A stretch of 64,000 nt of DNA from the NCBI GenBank assembly GCA_043228905.1, contig JBHGNT010000020.1, positions 1,674,001 to 1,738,000 on the forward strand, written 5' to 3'. Made by a program: the position numbers and the translations under genes. This DNA is from Azolla caroliniana (lineage: Eukaryota; Plantae; Polypodiophyta). The notes beneath the pieces are model-generated. The model ran no database searches and had not been told where the DNA came from. It saw nothing but the letters and a program-made list of their open reading frames with translations. Shown piece by piece: positions 1-64,000 of this stretch (position 1 is its first letter; each line of letters begins with the position of its first letter).

Positions 1-19
1 TGGATCAAGCTACCACACA

Positions 20-297
20 CTCTGATACCATGTAAAGAATCAAGAGTGATTCTGTACAACGGAAGGACTATGTGTGTGTGTATGTGCACGTGAGACAAGA
101 GAGAGAATGAGAGACAGAGAGAACTATAACAAGAAATTGTATATTACATCCAATAGTAACTAAGTTACAAAAAGGTTGGTTTCAGTACCAACTAGGCTAG
201 GGCAAATGCCCTTTCAACTATTTACAAAACTAGCCTCGTATGTCCATGAACTAGTGTGAAACCTATCTCTATGGGAAGTTGAGTTCGACTCTCAACA
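20..297 (-). mobile_element. 5' LTR (31-297) and tRNA-iMet PBS (20-30) of a Copia element extending left out of the window; nested in the 3' region of Copia-1
   Basis: CTCTGATACCA (rc TGGTATCAGAG) directly abuts TGTAAAGAAT...CTCAACA. Same termini and PBS context as the LTR at 13668-14084, but different interior and length; no PPT at its right edge. Confidence 0.75.
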
Positions 298-423
298 ATC
301 CTGTTCGGATGATCTCCGGTGTCCGCTTCGGCTCATACCCAGTTTAGACAGTATCCGGTTCTCGCTTGTACTCCCCCTCAAGCTTGGCAAATAAGGGATC
401 GTCAATCCAAGGTCTGACATGAA

Positions 424-1890
424 TTACCGAAGCTTTTCGGCTCCTAGGGCTTTGGTGAAGATGTTGACCGTTTGAAGATTCGTGTTGATGTGTTGAAGGT
501 CGACATCTATGGCCTGAACACACTCTCGAATGAAGTGATAGTGCACTTCAATATGCTTTGTGTGTGCATGGAACACCGGGTTCCGAGCCAAATAAGTACC
601 ACTCATGTTGTCGCAGTAAAGGGGAGTCAGATCCTTGATGGGAATGCCTAGATCCTTCAAAATCCTCTTGAGCCATACGACTTTACATGTAGCTACGGTT
701 GCGCCTCTATATTCGGCCTCCGTACTCGAAAGTGCGACGGTAGTTTGCTCCTTACTACTCCAAGATATCGCATATTGCTTCGTTGCCAAGGGAGAAGACA
801 AAACCAGAGGTTGATCGTCGATCGGCTTTGTAGCAGGCTCAATCGGCATCCGTGTACCCTTCGAATCGAATTGGTGCGGCCGATGCGTAGAGAACTCCAT
901 AATCCATTGTGTTGCTCACGTATCGTAATATTCGCTTAGTGCAATTGAAATGGATATCTCGCGGAGTTTGCATGAATTGGCTAAGGAGTCCAACTGGATA
1001 GAGTCGGCTCGCACTCTTCCGTGACAGAGTCAGCATCTAATTTGAGGTTTCGATTGAGAGGAGTTGCCACAGATTTACACTCAGTCATCCCGAACAAGTT
1101 GAGGATGTAGTGCCATTGAGAGAATGCCGGTCGGAATCCGAATTACTTCGATTCAAAGGAAGTAATGAAGCTCCTTCATGTCCGTCATCTCGAATTTGCC
1201 GGCGAGGAGAGACTTGACCTTGTTGATGTCAACTAAATGCTCACCTCCAATAACTAGATCATCCACATATAGGATGATGACAATCGAGCTTCTAGAATCG
1301 TTTCGTATGTAGAGGGAGTTGTCAGATTTCGACATTCGAAAGCCGATTTGATGAAGATATTGCATTATCTTCAAATGCCAAGCACGCGGTGCTTGCTTAA
1401 GGCCGTAAAGAGGCTTCTTGAGTTGGCATACGACTTTCGGATGAATGTTGGATTCAAAGCCGAGTGGTTGTACCATGTACACCTCTTCTAATTCGCCTTG
1501 GAGAAAGGCGTTCTTTACGTCCATCTGATGGAGGTGTCACCATTTCGCCGCTACGAGTGCAATTACGGTCCGCACAGTCATCATCTTTGCCACCAGTGCA
1601 AATGTCTCTTCGTAGTCAACTCCATGTGTTTGTGCGTATCCTTTTGCTACGAGTCGAGCTTTGTAGCGGTTTATGGAGCCGTCAGCATTATACTTCACCT
1701 TGTAGATCCATCTGTAGCCGATCACCTTCTTGTGCGGTGAGTTAGGACAAGATCCCATGTCTTATTTTTGGAGAGTGCTTGCATCTCCTCATTCATCGCT
1801 TCAACCCATTTGGGGTCCTTCGCGGCTTCGGAAAACATTTCCGGCTCCCATATTGTTGCCACCTTCATCATAAAGGCGTAATGGTACGCC
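424..1890 (-). pseudogene. Copia-1 RT and RNase H fragment
   Basis: [54 protein letters not shown] across frameshifted ORFs. Confidence 0.92.
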
Positions 1891-4800
1891 ATATATGTTG
1901 GGAAATTGGTCTCTCCGGATGGGATTTGGTGATGAATAAAGAGAACCAGGTGAGAATCGGAAGAGATCCGGAAACTGAAGGAGACCTGGTGAGAACCGGA
2001 AGAGAAGACATATCTGTAAATATGTTTTGAGTAAGCCTATTGAGGCTATATTTGTAAATAGCCCTAAGTTCATATAAGTATAAATATGACTTAGGGCAAT
2101 CACTTTGAAAAGGTTGTAGTTGTCATATTGTTGTAATTGTTGTACAGAGAGAGCGACAGAGAGAGAGTGTGTGAGATACAGAGAGATACTCTATTGTAAC
2201 CGTTGGTTGGCAAAGATACAGAGCTCGAGGTCGTTGCCTACGAGTCTCTAATTGTACCTTTCTCCCATAGTGATAGTTGGAGTCCGTGGGCTCCTATGGT
2301 TTTTCCCTATTTTGGTTTTCCACATAAACATTCTGTGTATTTCCTTTGTGTACTCTCCATTTCCCATTTCTGTGTTTCATTCTCATAGAAGTGATTCAAG
2401 CCTCGGTTGTGGTCGAGCAATATACCGCACTAATCCTCGACAAACTGGTATCAGAGCGAACAACACAGGAAATGGAAGAATCGTTCGGCAGCATGTTCAA
2501 GCTCACCGGCTCCAAGTACTCAATGTGGAAGTCGAAGATGAGGGATATGTTGGTGGTTAAATATCTTTGGTTGCTGGTTCAATTCGGGAACAAGAGACCA
2601 GATAAGATCGACACCACAATGTGGGAGGTTATGCACATGAAGACGACGGCATACATCTGGTGCTTCATCGACATGAACTTGTACAACAACTTCAATGAAG
2701 AGAGCAAGGCTCATGAACTCTGGGAGAAGATCGGCATCATGTTCTAGAACAAGAATGTCGTTAATCAGGTTTCATTATTCCGGAAGCTAGTGAGGCTCCG
2801 GTACCAGGACGGCTCCAACATGGCGTAGCTCATGAATGCCTTCCAGGGGCTGATACATCAAGAAACCTCATTGGAAGTACCTCTCGCCGATGAGGTACTA
2901 GCATTACTCCTACTCGGTTCCCTCCCGAATAGCTAGGAGGCGTTAGTTGTCACGTTGGGCAACACCGGGCCGGAAGGAAAACAGTTGTCCCTAGCAACGG
3001 TAAAATCAAGCATGTTAGATGAAGAAGCTCGTCGAAAGGACCGGGAGTCCAGAACCGATCCGAAGGCCTTGGTCACGGAAGATGACCACAAGCGGGGAAG
3101 AGGCCAGTATTGGAGTTCCCAAAACCGGGAAAAATCGGGGACGAGGTTGAAGTCAAGGGGGAGTCCCACATTCTTCTATTGTGGGAAGCTGGGACACTTC
3201 TGAAAGAACTACTGGTATTTCCGAAAGGAGAAAGAAATCGGCATTACCAATTCGAAGAAGAGTTCGGACCGAAACAATTCGGACCGAAGAGGCCCGGATC
3301 GAAAAGGAACGTCGGCAATCGCGACAAGCGAAGAAGAACTGATGCTCATTACCGAAGAGAATGAGCTAAACCTTGTCGGCAACGAGACAACATGGGTTGT
3401 CGATTCCGGAGCGTCATTCCACCTAACACCGTATCGGAAATGCTTCTCATCCTACACAGTCAATGATCATGGTTGTGTCTGGATGGGGAATGAAGGCACA
3501 TGCCGAATTATCAGCATAGGAGATGTGTTGTTGGCGACATCAACCGGATGCAAATTGTTGTTGAAGGATGTCTAACACATTCCGGAGGTTCGACTGAACC
3601 TGATATCAACCGATCGGCTAGATGATGAAGGCTACACGGGTAGCATCCAGAACGGTGTTATGAAATTCGGCAAGGGAAGCTTGATAGTGGCTCGAACCCG
3701 GAAGATCAACACATTGTACTTGATGAATGCCCCGATATGGTGGGAAGAAGTGAATGTAGCAACCGACACTGCCTGTGAGCTGTGGCACAAAAGACTATGT
3801 CACATGAGTGAGAAGGGGATGAAGAGGCTTGCCGAAGACAACCTCATTCTGGTGAAGGATGTGCAACTTGAGAAGTGCACCAATTGCTTGGCCGGCAAGC
3901 AAAACCAAACCTCCTTCCGGTCAAGACCACCGATGAGACGGAATGCACCACTGGAGCTTGTGCATACCGATGTGTGCCAAGTGGACACGAAGTCACATGC
4001 CGGATCGCAATACTTCGTGACGTTCATAGATGACCACATCCGGAAGTTGTGGATCTCACCATTGAAGACGAAGGATCATGTGCTATCCGTCTTCAAGGAG
4101 GTACACGAGAGAGTGGAAAGAGAAACCGGTCGGAAGCTGAAGGCAGTTCGAGCAGATAACGGAGGAGAATATCGGGGGCAGTTCGAGGAGTACTGTCGGT
4201 CGAAGGGAATCTGGCTTGAGTTTACTCTGCCGAAGATGCCGGAACTAAACGGGTTGGCCAAAAGGATGAACCGGTCCATAATAGAGAGAGTCTAGAGCAT
4301 GCTAGCACATGCAAAGTTACCCAAGACGTGGCGACCTATGTGATAAATAGATCACCCTCAACACCCTTGGAAGGAGACTCACCTCAAAAAGTATGGACTG
4401 GTAAAGATGTATCTTACCGGCATCTGAAGGTGTTCGGGTGTCATGCATATGTGCATGTCGCAAAGGACAAGAGAGCAAAGATGGATCCGAAATCCAGGCC
4501 ATGCATATTCCTTGGATATGGCGATGATGACTTCGGTTACCGAGTGTGGGATCTGGTTGATAAGAAGGTGTTCCGGAGTCGGGACATAGTCTTCATGGAA
4601 GACAGGACTATTGCCGACTGGGAGTCGGAGAAGGTGATGAACTCCGGATCATTCATTGAAAACTGGCTTGAGGACAGAAGGACTTACCCGGTTGAAAACC
4701 GGACGCTAGCCGGTAACCGAATGACACTCGACGAACTGGCCGGATACGGACAAGAAACCGAACCGACCGAAAAAGAAGAAGAAGAAGAAGAAGAAGACAC

Positions 4801-6259
4801 CGGAACCGGACAAGATCCCGAATCAGATTTGGATGGGGAACAAACGGAGGAAGCGGCAGTCAGAAACCAAGAACGGAGATATCCTCTCCAAGAGAGAAGA
4901 GCCCCTCGGAGATTTCCAGATGCGGAGCATGTGTTGCTAACCGATGAGGGGGAGCTAGAAAGCTTCGAAGAAGCAAAGAAGGACACCCACAGCCACAAGT
5001 GGTTGAGTGCCATGCAGGATGAGATGGATTCCCTACATGAGAACCACACATATGAACTGACGGAGTTGCCGAAAGGGAAGAGAGCACTCCAGAACAAGTG
5101 GGTGTACAAGTTGAAACCGGGAGATGCCGGAAATCCACCCATGTATAAGGCCTGAATCGTGGTGAAGGACTTCCTGCAAAAGAAAGGAGTGGATTTCGAT
5201 GAGATCTTTGCCCCAGTAGTAAAGATGACATCCATCCAGACGGTATTGGGCATAGCGGCAAGCATGGACCTCAAGGTAGAGCAACTGGATGTCAAGATGG
5301 CATTCCTACATGGCGACCTCGAAGAAGATATCTACATGCATCAACCGGAAGGATTTGAAAGGAAAGGGAAGGATCACTTGGTGTGCCGGCTGAAGAAGAG
5401 CCTATACGGACTGAAGCAAGCTCCCTGGCAATGGTACCGGAAGTTCGACTCCTTCATGACCGACCAAGGGTACCACAAGATGCAAGCCGATCACTGCATG
5501 TTTGTGAAGAAATTTGATGGAGGAGATTTCCTGATACTCCTCCTGTATGTGGATGATATGTTGATCGTTGGACGAGACCAAGGCAAGATTCAGATGTTGA
5601 AGAAGGCTTTGAACCGGGCCTTCTCAATGAAAGACTTGGGGCCGGCAAGACAGATATTGGGAATGCACATCAATTGGGACCGGTCGAAGAAGCTATTGTG
5701 GTTGTCATAGGAGAAGTATGTGACAAAGGTGCTTCAACGGTTCAACATGTCGGAGGCTAAACCGGTCGGATCGACACTTCCGGCAAATTGCAAGCGATCC
5801 AGAAAACAAATCCCGAGGACAAAGGCGGAGAAGACAGATATGATGAAGATAGCATATGCCTCTGCCGTCGGGAGCTTGACGTTGTCGTGAAGATTTTCGG
5901 CAATAGTGTGAAAATCCCATAAAACGTACGAAATCGAGTATGAATCACATAATACAATAATTGTGAAGATAACATTTTTAATATCTAAGTACAAAATGAT
6001 GGAGGTTTTGAATGCACTTTATTACACGAGAAATGGACAACTAAATGTCAAGATATGAGGGTATAAAGTTTGTGAAAAGAAAAGAGAAAATTGTGAGATA
6101 TCCCACATAGGCATGACAAATACGGCTCTCATCATATATAAGGTGGAGCAAAAGATATTATCTTTGTGTCTATGTGTGGAGCATAGAGAGTTCAAGGTAA
6201 CTTGAACTAAGAGTGGAGGTGGGCTAGCTACTCGTAAAGGGTTTTGGCCAACCAAAACC

Positions 6260-6418
6260 GGACCGGCGATGGAGACGGTGAACCGACGGCATCCAGCGAG
6301 GCACCGGTAACCGACGGCATCCGGCGACATCACCGGCATCCGGCAAGGCACCGGTAACCGACGGCATTCGGCGACGGCACCAGTAACCGACGGCATCCGG
6401 TGACGACATCCGGCGACT
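6260..6418. repeat. GC-rich imperfect tandem repeats (CACCGGTAACCGACGGCATCCGGCGA variants) inside element copy 1
   Basis: Recurrent CCGACGGCAT and CACCGGTAA motifs. Confidence 0.75.
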
Positions 6419-6463
6419 ATATAAATAAATATATAAATATATATACAAATATACATATACAAG

Positions 6464-6535
6464 GAGGGGAAGTAAGGATTCGAACCTTGCACCTCCGAGT
6501 TATGAGTCAATTGGCTTACCATTAAGCCATGCTAT
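6464..6535 (-). ncRNA. tRNA-derived (Met CAT-like) Pol III module, not a functional tRNA
   Basis: rc: AGCATGGCTTAATGGTAAGCCAATTGACTCATAACTCGGAGGTGCAAGGTTCGAATCCTTAC. A box TGGCTTAATGG, D stem GCTT/AAGC, loop CTCATAA, B box GGTTCGAATCC; acceptor stem unpaired. Confidence 0.7.
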
Positions 6536-8203
6536 TTAGTTGAAATTATATTTCTATCATTGTACTTTTACATGTAAATTCTCATACGTGAGAGCTAAAA
6601 TGAGTGACATAGTTATCATGCACCACATGTAATACATAAGCGCCAAATGGCAAACATGCAATTTATGCATGTCTTGTAACCTCACATGCATCATATGCAT
6701 GAGAGCATCTATAAAAGAAGGAAGGGGGAGGAGAAAAAACACGGTTTTTCTTATGAAAATTAAGAGGAAGAAATTCGTTATCAAATTGATCATGTAACTT
6801 GTTTCTTAAATCTAAAGTTAAAAGTTCAATCAATCTCTCTCAATCGTGTAATCTCAACTTCTCTCTTTCCCAATCTATCTTAAGTACTTTCTCGCTAAAG
6901 CTTGCGCCAAAGCTTGTACCGACTTTGAATCCTTCCGGTCCAGAACCCCGGCGGTTCCGCCTCACGATCCGCGCGTAGTGACGAATCTTCACGACAACGT
7001 ACGCAATGGTATCTACCCGGCCGGATATCGGATATGTAGTCGAAGTGGTGAGCCAGTTCATGAGCAATCCTGGAAGAGAGCACTGGAACATGGTCAAGTG
7101 GATACTCCGGTATCTGAAAGGCACCTCGAGTATGTGCCTCCGGTTTGGCTCCGGAAAACCCCAACTCGATGGTTTCACATATTCAGATATGTCGGCTAAT
7201 GCAGATACTAGCTTGTCGACATCCGGATATGTCATGACTTTTGCAGGGGGAGTTGTTTCGTGGCAGTCGAGGATGAAGAAGACGGTTGCATTGTCAACCA
7301 CGAAGGCGGAGTACATGGTAGTTGTAGAAGCCAGCAAGGAGATAATCTGGATGAAGGACTTCATCGAAGAGCTAGGGATCCAACAGGAGGAATACTGGCT
7401 CTACTACGACAGTCAAAGTGCCATCCACCTTACAAAGAACGCGGCCAACCATTCCCGGACGAAACATATCCAACGGAGGTACCACTGGATCCGGGAGAGA
7501 GTAGAAGATCAAGAGTTCTTGCTGACGAAGATCGACATGGAGGAGAACGGGTCGAACATGCTTACCAAGGTCCTGACAACCGACAAGCTGGACACGTGTC
7601 GAAAGCGGATCAGGCTGACAAGATATCCCATGCCAGAGTGAAGGGGGAGATTGTTGGGATATCAGTCTCTCTAGATGGGATCCGGTGATAAATAAAGAGG
7701 ACCCGGTGAGAACCGGAAGAGATCCGGAAACCGGAGGAGACCTAGTGAGAACCGGAAGAGAAGACATATCTGTAAATATGTTTTGAGTAAACCTATTGAG
7801 GCTATATTTGTAAATAGCCCTAAGTTCATATAAGTATAAATATGACTTAGGGCAATCACTTTGAAAAGGTTGTAGTTGTCATACTGTTGTAACTGTTGTA
7901 CAGAGAGAGCGTCAGAGAGAGAGTGTGTGAGATACAGAGAGATACTCTATTGTAACCGTCGATTGGCGAAGATACAGAGCTCGAGGTCGTTGCCTACGAT
8001 CCTCTGATTGTACATTTCTCCCATAGTGATAGTTGGAGTCTGTGGGCTCCCATGGTTTTTCCCTATTTCGGTTTTCCACATAAACATTCTGTGTATTTCC
8101 TTTGTGTACTCTCCATTTCCCATTTCTGTGTTTCATTCTCATAGAAGTGATTCAAGACTCGGTTGTAGCCGAGCAATATTCCACGCTAATCCTTGACAAT
8201 ATA

Positions 8204-9266
8204 TTCATCATAGCCGAATCGGCTTACCGGGTTCTTTTCTCGGGTGGATCGGCGTAGTTTCTCATTCGTAGAGACTAATGCTTTCTTCTCTCCATTGATC
8301 CGGATGTCGAGGCCTTCGAACTCACTATCGAAGGATTGAGTCGATTCATTGCCATCGAAGTGATCATCTTCATATTCTGGCATTTTCTCCTTACCTTTCT
8401 CCATCTTTAGACTAGGCCGAGATGTGCTTTGGTCGCTCAAGGGCTCTTGTGGCCCATTGAGCCTTGTCGTAATCAGGCTTTCTTCGAACATATGTTCAAG
8501 TCGATCTTCGACTTCTATCTCTATTTCGGCGGATTCCGGGTCGAGCGGAATCGGAGTCGAAGTTGTCTCTAGTCCGTACCAAGATGCGAACTCATCGAAA
8601 ACGACGTCTCTACATACTCGAGCTTTTCGAGTCGAGGGGTTATAGCACTTGTACCCCTTTTGCTCCAGTGAGTATCCCAGGAGGATACATTTCTCTGACT
8701 TCGGGTCAAGCTTTTGTCGCGTCTCGTCGGGGATGTGCACATATGCAATGGAGCCAAATATCTGAACATGTGATAGGTCGGGCTTCTTTCCGAAAAACTT
8801 CTCATGCGGGGTAACCTCATGCACGCCGGATATTGTACTCTGATTCATTAGGTAGACGGTTTTGTTCGCGGCTTCTGCCCAGTACGACTTTGGTAGGTGC
8901 TTTTCATTCATCATGACCCATGCTACTTCGAGGATGTGCCGATTCTTTCGTTCGGCTACTCTGTTCTGTTGTGGCGTATATTGACACAAAAACTCTTGTT
9001 GAATTCCTTCTTTCCGGAGAAACGCCGAAAATGTGTCGGAGAAGTATTCTTTTCCTCCATCCGACCGAAGACATTGTACATGTCGGCCCATTTCCTTTTC
9101 GACTCCGCTCTTGAATTTTTGGAAGTGTCTGAACACTTCGCTCTTTTGTTGCATGGGGTAGATCCAGGTGTGCCTAGAAAAGTCGTCAATGAAGGCCATG
9201 TAGTCTCAACATCCGCCGAATGTTGTCATTTGACCCATACATCAGAATGAATTACGTCGAGTACGC
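8204..9266 (-). pseudogene. Copia-1 integrase and INT-RT linker
   Basis: VIHSDVW, FIDDFSRHTW, LRSDGGKEY, PQQNRVAERKNRH, KLDPKSEKC. Confidence 0.92.
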
Positions 9267-10393
9267 TATCATGAAAAATCCGTCACTACATGCGGATCGT
9301 GAGGCGGAACCGTCGGGATCCTGGATCAGAAGGATTTGAAGTTTGCACTAGCTTTAGCGAGAAAGGATTTAAGAGAGATTGAGAGAGATTGATATGGAGA
9401 GAGAGAGAGAGAGAGAGAGAGATTGAGATTAAACCCTTGACTTTAGATTTCAGAGACAAGATACATCACCATTAGGATAACTTGTTTTCTTTTTTTATTA
9501 ATTTCTTTCCCAATTTCTTCATTAGTCCTATCTTGCTTAACCCCCATTCTTCTATAGATCCCCCCATGCATATGATGCATGGGAGGGTGCAAGACATGCA
9601 CATAATGCATGAAATGCCTAAGATGCATGTTTGCCATGTCATTTATCCAAGCTCTCATGTATAAGATTTTACATATTAAAAGTATAATGATAAAAAGATT
9701 ACTTTAAAGTCATGACTTAGCTTAGTGGTAATTCATTTGTCTCTTATCTAAGAGGTGCAAGGTTCAATTCTTACTTACACCCATAAACACAAAACTTTAC
9801 AAAGCTTTAGTCTTGTATTTACAAATGTTTAACTGCATATTACACCTTCAGTTGACCTCCAATGAACCAATGGAACAATTAGACAATTTTGTTCGTTTCA
9901 CACAAAAAAATCTTCAAGACACCATGCGTCGCGATCAACCTATTCGACCGACCCGACCAATCTGATCCGCATCTGCATCCGATCCGGTCCGTTCCGGTTC
10001 TGGTTCCGTCACCGTCCGTCTGTTCCGGTTCTCCAAAAACCATTATGAGTAGTTAAGCCACATCCATTCATACAAATAGTTTAGCCCAAGTCACCTTGAA
10101 CATTTTGTGCTCCACACATAGACAAAAAATAATAAGTTCTGGCTCTGATTATATAATGTGGGATCTTGATTTGTCCTATCTATGTGGGATATCTCACAAT
10201 TTTGTTTTTCTCTTCTTCTTCTCAAACTTCACACACACATAACTTGATATTTAGTTGTCCGTTTCAAATGTAGTAAAGTGCATTTGGAAGCTCTTCAAGA
10301 CATCCATCTTTTCGTACCAAGATATTAAACTAATATAAAATAGTATCTTCACTATTATTGTTCCATATTGTGTGTGACGAACACACTTGATTT
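9267..10393 (-). mobile_element. Non-coding TG...CA element copy 2 (inverted, diverged, one end lost)
   Basis: 9267-9360 is the reverse complement of 6900-6996 (TATCATGA from TGTCGTGA); interior collinear with copy 1; flank ACGC; the other end is replaced by telomeric repeats. Confidence 0.82.
9712..9780 (+). ncRNA. Degenerate tRNA-derived module homologous to 6464-6535
   Basis: TAGCTTAGTGGTAA...GAGGTGCAAGGTTCAATTCTTAC, with A and B box remnants at the homologous position. Confidence 0.55.
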
Positions 10394-10413
10394 AACCCTA
10401 AACCCTAAACCCT
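10394..10413. repeat. Interstitial plant telomeric repeat (CCCTAAA), about 3 units
   Basis: AACCCTAAACCCTAAACCCT exactly at the element/Copia-1 junction. Confidence 0.8.
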
Positions 10414-11759
10414 GTGCCGATGTTGCTTGCCGAATTGGTAAGCGGCACACACGCCTTCAATCTCTTTCTCTTTGAATGTCGGGAGCCCGATGATGACTTC
10501 TTTCGATTGCATCACCTTAAGCTTTTGAAAGTTGATATGGTCAATCCGCTTGTGCCATAACTCTATGTCAGAGTCGGCTTTCATGCCTTTTGCGAACATG
10601 AACGATTTCATCTCATGCGAGTCGAGAATGAACATTTGGCCCTCTCTTCGTCCGCAAGTGATGAGTCGGCCCTCTTTTTTGATTAAATCGTACTCGCATC
10701 CATTGCTCAACAATTTGGTTGACGGAAACCAAATTCTTCGTAATGGTTGGTACATGCAAGACATTCTTAATAAAAGTTTGGTTACCTTCTTTGCCAAATG
10801 GGACATTGCCGATATGTCGAATTGGATGCGTAGTGTCATCTCCGGTTTCTTCAACTTTCGACATAGCCGAGTCGGTCCGACTCTCGAAGTTCTTGGAACC
10901 ATTATTGATGAGATGTCATATGGTTCAAGGCACCGTAGTCGACGAACCATACTTCTTCCAGGCTAGATGCACTATTCAAAGAAGAAACCGACATAGAATT
11001 TGCTCTCTGTCTCCTCACGATCATTATAGTCGGAGTTGGTGGCGTAATTGGTGAGTTGTCTGCTAGTGGAAGCCGACTCATGCATCTTCTTATGGCACTC
11101 TTCTTCGTGGTGGACAATTTTGCTGCAATATCCGCATTCAATCGAGTTTTCTCGGCTCGGACTGGAATGGAAGCTCCCCCTTCTTCCGAAGGTTCTTTTT
11201 GCCGAAATTGCGAGTTTTTTTGTAAGTCGGGCCTCGTCTGCCTCGTCCTTGGCCGAATCGGCCTCTTGCTAGCCGCGTCCTCTTCCTCCATTCGAATGCG
11301 TGTAGAGCATGTGGCCTTCAAAGGCATTGCTCCTTGTTCGAACATGGTTTTCTTCAACCAACAACATGGATTGAAGATCGAAGAAAGAGGGAGGATTCTC
11401 CCGTGCTAGTACGGCGATCCTCATTGCGCCAAACCGTGGTGCAAGGCCACCGAGCCATATTTGCACCATTTCGTCATCCTCCACGTTGACACTTATCGAG
11501 CCGAGTGCATCACAAAGCTCCTTGATCTTCAAGGTGTAGCTTGTGATGGACATATCCCTTCGTTGGATATTATTTAACTCTTGGCGGAGTTAAAGCTTTC
11601 TCGCGATTGTGTTGGCGGTGAAAATATTTCATAGATTCTCCCACGCTCCCTTCGGTGTCTCGGCGTCTCGAATGTAGTTGAGCATGTGGTTGTGAACACA
11701 TGTTGCCAAGCAAAACATTACTCGACTCATCGCTTACTCCCATGTTGAGTAGTCGGCGT

Positions 11760-13357
11760 TGTCATGATGTTTTCGACAAATAGTGTGAAACCACCCTCAA
11801 AAGAGAATAAAATAGTGGTCCAAATAAACTAATTTTCTTAAGTCAATTATAGTAATAAATGAAAGGATAAAAAGTTAGAAGAGGTTTTCGAAAGTAGACA
11901 AAAATACAGAAAAAGATGGGAAAAGAAAAGCTAGCCGTGGATATGAGGAGCAAGGTCAAGTAAAAAGCTCATATTTTCCTCATCAAATGTCCAAATTAGA
12001 AAAGAAAAGATGCATAAGAAAGCTAACCTAAAGAGCTTTCCAAGAGTATCTTGCATGTGAAATTTGAGGCTAGAAAATAGAAATAGTGAGGAAAAGAAAA
12101 GTCAACTCATATAGACAAGCTTTTTTTAGGGGAAAAAGGCAAGCAATCCTAAACCTATAAATAAGAGCCTATTCTAGTGAAGAAGGGGGGGAGGGAGAAG
12201 GAACGCAGAAGCTCTACTCAATTAGAAGGATCAACAACATCGAGAGGTGTCATCAATGAAGAAACTCCTTCTATACTCCACTCTCTTCTTTCCTCCACCG
12301 CTCTTCCCCCATTCCTTTATAAACAATCCTTCATATTCGCATCCAACCCATTGTAACATGATTCTTATATTATAAAAGAATCTATTATATTGATATAAAC
12401 TAATGTTTTCATTCATCTACCTGTCTTATGTGTAAATCTTGATTGTGCTTATTTGTTATCGTCATTGATGCTTATTTGTTTGTGTGTCTTGTGACAAGGG
12501 AGCGTTTCGGGCTTGCCCATGCACCTCTCCTTTCACAAAGGCATTCAAACCTACGTGTCTTATATGTTATCGTCATTTGTGCTTATTTGTTTGTGTGTCT
12601 TGTGAAAAGGGAGCATTTCAGGCTTGCCCATGCACCTCTCCTTTCACAAAGGCATTCAAACTTACGTGTCTTGCGTGTTAGTGTAAATCTTACTTGTGTG
12701 CTTGTGCAACTTGTGGCAAGGGAGCGTTCGGGCTTGCCCATGCACCTCTCCTTTCATAAAGGCGTTCAAAATTGTGTCTCCCGTGTTAGTGTAAATCTTG
12801 CTTGTGTGTTCATGCGACTTGTGGCAAGGGAGTTTTTGGGCTTTGCCCATGCACCTCTCCTTTCACAAAGACGTTCGAAATTGTGTCTCCCATGTGTAAA
12901 CCTTGCTTGTGTGTTCGCCTGTCTTGTAACAAGGGAGTGTTCGGGTTTGCCCATGCACCTCTCCTTTCACAAAGGCATTTGAAACTCTGTCTCTTGTGTG
13001 TGTAAGTAAGCCTTTTCCTTGTGTGTTCGCGTGTCTTGTAACAAGGGAGCGTTCGGGCTTGCCCATGCACCTCTCTTTTCACAAAGGCATTCAAAACTCT
13101 GTCTCTCGTGTGTGTAAGTAAGTCTTTTCCTTGTGTGTCCATGTGTAAGCCTTCCTCACATGCATTCATTCGCCTTGTGACTAGGGGTTGATTCGGGCTT
13201 GCCCATGCACCTCTCCTTTTCATAAACACGTTCGAATACTCGTGACTTGTTTGTGTAAGGCTTCCTTGTGGTGTGTGTGTGAGCCCTATTTCCTTCTCGT
13301 CCATAACCCTGGTTGCTCCGCTTCACGATCTGCACATAGTGACGGATTTTCACGACA
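11760..13357 (+). mobile_element. Non-coding TG...CA element copy 3 (same termini, different interior)
   Basis: Starts TGTCATGATGTTTTCGACAAATAGTGTGAAA and ends GTGACGGATTTTCACGACA; TSD GCGT/GTGT; removing it restores gag DPKD-A-DYSTWE; TATA CTATAAATA near 12155. Confidence 0.85.
12470..13235. repeat. About 7 tandem units of ~105-140 bp with core GGGCTTGCCCATGCACCTCTCCTTTCACAAAGGC
   Basis: Core recurs at about 12515, 12626, 12736, 12845, 12949, 13061 and 13201. Confidence 0.9.
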
Positions 13358-14084
13358 GTGTCCTTCGGGTCGGGCCAATTTTCTTGTGCTCCTTTGATGT
13401 AGCTCCAATAGCCTTGGCCGACAGGGTATTGGTGCATCTTGTACTCCCAAGATGCGAAGTCGTTTCGGTCTAACTTCTCGCTAGGGAGAGCGCTCCCCAT
13501 TTAAGTATTCATTGTCGATGAAGCTTTCTTTCTTCTTTTCCTTCTCTCTCGAACACGAGCTATGTAGTCACACTACGATGGCGATGAACCGGTTCTTCTC
13601 GAACTTCGACATAGAACACAACACACACGGATGGTCTAGATCGAGCTACCAAACCACTCTGATACCATGTAAAGAATCGGGTATGATTCTTGTGTAGCGG
13701 AAGAGATGTGTGTTATGTGTATGTGTGAGAGGAAAGAGAGAAGAGAAGAGAAACACAAGATAGATAAGATAGAACGAGAACACAATGAAGTACTCAAGAA
13801 GAAGATGTATATTCACAAGTAAAGTAAGAGATACAAAAATGTAGCATTACAAGGAGTCACAACCCTCTCTCTTCATTAACTAACTACAACAACCACTCTC
13901 TTGGGGAATGTGGAGACCCATTAGTCATGGGGAATATGAAACTCATTAGTTATGTGTCATAGAATATGATTCTATGACACATAGTTAATGTGTAGAGAGT
14001 GGTATGTCTCTTGACCTTTGAGTGCTCATAGATGCTCAAAGGGTGTGTTCACACACAATGTTAGGTTGAGCTTGATTCTCAACA

Positions 14085-14437
14085 AGTTATCATGCTTCTA
14101 TTGTATGGGGATGATGTAGTGCTTTTAACAAATACTTTAGGAGATGCGCAAAAGCTTATGAGGGCATTGGAAGAGTTTCGCATGCATATTAAATTAAGTG
14201 TCAACAACTCTAAAATAAAGAGTATGCTTGTGAAGAGCCAAATAATAATAAATCATGCATTATGTACAATGATGAGTCAATTAAAAGTGTGAAAAGCTTC
14301 AAATACATTGGCCTTTAAGTTCCTTCCAATCATAGATTGAATCAATGTGCTACCCATTGCTTAGATGTAGGAAAGAGCATCTATTATACATTTGAGAACA
14401 TATGGAATCATTGAGAAATTAAGTGTTAGGTTCTCAA
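14085..14437 (+). pseudogene. Old RTE-X-like LINE RT fragment, the target of Copia-1 and of LINE copy 1
   Basis: MLLLYGDDVVLLTNTLGDAQKLMRALE, a diverged match to 34650-34995. Confidence 0.85.
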
Positions 14438-14451
14438 TCGATTCTAATCCA

Positions 14452-15234
14452 ATGGACAAAATGCTTATGAGTCACTTGATTTCTCTTCAAGAAACCATAA
14501 ACAAGCAAGGTGACGAGATTAGTACGTTAATGAAAGAGAATACTAAGCTCCAAAGTGTTGTCATTGAGAATGAAAGGCTTAAACAAGTGGTTGCAAAACT
14601 TCAAGAAGAGATTCAAGAATGTAAAAGAGCTTCTTTTGAAACAAATGAGTGCCTTAACAAGATTGAGTTAAAGGAAGCATTAAAAGAAGAAAAATTGGAC
14701 ACGATGAGGCGGGATGTAAGTGAGATGAAAAATGTATGTACAACGAAGTCATGGGCTGATGTATGTGGTGGGGATGTGCTATCAAACTCATCTAATATGC
14801 ATGTGATGCATCAAGATAAGAATATAGAAAGCATAGATGTCCGAGAATTGAAAGAACGTGAACGACGATCAAAGAACATTGTCGTCTATGGGATTAAAGA
14901 AGAGAGTATGGAAACACCCGCATCCCTTGGAAAGGCCATTGGTGAATTTTTTAGCATGCATTATGGGATGTCAGATGTGAATGTATATGGGGCACATCGA
15001 GTTGGGAAACATGGTGTTACTCACTCCAGAGAAAGGCCTATTGTATGCACAATGACAGATGATACAAAGCGGCGAATCATACTCGAAAATAGTTGGGTAT
15101 ACCTCAAAGGTACACAATGCTTTGTGAGTGAAGATCGTACTATCTCACAACAAAAAGCTTGTCGTAAATCATATGAAGAAAGATTCAAAAACAAGGTTAA
15201 GGATGTGCCTAAAGATGGAACTGTAGGCAAATAG
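14452..15234 (+). CDS. LINE ORF1p (coiled coil plus RRM/CTD-like region), N-truncated
   Basis: Heptad-rich region, then ERERRSKNIVVYGIKE, AHRVGK, RPIV, SEDRT. Confidence 0.82.
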   Translation: MDKMLMSHLISLQETINKQGDEISTLMKENTKLQSVVIENERLKQVVAKLQEEIQECKRASFETNECLNKIELKEALKEEKLDTMRRDVSEMKNVCTTKSWADVCGGDVLSNSSNMHVMHQDKNIESIDVRELKERERRSKNIVVYGIKEESMETPASLGKAIGEFFSMHYGMSDVNVYGAHRVGKHGVTHSRERPIVCTMTDDTKRRIILENSWVYLKGTQCFVSEDRTISQQKACRKSYEERFKNKVKDVPKDGTVGK

Positions 15235-15240
15235 GGACAC

Positions 15241-18200
15241 GTGATCTATGAGACTAACCCACGCCTTTTACGACTATGCTTTTGGAATTGCAATGGATAC
15301 CCATGGAATGCGGGATTTGGCATAGAGGAGTTCACCAATGACTCGGATATCACACTTCTTGTTGAAACATGGGAGCATGATACTCAAAGGATTCAAGGTT
15401 TAGGAAACTATAATGTACACTCTTTGATATGGAAGAAAAATCCAAGACAAAGAAGAGGACAAGGAGGGGTGGCATGTTTGATTAAGAAGGAAATAGAGAA
15501 ATATGTGTCAATCATAAAAAATGATGAAAATAAATGCTACATATGGCTCAAAATAGAAACACCTAATGATTTGCCCACTTTTGTAGTTGGATGTTACATT
15601 CATCATCAAGATTCTAACTTTTATGCTTGTTTGGATAAAGATCAACCGTTTGCCAATCTAGAAGATGATATTGCTTATTTCAAATCCAAAGGGGAAATTA
15701 TTGTCTTTGGTGACATGAATGATCGTACAAGAAGTTTCCAACTTGATTCACAAGAATCTTTCATGCCACATATGCAAATGTATAACCGCTCTTCTAGCGA
15801 TGAAAAAGATCCAGACCAATTTGGGAAGTTACTTCTACAAATGTGCAATAGTACCGGATTGCTTATTGCAAATGGTATTTCCTTATGGCCCAACACTAAT
15901 GGTTTTACATGTAGAAAACACAACGGAAATAGTGTGATTGACTATGTGCTACTTTCCGAAGGTATTTTGGATCGTATACATAAATTCTCACTTGGTGAAT
16001 GGACACCGGAATCAGATCATAGGCCTTTATGTATTGATCTCAAATGTATGCATAGGTTTGATTGTGAGAAGGCTATTGAAGATAATAAACAACCACACTT
16101 GAGCATGAACCTTAAGCGAGCACCCATGTATTCCAAGATGGTTGAGGATATGTTACAAATGACAAAGATACAACATGGTGCCACACTAGAATGCAAATGG
16201 GAAGCTTTCAAGAAAGTCATTCTCTCATGTACAAACAAATGTTTTTCGACCAACCGCACATCTTGGAAGTGCACCAAGAAACTTAGGAAAAAATGGTTTG
16301 ATAAAGAATGTCGTGAAGCTCGAAAGTGCCTTATGGTTTTGGATGTAGTTAAGGATAAAGAGAATTACCAAAAGCATTTGCATGAGTATAAAAGGCTTAT
16401 TCAAAGAAAGAGAAGAATATGGGAAGTTACTCAACAATTTATCCAAACGCAAGAGAAAGCACATGCATGTGCTAAATTTTGGGGAAATCTAAAGGGAAAA
16501 CGTGTTGAGAGTTATGGTGACTTAACTCTTCATGACTTGTCTATGCATTGTAAGAATTTATATGAGTTATCTCTTGCCGGAAAGATGATGTGTTATGGTT
16601 CTCTTTCACATATGCCTCCCTTCTTTACAATTGAAGATATATGCATAGGACTTAAGAAATTGGCCTCTCGTAAGGCAAGCGATCTTCAATGTATAAAGGC
16701 TGAAATGCTCAAATGGACGGGAAAGGAAGCACATATATGGATAAGCGATATGTTTAATGATGCATTGCAACATGGTATGTCGTACGATTGGACTACAAAT
16801 TGGATCAAACCTTTACATAAAGGTGGAGATATAAATAATGTAAACAACTATCGAACCATCATGGTTGGCTCATTAATGGCAAAACTATTTGGATGTATAA
16901 TGGAATCAAAGATAAGTGTATGGGCTGAAAAAAGTGGTAAGAGAGCTTATGGACAAGCTGGCTTTCGGAAACACCATAGCACCATTGATCACCTTATCAC
17001 CCTTCGAGTATTAATGGAGGAAAGTCGCCTTAGAGGTAAAGGTTTATATTGTTGCTTTGTAGATTTCAAGAAAGCTTTTGATATGGTACCTCGTGAGCAT
17101 CTTTGGAGGCGAATGGAAGAACTTGAGGTGCCAAGTGAATATATGCTTGCAATTTCCCAAATTTATGAGAAGGTTATAGGTTGTGTGCGCATGAGAGATA
17201 AACTTTCAGATTTTTTCAAAAGCACTATTGGTGTTAAGCAAGGATGCCCACTCTCACCAACACTATTTGGTCTATGCATTGATGAATTTGGAAGAAATGG
17301 TTACCAAGTTTGTAAAGGAAGAATGTGTTGAAGAAGTTGCCATTGGGAATGTTGTAATTATGCTTTTGCTATATGCAGATGATGTAGTGCTTTTTGCAAA
17401 TACTTTAGGAGATGCATAAAAGCTTATGAAGGCATTGGAAAAATTTTGCATGCATACTAAATTAAGTGTCAATAGCTCTAAAACAAAGATTATGCTTGTG
17501 AAGAGCCAAAAAAGAGATAAACCATGCATTATGTACAACAATGAGCCACTTGAATGTGTGGAAAGCTTCAAATATCTTGGCCTTGAAGTTCCTTCAAATC
17601 ATAGATGGAATGAATGTGCTACACGCCGCTTAGAGGCGGGCAAGCGAGCATACTATGCATTTGAGAACACATGCAATCTTGGAGATATTAAGTGTTGGGT
17701 CCTCAAGAAATATCTTTTCGACACTTTGGTGACACCGGTTCTTCTCTATGGGGTGGAAGTATGGGGCGGTAGTATCCCTAAATCTATGTGGAAAGAGTTT
17801 GAAAATGTCCAGAAGCATTTTCTTACCAAGTTTCTACAAGTTAAGAAACAAACGCCCTACACCCTCCTCCTCCTTGAGACGGGATCGCTTCCCATTGAGA
17901 TCATGGCCATGGAAAGGGTTGTTGAATACATGCTTAAGGTTCAAAAAAGCCCCTCGCATCGACTTCCTAGAATTGCGTGGGAAGCAAGCAAAAACATCCA
18001 AAAGACGCATAAAAGCAAAATTTTATGTTCCGGTTGGATGCAAGATATAGAAAAATGGTTTGGTAGATGGGATGTGAAACACTTGCTTCATGATGCATCA
18101 TTAGATTCCTCTATAAATGAGGCATTTTTGCAACGCCAATGTATCATGACATGGGACAAATGTGGAGGCTCATGCTTCACACATTATACTACACATGTTG

Positions 18201-18594
18201 CACCTAACTACAAAACCATATTCTTTGCGGAACGGGGAAATCGTACACATCCATACATGTTAGAGCCCATACTATTATCTGCCATTCGAACCATTGCTTC
18301 CATACGACTTAGCTCACATGCATTGTGATGTGAAACAGAGCGTTGGGGTACAAGTGATGAGAGTGGTCGGCTATGCACACTTTGCCCTAAACAAGTTCGC
18401 GAGTCTAAGTATCACACTTTGATACAATGCTCTGCCTTTGATCATATTCGACCATGCTTTCCACATCTCTTCGATCGAGCCCAATCTTTGCATGAATTCC
18501 TCTCACAACCACAATGTGCACTCTCGATTGCAACATTCATTGGTAAAGTTCTTGAACATCGAGAGTCACTACTCACTTTCACACATATCACGTG
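15241..18594 (+). pseudogene. LINE ORF2 (APE endonuclease, RT, C-terminal CCHC), disrupted
   Basis: WNCNG, GDMN, SVIDY, SDH; QAGFR, FVDFKKAFD, GVKQGCPLSP, LLYADD. Confidence 0.92.
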
Positions 18595-21500
18595 AAATGT
18601 AATATTTTTGGTCTTATAGGTCATATTTGACCTCCGAAGATGATAATATAATCTATCTATCTATCTCTCATTAGAAAATTCTTTCAATGCCAAACTAATA
18701 ACCACCAATGCTAGTGCCCAATCATTTGGTAAAGCTTTGTAAAGTGAGTGGATTCGCCATTGTTTTGATTATCACCAATTTATTAACATTCGAATTGTTT
18801 ACGCATAATTAAATGATTAGCCAATATATACAATTTGAGTGCATTTAACTATTTGTTGAGAATGCAGAGTAAGAGCATGTTGAAGTGGTATGCACTTTGT
18901 ATGCTATGTACTAGCTCTATTTTAATGTCGACAATAACATGGAAAGCAAATTTGGATCACAATAATGTCAAACTATCAAAAAATAAAGGTTATCGAAATG
19001 ACTACACCGTCACTCATAAGTTGTAATGGAATAATAAAAAAATGTTTAACTTCCTTGACCAGAGAGTCCCACTCTCTCTACTTGATGAATAAATCCATAA
19101 AAAACTATTCTCACTTTTGTTTGAATTTGCAGCATTCAATATTGTGTTTCCTTTTTCTAAGGCTTAGCATGAGATCCTTATGATTTACACCACCCTTTAC
19201 AAGGGTACATGTTTAATATATTGTGACAATTCTCAATAAGTTTATTGTGATCCTCCGAACAAAGAGCAACTATCTATTCATAACATTAACTATGGGAATT
19301 ACTATAGAAGCATATGCTTTGAATACTTGAGGAAACATGGTTATATTCACTCTCAAACTTCTTGTATAGAAAAGAAACTTGATCCGGTCATGACTTGTTA
19401 TCACTCTTTAAAACTTGTGTGATAGGGAAGGCAAAGCTCAACAAAGGCATCATTAGCGTGAATAATTAATTGAGGATGTTAATATCTCCTACAAATATCC
19501 AATTAGATGTTACTACACCAATATCTCTAGTAGATGACCAAGACAACCTATCCAGTCTAGAACTCAAAGGGGAACAATGGGTGTGACCACATTATATGAC
19601 ATTGATATTTCCAAATAAATAACTACACTGATGTGCCCAACCTAGACTTCATTGGGGACCTCGATTGTGAATACACATTAAATGGAAGAATGAGCCTCTT
19701 TCCTTGATACTTCCACATTTCTTTTGTTATTATTTTAATTTCATTTTAACACTAAACCATTCATTGGAATCCACTTGACGAAGCGATCACGAAATTTCAA
19801 TGGGAATTTGATTTGGATTTTTTAGATTTTTATTCGAAAAGTAACTTGGCACAATTCATTACTACCAACCTCCATGAATCAAGTTAATAACTCTTACGAA
19901 ATGCTTTCCTATGTGAGTTGAGCTCCAACTAATGTATCATATTGTCCCTTGTATGTATCGTCTATATTAAATTGACGAGCACATTTCAACTCCATGAATG
20001 CAAAATGTTACTTATCCTGTTATAGCAATAAGAAAAAGGAAATCATTATAAATTTCATATGAAGCATTATTTTGGTTTAGTTGCTTATTTTCTTTCCGGG
20101 TCATAATGTGCACAATTAATTGTAATGTCCACTAGGAAATGCTTGAGCATTGAGAATCATGTATCAATGCCACACATACTACATGAACATGTTGCACTTA
20201 GGACCCATATGCATAAAATAATATCTATTTTTAATCCAAACCTCCATCGCCAAAAAACGACTTCCTCTCAAAGTCATTTGCAAAAATAAATCATATTATT
20301 ATAAAATTTGTCAATCCTAACATCGTTCATTCAGTAAATGATTTATCATTTATCCTACACTCTCAATATGGAGCCTATTCCAACACTCTTCAACCCACAT
20401 TCCCACTTCATCATTCTTCCAAAACTCTCATACCCACAAAATGCCACTTTGGTGTGACATAATAAAAAATTCTACTAATGTTCGCGAAATTCCAACCAAG
20501 GTTTCGAAAAGAGATGATAAAGAAAGTGAAAGGGTTGAACTTCAATCAAAGACCGGAGTGTTAGATGTTTGGCTTCACATCACAAATGTTGCATGTTTGA
20601 TCAATATATCCGCATTAAGCTATGCAAGAAGGGGTGTTTAGGTGTAGAGTGTATGCCAAGACATATAATGGTAAATGTGCAAAACTTCTCTTGATGGCAT
20701 ATTTTCACATGACTCTAAATCACATCAATTATCTATTGCAAAAGAATATATCGTCCCCTACATACATGTCTGTATCTCCAACAACTAGAGGAAACACACA
20801 ATTTTGTAAACTTGCTTCAATTTTATCTAGGATAAGTTCTTCCATTTCTTAGAAGATTGGAATTTGGATTACCATTATAGAGAACTACCCTTTTGATGGA
20901 GTGCAAACTTTAAGATACGAAAGCGATGGATTGATTTTTTTAGCTCATGGAACTGGGATTTGACATGGTTGTGAAACTCGTAATATAAAGGGAAATTCAA
21001 AAAAATCAAGGAATAATAGATAGTAAACTTTTTATATTGGTTAGGTGGCAAGCTATAAATTTGTATTTTATCCGATTTTATGTTAAGCATTCAATGTAGA
21101 AGATAGATGGATATGTCTCTTAATACGACACTACAATTTATTGATATATGACACCCTTCTAAGACCATTCCAGCAAAAAACAATCTATTGATATGCAATA
21201 CAACCTTCTAGAATAGTCATAACTCAGACGTTTGCATGCATGACCTTATGGGTTTATCAACTATAAGCCAATGCTGAACAAATCCAAGTTTAATGTAGCT
21301 ACACGTACATTTTGACTGAAGCCAACGATGCGGTTTATCTAGAATGGTTGGATATGAGATTACGTTGATGTGGTGGCACAAATGTTTGTGTTGAGAAACC
21401 ATGGGACAATGTGGAATAAATGTAAAAAAAGGCAAAAAAACCACAAAGCATGAGTAATAAAATGCATGGTTAGTCAACAATAATATATTTAGAGATCACA

Positions 21501-21899
21501 TGGTACATTATTTGTTTTCATTCGTTCCTTGTAAAAGTTTTTAGTATAAGTTACTTGAACACCAAAAATACTCCCTACTTGCTTTGAGAAACCATTTTGT
21601 CTTCACATGTCCACATACTCATCGTAAACCTGTCTGGTGCTAAAAGCAATGCACATGCCGAAAGTTTGCAATGCTTGATTGGGCCTAAATGGACAAAACT
21701 GGGGATTTAATTAATGCTATTTAACATTCCAAATTTGCAAATATTGGGCAAAAAATTAATTTGAAACCGAATGTGACTTTTTAGTACTTGGAAGTTAGTA
21801 ATCCAAATGACTTGATATTAAATTCTACTTCGCGAGTCGCATGTCTACCAAACCCCCACTCTCTCTAGATTTTGCTCCTTAGTTTCAGGTTCAAACCAA

Positions 21900-22400
21900 A
21901 TCGTGCATTTCATGTTCGTGATCCGACGCGGGTTTCTATCTTTTGTCTGTACAACATCAACATGGGAAATGTATTCCCGACATCATGTAAAACTCTCTTC
22001 TTGAGCAACAACTCATTGAAGACTTCCATTTGCTCTTCACTGATGAGGTGTTATGAATTTCAAGACATGTTTGATGCACATGGAAGAAGAAGGTGCAGTG
22101 TGTCAAACATGTCATAAAAGTTATAACTCATGGGACACTTCAATCTACGACAAATGTTAGGTTTTCTTGTCAATGCTTGCCCATCAATTACATTATGATC
22201 TATTTTGATATAAAGAAGGCACTCCATGTGGAAAGCAAACTCATTCAATACATATCTATGGTTTGTGACAAGGATACTTAGTGAACATGGTGGTACAGAT
22301 TCCATAAAAGTTTCTAACAACCAAACAATGCATGTGTCAATACGGTTCCAACTAGCGTTATCACAACCAAATGCAAATTTATGTTGAAAAGGCACGTTAA
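21900..22400 (-). pseudogene. Possible highly decayed hAT-type transposase remnant
   Basis: Only GCDNASWN (cf. hAT TDNAxN) and a downstream PCA... motif; weak support. Confidence 0.25.
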
Positions 22401-22829
22401 AAGCTAGATATGCTTCATATGAAAAGGTGGACCGATAATCGAGCTAGCACAAAATCACTTGTTGCACAAAACTAGGGTGAACGTTAGATGACAGTTTGGA
22501 CGTAAAAAACGTGAAAACAAATGTGTAGCGGGTTGCTGCAAAGTCGTTTGGATGAAAAGAACACTCAAGCAAACAAGCAAGAAAGATCCCATGAGGATCA
22601 AGCCCCGCAAGGCCTAGGAACACAAACAAACACACACAAAAAGTGCACCTCTTTCCTCCACGCTTTTCCGTTGCCTCATGATTCAGAGGTTGTTAAGCCT
22701 CATGCCTATTCGGGCATTGGGAATCGTTCGACGTAGACGTGGATGATGCCAGAGGTTGCACCCAAGCCCAAGCCAAGGCACCATAGAAGCTCGTGGGCTC
22801 ATTAACGTAGTTGTGTGTGTGGGTGTCCT

Positions 22830-23148
22830 TACGACACACACACACACATGCACGCACATGACACACAACCCACACACACGACCCCGACATGTAGACACAA
22901 ACACACCCACACCCACACACAGAGACAAACACAAACACAAACACAAACACAAACACAAACACAAACACAAACATAGACATAAACACAAACACAAACAAAC
23001 ACAAACACAGACGTAGACACAAACATAGACATAGACACAGACATAGACATAGACATAAACACAGACACAGACATAAACACAGACATAGACATAAACACAG
23101 ACACAAACACGAGCACAGGGACAGAGACATAGACATAGACACATACAC
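22830..23148. repeat. Compound hexamer microsatellite (ACAAAC/ACATAG/ACACAG)n with (AC)n
   Basis: Directly visible. Confidence 0.92.
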
Positions 23149-23377
23149 AGAGCTTGTGGCCGATGGGTTAACTATTGGAGGAGCTTGTGGACAATCACAT
23201 TCCACGCATGGTGGTGCCGACCGAGCACAACACATTGGTCTTGCCAGGCCAGTGGCCAGGCCACAGGAACCCAAGTCAAGATTAGTGGTGGGTAGTGGTA
23301 CTATTGCTAAGTACATATTGGGTGGTATGTAGTTGATAGATGGGTGTAAGTATGTAATGCTTCCTCAAGATCTTTTC

Positions 23378-23383
23378 TTCTCT

Positions 23384-23421
<38 letters not shown>

Positions 23422-23520
23422 ACGCTTCCACCACTTGCTGCTCTGCACCCAAACCAACCCTAACCCTAACCCTAACCCTAACACCTCCCTACCTCCTCTT
23501 GTATCCCCCCCCCCCCCCCC
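23378..23520 (+). promoter_or_regulatory. Probable proximal promoter or 5' leader of the F-box gene: (CT)n tract, (TAACCC)x4 telo-box-like repeat, poly-C
   Basis: (CT)n at 23378-23418, ACCCTAACCCTAACCCTAACCCTAAC at 23457-23482, 300-450 bp upstream of the ATG. Confidence 0.45.
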
Positions 23521-23835
23521 TCCTCCTCCCATCTGAATTTCACCTTCTCTGCACCCCCTCCCCACCCAAAAAGAAACCCTCACAGAAGCAGGCTCCGAAT
23601 TCTGACTGCCCATATCAAATCGGAAGACCTCTAGCGCGCTCCGGTGAATCGATCGGCGGGCTCAATCCAAATCGTGGACTCGGGAAAGGACCCTTTGTTA
23701 TCTGTTTCCCGTTCAAGCACAGCCTGTGAAGGAAGGGGTCTGTAACTTCAAGAAGAACAAGAACAAGAGAGAAGAAGGGGGGGACAGAAGAATCGTCGAT
23801 AGGAAGGAAGAAAAGAACAGAAAAAGGAAGAGGTA

Positions 23836-25110
23836 ATGTATCCAGAAGTGAAAGGCGATCAACCGTCTTCATCATCCGAGACAATGTTTCATCATCTGAT
23901 GCCACAGGAGGACCAGACTGCAAGCTTCCATGATCCGATTGCTTTGGAACCGATCAATCCCTTCGAAAAGCTTCACGATTCGCTCGTATTGAACATACTG
24001 AACATGGTCTCCGACATAAAATCTCTGGGAAGATGCGCTCTGGTATCCAAGAGGCTCTCTTCCCTCATCCCCATGGTAGAAACTGTCACTGTAAAAGTCG
24101 ATTGTGTGATTAAAACAGGGGAAGAAGAAGAAGAAGAAGAAGAAGGGGATAACAGTGTCTCTAGAAGAGGAAGTGGTATTCTGAGCCATTTGTGTAGATT
24201 AGTTGTCGGAAGCTTAGCCAAGCCTTTGCAAGTTCTTCTGCATATGCTAGAGCCGAAGAAGGAGGTGTTAGGCCCGACTACCCATCATTCTCCTGTCGAG
24301 GTTCTGAAGAATTTCAAGGCGATCCGCAGGCTAAGGATCGAGCTCCCCGGGGGAGAACTCGGGGTCGAAAACGGAGTTTTATTGAAATGGAGAGCCGAAT
24401 TCGGAAGCACTCTCGAGAGTTGCGTGATCTTAGGCACCTCGGGACTCGTGAAGCCGGGAAATGTAGGGGTGAGAAAAGCACCCAAGTTCGAGTTTACAAG
24501 GCCGTGGTTCTTACAAAATCGAGGCGAAGATATAAGCCTTAGAGAATTAGTGGTTGGAGAAGGGGCTAATAATGCCAATAACAATCCTAGTGATAATGAT
24601 GCAATGATTTTGCAAGGGCAAGATGATAATGGTAGCATTCCGGAGTCATTTTACACCAATGGAGGCCTCAAGCTTCGGGTTGTGTGGACCATAAGCTCAC
24701 TAATCGCGGCCTCGGCTCGGCATTATCTCCTTCAGCAGATCATTTGTGAGCACCCAACACTGCAAGGTTTGATTGTGACCGATGCCGATGGGCAAGGGAT
24801 GCTATGTATGGGAAAAGCGCAACTAGAAGAGTTTAGGGTTAAGCCATTGGCTCCCTCGGCTTCTTGGGACCGAACCCAAGTACCCGCATTGAGTATGAAG
24901 CTTTGGTATGCTCCTTACATTGAGCTTCCTGGGGGGACTGGAATGGAAGGAGCCACTTTGATTGCGATAAAACCTAGCAATCATCCTGCTCAACAACCTC
25001 CTCGAGACTTGGATGGGTTTGTTTTCGGTGCTTTCGAAGAGCCTTTCAAGAGCGCAGTTACATTGCTCGCAAAGAGGGGGACGTACCTTCTCGAAATGAA
25101 CTCTTTTTAA
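23836..25110 (+). CDS. Plant F-box protein, At4g18380/At5g46170/At1g30200/AUF1-like family; intronless
   Basis: N-terminal F-box FEKLHDSLVLNILNMVSDIKSLGRCALVSKR; family motifs HHSPVEVLKNF, GVLLKWRAEFGSTLESCVILG, DDNGSIPESFYTNGGLKLRVVWTISSLIAASARHYLLQ and C-terminal TYLLEMNSF. Confidence 0.95.
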   Translation: MYPEVKGDQPSSSSETMFHHLMPQEDQTASFHDPIALEPINPFEKLHDSLVLNILNMVSDIKSLGRCALVSKRLSSLIPMVETVTVKVDCVIKTGEEEEEEEEGDNSVSRRGSGILSHLCRLVVGSLAKPLQVLLHMLEPKKEVLGPTTHHSPVEVLKNFKAIRRLRIELPGGELGVENGVLLKWRAEFGSTLESCVILGTSGLVKPGNVGVRKAPKFEFTRPWFLQNRGEDISLRELVVGEGANNANNNPSDNDAMILQGQDDNGSIPESFYTNGGLKLRVVWTISSLIAASARHYLLQQIICEHPTLQGLIVTDADGQGMLCMGKAQLEEFRVKPLAPSASWDRTQVPALSMKLWYAPYIELPGGTGMEGATLIAIKPSNHPAQQPPRDLDGFVFGAFEEPFKSAVTLLAKRGTYLLEMNSF

Positions 25111-26534
25111 TGCCCGTTTTTCGCACCGTTTTTTCAGGTGATGGATCAGATGGAGCTAATCAACTATGTGACTAACTATAGCTTGGTTTTTCTTTCATAA
25201 TCTGGATGATGAGGAGTCCTTGTGAGTGCTCATTGTTAGAACCCTATCGAGTTTGGCCATAGAATGAATTCTCATTTTTGTTTGGGGTAGTGTACTGCTA
25301 GTGGAAAAGCAAGATGAAGGTCCTTTAGTAGTTTTAACGTAGTGTGGATTGCGAATCTGAATGCTCGCCATGAAACCTCATCCAAAACTTGCCTGAGCAA
25401 GTCTTCATGTATGTATATTTTTCTCTTTGGATTGTTTCTTACCAGAAAGAAAGAAACTCCTCCTTTCTTTTGGTGTAAGTGGTTTGCAAGTTGTGAATGT
25501 AATATATACATGTAAAATGTGTGCAAAATCCACTCGGTTACATTTTTTTAAAATGGTATGGCATGTTCTTCAAGTGTGGATAACTTCCCAAAGAGATTTG
25601 CATACCAATAGTATATGGAAAAAACAAGGTATGTCTTGATAGATTGAAGATACGAAATTTGCATTTGATATGCACCCCTTGTCAATCCTCATCAAAGGTT
25701 TGTGGGTTTTCTGGTTGTAATGTTTTATGGTATATTGTTTGGTCGGAAAAATGTTCATCCAAGGTGATCAACAGGGCAAGACGATAAATCCCCACATTGA
25801 CCCTCAAAAGTGTTGTAATTCTAAGTGGATACAAGATGATGAACATGAAAAAACTAGCTCTAGGCTGATCAAAGATGTGGAAAAAGAGATTTTCTAATTG
25901 GGTGTGGTGGCTGGTTAAAAATAATCATGCTCTCGATGCCTACATTCCGCACTATAGTATTTGATGAAACACCTAGTATTTTGACAATCCTTAATAGGAA
26001 AATATGCTAGAGGACTCACTTCTTTACTCAAGCTTGTCACATCTATATTTTGATTTTGAATGGCGTGTCATGTATTTGATGTTGTCATGGATTATTCAAA
26101 TTCTACATTTGTATAGACATATGGTATTATTATACATATATACATGCAAAGGAGTATAGCATGTGTTTGTTAGGATGGGCCATACAGTATGTGGGCTACC
26201 TAACCATGGATTGTGCCCTTGACGTCTCAATGGTGGTCAAAAAGTAATCTCTTACCGTGGAATTGTTCGTTTATCCCCGTGTTTTCCTCTCCTTCTAAAT
26301 TTGATACAGTTATAGCCAAGTGAGAAGCCTTATTTTTAGTAAACCATACACATGACCTTTGTGGTCTCCGCATTATAAACATTATGGTTGAGCTACATTC
26401 ATTGGGTCTCTCTTGAGTGCAAGGACTAAAAAGAATGGTAAGAGGGACGAACTAAAAAACCATCTTCTTCTCTCAATGAGGAAGTTGCACTCACTTTTAT
26501 ATGCTATTAGATTCCATCCCTTTGTCCTCATTAG

Positions 26535-27200
26535 CACCATCGATCACCTTTGGATTCCATCCCCATGAGCACATCGGAGACGCGTGGAAGAACTTGAGAA
26601 GTATCAGGTGAATATTGCAATTTCTCAAATCTATGAGAATGTGATATTTTGTGCACGTAGAGGAGATAGAATTCTAGATTTTCTCACTAGCATTATTGGT
26701 GTCAAACAAAGATGCCAACTCTCTTTGGTATTGCGCATTGATGAGTTGGAACAAATGGTTGATGAGTTTGTAAAAACAAGAAGGAATTGAAGAAGTTGCC
26801 ACACGAGAAGGTATTAATCAAACCTTTGTTATACATTATTACATAGGTGATGTGTGCTTTTCACAAATACTTTAGAGAATGCCAAAAGCTTCTAAAAGTG
26901 TATAGGAAAACTTTTGCATCCATATTAAGTTGAATGTTAGTATCTTATTTTTTCCAATGCTAATGGATCACAACTCAGAGATATGTGTAGGCTCACTTTC
27001 ACACATTATATCATATATATGTAATGCACCAAACTAAAACCATTTTCTTCTCTTAACAAGGAAATTGTATTGACTTATACATGTGCACATTTTGCCTTCC
27101 AAGTTTATGAGACCAAGTGTCACATTTGGATACAAATTTACAATGCACCACCTTCAACCACACGCGAGGTTGATTTCAATACGTTGTTTCTCCAATCCAA
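26535..27200 (+). pseudogene. Old decayed RTE-X-like LINE RT fragment
   Basis: AGCACCATCGATCACCTT and EELE..ISQIYENVI..IGVKQRC..IDELEQMV match ORF2 of the young LINE. Confidence 0.75.
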
Positions 27201-27389
27201 TCTCTACACTCATTTCTCTCACAATCAAATTGTGGATTTATTAGTATTAAGAAAAGATTTCCAAAAAGATTTCACTCTTTTTTTTTTCCAAAAAGATTTC
27301 CTTCATTAGTATTAAGAAAAAAACGTCGGAAGGCTACAAAATGTACATTTAGAGAGTGTTATATACAAAAAGGATAATCAGGGGAAGGG

Positions 27390-28720
27390 CTAGGGGTGAT
27401 GATATTTCCATATTGGTCCTTGAGAGGAGACCGTGAATAGAGGCAACTTCCTCCATAACTGCAATAATTTTTTCCTTTTCTTAAGAACAACCTCTGAAGA
27501 ACTCGACATATTGTCATATTGCCCACGCACTACCGCCAATAAGCTATCCCATAATTTTGGCAATATATCTGAGAGGAGGGGAATTATGGAATCATATTGT
27601 CTTTTACACCGATACTTCCATAAGGTCCATAATGTAACCATGGATACTGTTTTCCATACATGGGTTGCACGCATTTGCTTTCGAGGTTGCTGAAAAGGGG
27701 AGACAGATATTAGATGCATGTTGATGACTATCTTAGCCTCTAGAGCATCAGTTGCCTCATACAATAAGAGACTGGAATGGAGAACCCCCCATACCGTTGA
27801 TCCCCAAGTGAAGAGGCAACTTGCATTAATTGTCAAGAATAAAGAAAGAACTTTATTCCATAGTATGAACCATACGTACCATATGTGCATTCGCATCCAC
27901 GAATGTTTCAATCATTCGCGTAAGGAAAACACCCTCAAAGAATGATAAATACCATAATTTTGGATTAACTATTTATGATGAGGTAAATAAACCTAAAAAA
28001 TGGAAACAAAACATTTAAAAAATAGGAAAAAAACACAAGAATGTTTGAATAACATTCGCATTCGTTTTCCAACGTAGGAAAACGAATGTTATGCCAGGCG
28101 AACACGAATTTTACGTACTATGCTTTATTCCATACCTGTTGGGCTAGTGAACAGGACCAGAGAGCATGCTTGGTAGTTTCTTGCAAGTCACCGCAATTAC
28201 TACATTGTCTAAGAATGGGTGCCACGTTTCCTTTCAAAGACTGACCTACTGGTAGTGCTGCATGTAGTAAAAGCCATCTGAAGAGAGTGTATTTTGTTGG
28301 TTCCCTAAAAGACCAAATCCATTTCTAATAAGCCTTCAAATGATTGCTTGAAACACCCCACTTTTTCCAGTGCTTTTGAGCCGCAGGAGTTGGAATATTC
28401 TTAGACATGAGTAAGGTTCTACCAAATTTCACAGTATACTGAAAGAACAAAACTTTGTGCATTGGATCCATCATGGGACTATTCCAAAACCATCCCCTTG
28501 GGTCCCACATTAGCCTATTAACTTGTTGTCGTGCATATAACCAAAGCATATCCCACAAATGGGCTATTGATGGTTGTGGATCAAGAGCCATTTCGTACCA
28601 GTTTTGGCAATCACCCTAACTGGAACAACGTGTAGGTTTTGTAACAAATTGTGAACAGCAATTTGAGAAATGTAACTCCAAATCTAACAAGCCATCAGAC
28701 ATTGTATAAAACAATGAGTA
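27390..28720 (-). pseudogene. Decayed 3' part of an L1-type LINE ORF2 (zf-RVT region)
   Basis: Trp-rich L1 C-terminal-like segments: VTLWTLWKYRCKRQY, TWGSTVWG, HWKKWG...YWKW. Confidence 0.6.
27859..28122. mobile_element. hAT-type MITE (264 bp)
   Basis: TIRs CATAGTATG / CGTACTATG; 8-bp TSD CTTTATTC at 27851-27858 and 28123-28130. Confidence 0.85.
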
Positions 28721-28974
28721 TTATCTTCCATTTGAACCATGCAAAAGAAGCAATTGCCCGTCGTTAGTCCACGACACTTTAGAGCTAATCCCAAAAACAA
28801 AACCCCAATCCAAACTCTCCAAATGGCAATTTAGAATGCCGCATACGTTTTAAAATCTACCACTATCCATGATCAGAGTTACATATTTTCCATTCTTCTT
28901 CAACCTTAGATGATAGCCATCTAAGACACTCAACGGAGCAATGATCTTTCTCTTTCTCTCTCATATTATTGTAA

Positions 28975-29035
28975 TCAATTGTCTCATAGGCCAATTTTTC
29001 TCTTAGAAGACGTCAATATATCTTTCTTTTTCTCT
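28975..29035 (+). mobile_element. Very short 3'-end remnant of an RTE-X-like LINE with a (TCTT)n tail
   Basis: GTCTCATAGGCCA...GAAGACGTCAATATATCT resembles the LINE 3' end GTCTCATAGGTCA...GAAGACGATAATATAATCT. Confidence 0.4.
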
Positions 29036-31632
29036 CCATAATGGAATTATGATCTAAGCAATTAGCCTATTCCATTGCCAATCCACAAACATAAGATGCT
29101 TTTCTCATGCATGTATGTGTTGACAATTATGCACACATATTTATATTTTCTTAATATAAAGATTGCACGTCTTCCTCACTATATAATAGTTGCAAGATGG
29201 TTACACTACCAACTAATGATTGTTAAAGCATGGCTAATCTAGTTCACGGGCATCAGTAACCTACAAAGTGTTGGGGTTTTTCACCTTGTGAGCATTTTGT
29301 GGCAAACGTGATACTTGTAAGAGACATAATGAAATAATGATCATATATAACTATGTTATTACAGAATATTGATAAAATATCATTAAATTTTAACTAGTGT
29401 ACATAGATGAAAATGAGTTCCAAGATATTTGAAGGGCAATAGATTAGAGAAAGGAGAAGGGTTTTAGAGTGTTGAAAAGGGGTTGGCCAAGATATAAAAA
29501 CAGTTAAGGGTTTTGGGTTTTGGAGATATGAAGATCATTGGTGACAAAATTGTGGAACAAATTGATGAGTTATTGGTGGCAAATATGGTAAAAGCCGAGC
29601 AAAGTGATTTTCAATTGTGACACATATTTGTCTTTAAATCAACAGAAGTTAATTTACATGAGTATGAATGGATTGCAAGAAGCGTTGTGGAACTCCAAGG
29701 CAAGGTTCACCTCATTTGCCATTTGTTGCAAGAACTGAGACCTTTTCCCTAAAAAGCCTCAATTTTCAAAGTTTTCAACAAAAGCATCTTTCTTATTGGC
29801 CGAGGGAGAATTATTTATGTATATTCCAAATTCTTATAAGGCCCAAGTTCGTCCACCATTTTCCTAAAATTGAGGGAGGTATCATGATAGAGATGTTTCA
29901 CCTAATTTCCCAAACACACAAACCTCGTCAAGTAGACATTCATTGTGTTGACATTGTAGGCGTCACTTATCAAATATTGCTAGCCACATCAATCCCTCAA
30001 TTATTTCTTATGGCTAGATGTCTTGGAGAAAATCAAGCCACATGACACATTGTTGAACAACATATCTCATACCTAGTCCTTCCAAATTGACAATGGACGC
30101 TAGTAGACTTGTTCTAGGCAACTTTATTGACCTTCACAATCCCAATTATGTAAAGACATTGCTCATGAGGTGTCTTTTTCCTTATGTCATGTCTCTCAAA
30201 CATTCATTGGTTATGTAACTATCCCATTACTTGTGAATGAATCGTTGTTGACAATAAAAGGAAGCCATGTGATAACATATTATGCTTAGACTCATTGTCT
30301 AAATAAAATCATTGTCCATATCAACAAAACCAATATTGAAAACAACAAGGAATCCCTTAGGCATATGATTTATCGGCCAAGCATCATTCGTTGAAGCTCT
30401 TTTCAAACCCTTGGTTTGCTATCATTTGCATTTCAAAATGTGGAAGTATTTGCAAATGTTAAAGATGTAAAGTCATATTTTTAGAAGAGAATAGACAAGA
30501 TGCATGATCAGGAACTAAAATGATGAAGAGCTTTGGTAAAGGACAAAATATCAAATTGTATGATCAATAATTAAAATTATAAATGTTCACGGTATAACAA
30601 TCATACATATTAGGACACAATGATCTCAAATCTAAATGCTCACCATCTGTGATCTCGCATGTTGGACCACACTAATTTCAAGATATGCCCACCAGAAACT
30701 GGGTGAAGGAATGTTGAGCAATATATGTGGCAGAGATTTCAGTGATAAAGGCCAAAAAACTTGAACCCAATGTTGTTGAGATTGTTAAAGCTGCACGAGT
30801 GTTCAATAGTTTTCTAGTTAATTATGTTGCAATTTTCTTTGTAATACTGTTTTGTATATTGCCTTTGGCCACTTTATGTTAATACCAATGGAGGATATTT
30901 TTATGGGAAAATAAATAAATAAATCTAAATGCAAGGCACAAAGTTATTATAAGCCCCATAACTTTTGAGTGAAAATAACAATTTTTTAATTTCAATTTCC
31001 TCATATACAAAGAAGATAATAGAAGGTTTTTTCATGTCATTCTTTGGCACATAATAACTTATTTGTTGGATATTTCCAAGAAAAACATCAAGAATGTGTA
31101 CCTTGATTATACAATGTATTCATTATCCCTCCATTAGGATGAAACAATTGTTAAGGATCTATGTATCGATGGAGTAAGCTCCTCGATGTCGTGGCGGGAT
31201 TCAGACCGTCGTATACCCTCTTGATGGCGAATCGGGCGGAGATGGTTGTCGGATACCTCCGAGCCTCACACTCACTCAACGATTAGTAAATGATTAAGCA
31301 CGATATCTCTCTCACTCTCTCAAGCTCTCTCTCTCTCTCCTCTTCTCTCTATCTTTCTCTCTCTCTTTCAAAGCTCTCTGTAAGTTCACTCCGGCCATCG
31401 TTTTCTACGTTCTATAGCTCGTTGGAAAGCTCTTTGAGAGAGCTTTCTAAAGAATGTTCATTTACTGAATTCCGTTACCGTGGCGAGAAGTTATGAGCAT
31501 TTTCATCCGCAGCCATCTTTGCCCCACGGTTCCTCAAACGGAAGGTAGATTTTGAAGCCCTAAATCGAGTGAAAGGTACATTCTCTCTCCTTCCCTCTTT
31601 GTCTCTCTTTTCCCGTACGGTTTGTCCCTACA

Positions 31633-32502
31633 ATGGCAAATACTCGTAAAACCGCCGCAAAGTTTGGGGGTATGATTGATAATGAGCCGAGATCACCAAC
31701 AAATCTCGATTCTAATGCAATGGACAAAATGCTTATGAGTCACTTGATTTCTCTTCAAGAAACCATAAACAAGCAAGGTGAAGAGATTAGGATGTTAATG
31801 AAAGAGAATACTAAGCTCCAAAGTGTTGTCATTGAGAATGAAAGTCTTAAACAAGTGGTTGCAAAACTTCAAGAAGAGATTCAAGAATGTAAAAGAGCTT
31901 CATTTGAAACAAATGAGCGCCTTAACAAGATTGAGTTAAAGGAAGCATTAAAAGAAGAAAAATTGGATACAATGAGGCGGGATGTAAGTGAGATGAAAAA
32001 TGTATGTACAACGAAGTCATGGGCCGATATATGTGGTGGGGATGTGTTATCAAACTCATCTAATATGCATGTGATGCATCAAGATAAGAATATAGAAAGC
32101 ATAGATGTCCGAGAATTGAAAGAACGCGAACGACGATCAAAGAACATTGTCGTCCGTGGTATTAAAGAAGAGAGTATGGAAACACCCGCATCCCTTGGAA
32201 AGGCCATTGGTGAATTTTTTAGCATGCATTATGGGATGTCAGATGTGAATGTATATGGGGCACACCGAGTTGGGAAACATGGTGTTACTCGCTCCGGAGA
32301 AAGGCCTATTGTATGCACAATGACAGATGATACAAAGCGGCGGATCATACTCGAAAATAGTTGGGTATACCTCAAAGGTACACAATGCTTTGTGAGTGAA
32401 GATCGTACTATCTCACAACAAAATGCTCGTCGTAAAGCATATGAAGAAAGATTGAAAAACAAGGTTAAGGATGTGCCTAAAGATGGAAATGTAGGCAAAT
32501 AG
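31633..32502 (+). CDS. LINE ORF1p, intact, 289 aa
   Basis: Open from ATG to TAG; coiled coil then RRSKNIVVRGIKE / AHRVGK / RPIV / SEDRT. Confidence 0.88.
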   Translation: MANTRKTAAKFGGMIDNEPRSPTNLDSNAMDKMLMSHLISLQETINKQGEEIRMLMKENTKLQSVVIENESLKQVVAKLQEEIQECKRASFETNERLNKIELKEALKEEKLDTMRRDVSEMKNVCTTKSWADICGGDVLSNSSNMHVMHQDKNIESIDVRELKERERRSKNIVVRGIKEESMETPASLGKAIGEFFSMHYGMSDVNVYGAHRVGKHGVTRSGERPIVCTMTDDTKRRIILENSWVYLKGTQCFVSEDRTISQQNARRKAYEERLKNKVKDVPKDGNVGK

Positions 32503-32528
32503 GGACACGTGATCTATGAGACTAACCC

Positions 32529-35500
32529 GTGCGCCTTTTACGACTATGCTTTTGGAATTGCAATGGATACCCATGGAATGCGGGATTTGGCATAGAGGAG
32601 TTCACCAATGACTCGGATATCACACTTCTTGTTGAAACATGGGAGCATGATACTCAAAGGATTCAAGGTTTAGGAAACTATAATGTACACTCTTTGATAT
32701 GGAAGAAAAATCCAAGACAAAGAAGAGGACAAGGAGGGGTGGCATGTTTGATTAAGAAGGAAATAGAGAAATATGTGTCAATCATAAAAAATGATGAAAA
32801 TAAATGCTACATATGGCTCAAAATAGAAACACCTAATGATTTGCCCACTTTTGTAGTTGGATGTTACATTCATCATCAAGATTCTAACTTTTATGCTTGT
32901 TTGGATAAAGATCAACCGTTTGCCAATCTAGAAGATGATATTGCTTATTTCAAATCCAAAGGGGAAGTTATTGTCTTTGGTGACATGAATGCTCGTACAA
33001 GAAGTTTCCAACTTGATTCACAAGAATCTTTCATGCCACATATCTCAAGGATGCAAGAGGATATGCAAATGTATAACCGCTCTTCTAGCGATGAAAAAGA
33101 TCCGGACCAATTTGGGAAGTTACTCCTACAAATGTGCAATAGTACCGGATTGCTTATTGCAAATGGTATTTCCTTATGGCCCAACACTAATGGTTTTACA
33201 TGTAGAAAATACAACGGAAATAGTGTGATTGATTATGTGCTACTTTCCGAAGGTATTTTGGATCGTATACATAAATTCTCACTTGGTGAATGGACACCGG
33301 AATCAGATCATAGGCCTTTATGTATTGATCTCAAATGTATGCATAGGTTTGATTGTGAGAAGGCTATTGAAGATAATAAACAACCGCACTTGAGCATGAA
33401 CCTTAAGCGAGCACCCATGTATTCCAAGATGGTTGAGGATATGTTACAAATGACAAAGATACAACATGGTGCCACACTAGAATGCAAATGGGAAGCTTTC
33501 AAGAAAGTCATTCTCTCATGTACAAACAAATGTTTTTCGACCAACCGCACATCTTGGAAATGCACCAAGAAACTTAGGAAAAAATGGTTTGATAAAGAAT
33601 GTCGTGAAGCTCGAAAGTGCCTTATGGTTTTGGATGTAGTTAAGGATAAAGAGAATTACCAAAAGCATTTGCATGAGTATAAAAGGCTTATTCAAAGAAA
33701 GAGAAGAATATGGGAAGTTACTCAACAATTTATCCAAACGCAAGAGAAAGCACATGCATGTGCTAAATTTTGGGGAAATCTAAAGGGAAAACGTGTTGAG
33801 AGTTATGGTGACTTAACTCTTCACGACTTGTCTATGCATTGTAAGAATTTATATGAGTTATCTCTTGCCGGAAAGATGATGTGTTATGGTTCTCTTTCAC
33901 ATATGCCTCCCTTCTTTACAATTGAAGATATATGCATAGGACTTAAGAAATTGGCCTCTCGAAAGGCAAGCGATCTTCAATGTATAAAGGCTGAAATTCT
34001 CAAATGGACGGGAAAGGAAGCACATATATGGATAAGCGATATGTTTAATGATGCATTGCAACATGGTATGCCGTACGATTGGACTACAAATTGGATCAAA
34101 CCTTTACATAAAGGTGGAGATATAAATAATGTAAACAACTATCGAACCATCATGGTTGGCTCATTAATGGCAAAACTATTTGGATGTATAATGGAATCAA
34201 AGATAAGTGTATGGGCTGAAAAAAGTGGTAAGAGAGCTTATGGACAAGCTGGCTTTCGGAAACACCATAGCACCATTGATCACCTTATCACCCTTTGAGT
34301 ATTAATGGAGGAAAGTCGCCTTAGAGGTAAAGGTTTATATTGTTGCTTTGTAGACTTCAAGAAAGCTTTTGATATGGTACCTCGTGAGCATCTTTGGAGG
34401 CGAATGGAAGAACTTGAGGTGCCAAGTGAATATATGCTTGCAATTTCCCGAATTTATGAGAAGGTTATATGTTGTGTGCGCATGAGAGATAAACTTTCAG
34501 ATTTTTTCAAAAGCACTATTGGTGTTAAGCAAGGATGCCCACTCTCACCAACACTATTTGGTCTATGCATTGATGAATTGGAAGAAATGGTTACCAAGTT
34601 TGTAAAGGAAGAATGTGTTGAAGAAGTTGCCATTGGGAATGTTGTGATTATGCTTTTGCTATATGCAGATGACGTAGTGCTTTTTGCAAATACTTTAGGA
34701 GATGCACAAAAGCTTATGAAGGCATTGGAAAAATTTTGCATGCATACTAAATTAAGTGTCAATAGCTCTAAAACAAAGATTATGCTTGTGAAGAGCCAAA
34801 AAAGAGATAAACCATGCATTATGTACAACAATGAGCCACTTGAATGTGTGGAAAGCTTCAAATATCTTGGCCTTGAAGTTCCTTCAAATCATAGATGGAA
34901 TGAATGTGCTACACGCCGCTTAGAGGCGGGCAAACGAGCATACTATGCATTTGAGAACACATGCAATCTTGGAGATATTGAGTGTTGGGTCCTCAAGAAA
35001 TATCTTTTTGACACTTTGGTGACACCAGTTCTTCTCTATGGGGTGGAAGTATGGGGCGGTAGCATCCCTAAGTCTATGTGGAAAGAGTTTGAAAATGTCC
35101 AAAAGCATTTTCTTACCAAGTTTCTACAAGTTAAGAAACAAACGCCCTACACCCGCCTCCTCCTTGAGACGGGATCGCTTCCCATTGAGATCATGGCCAT
35201 GGAAAGGGTTGTTGAATACATGCTTAAGGTTCAAAAAAGTCCCTCACATCGACTTCCTAGAATTGCGTGGGAAGCAAGCAAAAAGATCCAAAAGACGCAT
35301 AAAAGCAAAATTTTGTGTTCCGGTTGGATGCAAGATACAGAAAAATGGTTTGGTAGATGGGATGCGAGACACTTGCTTCATGATGCATCATTAGATTCCT
35401 CTGTAAATGAGGCATTTTTGCAACGCCAATGTATCATGACATGGGACAAATGTGGAGGCTCACGCTTCACACATTATACTACACATGTTGCACCTAACTA

Positions 35501-35885
35501 CAAAACCATATTCTTTGCGGAACGGGGAAATCGTACACATCCATACATGTTAGAGCCCATACCGTTATCTGCCATTCGAACCATTGCTTCCATGCGACTT
35601 AGCTCACATGCATTGCGATGTGAAACAGGGCGTTGGGGTACAAGTGATGAGAGTGGTCGGCTATGCACACTTTGCCCTAAACAAGTTCGCGAGTCTGAGT
35701 ATCACACTTTGATACAATGCTCTGCCTTTGACCATATTCGACCATGCTTTCCACATCTCTTCGATCGAGCCCAATCTTTGCATGAATTCCTCTCACAACC
35801 ACAATGTGCACTCTCGATTGCAACATTCATTGGTAAAGTTCTTGAACATCGAGAGTCACTACTCACTTTCACACGTATCACGTGA
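32529..35885 (+). pseudogene. LINE ORF2 (APE-RT-CCHC) with one premature TGA at 34296-34298
   Basis: CGA in copy 1 is TGA here; C-terminus SSHALRCETGRW...RLCTLC...ESEYHTLIQC...R. Confidence 0.92.
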
Positions 35886-36357
35886 AATGTAATATTTTTG
35901 GTCTCATAGGTCATATTTGATCTCCGAAGACGATAATATAATCTATCTATCTATCTATCTCTCATAGACAATAGATTAATAGATATAGACAATAAGAAGA
36001 AAGAGTATGTCTATTATTAACCCTCTTTTCTAAGAGGTCTAGCACCAACAAGGAGAGAGATTAGTGTTCTCTAACTCAACACTTCACTAATCTCTCTTAA
36101 GCTCAAAGGTTACAAGAAGGAGGAGAGGAATCTCTAGCTCTAATCAATAGGAGATCTTTACAAATGGGAGAACCCCCACAAAGCCACTACTATGTGGTTT
36201 ATATAGCTTTCACGTTTAGGGTATGGGCCTTTCACATTTGGCCATCTCTTTTCTTTCCTTTCCTCTTGCTGTTTCCTCTTCGTACTACGTCCTTGTTGAT
36301 GCGTTCTTATTCGTGGCTGGTTGTGTTGTTATCCCAACGCTTAACATGTCCCCCAAC

Positions 36358-38456
36358 CTAATGAGTGCACACTCCCGAGTGCACTGTGGGAGGGGAGCTT
36401 CGGGTGTCGAGGGCAAGTAGAATTGAGTAGGGGGGTTCGTCGGGGGGTGGGTGGCGGCGGAGATGATGGCGAAGATGACGGATGTTCAGTGGTGGTAGCC
36501 TGATTTCCTGCAGTTGGTCGGTTGTTGTGAAGAAATCTTTCTTGGGGCCGGTGAGCCAAGTGCAGGTGTTGTGGCCGGCGAAGGGAGAAGGGGGGTTTCG
36601 ACTAAAGCTTATGTAAGCGGGGAAAAAACGTGTGTCGATCATGGTTTCAAAATCCCGTTTGTAGATTGCGGGGAGTATGTTGACGCGGGTCCAGAGGCCG
36701 ACCAGTTGGCGGCGAGTTGGACCTTTGTTCAAATCGAAGGCAAGGCCCCATGCTGGGTGGTTGTGCCGTTGGAAGGGGGGGGCTTCGTACGGGCCAGAGT
36801 CAAGGAGAATGAGTAGAAGTTGTAGAAAACGAAGGCTGGCTTGAATGTCGAGGTCCGGGACATCGAGGTATGTACGTAGGAATCGTTGCATGACCCGGAT
36901 CATGTCGGGTTCGGCCGGGGATGTGCGCGGGGGTCGGGGGAACAACGGCCAGTTGAATTGAAGGGTGGGTAGGCGTTCCTAGGCAGCGCGAAAATCGGGC
37001 CATGACCAACGACGAGGAAGGGGAAAAAAGGTGGGGTTGGTGCGCAGCTCGGGGGGGGTGGCGGGCGAGCCATTCGCGGAAGGATGTGTGTGCGAACCAA
37101 GGGAGACGCCATGGGGGTTGGGTGCCGGGAGGTTCGAGGAGGGGGTCGGCGACGGGGTGGTGCCACCCGCGAGTGGGGGTGGGGTGTGCGGCGGCCCAAG
37201 TAGACATCTTATCACGGTAAACATGGGGGTAAAGGAAGACGTTGACTTGGGGTTCAGAGGCGACTTCGGGGTAATAGTTGTAGAGGCGGGTGAGGAGGAG
37301 GGGGGTCTCGCAGAAGTCGAACTCCCATGGAATGGGGGCGGCAGACTGATTGTCGAGACGAGTGTCCCAACTGGTACCACTTTCGATGCAATCAAGGGCG
37401 GTTTGGAGGCCGTGGGTGAGTTGGTAGCGGTCGACCAAATCAGCGTAGAAGGCCGCAACGTTGAAGCGGGCGCTCGGGGTGTGGAGTAAGGGAGGTGTAG
37501 TGAAGATGGGGAGGGGTAGTTGTTGGTGGAGCATGAGGTGTGCGAGGGGATGGTTGAAGGGGAGAGCTTTGCAGAGGATGGCCTCCGTGAATGTCCGACC
37601 GGGGTGGGTGACGACCCGTGTGTGGAGGGGGAAAGTGTCGGGTGGTGGGGGGGAAAGGGGGTGAGCCGAGGGGGGTGTGCGAAATGGGTTGTCACCGAAC
37701 ATGGGATGTGTGTGGTCAGGGACGTGGTGCTCACTGAGGTGAGGGTGTGGGGGCGAGTGGTGAGGGGGGAAGGGAGGTGGGCTAGTAGGTGGGGGAGGTG
37801 GTGGAGGTGGAGGGGGGCTTGGAGGTGGGGAGGAGGGAGGGCGAGGGCGAGGAGGTGGCTGGGTGTCAGGTTCATCAGGTGAGTCGTGGTCCCCCTCCAG
37901 GTCGATCTCTAGGGGGGGGAGAAGCAGGGTGCGGGGGTAGGAGGGCACGAGCATGAGCCTCATCGAACATCATGAGTTGATACTCGCAGGAAACGTCGAG
38001 GTATAGGGCTAATTCCGGTATGTCGTCAGCCTCGAGGTCGGTGGACCAGTTGAACGTGGCGTATTCGATGCTGAATATGTGAGTACGAACCCCGATGTCC
38101 CAGGCAGTTTGCCAAGTGCGACTTCGACTTGGTGGATCATGGCGTCTCGTTCATCCTTGAGGGTGGTGATCTCGCTCGTGAGTTGGTGAGTGGTGGCCAT
38201 GGCGGCAGCCAGGGCCTCAGACTGTTCGGAGAGATCAGCCGTCACGGCTGCGAGGCGGGCCTCGGTCAGTTGGTGTTGGGTGGTGAGGCGGATGTACTCG
38301 GCCGAAAGTTTGGCATGTGTTTGCGCAGCGCGTTCCTGGTCGTGGTGCCAAGTTGTCCGAGCTTGTTGGAATTCGTCAGCGAGTTGTTGGTGTCGGGTTT
38401 GCGTTGTCAGGAGTTCTTGCTTGAGGAGGTCGTGGGCGGCTGCTTGGCATGCGTTG
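36358..38456 (-). pseudogene. Gypsy-A extra ORF, C-terminal part (coiled coil, Pro-rich tract, unknown C-terminal domain)
   Basis: ORFs 38009-38245, 36800-37963 and 36358-36945; the frame joins 53347 across the CGTTG TSD. Confidence 0.6.
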
Positions 38457-38834
38457 TGTAGAAAGTAGCGTGTGGAAGCAAGTATGAAGACAGAACAGAG
38501 GAAGGAAACTCAGGTTCAATGGAGAGCTTGGGCTTACACGGTATACGGAGGAGAGACAGAGAGAGAAGACAAAAAACTATATTCAACAATAATACTCAAT
38601 CTGTACATAAGACGTGCTCAGTGAACACTTTTATACAAGCCCTAGAAGGACTGACCGAAGTACTGACAGTACTTCAATGCTCATCAAGAGCCCCTACACT
38701 AACTCCCAAATATATTCCTCACGGAATATCTTTCCTAACGACCTCCCGGTTTACGCACTCGGCCTAACCGATCGGTCTCAACCGATCCGGTCCTCGGCTT
38801 CTTCAGCCGAACCGGCCGATGTTGAGCTTGTCTC

Positions 38835-40492
38835 TCAACACTCCCCCTCAAGCTCAACTCGAGGCTCTTCGGGATCCTCGGGCTCACAACTCCGGTTCCT
38901 CCTGGCTTCACGCCTCGCTCGCGCTCCTCGACCTGTTCGACTCCGCGTGCTTCGACCCTTCCGGTCGGCTTGTCTGCTCATGTGGCCCTCATCAGCTCTT
39001 CTGTTGTTGCGGTGTTGACGCTTCTTCTGCTGCCTTTTCTTCCGCTTGGGCCTCGGTTGATTCAGCGTATCTAAATCAAACATCCGAACCGACTCGGCTA
39101 TCTCCGATCGGTTTTCGCTCTCGTCCGAGTTGGCTGTCTCCAACTCATCTTCGGTCTTCTCGCCCTCGATGCCGTCATCTTCCCCATACGTGGTTGGCTT
39201 CGGCTCTCTCCTTTGGTTGCTCCCCTTCTGTCCGCTTCCGGACTTTTCCGCGGGTCCGCCCTCGGCTTCTTCAGCCGATCCGAAGTCAAACTTGTCAACT
39301 GACTCGGTGTCGCGGTGTCCGCTCCTTTCCTGCTGCCTTGCTTGGTCGTTCGGGACTGTTCTCCCCCTCAAGTTCGGCACGTCAAGGTGACGCAAACCGA
39401 GCGCACCTGAGAATTGCCGCAACTTGTCCAGACCAAGAGGCTTGGTGAAGATGTCGGCAGCCTGCCGATCCGTCGGAACGTACTGAAGTTCGACTTCACC
39501 GGAAAGGACACGCTCACGGACGAAATGGTAGTGCACCTCAATGTGCTTGGTCCGTGCGTGGAAGACGGGGTTCTTCGCGAGTTGGATGTTGCTGAGGTTG
39601 TCGTAGTAGATCGTTGTTGGATCGGTCACCTCCTCTTGCAGGTCCTTAAGTAGCCGCTTCAACCATATGGCTTCGCATGTCGTGACAGCCACTCCTCGGT
39701 ACTCAGCTTCGGTGCTCGACAGAGCAACTGTCGGCTGCTTCTTACTGCACCACGCGATCGCGGCACTCCCGAGGGAGAACGCGTATCCAGACGTGGATCA
39801 GCGATCGGCGGCGTTTCCAGCCCAATCAGCATCGGTGTAGCCGACTAACTACGCGGCTGCACCGGTCCGATATAGCAGTCCCCGGTCCTTAGTGCTGTTG
39901 ACATACCGAAGTATGTGTTGCGCACACTGAAGGTGCTCCTTGGTAGGTCGCGCCATGAACTAACTAATCACTCTGACCGGATAACTGAGGTCGAGTCGGG
40001 TGATGGTCAAGTATATGAGGCTACCGACAATTTGTCGGAACCTCGTCAGGTCTCATACCTTTCCCGTATCGGGACGAAGCTTGACGGTTCTGTCAAGAGG
40101 AGTCGAGACGGACTTACAGTCGGCCATCCCGAGCTTGAAGAGCATACTCAGCACGTAATGACGTTGGCTGATCAATATGCCTTCGGGGGTACGGATCACT
40201 TCGATCCCGAGGAAGTAATGAAGGTCCCCCAGATCCTTCATGTCGAACGATGCCGCAAGCTGGAGCTTCACGCGGTCGATTTCACCGAGGTCGGCACCGA
40301 TGATGACCAAGTCATCAACATATAGTAATATACTAACCGGTCCGAGTCGACCTTTCTGGATGAATAGGGAAGAGTCCGATTTTGACGTGACGAAGCCCAT
40401 CCGACGCAATTGTTGCTTGATCTTCGCGTTCCAAGCACGCGGAGCTTGCTTCAGTCCGTAAAGTGCCACCCCTTGGCCGCGACTACTGCTAG
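38835..40492 (-). pseudogene. Copia-3 RT C-terminus, RNase H and charged C-terminal extension
   Basis: [42 protein letters not shown]. Confidence 0.9.
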
Positions 40493-40967
40493 CAAAATGT
40501 TATTCTCTGACCGGACAAGGCCTAACACAAGGTGTCACGGAGACACTTCACCAAAGGGTGATTACGGCATAGGATTAAGATTCAACGATTACACCGACTT
40601 ACGTAGGTTACACGATTAGAGTGCTTTGGTTAATTACACGCGTAAGATATCACAGTACGTACAGAACGGAAATCAACACAGAAGTATAACACCATATGCT
40701 CTATTAATTATCCGCTGCGATTACAATGGGGTCCGGGCCTTTAAATAGGTTTCCGGCCCGTAGTACAAAACGGTGCATATCGCACCTATTCGGGATCCGT
40801 CCGGATCTGGAACGGCATACCGTTTCCAGTCCGTCCGTCCATACTATGCTTATTTACAACCATACTTAATTAATTCCTTCACTCCGTATTTTGGACTCCT
40901 TGCCGGCCGGTAACACATGGCACGCCCGTGGGACAGTACCTTGTACGTCGAACCCTTCTCGGCCCCT

Positions 40968-43834
40968 TCATTGTTCACCCAAATTGTCCAAAATACTTTG
41001 TTCCAGAGTTTCCACTTGTTCTTCCGGTTGTGGTTGCTGCGGCTGTGCTTGCTGCTGTTGCTATGGTTGCGGTTGGGACTGAGGCTGTTCCGGCTCTCTA
41101 TAGGCGGCTGCTCCGTTTGTTTCTCTGACTCCGGCTGCTCCGTTTGTCTCTCTGACTCCGGCATCTCCGTTTGACTGCTTCCGGTCCGGTCTCCTTCCAG
41201 TAACGGTTCCTCATCACTGAGATTGACCGTTAGTGGTTCTCGTGCTTTCTCTTCCCGGATCCGGGACCTCTCGTAGCTTTCAAACTGGATCTGCGCCTCC
41301 AGCCTGTCGTCGTCCAGCTGAGCTACAAGTTGCCGGACTTGCCCTAGTTGGTCCTTTTCCAAGGCTTGAAAGTCTTCGGCCAGCTCATCTCTTATGCCGG
41401 TGAAGTCTTCGGAAGTCAGCATATAGCAATCATCTCCCTCCTTTCGCCGGTTCTCTACGTCGGCTCGGAGCAATTGGAGTTCCGCCGCGTTCGTGGCCCA
41501 CTTGGTCCACCATTTGACGGAACCGTTGTCAATCAAGCTCTTGGTCTGGTTCAACCAGGCCCGCATGATATCCTGGATGCGACTTGCTCCCATTTGCGCT
41601 CTACTTTCCACAACTTGTCGTTCCTCCTTCAACTCCTTAATGAGATTAGCCGTATCCTCCGCCTGCTCTCTGTAGCGCGTCAGCTGCCCTTGATATGTTG
41701 TTTGCAGCCTCTGCAGTACCTCCGACGCTCTTTCTTTTTCCGCCTGCTATTGCATGAGGAGCTCTGTCCGAACCTTCTCCGCCTCTTCCAACCGTCTTCT
41801 GGTTTCCGCTTGTTCCTTAGCGTATGCCGTTGCGGTCCGATCAACTGCTTGCCGGAGCTCATCTGTCCGTTCCTTGTGCTCCGTTTGCAACCGTTTATAC
41901 TCCCGGTGCAAGTGCTCAAATTCCTCCGTTTTTTGTTTGAGCTTGCCGTTGATATGGCGATGGTTCCGGTCCTCCCGGTCCTTTACCTGCCGGAGTTCCT
42001 CTTTCAGGCGCTCTACTTCTGTTTCGGCGTTTCTCCGGAGCCTGTCCTTCTCTTGCAGCATTTTCTCCTTCTCCTCCTTGAGCCGGTCGTACGCTTGGTG
42101 GCCTTTTCGTAAGCTCTCCTCAGCCCGGCGTAGATTCTCAGCAGTCTTTTTGAGTTCTGCCTCCGCTGCCGTCTTCAACTCTCTTTCGCGGCTCCTCAGC
42201 GCTTCTTGGGCAGCTAGCTCATCCTTTAAGTCCGCAAGCTCTTGGGCTTGTGCCGCATTTCTCTTCGGAACGGTTTCCGTTGCCGGGGTCTGATTGCTAT
42301 GTACAGGTTGATATGACGCTTTATTCTGTACATTGCCCGGAGTCACCGGTGCTTGGACTTGTGTTGTCAAAGCCAATTGAGCCATTTCCCTTGTGACCCT
42401 GTCCAAGTCTTGTTCAAGGCTCCGGATTCTGGACCGGGCCGTCTCTAGATCTACGGTTGTGACGAGCAACCGTTCGTGGTGCGCTCTCTCCTCCGCCTCT
42501 ATGTACTCGACCACTCCGGCGATCTGCTCGCCTACCCACCGTAGCCACATGATACTGGTGCCTTGCTGCTGTACTGGTCGGGTCGGCTCGTTCACTGTGG
42601 AATTGTCTGGCCTGAGTGCCTGTATCTGCCGTTCTGGTTCTACTCCTTGGCCGCCGTGTGTGCTGGCTGGGCTCGCCGGCTGTTGAGTTCCGGTTCTCGC
42701 CGTCTCTGGAGCCGTTGGAATGACTTCTTCTATAGAAGTCGACAAGGCCGGTTCCATACGCACCGGTTCCGGTTCCTCCCTTGTGGTTTGCTCAGGTTGA
42801 GTTGGGGGCGTTTCTTCCTCTTGCGGGTACGAACGCTCCCCCGCTGTCCCGGCGGTCCTACTTCTTGACCGTCGTTGGAGGTGCTCTTCTGGCTCCTCCG
42901 TTTCCTCTTCCTGGGTAACGGCATGTTTCTGTGCGCTCAAGGGTTCCGGTTCCTTCTGTCCCGGTCGCCGTATGGTTATCTTAACGGGTCCCACCGGTGA
43001 CACCTCCTCCGGTTCTGCGAGCCGTTTCTTCCCTTTCGTCGCCTTTGACGCCAGCAGCTGCTGTCGTTTGGACGCGGGTTTTGAAGTGCTTCCTTCCGAT
43101 AATCTTGGCCGCTTCTTTGGTTGAACGGTCTCGACCGGCGGCACGAGCAATGTTATCCACTGAGCTACGGCATGCCACAGTTTCCGGCCCTCCTTGCCGT
43201 CCTTCCCTCGTACCATGTCGATTGCCGCGCACAAACCGTCTGCAATCAACACCGGCCAGTTCACCTTGATCCCTTCATAGGTGGCTATGATCATCCCTGC
43301 CCGATTTTTTGGCATGATAGGGTGTCGGGGGTACACGTGGCCGTACTCATGGAGCACTCGAGCTATCTCCCTGAATAGCGGATCTTCGCCGCCCTGCGTT
43401 GGATAGCCTTTGCCGGCAACAGAGTACTCACCGAAATATCGGATGAGTTGCTCCGAGGTTGGGTTATCAATCTGAAAAATACCTCCCTCCGGAAGGCCTG
43501 TTAGCGCACAGATCGCTTCCTCGGTGATGACTTCCATGTCGACCTCCTTGATGACCCGGTCGGCTTCTTTGTGCGGTGGTGCCTCCATGATAGTCAAGAA
43601 CCCATCTAGTCCGTGTTGCCTGAACCATTTCCTGGCCGCTTCCGACAGCGTTTGTGGTTCCATGTCTGCTTCGAGGTCGAGGAAAGATGGCGAGGTAGAG
43701 TGGTGATGAGAGTGAGAGCGAGAGAGAGAACGTTCCGAACGTGGGGGTTCTCTGAGTGCAGTATCGCGTTTGCTAAGCTTCCACTGCCTTGGTGCTTCTG
43801 TGCTTCTTGGCTCGCGAAAGAAAAAGGTCTCCAT
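40968..43834 (-). pseudogene. Gypsy-B extra 3' ORF (plant-transposon-protein-like N-domain plus long coiled coil); stop at 41747 and frameshift near 41095
   Basis: ORFs 41747-43834 and 40850-41632; aligns with 59817-62684. Confidence 0.8.
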
Positions 43835-44037
43835 GCGTTTATTCTTTTTCTCTGTGCGTCTTGGTGCCTTTTTCGAGCATGCACACGTCGTGTACCAATT
43901 TCGTATTAAGTAGCGTGGCGGCTCTTAAATGCCCACTTCGTACCTTTTCGCTCCTTGCTTTCACGTCCGTTCATACCTCGATTTTTAATGATTTTTTTTT
44001 TTTTTTTTTTTTAAATTTTAAATGACGGTATGTGATC

Positions 44038-47000
44038 TTACACATCCGTAGGTCCCTTCGGACCCTTACCGTTTTCCTTACGGGTTGCCGTGTCTTCCTT
44101 CGCCTCTGCTACGGGTTCCCCGTCGTCTTTTTCTTCCATCCGTACCGTTCCCGGTATAGTGCCGATGGGCTGCATAAACGGGTTCTTTGGCATCGGTCCT
44201 TTATAGGGCTTTAGTCTAAATCCGTTGACCCACTTGCCTAGCACTTCACCGCCAAGTGTCCCTAACTGATAGGACCCGTTGTATTCCCGTGTCAGCCAAT
44301 ACGGGCCTGTCCATCTAAACCGGAGTTTACCCGGCATCTTGCCCATCCTTGTTTGGAATACTAGCACCGGCTTTCCGATTTCGAACATCTTTTCATTACC
44401 TTTCCGGTGACGGTCAACGAACGCTTTCCGTCGTCGTTGCTCCAGTTCCATGTGTAGGATGCTGGCCAGCCGTTGCTCCTCCAACTCGCATAGTGCTGCT
44501 AGCCGCATTTCCTCCGACTCCTTTTCATTCAGCCGTTCCCGTAGTTGGATCCGTAAGCTTAGTACCTGAAATTCCACCGGCATGACCGCCTCTAAGCCGA
44601 ACGCTAACCGGAACGGCGTTGTCCGGATACTTGTTTTGTATGCCGTTCAGTACGCCCATAGCGCGCTATGGAGCTTTGTATCCCAGTCCGTCCGGTTTTC
44701 ATTGACGATTTTGCGGAGAATGTTCTGCAGCGTTTTGTTGGTGGACTCTGCTAACCCGTTCGCTTGTGGGTAGTACGGTGTGCTCCGTTTATGGACCACG
44801 GCATAGAACGTTGTTAAGCTTTCAACTACCTGGCCGAGGAAGTGCCCTCCTTGGTCGCTGATTAATTCAATCGGACATCCATATCGGCACCAAATGTTCT
44901 CGTACAGGAATTTTGCTGTGGATGACGCGGTATTGTCTCTCAAGGCCTTAGCCTCCACCCATTTAGTGCAATAATCTGTTGCCACGATGACATAACGATT
45001 ACCCGTTCTCATTGCCGGTGGCTTGAACGGTCCGACAAAATCCAACCCCCACTTCTGGAATGGCTCTAGTGGCAGTACCGGTTGGTGTGGCATCCGTGCT
45101 TGCTCCGTAGGCTGGCCCATTCGTTGGCATAGGTCACATTCCTTAGCATACTTGACGGCGTCTTTTAACGTCGTGGGCCACCATAAGCCGCTCTGCCATA
45201 CCTTCCTTGCCGTCGCTTCCCCGGCATAGTATCCTCCGGCAACCCCACAGTGTGCTTCCCGTAAGATTACTTGTTTCTCGTCACTGCGGACTGCCCGTCT
45301 CCATATTCCATCTGCTCCTTTGTGGTAGAGAGTGTCCCGTAACAGACAGAAATTACGGCTCTGCACCGCCAGTCGTTTCCTCTCGTCCCGGTTCATTTCC
45401 TCCGGTGGCAGGCCCGTGCTTAGGAACTGGTGCATGTTTGTCAGCCACCTATCTTCTGATGCCACCATGTCGTCCGCTGCCGTTTCCGGGGTGATACGGA
45501 ATAACTCTGCGTCCGGGAATTCATCCGATACTCCGTCGCCTGATTCTCCGGACTCTAACCGGCTCAGGTAGTCTGCTACGGCATGCTGGATACCGAGCCG
45601 GTGGAAGATCTCGAATTCGAACTCCTGCAACAGCAAGGTCCAACGGGCCAACTTACCGGTCAGGGACGCCTTGGACACTAAGTACAGGAGCGTCGAGTGA
45701 TCCACATGAAAGGAGAACTTCCTTCCCAATAGGTAATGCCGAAACTTTGTGACACTGTAGATCATGCCCAGGGCCTCCCGTTCCGTCGTCGAATAGTTCT
45801 TCTCCGCTTGGGACAGCTTCCGGCTGGCGTAATATACCGGCCGGTACCATTTAGGCTCCGTAAGTTGCATTAAGGCGCTGCCAATAGCGATGTCGGAAGC
45901 GTCCACGAACACATGAAATTCCTTGCTCCAATCCGGAGGCTGCACGACGGGTGCTTGCGACAAAAGTACCTTCAGGGCATTGTATGCCTTATCCTCCGTA
46001 TCCGTCCATTGGAACGGTGTCCGATGTACCGCGGTGTGTAATGGTGTAGCCAAGTCAGCCAAGTGACGGAGCATCCGGCTTTGCCACCGGATCTGTCCTA
46101 AGAATCGGCTTAGTGCTTTGGCCGTTTTCGGCGCCGGTGCCCCTAGTATCGCGTTTACTTTGTCCGGGTCGACCGCAATGCCCTCCTTACTTACAATGTG
46201 TTCCAGTAAGATTCCACTTGAAACTCCAAAGATGCATTTTCTGGGTTTAAGCTTAGCCGGTATAACCTACACTTTTCAAGGCATAACCGTAGGTGCTGCA
46301 AATGGTCTTTTCCCCGGCTATAGACTGCAAAATCATCCAGGAAAACCTGCATGAAGGCAGGAATGTATTCGCCGAAGATCTCCATGATGATTCGCTGGAA
46401 AGTTGCTGGTGCCGTTTTTAGGCCGAACATCATTACTTCGGCCACAAATACCCCCCATTCGGTGACGAACGCTGTCTTCTCCTGGTCGTCAGGGTGCATC
46501 CGGATTTGATTGTATCCGCTGAACCCGTCTAGAAAGCTATAAACTTCATGGCCGGCGACGGCATCCAGTACTCCATCCGTGAACGGAAGAGGGAATGCAT
46601 CCGTAATTGTGGCTGCATTTAGTTTCCTGTAATCTACACACACGCGGATTTTACCGTTCTTCTTTGGGACGACGACGATGGGGCTCAGCCACGTCGCTTT
46701 CTTTACCGGCCGGATGAAGCCCACTCTTAGGAGTTTGTCGATTTCCTCCTTCACTTTGGCGGCGTAGTTGGGGTTCATTCGGTAACGTCGTTGCGCCACT
46801 GGTTTCGCGTCCTTGCCTAAGTGGATCTGATGCTGATATAATTGAGGGTCCAGCCCTCGCATGTCTTCGTATGACCAGGCGAATACGTCGCGAAACTCCG
46901 TGAGAAGTTTGATCATCGCCGCTTTATCTTCCGGCTTCATTTCTTTGGCGATGTGTACCGGCTTTGATTCATCCTTGCTTCCTAGGTTCACTTCGTCGAG

Positions 47001-49871
47001 CTGGGATGTTTTTACCCGTTGGGAAACGGCCATTTCTCGTTCCAACGCTTCCTGTGCTTGCCGTAATTCCCGAATCGAATCTTTGTCTGGTTCGGCTTCG
47101 GTTTCGTCCCGCTGCGGCAAGTATGGCGCTACGGCCTCAGCTACGTCAATCTCGAAGAGTGGTACGATCTTCGGGTGTTCCTCCAAGTACTGGGCTTCTT
47201 CGTCGTCTGCCAACCCTTCAAGCATGTTCACGCATTCCGCATATAGCGGTGTGCATTCCTTACCGTTGCTCGTCCGTGGTTGTGTCGGTACCCGGACCTT
47301 GGCTTTTCCGCGCCGGAAGGTAATCATATTTTTCCGCCAATTTTGCTTGATGTGTGCTGTTTTCAACCATGGTCTGCCCAGCAACAGTGGGTACGCGCCT
47401 TGCGCCTGTAGCTGCAGCACTACAGCCGAGATGTGAAATGTGTGACCTCCTATGGTGACCTCCAATTTCCGTATTAAGCCCGTCGGCCGTACAGAGCTCG
47501 TATCCGCCATCCGTAGCCAGAACGGACATGGCTCCCATTCATGTATACCCAAGGCATCACACGTGCGGAGGCTTATTACGTTCACCCCGGAACCTCCATC
47601 GATTACTGTGCCGTGAAGTTCGTGCCCTTTGACAATAGCTGTAATCACCGGACTACTAGTGTCCACCACCGTCGGTCCCTCCTCCGGATTCGAGAAAAGG
47701 ACTGGTGCCGGTGGGGCTATACCGTCTGTCATGACCGTTTTTAGTCCTTCCGTAAATCGCGGCACGAGCTGTAAGAGTCTTCCTAATGGCAACGTGATCT
47801 GACATTCTTGCAGTGCTTGCCATGTCTCGTTTTCTGGGTGGCTACCGCCGGCACTCCCTATGGTATCCGCCTTTTGCCGTTCCGCGTCCGCGACGTTCCT
47901 TTCATTGGCTTCCTTCACCCATTCCGTCGCCTGTTTTCGTATGGCCTCTTGTGTTTCCCACTCTTTGGCCATGCCTTTCGACCGTGTGGTTACTTGCTGT
48001 ATATCCGCCACTTCCGGAACCACCATATTAACTGCTGGTCGTTTATCGTAGCTCTTTGCCGGGCACTGGTTACTGTAGTGGCCTTCCTGCTTGCAGTAGT
48101 AGCAGTACTCTTTCCGGGTATTGCTGGATTCGGCATTGCTGGTAGCCAGAGTCGGTCCCGTAGTGAGTGGTGCGTTCTGTGCCGGTTGGCTCCTTGGGGT
48201 TCCATGTTCCGGGTCCCTAGGGTGACCACCTTTCTTGAAATTACGTTTCTTATTATTCTTATTTTTATTTCGGTAGTCCTGTCGTGGTGGATCGTAAAAT
48301 CGGCCGTAGTCCTCATGGTGCCTTCGGTAACCAGGGGAATGGTCTCTGTCGTATTGCTCGTGTCGTCTGTTGGGCTCCCGATAACGGTCCGATCGCTCAT
48401 ACCGGTCGTAGTTATCATGCCGATCCCCGTACCGGCCATCATTCTCTTGTCTGTCTCCGTACCGGACATCCTGTGCCGGTCGGTACCGGTTCATTTTTTG
48501 CCAACGATCTTCATCTTCGTCTCGGCTGCTTCTTGGCTCGATCCGTCGGACGGGTGGTGCTTGTCGGTTTAGCAGGTTATACTCGCACCGGTCCGTTGTA
48601 TGACTCTTGGATTGACAAATCACACACTGGGTTCGCATGGTGCACTCCACTGCCGAGTGTCCGGCATTCAAGCAGATTGTGCATTGAATTGCCTGCCGGA
48701 ACCGGAGATCTTCCTCGGTGGGTAACGCCCGTTGCAGTGTTCCCAGTGTAAGCCATGAGCGTGACTTTTCCATTTCTCTGACCCGGTCAATGACCTGGTC
48801 AATGGTGCTTCCTCGAAAGTCGATTACCGTACACACCGTGCGTAACGGTTCCCGGAGTGCGTTTAAAAATATCGTCCGTAATTCCTCCTCCGGAGGTGCA
48901 CGGGCAAGCTGGCTATGCATTCGTTGGAAACGGATGACGAATTGGGGAATGCTTTCCCCTGCCTCCTGTCGGATCGTATAAAACAGGCCCACCATTGTTG
49001 TCTGGTCGACCTCCTTGTGGAAAAAATGCAAGAATTTTGCTTTTAATTCTGCAAAGGTTGTGATGGTCGCCGGGTCCTGCGTCCGCCGCCATCGTGTCGC
49101 TGGTCCTTCCAACGTGACCCCGAATTCCGCTATCTTCGAGCGTTCTTCTTCCTCCGGTGTCATTCGCTGGGACGTGTGATTTGCTTCCCATGTCTGCTCG
49201 AAGGCATGAACATGCGCTTCCGCGTCCGGATCATCGCGATACTTTGAGTATTGGAACGGCATGTCGTCGTCCAATATTAGGCCGTGGTTTAGTGGCGTTT
49301 GTTGATATCTTTCCGGTTTTCTCTCCGGTTCCACTTCCGGTTGTTTTGCCGGTGCTTTTTCCGGCTCGTCTTCCGGTACCTTCGCCGGCTCTTTCGTTGG
49401 TGTCGGTGGCTTTGCTTCTTCCACTTCCGGTGTTGGTGGGTTGACGGCTTCCGTTTGCGGTTCGGGATAGCCCTGGTCGAGCAGTTCCGGTTCTGGAGTC
49501 GGCACGGTATCCGACCCGTCATCCTCCGGGCCGCCGGGGGTATCGTTGCTGCTCCGGTAGTTCGTGTGCACGCTGTATCCCCTTTCGGAATCCGATTCGT
49601 AGGCTGAAAAGGCTTCTGCCTCGTTTTCTCCGCTTGCCAGCGCCTCGAGGAGGCGTTCGGTTTCCCGGAGACTACTTAGACTGCTTCCGTCGTCCTGGTC
49701 GCAAGTTTGCTGTAACCGAAGAGATTCCTCCGCGACTCTCCGGATCTCGTTGGAGAACGAACGATCCGAGCGAATTTCGTGCGCTGCTTGCTGGAAAGTC
49801 TCACGCCGTCTTTGCCGTTCGGCGAGGCGTCGAGCTCGGTCTGTAACCAGGTCGTGCGTTGGTCTCGTCAT
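44038..49871 (-). pseudogene. Gypsy-B gag-pol (Gag, three CCHC knuckles, PR IDGGSG, RT, RH, INT with GPY/F); frameshift near 46237 and stop at 44647
   Basis: KIRVCVDYRKLN, LDGFSGYNQI, FLDDF, VDASDIAIG, WGLDFVGP, SDQGGHF, WTGPY. Confidence 0.95.
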
Positions 49872-50347
49872 CCATTAAGCCGTCGTTCGCTGCGGGAAAG
49901 CAGGAATCGTGGTCGCCAAAACTGTGTTATTCTCTGACCGGACAAGGCCTAACACAAGGTGTCACGGAGACACTTCACCAAAGGGTGATTACGGCATAGG
50001 ATTAAGATTCAACGATTACACCGACTTACGTAGGTTACACGATTAGAGTGCTTTGTTTAATTACACGCGTAAGATATCACAGTACGTACAGAACGGAAAT
50101 CAACACAGAAGTATAACACCATATGCTCTATTAATTATCCGCTGCGATTACAATGGAGTCCGGGCCTTTAAATAGGTTTCCGGCCCGTAGTACAAAACGG
50201 TGCATATCGCACCTATTCGGGATCCGTCCGGATCTGGAACGGCATACCGTTTCCAGTCCGTCCGTCCATACTATGCTTATTTACAACCATACTTAATTAA
50301 TTCCTTCACTCCGTATTTTGGACTCCTTGCCGGCCGGTAACACAAAA

Positions 50348-52878
50348 CACGAACGGTCGTCATTTTTGCGACCGGCGCAAACGTCTCATCGTAGTCGATA
50401 TCGTGTTTCTACGCATAGCCCTTTGCCACTAGCCGAGCCTTGTACCGGTTGACCAAGCCATCGGTGTTGTACTTGACTTTGTACACCCATCTACACCCGA
50501 TCGGCTTCACACCCTTTGGTGCGTCAACCAGGTCCATCGCGGCACGCCAATTCGCGTCCTTCGCCGCTTCTGCGTAGCTCTCCGGCTCACGCACTTCTGC
50601 TACACGAGTCATGTACGCATAATGATGCACCATGTACTCGTTGTATCCGAACCGCACAACTGGAGTTGAGGTTCGTAGTCGGGGGCAGGTACCAGGACGC
50701 GGACTCGTCAAACACAACGTCGCGGGTGACACGCGCTTGTTTGGTGCGAGGGTTATAGCACTTATAACCCTTCTGCTCGTCCGAGTAACCGACCAAGATG
50801 CATTTCTCGGCCTTTGCGTCCAGCTTCCTCCTTTTCTCCTTCGGTACATGCACATACGCAATGCTACCGAACACCCTCAAGTGTCGCAAGTTCGGCTTCG
50901 TTCCGAAATATAGCTCGTGCGCCGACACTTTGTCTCCGATCCGGTTCTGGATGTATACCGCGGTCCTTACCGCCTCAGCCCAGTAGAACTTGGGCAAGCT
51001 CTTCTCCTCCAGCATTGCCCGTGCCGCTTCCACAATCGACCGATTCTTTCTCTCGGCCATGCCGTTCTGCTCCGGCGTGTATCTACAACTGAATTCGCGG
51101 CGAATTCCCATTTGTTGTAGGTAACCGTTGAATTGACCGGAAAAGTACTCTTTCCCGCCATCCAACCGCAGGCACTTGATCTTTCGTCCCGTTTCGGTTT
51201 TCACGAACCCTTTGAGGTCCCGGAAACAGTCGAAGACTTCGCTCTTCCTCTCAATGAGGTAGATCCACGTGTGCCGCGTGTGGTCGTCGATGAAGGAGAC
51301 GAAATATCGGCTCCCGCCAAGACTAACGTTTTGTGTCGGTCCCCACACATCGGAGTGTATAAGGTCGAGCTTGTTCCGGCTCTGGTTTCGCTCGTTGGGG
51401 AAAGGAAGTCGGTGTTGCTTCCCGAGCTGGCAGGCTTCACAAATTTGTGCCTTTCGGCCACTAAATTTGGGCAATCCGAACACTACCTATTTCGATTGCA
51501 GATCTTGAAGCCGTTGGTGGTTGACGTGGCCTATCCGCTTGTGCCACAAGTCGATGTCCGACTCGGTCTTTTGTCCCTTCGCGAACATTGCGGTGCCGCC
51601 GTCAGTGGAGTCGAGGATGAACATCCTCCTGTTTCTGCGCCCTTGCGCAATCACACGACCTTCTTCCTCAATGAAGCACCCGAGGTGTGTCGACAATCTG
51701 TCCAACCGAGACCAAGTTTTTCGTGATTGTCGGAACGTGCAGCACATTCATGAGTTTCCCTTTCTGCCCGACATGGCTAAGGGGAACTTCTCCGACATTC
51801 GCGATCGGCTGCGGAGTGTCGTCTCCTGTTGCGACTACTCCAGGTTGTATCGGTTTTTCAAGGTACGAGAAACACTCCTTATGGCTCTTCATGTGGTTTG
51901 ACGCGCCGGAGTCTACATACCACACCTCGTCCGATCTCGGGGTGGTCTGTTTCATTGAGTTTGCTTTGTGTCTCGTCACGAAGACAGTCCCTTCTCCGGC
52001 TCTCCCGGAGTCTTCGGCGTAGTGCGACCGCTGCCGATTTCCCTTGTGGCGCGCTTCTTCCAGCACTCACTTTCCTTGTGGCCTTTCTTGCCACAGTACC
52101 AGCACTCCGCGATGGACTTCCCTTGCCGGTTCTCATTGCTTCGACTCCCCCTGTTTCCGGAGGGTCTGGAGTTGCTGTCGGCATCACTTCGGTGCCTTCT
52201 TTCTTGATCTCGTCGGCCGCCTCCATTGCGTGCCGACTCGCCTCGTCCTCCACGTCCATGGGGTCTATCTCCCTCCGTGTACAGCATTCTGTTGTCGGTG
52301 TGCGTGCTTGTAGATGCACCCGCGTGGTTCTCCTCTACCAGGAGCATCGACTGTAAGTCGAAAAAGGACGGTGTATTCTCCTGAGTACACACAGCCGTTC
52401 GGAACGCTCCGAACTTCGACGCCAAACCTCCGAGACAGATCTGGACCATCTCGCTCTCCTCGATGTTCACCTCTATGGAGGCGAGGGAGTCGCAGATATC
52501 CTTGATCTTCGAGGTATAGTCCGCCACCGACAAGTCGCGTTGTCGTAGGTTGCTCAACTCCTGTCGGAGCTGAAGCTTCCTGGTTGTGGTGCTCGCGGCG
52601 AAAATCTTCTTCAGATTTTCCCACGCACCCTTCGGCGTCTTTGCATCCCGAACATAGCTCAATAGTTGTTCACCCACACACGACGCGAATTAGTACAATA
52701 CCCTACTCGCCGATTGCTCCCACAACGGGAAGTCTCTGTGTGTCGATTCGGGTGCCGCGTCATTAGCTCCTTCGACATAACTCCAATAGCCGTGCCCGAG
52801 CAGATACTGGTGCATCTTGTAGGACCAAGACGCGTAGTTGGTTCTGTCGAGCTTCTCTGTTGGAAGCGAGCTCGCCAT
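50348..52878 (-). pseudogene. Copia-3 gag, PR, INT and RT N-terminus, disrupted
   Basis: [61 protein letters not shown]. Confidence 0.92.
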
Positions 52879-53346
52879 GCCTCTATCCATCGTTCTTCTT
52901 GTTCTTCTTCATCAAGCTGTGTCGGCTGCAGAGAGGTTCTCAACCCTCGCGCTCTGATACCATGTAGAAAGTAGCGTGCGGAAGCAAGTATGAAGACAGA
53001 ACAGAGGAAGGAAACTCAGGTTCAATGGAGAGCTTGGGCTTACACGGTATACGCAGGAGAGACAGAGAGAGAAGACAAAAAACTATATTCAACAATAATA
53101 CTCAGTCTGTACATAAGACGTGTTCAATGAACACTTTTATACAAGCCCTAGAAGGACTGACCGAAGTACTGACAGTACTTCAATGCTCATCAAGAGCCCC
53201 TACACTAACTCCCAAATATATTCCTCACGGAATATCTTTCCTAACGACCTCCCGGTTTACGCACTCGGCCTAACCGATCGGTCCCAACCGATCCGGTCCT
53301 CGTCTTCTTCAGCCGAACCGGCCGATGTTGAGCTTGTCTCTCAACA

Positions 53347-54906
53347 CGTTGGTATGGAGGGTGCTCCGTACCTCAGCGACCAAGATCTCGTTCCGTGTAG
53401 ACGTCTCGTGTTGGTCGGTGGCGGTCTGTTGGGCCTGTGCCTAAACTTGAGGTAGGCGGCGGTTCACGACGGCAGTCATCTTTAGGAGGTCGGGCACCAT
53501 GTCGGTTAAGGGTTTGGGGGGGACGGCGAGGGAGGGGGTAGGGTGGGTAGTAACTGCAGTGAGGGAGGTCGGGTAGGGCACGGAGGTCGGGAGGTGGGGT
53601 GGTGGAAGCGGGGTTGTCATTTGGGCGGGGGCGAGGGTGGGTTGGAGGGGAACCGTCGGGGTTGCGGTTGGGGGCCGGTCGGGGGTTTCGGTGTTGACAG
53701 CGGTGTGGCGGGCGAGTTTATGGGGTCGGGGTTGCGGGGTGTCGTCGGTGGTGGTGGACGGGAAAGGTGGGGTAGTTGTGGCCGGAGTGGGGGGAGAGGA
53801 TTCGTGGGGTGGAGGGGTTGGCGAGGTGGGTGGAGGTGGGGTTGGCGGGTTCCGTTGGTCGCGTAAGATTGACTCAGTGGTGCAGTTGCGGGAACGCGGA
53901 GTCGTGGTTGTGGTCTGATGTGACACATAGTGGAAAGTGGTGGACAAGGCTTGGATTTCGGTGGGGGTGAACTTGTGTGTCTGGAATTCCTTGACACGAT
54001 TCGTGATATCCTCAGGCGTGTCGAGGTTAGCTTCGGCTGGGTGATCGGGGGTTGTTTGTGTGCTGGTGGCCGTGCCTGTTCACCTTGGTGTACTTGTCAT
54101 AAAAAGTCGCGTTCGGGGAGACGAAGGCGTTCGAGTTGGCCTGGGACAGTGATCTTGCGGAAGCGTTCTTGGTAGTGTACGAAGGGAGGGGCGGGGGGTC
54201 TGATGCTGAACTTTGCGCACAAGTAGCGGGTGAGGAACCACGCGAAATTGACAGTCGATTTGGGCCGTGTGTGCCATTCTCGGACCCGACGGATAAGCTC
54301 GTGAGCCCACTGGACTGGTTGTGGATCATGTGCCCACTTGAGGTACTCACCGGTGATACGAGCGGTGGCATCGGTAGATGCAGTGTCGCCGATTTGGGCT
54401 ATGGCGCTACAACGGTCATGGAGATGGAGAGGGATTTCGGTGTAACGCCACCCTTCACGTCCAGAATATTCGGCGTAGGCGATAGGAATGATGCCGGGGA
54501 CAACCCCTGGGGTCCTCGTGGTGCGAAAGGGGGCGCCCTCGAGGGGTAAATGCAGCGTAGCACAAACGTCAGCCGCGGTGAACTGGAATGCGACGGGGGG
54601 GGAGTCTACAAAAGGCTGCATATTAGCGTGGCCCGTATTGGGGTTGTACCCGATGAGGAAACGGTTGACCAGTTCGGGTAGGACGCCCCACGGCCCGATC
54701 CCAAGGAAGCACTTGAGGCCAAGTCGTGAGAGAGTGGCGAACACGTCGGGTTCGAGGTACTTGAGCTGCGTGGCGGCCGTGGGAACCCGGTAAGTACATC
54801 GGGCATTGTTGAACACCGCTGGAATGACTAAGGAACCGCACCTTGCGTCGGGGTAGTATGCGTGGAGGAGTTTGATAAATTGGGGAGGCATCATCGTTGG
54901 CAACAT
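53347..54906 (-). pseudogene. Gypsy-A extra ORF, N-terminal part (Athila-ORF1/Transposase_32-like domain plus Pro/Thr-rich linker)
   Basis: PELVNRFL...FQFTAADVCATLHLP...VQWAHELI...VNFAWFLTRYL pattern; family recognised by eye only. Confidence 0.6.
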
Positions 54907-55164
54907 GCGAGGAAAAATATTAGTATAGGTAAATGTGGTGATGAATCAGCAAGTATGGGTAGTTTCAATAGATTCCCCGGTTGGGTTTTTTTTTTTTTTT
55001 TTTTGGGGGGAGCGGGACGTGGAGTCCTAACTACGGAGTAACTCGGTTAAATGTGGTGACGAAGCAACGAGTTCGAGTAGTTTCCATAAATTCCCCCCGA
55101 CCTTTTTTTTTTTTTTTTTTTTGGGGTCCTAATTTCGCAATAACGTTACAACGAAGGGTTACGT

Positions 55165-55635
55165 GGTCTAGGAGTTGGACTCCTCGAACAACGTGTGGTT
55201 CGAGGAGTTGGGCTCCTCGAACAACGCGTGGTTCGAGGAGTTGGGCTCCTCGAACAACGCGTGGTTCGAGGGGTTGGGCTGGGTGTGGTTCGAGGAGTTG
55301 GGCCCCTCGAACACTGTGTAGTTCGAGGGGTTGGACTCCTCGAACAACGGGTACTTCGAGGGGTTGGGCCCCTCGGACAATGGGGAGTTCGAGGGGTTGG
55401 GCCCCTCGAACGTTGTGTAGTTCGAGGGGTTGGACCCCTCGGACAACGGGGAGTTCGAGGGGTTGGGCCCCTCGAACGTTGTGTAGTTCGAGAGGTTGGG
55501 CTGGGTGTGGTTCGAGGGGTTGGACTCCTCGAACAACGGGTAGTTCGAGTGATTGGGCCCCTCGAACAACAGGTAGTTCGAGTGATTGGGCCCCTCGAAC
55601 AACAGGTGGTTCGAGGGGTTGGGTCCCTCGAACCA
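55165..55635. repeat. Array of about 15 palindromic 33-bp units (GTTCGAGGGG-TTGGG-CCCCTCGAAC plus 8-nt spacer)
   Basis: Directly visible; two 24-bp truncated units; partial 66-bp higher-order period. Confidence 0.92.
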
Positions 55636-56280
55636 CGAGGTGGAGTGGGCTGGAAACGACCAATGACGTGGGGAGGGTGAAACGACGAGGCGGCTGTCGC
55701 AGCCACCTCCGGGGGAACGAAAGAAAGAAGAGAAAGAGAGAAAAAAAAACGTTGGGACGGTGGGGCAGCGTGGACGGGCAGCGCCACGAGGAGGGGTGGC
55801 GGCGACGGGGCAGCGTCTATGGCCGCCACGGGAGGAGTGTAGACGTAGTGTGCTGGCGATGGCCGCCAAGGCTGGGAGGCCCGTAGTGTGCCGGTGACAA
55901 GAGGAGGACAGTGTCGTGGCGGCGGCCATGGCCCCCGCAGAGGAACGAAGGGCAGGTACGAGGGGAGTGTAGTGTGGTGTGTCAAAACAAGAGAGAGGGG
56001 AGGGGGGGAGGGGGAGGGCCTACCCGAGGCGTGGGAAAGCAAGGTGTGGGGGAGGCAAGGCGGTGACCGGCGCAGGCAACCGGTGGAGGAGGGGCGAGGC
56101 TGCTGAGGGTGGGAGAAAGCCACGAACAGAGATTGGGGGGGGGGGGTGGGGGGGGGAGGGGAGGAATAGTGTGAGCGGGGAGGGGGGGAAGACTGCTGCA
56201 GAGCGTGGAAGCGTGGAGTGAGAAGGGAGGGGACAAGCAGAAAGAGGAGAGCGAAAAAAAGGAGGGAGGGGAGGTAGAGC

Positions 56281-56525
56281 AAAGAAGGAGAAAAAAAAAA
56301 AAAAAAGAAGAAGGAGAAAAACGAAAAAAAGAAAAAGGAAAAAGGAAAAAGAAAGGTAAAAATAAAAATAAATAATAAAAATAAAAATAATAAAATATAT
56401 AAATAAATAAAATATATAAATTAATTAATTAATTAAAAAATAAAAATAAATAAATAGATAATAAATAAATAAATAAAATTAACAAACAACAAAAATAATA
56501 AAAAATAAAAAATAAAAACTAATAC
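56281..56525. repeat. A-rich low-complexity tract between Gypsy-A pol and its extra ORF
   Basis: Poly-A and (AAAT)n runs. Confidence 0.8.
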
Positions 56526-56911
56526 CATTAATAGAACATAAATCATGGCAATGAGAGACAACCGACAGGGATGCGAGGTCGGGAGGGTAGGGAGGAATCG
56601 ATGGAGAAGATTCGGATACCGATGGTGAGGGCGGTCTAAACGGGGGTCTATGGGGAACGTGGTAGGGGATTGGGTAAATTAAGGGCTTTTGAGGAACCTT
56701 GAGGATGCGACTATGGAGGGAGTGTCACTCGGGTATCGTGTGAGGTTCCGGGTCCGTGACTTTTAAGGATCCAAACCTGCGGCATGTTTGTTACGGGGGT
56801 GGGGAGGATTTGTGAAACCTTCCTGCAGGGTGTTCGGTCTCTCAGTTGTTTAGGCTTGTCGCTTCCTGTGGCTTTAGCCTGGGCGGGATACTGGGCTGAT
56901 GTGTGTGCTTT

Positions 56912-57460
56912 TCAGGTGTCCCCTGCAGGCGTGGTATGATTGTGATTGGAGAGTCGGCTTCGTTTCGTGACCCAAAAGCTAGTGGCGCCTTTGTACCAAC
57001 CTTGTGCTGTTGTGAGTGTCTTTTTGACTCGCCAACAGGCGGATTCTCCACAACGTTGCCCGTCCGCAAAAACAATGTGAACATTCACCCATTCCCGTGG
57101 TTTGGGTGTCCGTGTTCTGAAGTCAACATCGCGCTGGTCTTGGGTGGCCAGTGGGTGTTGGCGTTCGGTTTGGTTGAGCGACTCCCCGTCTTGGGGTTCA
57201 TCGATGTCCCCTGCATGCGTGGTATGATCGAGACTGGGGAGTCGGCTTCGTTTCGGGACCCAGAAGCTAGTGGCGCCATTGTGCCAACCTTGTGCGGTTG
57301 TGAGTATTTTCCTGACTTGCCATACCGCACATTCTCCGTAGCGTGGGCCTTCAGCGAACACAGCGTGGACGTTCACCCATTCTCGTAGTTTGGGTGTTTG
57401 TGTTCTATTGTTAGTGTCACGTTGGCTATGGGCGGCCAGTGGGTGTCAGTGTGTTGCTTG
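56912..57460 (-). repeat. 288-bp (96-codon) tandem duplication encoding a Trp-rich domain
   Basis: HPLA..QRD...RT.TPK.REWVNVH.VFA.G...GE.A.W.V.K.LTTAQGW..GATSFWV.KRSRL occurs twice. Confidence 0.85.
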
Positions 57461-57991
57461 TTTGGGTAGCTCCACACTTTGGGGGTCAGTGAGGACAGTG
57501 AGATGTGATTCGAGTGTTGTTGCGAGGAGGTCCTCGAACTTCAGTCCACCTCCTGTTTGAAAAGAGACGATGTGTTTGCTGGGTGATAGGAGACATTCGC
57601 TTATGCGACACCAATCTAAACCGAGGCATTGTGTGTGCATCACTCCGGGTGGGAGTACCCGAACTTGGATTAAGTGCGCGCTGTACTCTGTCTTGATGTT
57701 ACACCCGAAGATTCCCATGCAACATGACGTAGACCCATTGAAGCCACGGAAGTTGTCGTTGCACACTTCGAGGTTTGGGCAACCCAAATGTCTCCATGTT
57801 TCAAAGGAGAAAAGGGTTAGCGATGCTCCTGTGTCAATTACCGCCGTCAAAGGCATGTCGTCGACACAACATTGTAGTTGTATTGTCCCATCATTAGAGT
57901 TGGCCGCCTGAGCCATGGCTGTCGGATGGGCGTGTCCCTGTCGCTTCAATTTCGCTTGCGTGTTGCACAGGTCGGTTTCGAGCCGGGCCAT
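57446..57991 (-). CDS. Retropepsin-type aspartic protease directly downstream of, and in frame with, the integrase
   Basis: AVIDTGASLTLFS (DTG at 57827-57835), flap-like FRGFNGS, C-terminal CLGLDWC. Confidence 0.8.
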   Translation of the reverse strand: MARLETDLCNTQAKLKRQGHAHPTAMAQAANSNDGTIQLQCCVDDMPLTAVIDTGASLTLFSFETWRHLGCPNLEVCNDNFRGFNGSTSCCMGIFGCNIKTEYSAHLIQVRVLPPGVMHTQCLGLDWCRISECLLSPSKHIVSFQTGGGLKFEDLLATTLESHLTVLTDPQSVELPKQATH

Positions 57992-58958
57992 TCAGCCTTC
58001 GGAGGCTTTAAGTTTGGCCTCAACCTCTCGTTGCCGAGCCGTGAGTAGAGCCTCGAGTGTGAGGGGTCCATAGTAACGTTTGAGCTTGCTCCCATTAATG
58101 AACCCGGGGATGTCAAAACCTTCGATCGTGCGTAGGCGACATGCTCCTGTCTTGGTAACCTCCGAAACCACATACGGGCCTTCGCCCCGTAGCTTCAACT
58201 TCTTCTTGTGTCGTTGAGAGGAGAATTTGAGGTCCATGTCACCTTCCGCGAGGTCTTTGTTCTTGACTTTATTGTCGTGCCACACCTTTCTATTGGCTTT
58301 CTCTGCCAAGAGTGCCTGGAATGCGAGAAGGCGAGTTTCTGTTAGTCGTTCTAGGTTCTCTAGGCGTGATGGGAGGGGGTCCCCTTCCCATCGTTCCTGT
58401 ATGGCGATCCTGAGGCTGGGGACAAGGAACTCGATGGGTAATACTGCTTCTTGCCCGTACACCAGTTTGAATGGTGTGTGGCGAGTTGCGACTTTGTAGG
58501 AAGTACGGAAAGCCCATAATGTTGCTTGGAGTTTGGTGCTCCAATCAGATCGGGAGGCAGCGACTATCTTTGTGAGTATTGCACATAGCACCTTATTCGT
58601 GCTTTCCACTTGTCCGTTGCATCGAGGGTAATAAGGAGAACTTTTGCGGTGTGTCACCATAAACTCGCCTAATAAATGTGTTATCACCTCGTTCAGGAAA
58701 TGTGAGCCTTGGTCACTAATGATTTCGAGCGGAGATCCAAACCGTACGATGACATTTTCATATAGGAATTTGGCAGTACTATGCGCGTCGGCGTTAACGC
58801 AAGCTTTCGCTTCAACCCACTTGGTGGCGTAGTCGGTGGCAGTTATTATGTATCGGTTGAGGTTGGAAGTTGGGTTGATTGGGCCGATAAAGTCGATACC
58901 CCATTTCTCGAATGGTTGCCATGCCACCATCGAGTTTAACATATTAAAATCCGCTTTT
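57992..58958 (-). pseudogene. Gypsy-A integrase core with GPY/F motif; cut at its 5' end by the Copia LTR at 58959
   Basis: PFEKWGIDFIGPI, TDYATKWVEA, SDQGSHF, YYPRCNGQVE, GEGPYVV, INGSKLKRY. Confidence 0.92.
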
Positions 58959-59345
58959 TGTTGGGAGACAGGTCCCTCCGGATGGGAAGGGAGAAGAACA
59001 GTGCCGACGAACAAACTCGGCCGAGGCTGAAACGGTATGAAGAGTACACGGCTACGGAGAGCCAGATGATACAAGCCCGGTGTGAACCGGATGAGTAGTA
59101 CCCGGCTACGGAGAGCCGGATGATACAGGCCCGGTGTGAACCGGATGAGGAGTACCCGGCTACGGAGAGCCGGATGATACAAGCCCGGTGTGAACCGGAT
59201 GAGTCGTACCCGGCTACAGAGAGCCGGATGGTGCAGGCCCGGTGTGAACCGGATGAGGAGTACCCGGCTACGGAGAGCCGGATGGTGCAGAACCGGAGGA
59301 AGAGACATATTCGTAAATATGTTTCTGAGAGCCCATCGAGGCTAT
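58959..59345 (+). mobile_element. Start of a Copia-2-related LTR with 54-bp tandem repeats; interrupted by Gypsy-B copy 2
   Basis: TGTTGGGAGACAGGTCCCTCCGGATGGGA and GACATATTCGTAAATATGTTT...GAGGCTAT match the Copia-2 LTR at 1896-2050; about 4.5 x 54-bp units at 59045-59295. Confidence 0.8.
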
Positions 59346-59816
59346 TGTTATTCTCTGACCGGACAAGGCCTAACACAAGGTGTCACGGAGACACTTCACC
59401 AAAGGGTGATTACGGCATAGGATTATGACTCAACGATTACACCGACTTACGTAAGTTACACGATTAGAGCGCTTTCGTTAATTACACGCGTAAGATATAA
59501 CAGTAAGTACAGAACGGAAATCAACACAGAAGTATAAACACCATATGCTCTATTAATTATCCGCTGCGATTACAATGGGGTCCGGGCCTTTAAATAGGTT
59601 TCCGGCCCGTAGTACAAAACGGTGCATATCGCACCTATTCGGGATCCGTCCGGATCTGGAACGGCATACCGTTTCCAGTCCGTCCGTCCATACTATGCTT
59701 ATTTACAACCACACTTAATTAATTCCTTCACTCCGTATTTTGGACTCCTTGCCGGCCGGTAACACATGGCACGCCCGTGGGACAGTACCTTGTACGTCGA
59801 ACCCTTCTCGGCCCCT

Positions 59817-62684
59817 TCATTGTTCACCCAAATTGTCCAAAATACTTTGTTCCAGAGTTTCCACTTGTTCTTCCGGTTGTGGTTGTTGCGGCTGTGCTTG
59901 CTGCTGCTGTTGTGGTTGCGGTTGGGACTGAGGTTGTTCCGGCTGCTCTATAGGCGGCTGCTCCGTTTGTTTCTCTGACTCCGGCTGCTCCGTTTGTCTC
60001 TTTGACTCCGGCATCTCCGTTTGACTGCTTCCGGTCCGGTCTCCTTCCAGTAACGGTTCCTCATCACTGAGATTGACCGTTAGTGGTTCTCGTGCTTTCT
60101 CTTCCCGGATCCGGGACCTCTCGTAGCTTTCAAACTGGATCTGCGCCTCCAGCCTGTCGTCGTCCAGCTGAGCTACAAGTTGCCGGACTTGCCCTAGTTG
60201 GTCCTTTGCCAAGGCTTGAAAGTCTTCGGCCAGCTCATCTCTTATGCCGGTGAAGTCTTCGGAAGTCAGCATATAGCAATCATCTCCCTCCTTCCGCCGG
60301 TTCTCTACGTCGGCCCGGAGCAATTGGAGTTCCGCCGCGTTCGTGGCCCACTTGGTCCACCATTTGACGGAACCGTTGTCAATCAAGCTCTTGGTCTGGT
60401 TCAACCAGGCCCGCATGATATCCTGGATGCGACTTGCTCCCATTTGCGCTCTACTTTCCACAACTTGTCGTTCCTCCTTCAACTCCTTAATGAGATTAGC
60501 CGTATCCTCCGCCTGCTCTCTGTAGCGCGTCAGCTGCCCTTGATATGTTGTTTGCAGCCTCTGCAGTACCTCCGCCGCTCTTTCTTTTTCCGCCTGTTGT
60601 TGCCTGAGGAGCTCTGTCCGAACCTTCTCCGCCTCTTCCAACCGTCTTCTGGTTTCCGCTTGTTCCTTAGCGTATGCCGTTGCGGTCCGATCAACTGCTT
60701 GCCGGAGCTCATCTGTCTGTTCCTTGTGCTCCGTTTGCAACCGTTTATACTCCCGGTGCAAGTGGTCAAATTCCTCCGTTTTTTGTTTGAGCTTGCCGTT
60801 GATCTGGCGATGGTTCCGGTCCTCCCGGTCCTTTACCTGCCGGAGTTCCTCTTTCAGGCGCTCTACTTCTGTTTCGGCGTTTCTCCGGAGCCTGTCCTTC
60901 TCTTGCAGCATTTTCTCCTTTTCCTCCTTGAGCCGGTCGTACGCTTGGTGGCCTTTTCGTAAGCTCTCCTCGGCCCGGCGTAGATTCTCAGCAGTCTTTT
61001 TGAGTTCTGCCTCCGCTGCCGTCTTCAACTCTCTTTCGCGGCTCCTCAGCGCTTCTTGGGCAGCTAGCTCATCTTTTAAGTCCGCAAGCTCTTGGGCTTG
61101 TGCCGCATTTCTCTCCGGAACGGTTTCCATTGCCGGGGTCTGATTGCTATGTACAGGTTGATCTGACGCTTTATTCTGTACATTGCCCGGAGTCACCGGT
61201 GCTTGGACTTGTGTTGTCAAAGCCAATTGAGCCATTTCCCTTGTGACCCTGTCCAAGTCTTGTTCAAGGCTCCGGATTCTGGACCGGGCTGTCTCTAGAT
61301 CTACGGTTGTGACGAGCAACCGTTCGTGGTGCGCTCTCTCCTCCGCCTCTATGTACTCGACCACTCCGGCGATCTGCTCGCCTACCCACCGTAGCCACAT
61401 GCTACTGGTGCCTTGCTGCTATACTGGTCGGGTCGGCTCGTTCACTGTGGAATTGTCTGGCCTGAGTGCCTGTATCTGCCGTTCTGGTTCTACTCCTTGG
61501 CCGTCGTGTGTGCTGGCTGGGCTCGCCGGCTGTTGAGTTCCGGTTCTCGCCGTCTCCGGAGCCGTTGGAATGACTTCTCGTATAGAAGTCGACAAGGCCG
61601 GTTCCATACGCACCGGTTCCGGTTCCTCCCTTGTGGTTTGCTCAGGTTGAGTTGGGGGCGTTTCTTCCTCTTGCGGGTACGAACGCTCCCCCGCTGTCCC
61701 GGCGGTCCTACTTCTTGACCGTCGTTGGAGGTGCTCTTCTGGCTCCTCCGTTTCCTCTTCCTGGGTAACGGCATGTTTCTGTGCCGTCAAGGGTTCCGGT
61801 TCCTTCTGTCCCGGTCGCCGTATGGTTATCTTAACGGGTCGGACCGGTGACACCTCCTCCGGTTCTGCGAGCCGTTTCTTCCCTTTCGTCGCCTTCGACG
61901 CCAGCAGCTGCTGTCGTTTAGACGCGGGTTTCGAGGTGCTTCCTTCCGATAATCTTGGACGCTTCTTTGGCTGGACGGTCTCGACCGGCGGCACTAGCAA
62001 TGTTATCCACTGAGCTACGGCATGCCACAGCTTCCGGCCCTCCTTGCCGTCCTTTCCTCGTACCATGTCGATTGCCGCGCACAAACCGTCTGCAATCAAC
62101 ACCGGCCAATCCACCTTGGTCCCTTCATAGGTGGCTATGATCATCCCTGCCCGATTTTTTGGCATGACAGGGGGTCGGGGGTACACGTGGCCGTACTCAT
62201 GGAGCACTCGAGCTATCTCCCTGAATAGCGGATCTTCGCCGCCCTGCGTTCGATAGCCTTTGCCGGCAACAGAGTACTCACCGAAATATCGGATGAGTTG
62301 CTCCGAGGTTGGGTTATCGATCTGAAAGATACCTCCCTCTGGAAGGCCTGTTAGCGCACGGATCGCTTCCTCGGTGATGACTTCCGTGTCGAGCTCCTTG
62401 ATGACCCGGTCGGCTGCTCTGTGCGGTGGTGCCTCCATGATGGTCAAGAACCCATCCAGTCCGTGTTGCCTGAGCCATTTCCTGGCCGCTTCCGACAGCG
62501 TTTGTGGTTCCATGTCTGCTTCGAGGTCGAGGAAAGATGGCGAGGTAGAGTGGTGATGAGAGTGAGAGCGAGAGATAGAGAGTTCCGAACGTGGGGGTTC
62601 TCTGAGTGCAAGTTCGCGTTTGGTAAGCTTCCACCGCCTTGGTGCTTCTGTGCTTCTTGGCTCGCGAAATGAAAAGGTCTCCAT
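59817..62684 (-). pseudogene. Gypsy-B extra 3' ORF (~955 codons) with one TAG at 61419-61421
   Basis: ORFs 61419-62813 and 59817-61400 are in the same frame; the stop is CAG in copy 1. Confidence 0.82.
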
Positions 62685-62906
62685 GCGTTCTGCTTCTTCT
62701 CTGTGCGTCTTGGCGCCTTTTTCGAGCATGCACACGTCGTGTACCAATTTAGTATTAAGTAGCGTGGCGGCTCTTAAATGCCCACTTCGTACCTTTTCGC
62801 TCCTTGCTTTCACGTCCGTTCATACCTCGATTTTTAATGATTTCTTTTTTTCTTTTTCTTTTTTTCTTTTTTTTTTTTAAAAAATTTTAAATGACGGTAT
62901 GTGATA

Positions 62907-64000
62907 TTACACATCCGTAGGTCCCTTCGGACCCTTACCGTTTTCCTTACGGGTTGCCGTGTCTTCCTTCGCCTCTGCTACGGGTTCCCCGTCGTCTTTT
63001 TCTTCCATCCGTACCGTTCCCGGTATAGTGCCGGTGGTCTGCATAAACGGGTTCTTTGGCATCGGTCCTTTATAGGGCTTTAATCTAAATCCGTTGACCC
63101 ACTTGCCTAGTACTTCACCGGCAAGTGTCCCTAACTGATAGGACCCGTTGTATTCCCGTGTCAGCCAATACGGGCCTGTCCATCTAAACCGGAGTTTACC
63201 CGGCATCTTGCCCATCCTTGTTTGGAATACTAGCACCGGCTTTCCGATTTCGAACATCTTTTCATTACCTTTCCGGTGACGGTCAACGAACGCTTTCCGT
63301 CGTCGTTGCTCCAGTTCCATGTGTAGGATGCTGGCCAGCCGTTGCTCCTCCAGTTCGCATAGTGCTGCTAGCCGCATTTCCTCCGACTCCTTTTCATTCA
63401 GCCGTTCCCGTAGTTGGATCCGTAAGCTTGGTACCTGAAACTCCACCGGCATGACCGCCTCTAAGCCGAACGCTAACCGGAACGGCGTTGTCCGGATACT
63501 TGTTTTGTATGCCGTTCGGTACGCCCATAGCGCGCTATGGAGCTTTGTATCCCAGTCCGTCCGGTTTTCATTGACGATTTTGCGAAGAATGTTCTGCAGC
63601 GTTTTGTTGGTGGACTCTGCTAACCCGTTCGCTTGTGGGTAGTACGGTGTGCTCCGTTTATGGACCACGGCATAGAACGTTGTTAAGCTTTCAACTACCT
63701 GGCCGAGGAAGTGCCCTCCTTGGTCGCTAATTAATTCAATCGGACATCCATATCGGCACCAAATGTTCTCGTACAGGAATTTTGTTGTGGATGACGCGGT
63801 ATTGTCTCTCAAGGCCTTAGCCTCCACCCATTTAGTGCAATAATCTGTTGCCACGATGACATAACGATTACCCGTTCTCATTGCCGGTGGTTTGAACGGT
63901 CCGACAAAATCCAACCCCCACTTCTGGAATGGCTCTAGTGGAAGTACCGGTTGGTGTGGCATCCGTGCTTGCTCCGTAGGCTGGCCCATTCGTTGGCATA
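62907..64000 (-). CDS. Gypsy-B integrase (pol C-terminus), open within the window
   Basis: PFQKWGLDFVGP, SDQGGHF, YYPQANGLAE, WTGPY, VNGFRLKPY. Confidence 0.92.
   Translation of the reverse strand, partial: CQRMGQPTEQARMPHQPVLPLEPFQKWGLDFVGPFKPPAMRTGNRYVIVATDYCTKWVEAKALRDNTASSTTKFLYENIWCRYGCPIELISDQGGHFLGQVVESLTTFYAVVHKRSTPYYPQANGLAESTNKTLQNILRKIVNENRTDWDTKLHSALWAYRTAYKTSIRTTPFRLAFGLEAVMPVEFQVPSLRIQLRERLNEKESEEMRLAALCELEEQRLASILHMELEQRRRKAFVDRHRKGNEKMFEIGKPVLVFQTRMGKMPGKLRFRWTGPYWLTREYNGSYQLGTLAGEVLGKWVNGFRLKPYKGPMPKNPFMQTTGTIPGTVRMEEKDDGEPVAEAKEDTATRKENGKGPKGPTDV

Follow-up and report, generated by a model that had tools for sequence, protein, structure and literature searches.

An outward-facing tRNA-derived unit in the LTRs of a coding Ty3/Gypsy family of Azolla caroliniana: a candidate TFIIIC site beside the Pol II promoter

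LTR Copies in the Window

The window, a stretch of 64,000 nucleotides from Azolla caroliniana, contains three LTR copies, two of which bear a unit resembling a decayed tRNA gene. Their features are as follows.

5883..6996, plus strand: copy 1, solo LTR of a Phygy-type Ty3/Gypsy element; starts with TG, ends with CA, inverted ends
6466..6536, minus strand: whole tRNA-derived unit of copy 1 (tRNA positions 1-72); closest sampled gene tRNA-Arg(TCT)
6529-6519, minus strand: A box of copy 1, TGGCTTAATGG
6507-6501, minus strand: CTCATAA stretch of copy 1
6486-6476, minus strand: B box of copy 1, GGTTCGAATCC
6709..6716, plus strand: TATA-like box of the putative LTR Pol II promoter of copy 1, CTATAAAA
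9267..10361, minus strand: copy 2, LTR of an older subfamily, inside a Copia element; 5' end absent
9718-9728, plus strand: A box of copy 2, TAGCTTAGTGG
9761-9770, plus strand: B box of copy 2, GGTTCAATTC
11760..13357, plus strand: copy 3, a solo LTR flanked by GCGT/GTGT, from a sister family that shares the same ends; no tRNA-derived unit

Copy 1 interrupts the RT region of a Copia element, with ACGT duplicated on either side (5879-5882 and 6997-7000). At other loci, this LTR type is followed by a PBS or preceded by a purine tract (PPT). The tRNA-derived unit sits in U3, antisense to the element. Its A box lies about 180 bp from the TATA-like box in copy 1, and this distance is 160-180 bp in most subfamilies bearing the module. 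The LTR of copy 2 is on the minus strand, so its module reads on the plus strand. Copies 1 and 2 align at 68% in a self-BLAST (6470-7002 versus 9776-9261), and copy 2 does keep the module at the homologous place (9718-9770), as an earlier sequence-only reading of the window had claimed. The A and B boxes are separated by 32 nt in both copies, the same distance, read from the sequence, as in class I tRNA genes. The same reading had described an antisense A box, D stem, CTCATAA loop and B box in copy 1: the boxes and the CTCATAA stretch lie where it put them, but a 7-bp hairpin covering the A box is out of D-stem register and is absent in other subfamilies. The acceptor and anticodon stems of the copy-1 unit are broken. 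Copy 3 serves as a natural negative control for the unit.

The Carrier Element

LTR pairs of the family lie 6.4-6.9 kb apart in the genome, and members of one pair are 91-99% alike, which indicates that the family is young. With LTRs of 1.0-1.3 kb, the carrier is a gag-pol element of 7.5-8 kb. Its coding region fills the interior in the Gypsy domain order and comprises gag-like frames together with protease, RT, RNase H and integrase; it has no chromodomain. The primer site matches the 3' end of the host tRNA-Trp, and its named protein relatives belong to Riccia and Adiantum. A central CG was found in 50 of 61 left flanks of carrier LTRs, and matching 4-bp pairs flank the solo LTRs L001, L010, L019, L021, L025 and L029.

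The carrier is a protein-coding Ty3/Gypsy element of autonomous type, not a TRIM, and it is of Phygy type by its traits. The sequence-only reading had called copy 1 part of a 4-bp-TSD element; the ACGT duplication agrees with this, and the copy proved to be a solo LTR of the autonomous-type Gypsy element just described. Like Phygy as characterized in the portion of PMC6317226 drawn on here, the carrier has an NCGN target with a 4-bp TSD, a preference given there for Phygy alone, and it is short, lacks a chromodomain and has little interior beyond its coding region. Its primer, tRNA-Trp, is listed in that portion for non-chromoviruses. In contrast to the carrier LTR, no tRNA-derived unit is mentioned for Phygy in the same pages.

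Origin of the Unit from a tRNA Gene

A sequence-only tRNA profile was built from 36 tRNA genes of this genome. It scored copy 1 at 17.8 bits and copy 2 at 17.2 bits (E 1.3e-4 and 2e-4), versus 7.1 bits for the next match in the window and 6.7 bits for the best of 10 shuffled windows. A degenerate A+B pattern had 1120 exact matches in the genome, versus 0 for its reversed control. These scores and counts together indicate that the boxes are not due to chance. Judged by its letters, the LTR unit is tRNA-derived, in agreement with the sequence-only reading.

The unit is not a functional tRNA gene by either its cloverleaf or a covariance model. ARAGORN found no tRNA in the window copies, and Rfam, searched at E up to 10 with a 121-nt stretch included, gave the module no tRNA score; nor did Rfam return a 5S match. 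The absence of a covariance-model score is an outcome that the sequence-only reading had itself listed as speaking against its proposal. Under relaxed settings, ARAGORN called a tRNA in a few copies (L048, L064 and L136), with differing isotypes. The parent had been taken to be tRNA-Met-like, and this proposal was rejected: the triplet at positions 34-36 is CAT in only 4 of 78 copies and is mostly CCT, and among the 17 isotype labels sampled, the best fit is Arg(TCT) (37/54 in the young group, 31.7 over groups). The fit of Met is 28.7 in the young group and 27.4 over groups. The primer tRNA-Trp was also considered as the parent and fits less well than Arg (32.5 and 28.9, seventh of the 17 labels). 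All these margins are small, and nuclear Met and Arg(CCT) genes lie outside the sampled set, in which the only Met(cat) genes appear to be organellar.

Distribution and Dispensability

LTRs were picked blind to the module, as the first 90 of 382 matches to the LTR end plus primer site; a second sample consisted of 30 of 48 matches to the older LTR end, with 3 duplicates removed. A loose motif search found the unit in 64 of the 90 independently picked LTRs. The tRNA profile reached at least 8 bits in 53 of the 90, four of these being a different LTR; it is too weak for old copies, and hence, presence was read from the motif search and the alignment. With 27 of 117 LTRs excluded as other LTR families or as lacking U3, 91 LTRs (copy 1 included) were aligned and clustered on the sequence outside the module. 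Thirteen rows with indels over the region were dropped (L108, L109, L112, L118, L167, L168, L177, L192, L209, L227, L228, L240 and L244), which left 78 copies in 11 groups.

The sequence-only reading held that the module belongs to the family and is not a private SINE insertion, and the counts bear this out. In addition to the 64 of 90 LTRs, all 47 Phygy-type modules that were checked lie in this LTR, and none of them is a free SINE copy with its own TSD and tail; the check covered 50 of the 1120 pattern matches.

The unit is nevertheless dispensable. Three solo LTRs at different sites (L227, L228 and L240) share one deletion of it, so a module-less variant must have jumped at least three times, and sister LTR families with the same ends, including copy 3 of the window, lack it; the continued jumping of the deletion variant and the state of the sister families both lead to this conclusion. 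In a midpoint-rooted tree of the first 560 internal bases (69/90 intact copies, group 1 thinned to 6), the module-less families L205, L163 and L195 split from the module-bearing clade.

Conservation of the Pol III Boxes

Raw identity between groups was 0.86 for the A box versus 0.59-0.68 for the flanks, which is unremarkable LTR-wide, and the B box, at 0.75, fell below the LTR median window of 0.79. Because old copies have decayed, within-group differences were subtracted to obtain net divergence for 8 groups comprising 75 copies, which were chosen by LTR end and not by module. We compared 11 letters critical for Pol III (T8, G10, A14, G18, G19, G53, T54, T55, C56, A58 and C61) with the rest of the unit. 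Net divergence between the 8 subfamilies was 0.002 at the critical letters versus 0.149 at the other 60 body positions; outside the unit, it was 0.116 upstream and 0.265 downstream. The claim that the A and B boxes are better kept than the rest therefore stands between subfamilies. Permutation p values, which are rough inasmuch as only 8 related lineages are compared and columns are not independent, were 0.002 against the body, 0.0006 against the region from -40 to +94, and 0.012 against R/U5. Against the proximal Pol II promoter, the critical letters were not clearly more constant (p 0.066). Decay within subfamilies was alike at critical and other positions (0.11 and 0.12), the pattern predicted when only the master copies that jump are under selection.

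Positions 9, 15 and 57 alternate between A and G among subfamilies; in the box consensus, these positions are purines. Net divergence is likewise about 0 at the non-box positions 20-23 and 44-51, a constancy that TFIIIC boxes by themselves would not predict, and in the copy-2 subfamily, 4 of 6 copies have T in place of C61. The A-B spacing and the distance to the TATA box are kept across subfamilies, none of which has a fixed indel between the boxes. Downstream of the B box, the first T-run follows at a distance of 11 to about 390 nt, a variability that argues against a fixed transcript. The conserved box letters are those read by TFIIIC. The unit is family-wide and probably under selection.

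C-to-T decay in 42 young LTRs, taken as an indirect sign of the shielding from silencing that the sequence-only reading had proposed, was no lower at the module, so no methylation footprint was seen. Decay there was 0.083 at CG (2 sites) and 0.023 at CHH, and elsewhere in the LTRs 0.031-0.060 and 0.007-0.017, respectively; CG sites are few, subfamily variants confound the values, and mostly silenced copies are measured.

Recurrence in Other LTR Families

Pattern matches outside the Phygy-type family revealed that a 5.2-kb chromovirus also bears an antisense A/B unit. This element encodes capsid, RT, RNase H, integrase and a chromodomain, has a 5-bp duplication and no tRNA primer site, and is Tcn1-like by its traits. 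Its LTR begins with the unit, which lies 110-170 bp from the TATA box and whose B box comes to within about 16 nt of the LTR edge. Among 50 LTRs chosen through their TATA region, out of 2027 matches, 48 carried the unit. Ten of the 11 critical letters are unchanged between groups; at G10, 12 of 48 copies, including a young subfamily, have A instead. The box-constancy test for the chromovirus, in which groups are mostly singletons, was not significant (p 0.23). A third LTR, of chromovirus type (L185-188), carries another antisense unit, so the layout is present in two Gypsy LTRs besides that of the carrier. The Phygy, chromovirus and third-LTR units have only 25-30 of 54 letters in common, which suggests that they are separate captures or very old. 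Searches for the A+B pattern gave 1120 and 608 matches in the genome, partly overlapping.

We also observed a free 225-bp repeat, abundant in the genome and located in (CT)n tracts, that has two facing tRNA-like heads. One head matches the third-LTR unit at 49 of 58 letters, and neither resembles the Phygy unit.

Comparison with Known Pol III Promoters in Mobile Elements

According to the part of the Helenus report used here (Kojima 2024, PMC10886601), Helenus (TRIMp3) is the tRNA counterpart of Cassandra, one plant family of it is known, from Selaginella, and autonomous partners are argued to need Pol II. The unit of the carrier resembles Helenus as described in that part in its tRNA-derived LTR sequence, in conservation centred on boxes A and B, and in the lack of a working tRNA. 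Helenus, however, is non-coding, 311-1263 bp long and has a 5-bp TSD in plants, whereas the carrier is a coding element of 7.5-8 kb with a 4-bp NCGN TSD. The Helenus promoter is proposed to transcribe the element, and its sense orientation is implied by the text of that part; the unit in Azolla, in contrast, is antisense to the PBS and ORFs and lies beside a TATA box.

With Cassandra TRIMs, as portrayed in the consulted portions of PMC7215508 and PMC12786077, the carrier shares a Pol III internal promoter in both LTRs of a plant element. Cassandra is 5S-derived and non-autonomous, and its RNA is made by Pol III, whereas the unit reported here is tRNA-derived; a 2025 review (PMC12786077, in part) singles out Cassandra among plant LTR elements as the one that departs from Pol II transcription. 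The likeness to Cassandra that the sequence-only reading saw does not extend to the mechanism, since the unit is on the wrong strand of a coding gag-pol element.

Simian foamy virus miRNA units, in the excerpted account of PMC3993851, likewise place deletable Pol III elements in the U3 of a self-replicating LTR element; unlike the unit in Azolla, they produce defined hairpin RNAs with terminators, from non-canonical boxes and without a tRNA body. The mouse B2 SINE similarly combines tRNA-derived boxes with an antisense TATA box and has been proposed to form boundaries (PMC8136502, in part). It is a free SINE, and methylation and ChIP data show its boundary in that part. The open-access literature covered here did not describe antisense tRNA units with conserved boxes in the LTRs of coding plant Gypsy elements.

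A Candidate TFIIIC Site Beside the Pol II Promoter

The stems, the anticodon and the terminator distance have drifted, which suggests that any RNA made from the unit would probably be a by-product. Box spacing and the letters read by TFIIIC have been kept when such RNA features have not, and the unit would thus most likely do its job on DNA. We tentatively favour the interpretation that this outward-facing decayed tRNA gene is a candidate TFIIIC site helping the LTR Pol II promoter. TFIIIC binds the B box and is often found at chromatin boundaries (PMC8136502, in the part cited). Selection may preserve the two boxes so that TFIIIC can dock on them; once bound, TFIIIC could keep the adjacent Pol II promoter accessible or screen it from flanking chromatin, as has been proposed for B-box elements at boundaries (PMC8136502, in part). 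TFIIIB would sit on the AT-rich DNA in the direction of the TATA box. Such a unit would help the element but not be required by it.

It is possible, although we rather doubt it, that the unit is an inherited relic of an old tRNA or SINE insertion, with its constant letters reflecting an overlapping Pol II factor site or chance survival in a few lineages. The constant block does extend past the boxes (20-23 and 40-55), the unit is dispensable, box changes are fixed in active subfamilies, and "not a few" Repbase LTRs contain part of a tRNA according to the section of Kojima's paper used here (PMC10886601); the abundant 225-bp repeat, with one head resembling the third-LTR unit, is a further point on this side. 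A relic would hardly be expected, however, to keep exactly the critical letters of two boxes 32 nt apart while the sequence between drifts, to avoid any fixed indel between them, or to have its strand and U3 position in common among three LTR types.

A functional antisense Pol III RNA, for example a small RNA with a dampening or tuning effect on the element, is unlikely. The promoter is complete, with A and B boxes and AT-rich DNA upstream, older subfamilies mostly have a T4-T5 run within 11-39 nt that would define a unit of roughly 100 nt, and functional RNAs from foamy-virus U3 provide a precedent (PMC3993851, in part). Against this, neither a fold nor the anticodon arm or the acceptor stem is conserved, the first T4 of the largest subfamily is mostly 100-340 nt off, and RNA started in the chromovirus, whose B box is near the LTR edge, would enter unrelated flanks.

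Very improbable is a role in which the U3 copy in genomic RNA pairs with the primer tRNA and aids strand transfer. Split primer sites are found in Ty3 and HIV-1, the unit is on the strand needed, and the start of the A box and TGACTCC are in common with the host tRNA-Trp, the element's primer. But tRNA-Trp ranks below Arg in isotype fit, position 15 is G in most subfamilies and A in Trp, the constant letters are scattered rather than forming a single helix, and the chromovirus carries its unit without a tRNA primer site. Production of the transposition RNA by Pol III is scarcely credible: A and B boxes of tRNA origin do lie within the LTR, as in Helenus (PMC10886601, in part), but the unit lies on the strand opposite to PBS, gag and pol and reads outward from the 5' LTR, so it cannot make that RNA, the carrier is long and protein-coding, and no short non-coding derivative with a sense unit was found among the loci read.

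Implications

The TFIIIC interpretation, extended to all three LTR types, raises the conjecture, about which we are doubtful, that several unrelated coding Gypsy lineages independently fixed an outward tRNA promoter at the upstream LTR edge and employ Pol III factors of the host as an anti-silencing barrier for their Pol II promoter, that is, a portable tDNA insulator serving as a general survival device of retrotransposons. In the non-coding Cassandra and Helenus, Pol III boxes are described as producing the RNA of the element; those reported here are carried by coding elements, in an orientation unsuited to that task, and they recur in LTRs of three types within a single genome. Without TFIIIC binding, they are a caution for tRNA and SINE annotation. 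If TFIIIC binds, well over a thousand sites would be spread genome-wide (the two partly overlapping sets of pattern matches), and tDNA-type insulation in plants would become directly testable. Transposons of this fern would then have co-opted the barrier function of tRNA genes to sustain the activity of their own promoters.

LTR variants with and without the tRNA-derived unit

A variant of the Phygy-type LTR (the LTR of a protein-coding Ty3/Gypsy element) that lacks the tRNA-derived module was found at three different insertion sites (L227, L228 and L240), with a deletion common to all three. A sister family, whose LTRs have the same ends, is represented in the window by one solo LTR, whose TATA box is followed downstream by about six tandem repeats of 110 bp.

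Window 11760-13357: solo LTR of this sister family, without tRNA unit

Directly beyond the tRNA-derived unit, short GC-rich tandem repeats of variable copy number (window 6290-6415) are the chief cause of LTR length variation.

tRNA-like units in other LTRs

An antisense tRNA-like A/B unit also forms the start of the Tcn1-like chromovirus LTR, in one young subfamily of which A-box G10 is changed to A; the TATA pattern of this chromovirus has approximately 2000 matches in the host genome (G000).

L277:416-866 and L277:5640-6090 (G000:C1:14482000-14488900): Tcn1-like chromovirus LTRs

At a chimeric junction occurring four times, all on C4 (L185-L188), the 3' LTR of a chromovirus, bearing an antisense tRNA-like unit of its own, passes into Phygy U5 and the primer site. 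In a distant LTR the promoter region is Phygy-like and two tRNA-like units stand in tandem (L283, ~1843).

Other repeats

The window holds two copies of a LINE-like element (14438-18669 and 31706-35959; 97.7% identity), as well as fragments. Genes for tRNA-Trp and tRNA-Arg(TCT), many of them degenerate, lie in large tandem arrays in the genome.

Window 14086-14437 and 26566-26945: LINE-like element fragments
G000:C8:17.79-17.83 Mb, C16:4.96-5.11 Mb, C5:10.10-10.13 Mb and C22:1.43-1.51 Mb: tRNA-Trp/tRNA-Arg(TCT) arrays

A free 225-bp repeat

Two convergent tRNA-like heads characterize a free 225-bp repeat, which is set nearly always in (CT)n tracts, sometimes as tandem copies, with about 2000 candidates at first look.

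Centre of L376-L399; L281:1660-1885: free 225-bp repeat

This repeat may be either a SINE or a microsatellite-targeting element.
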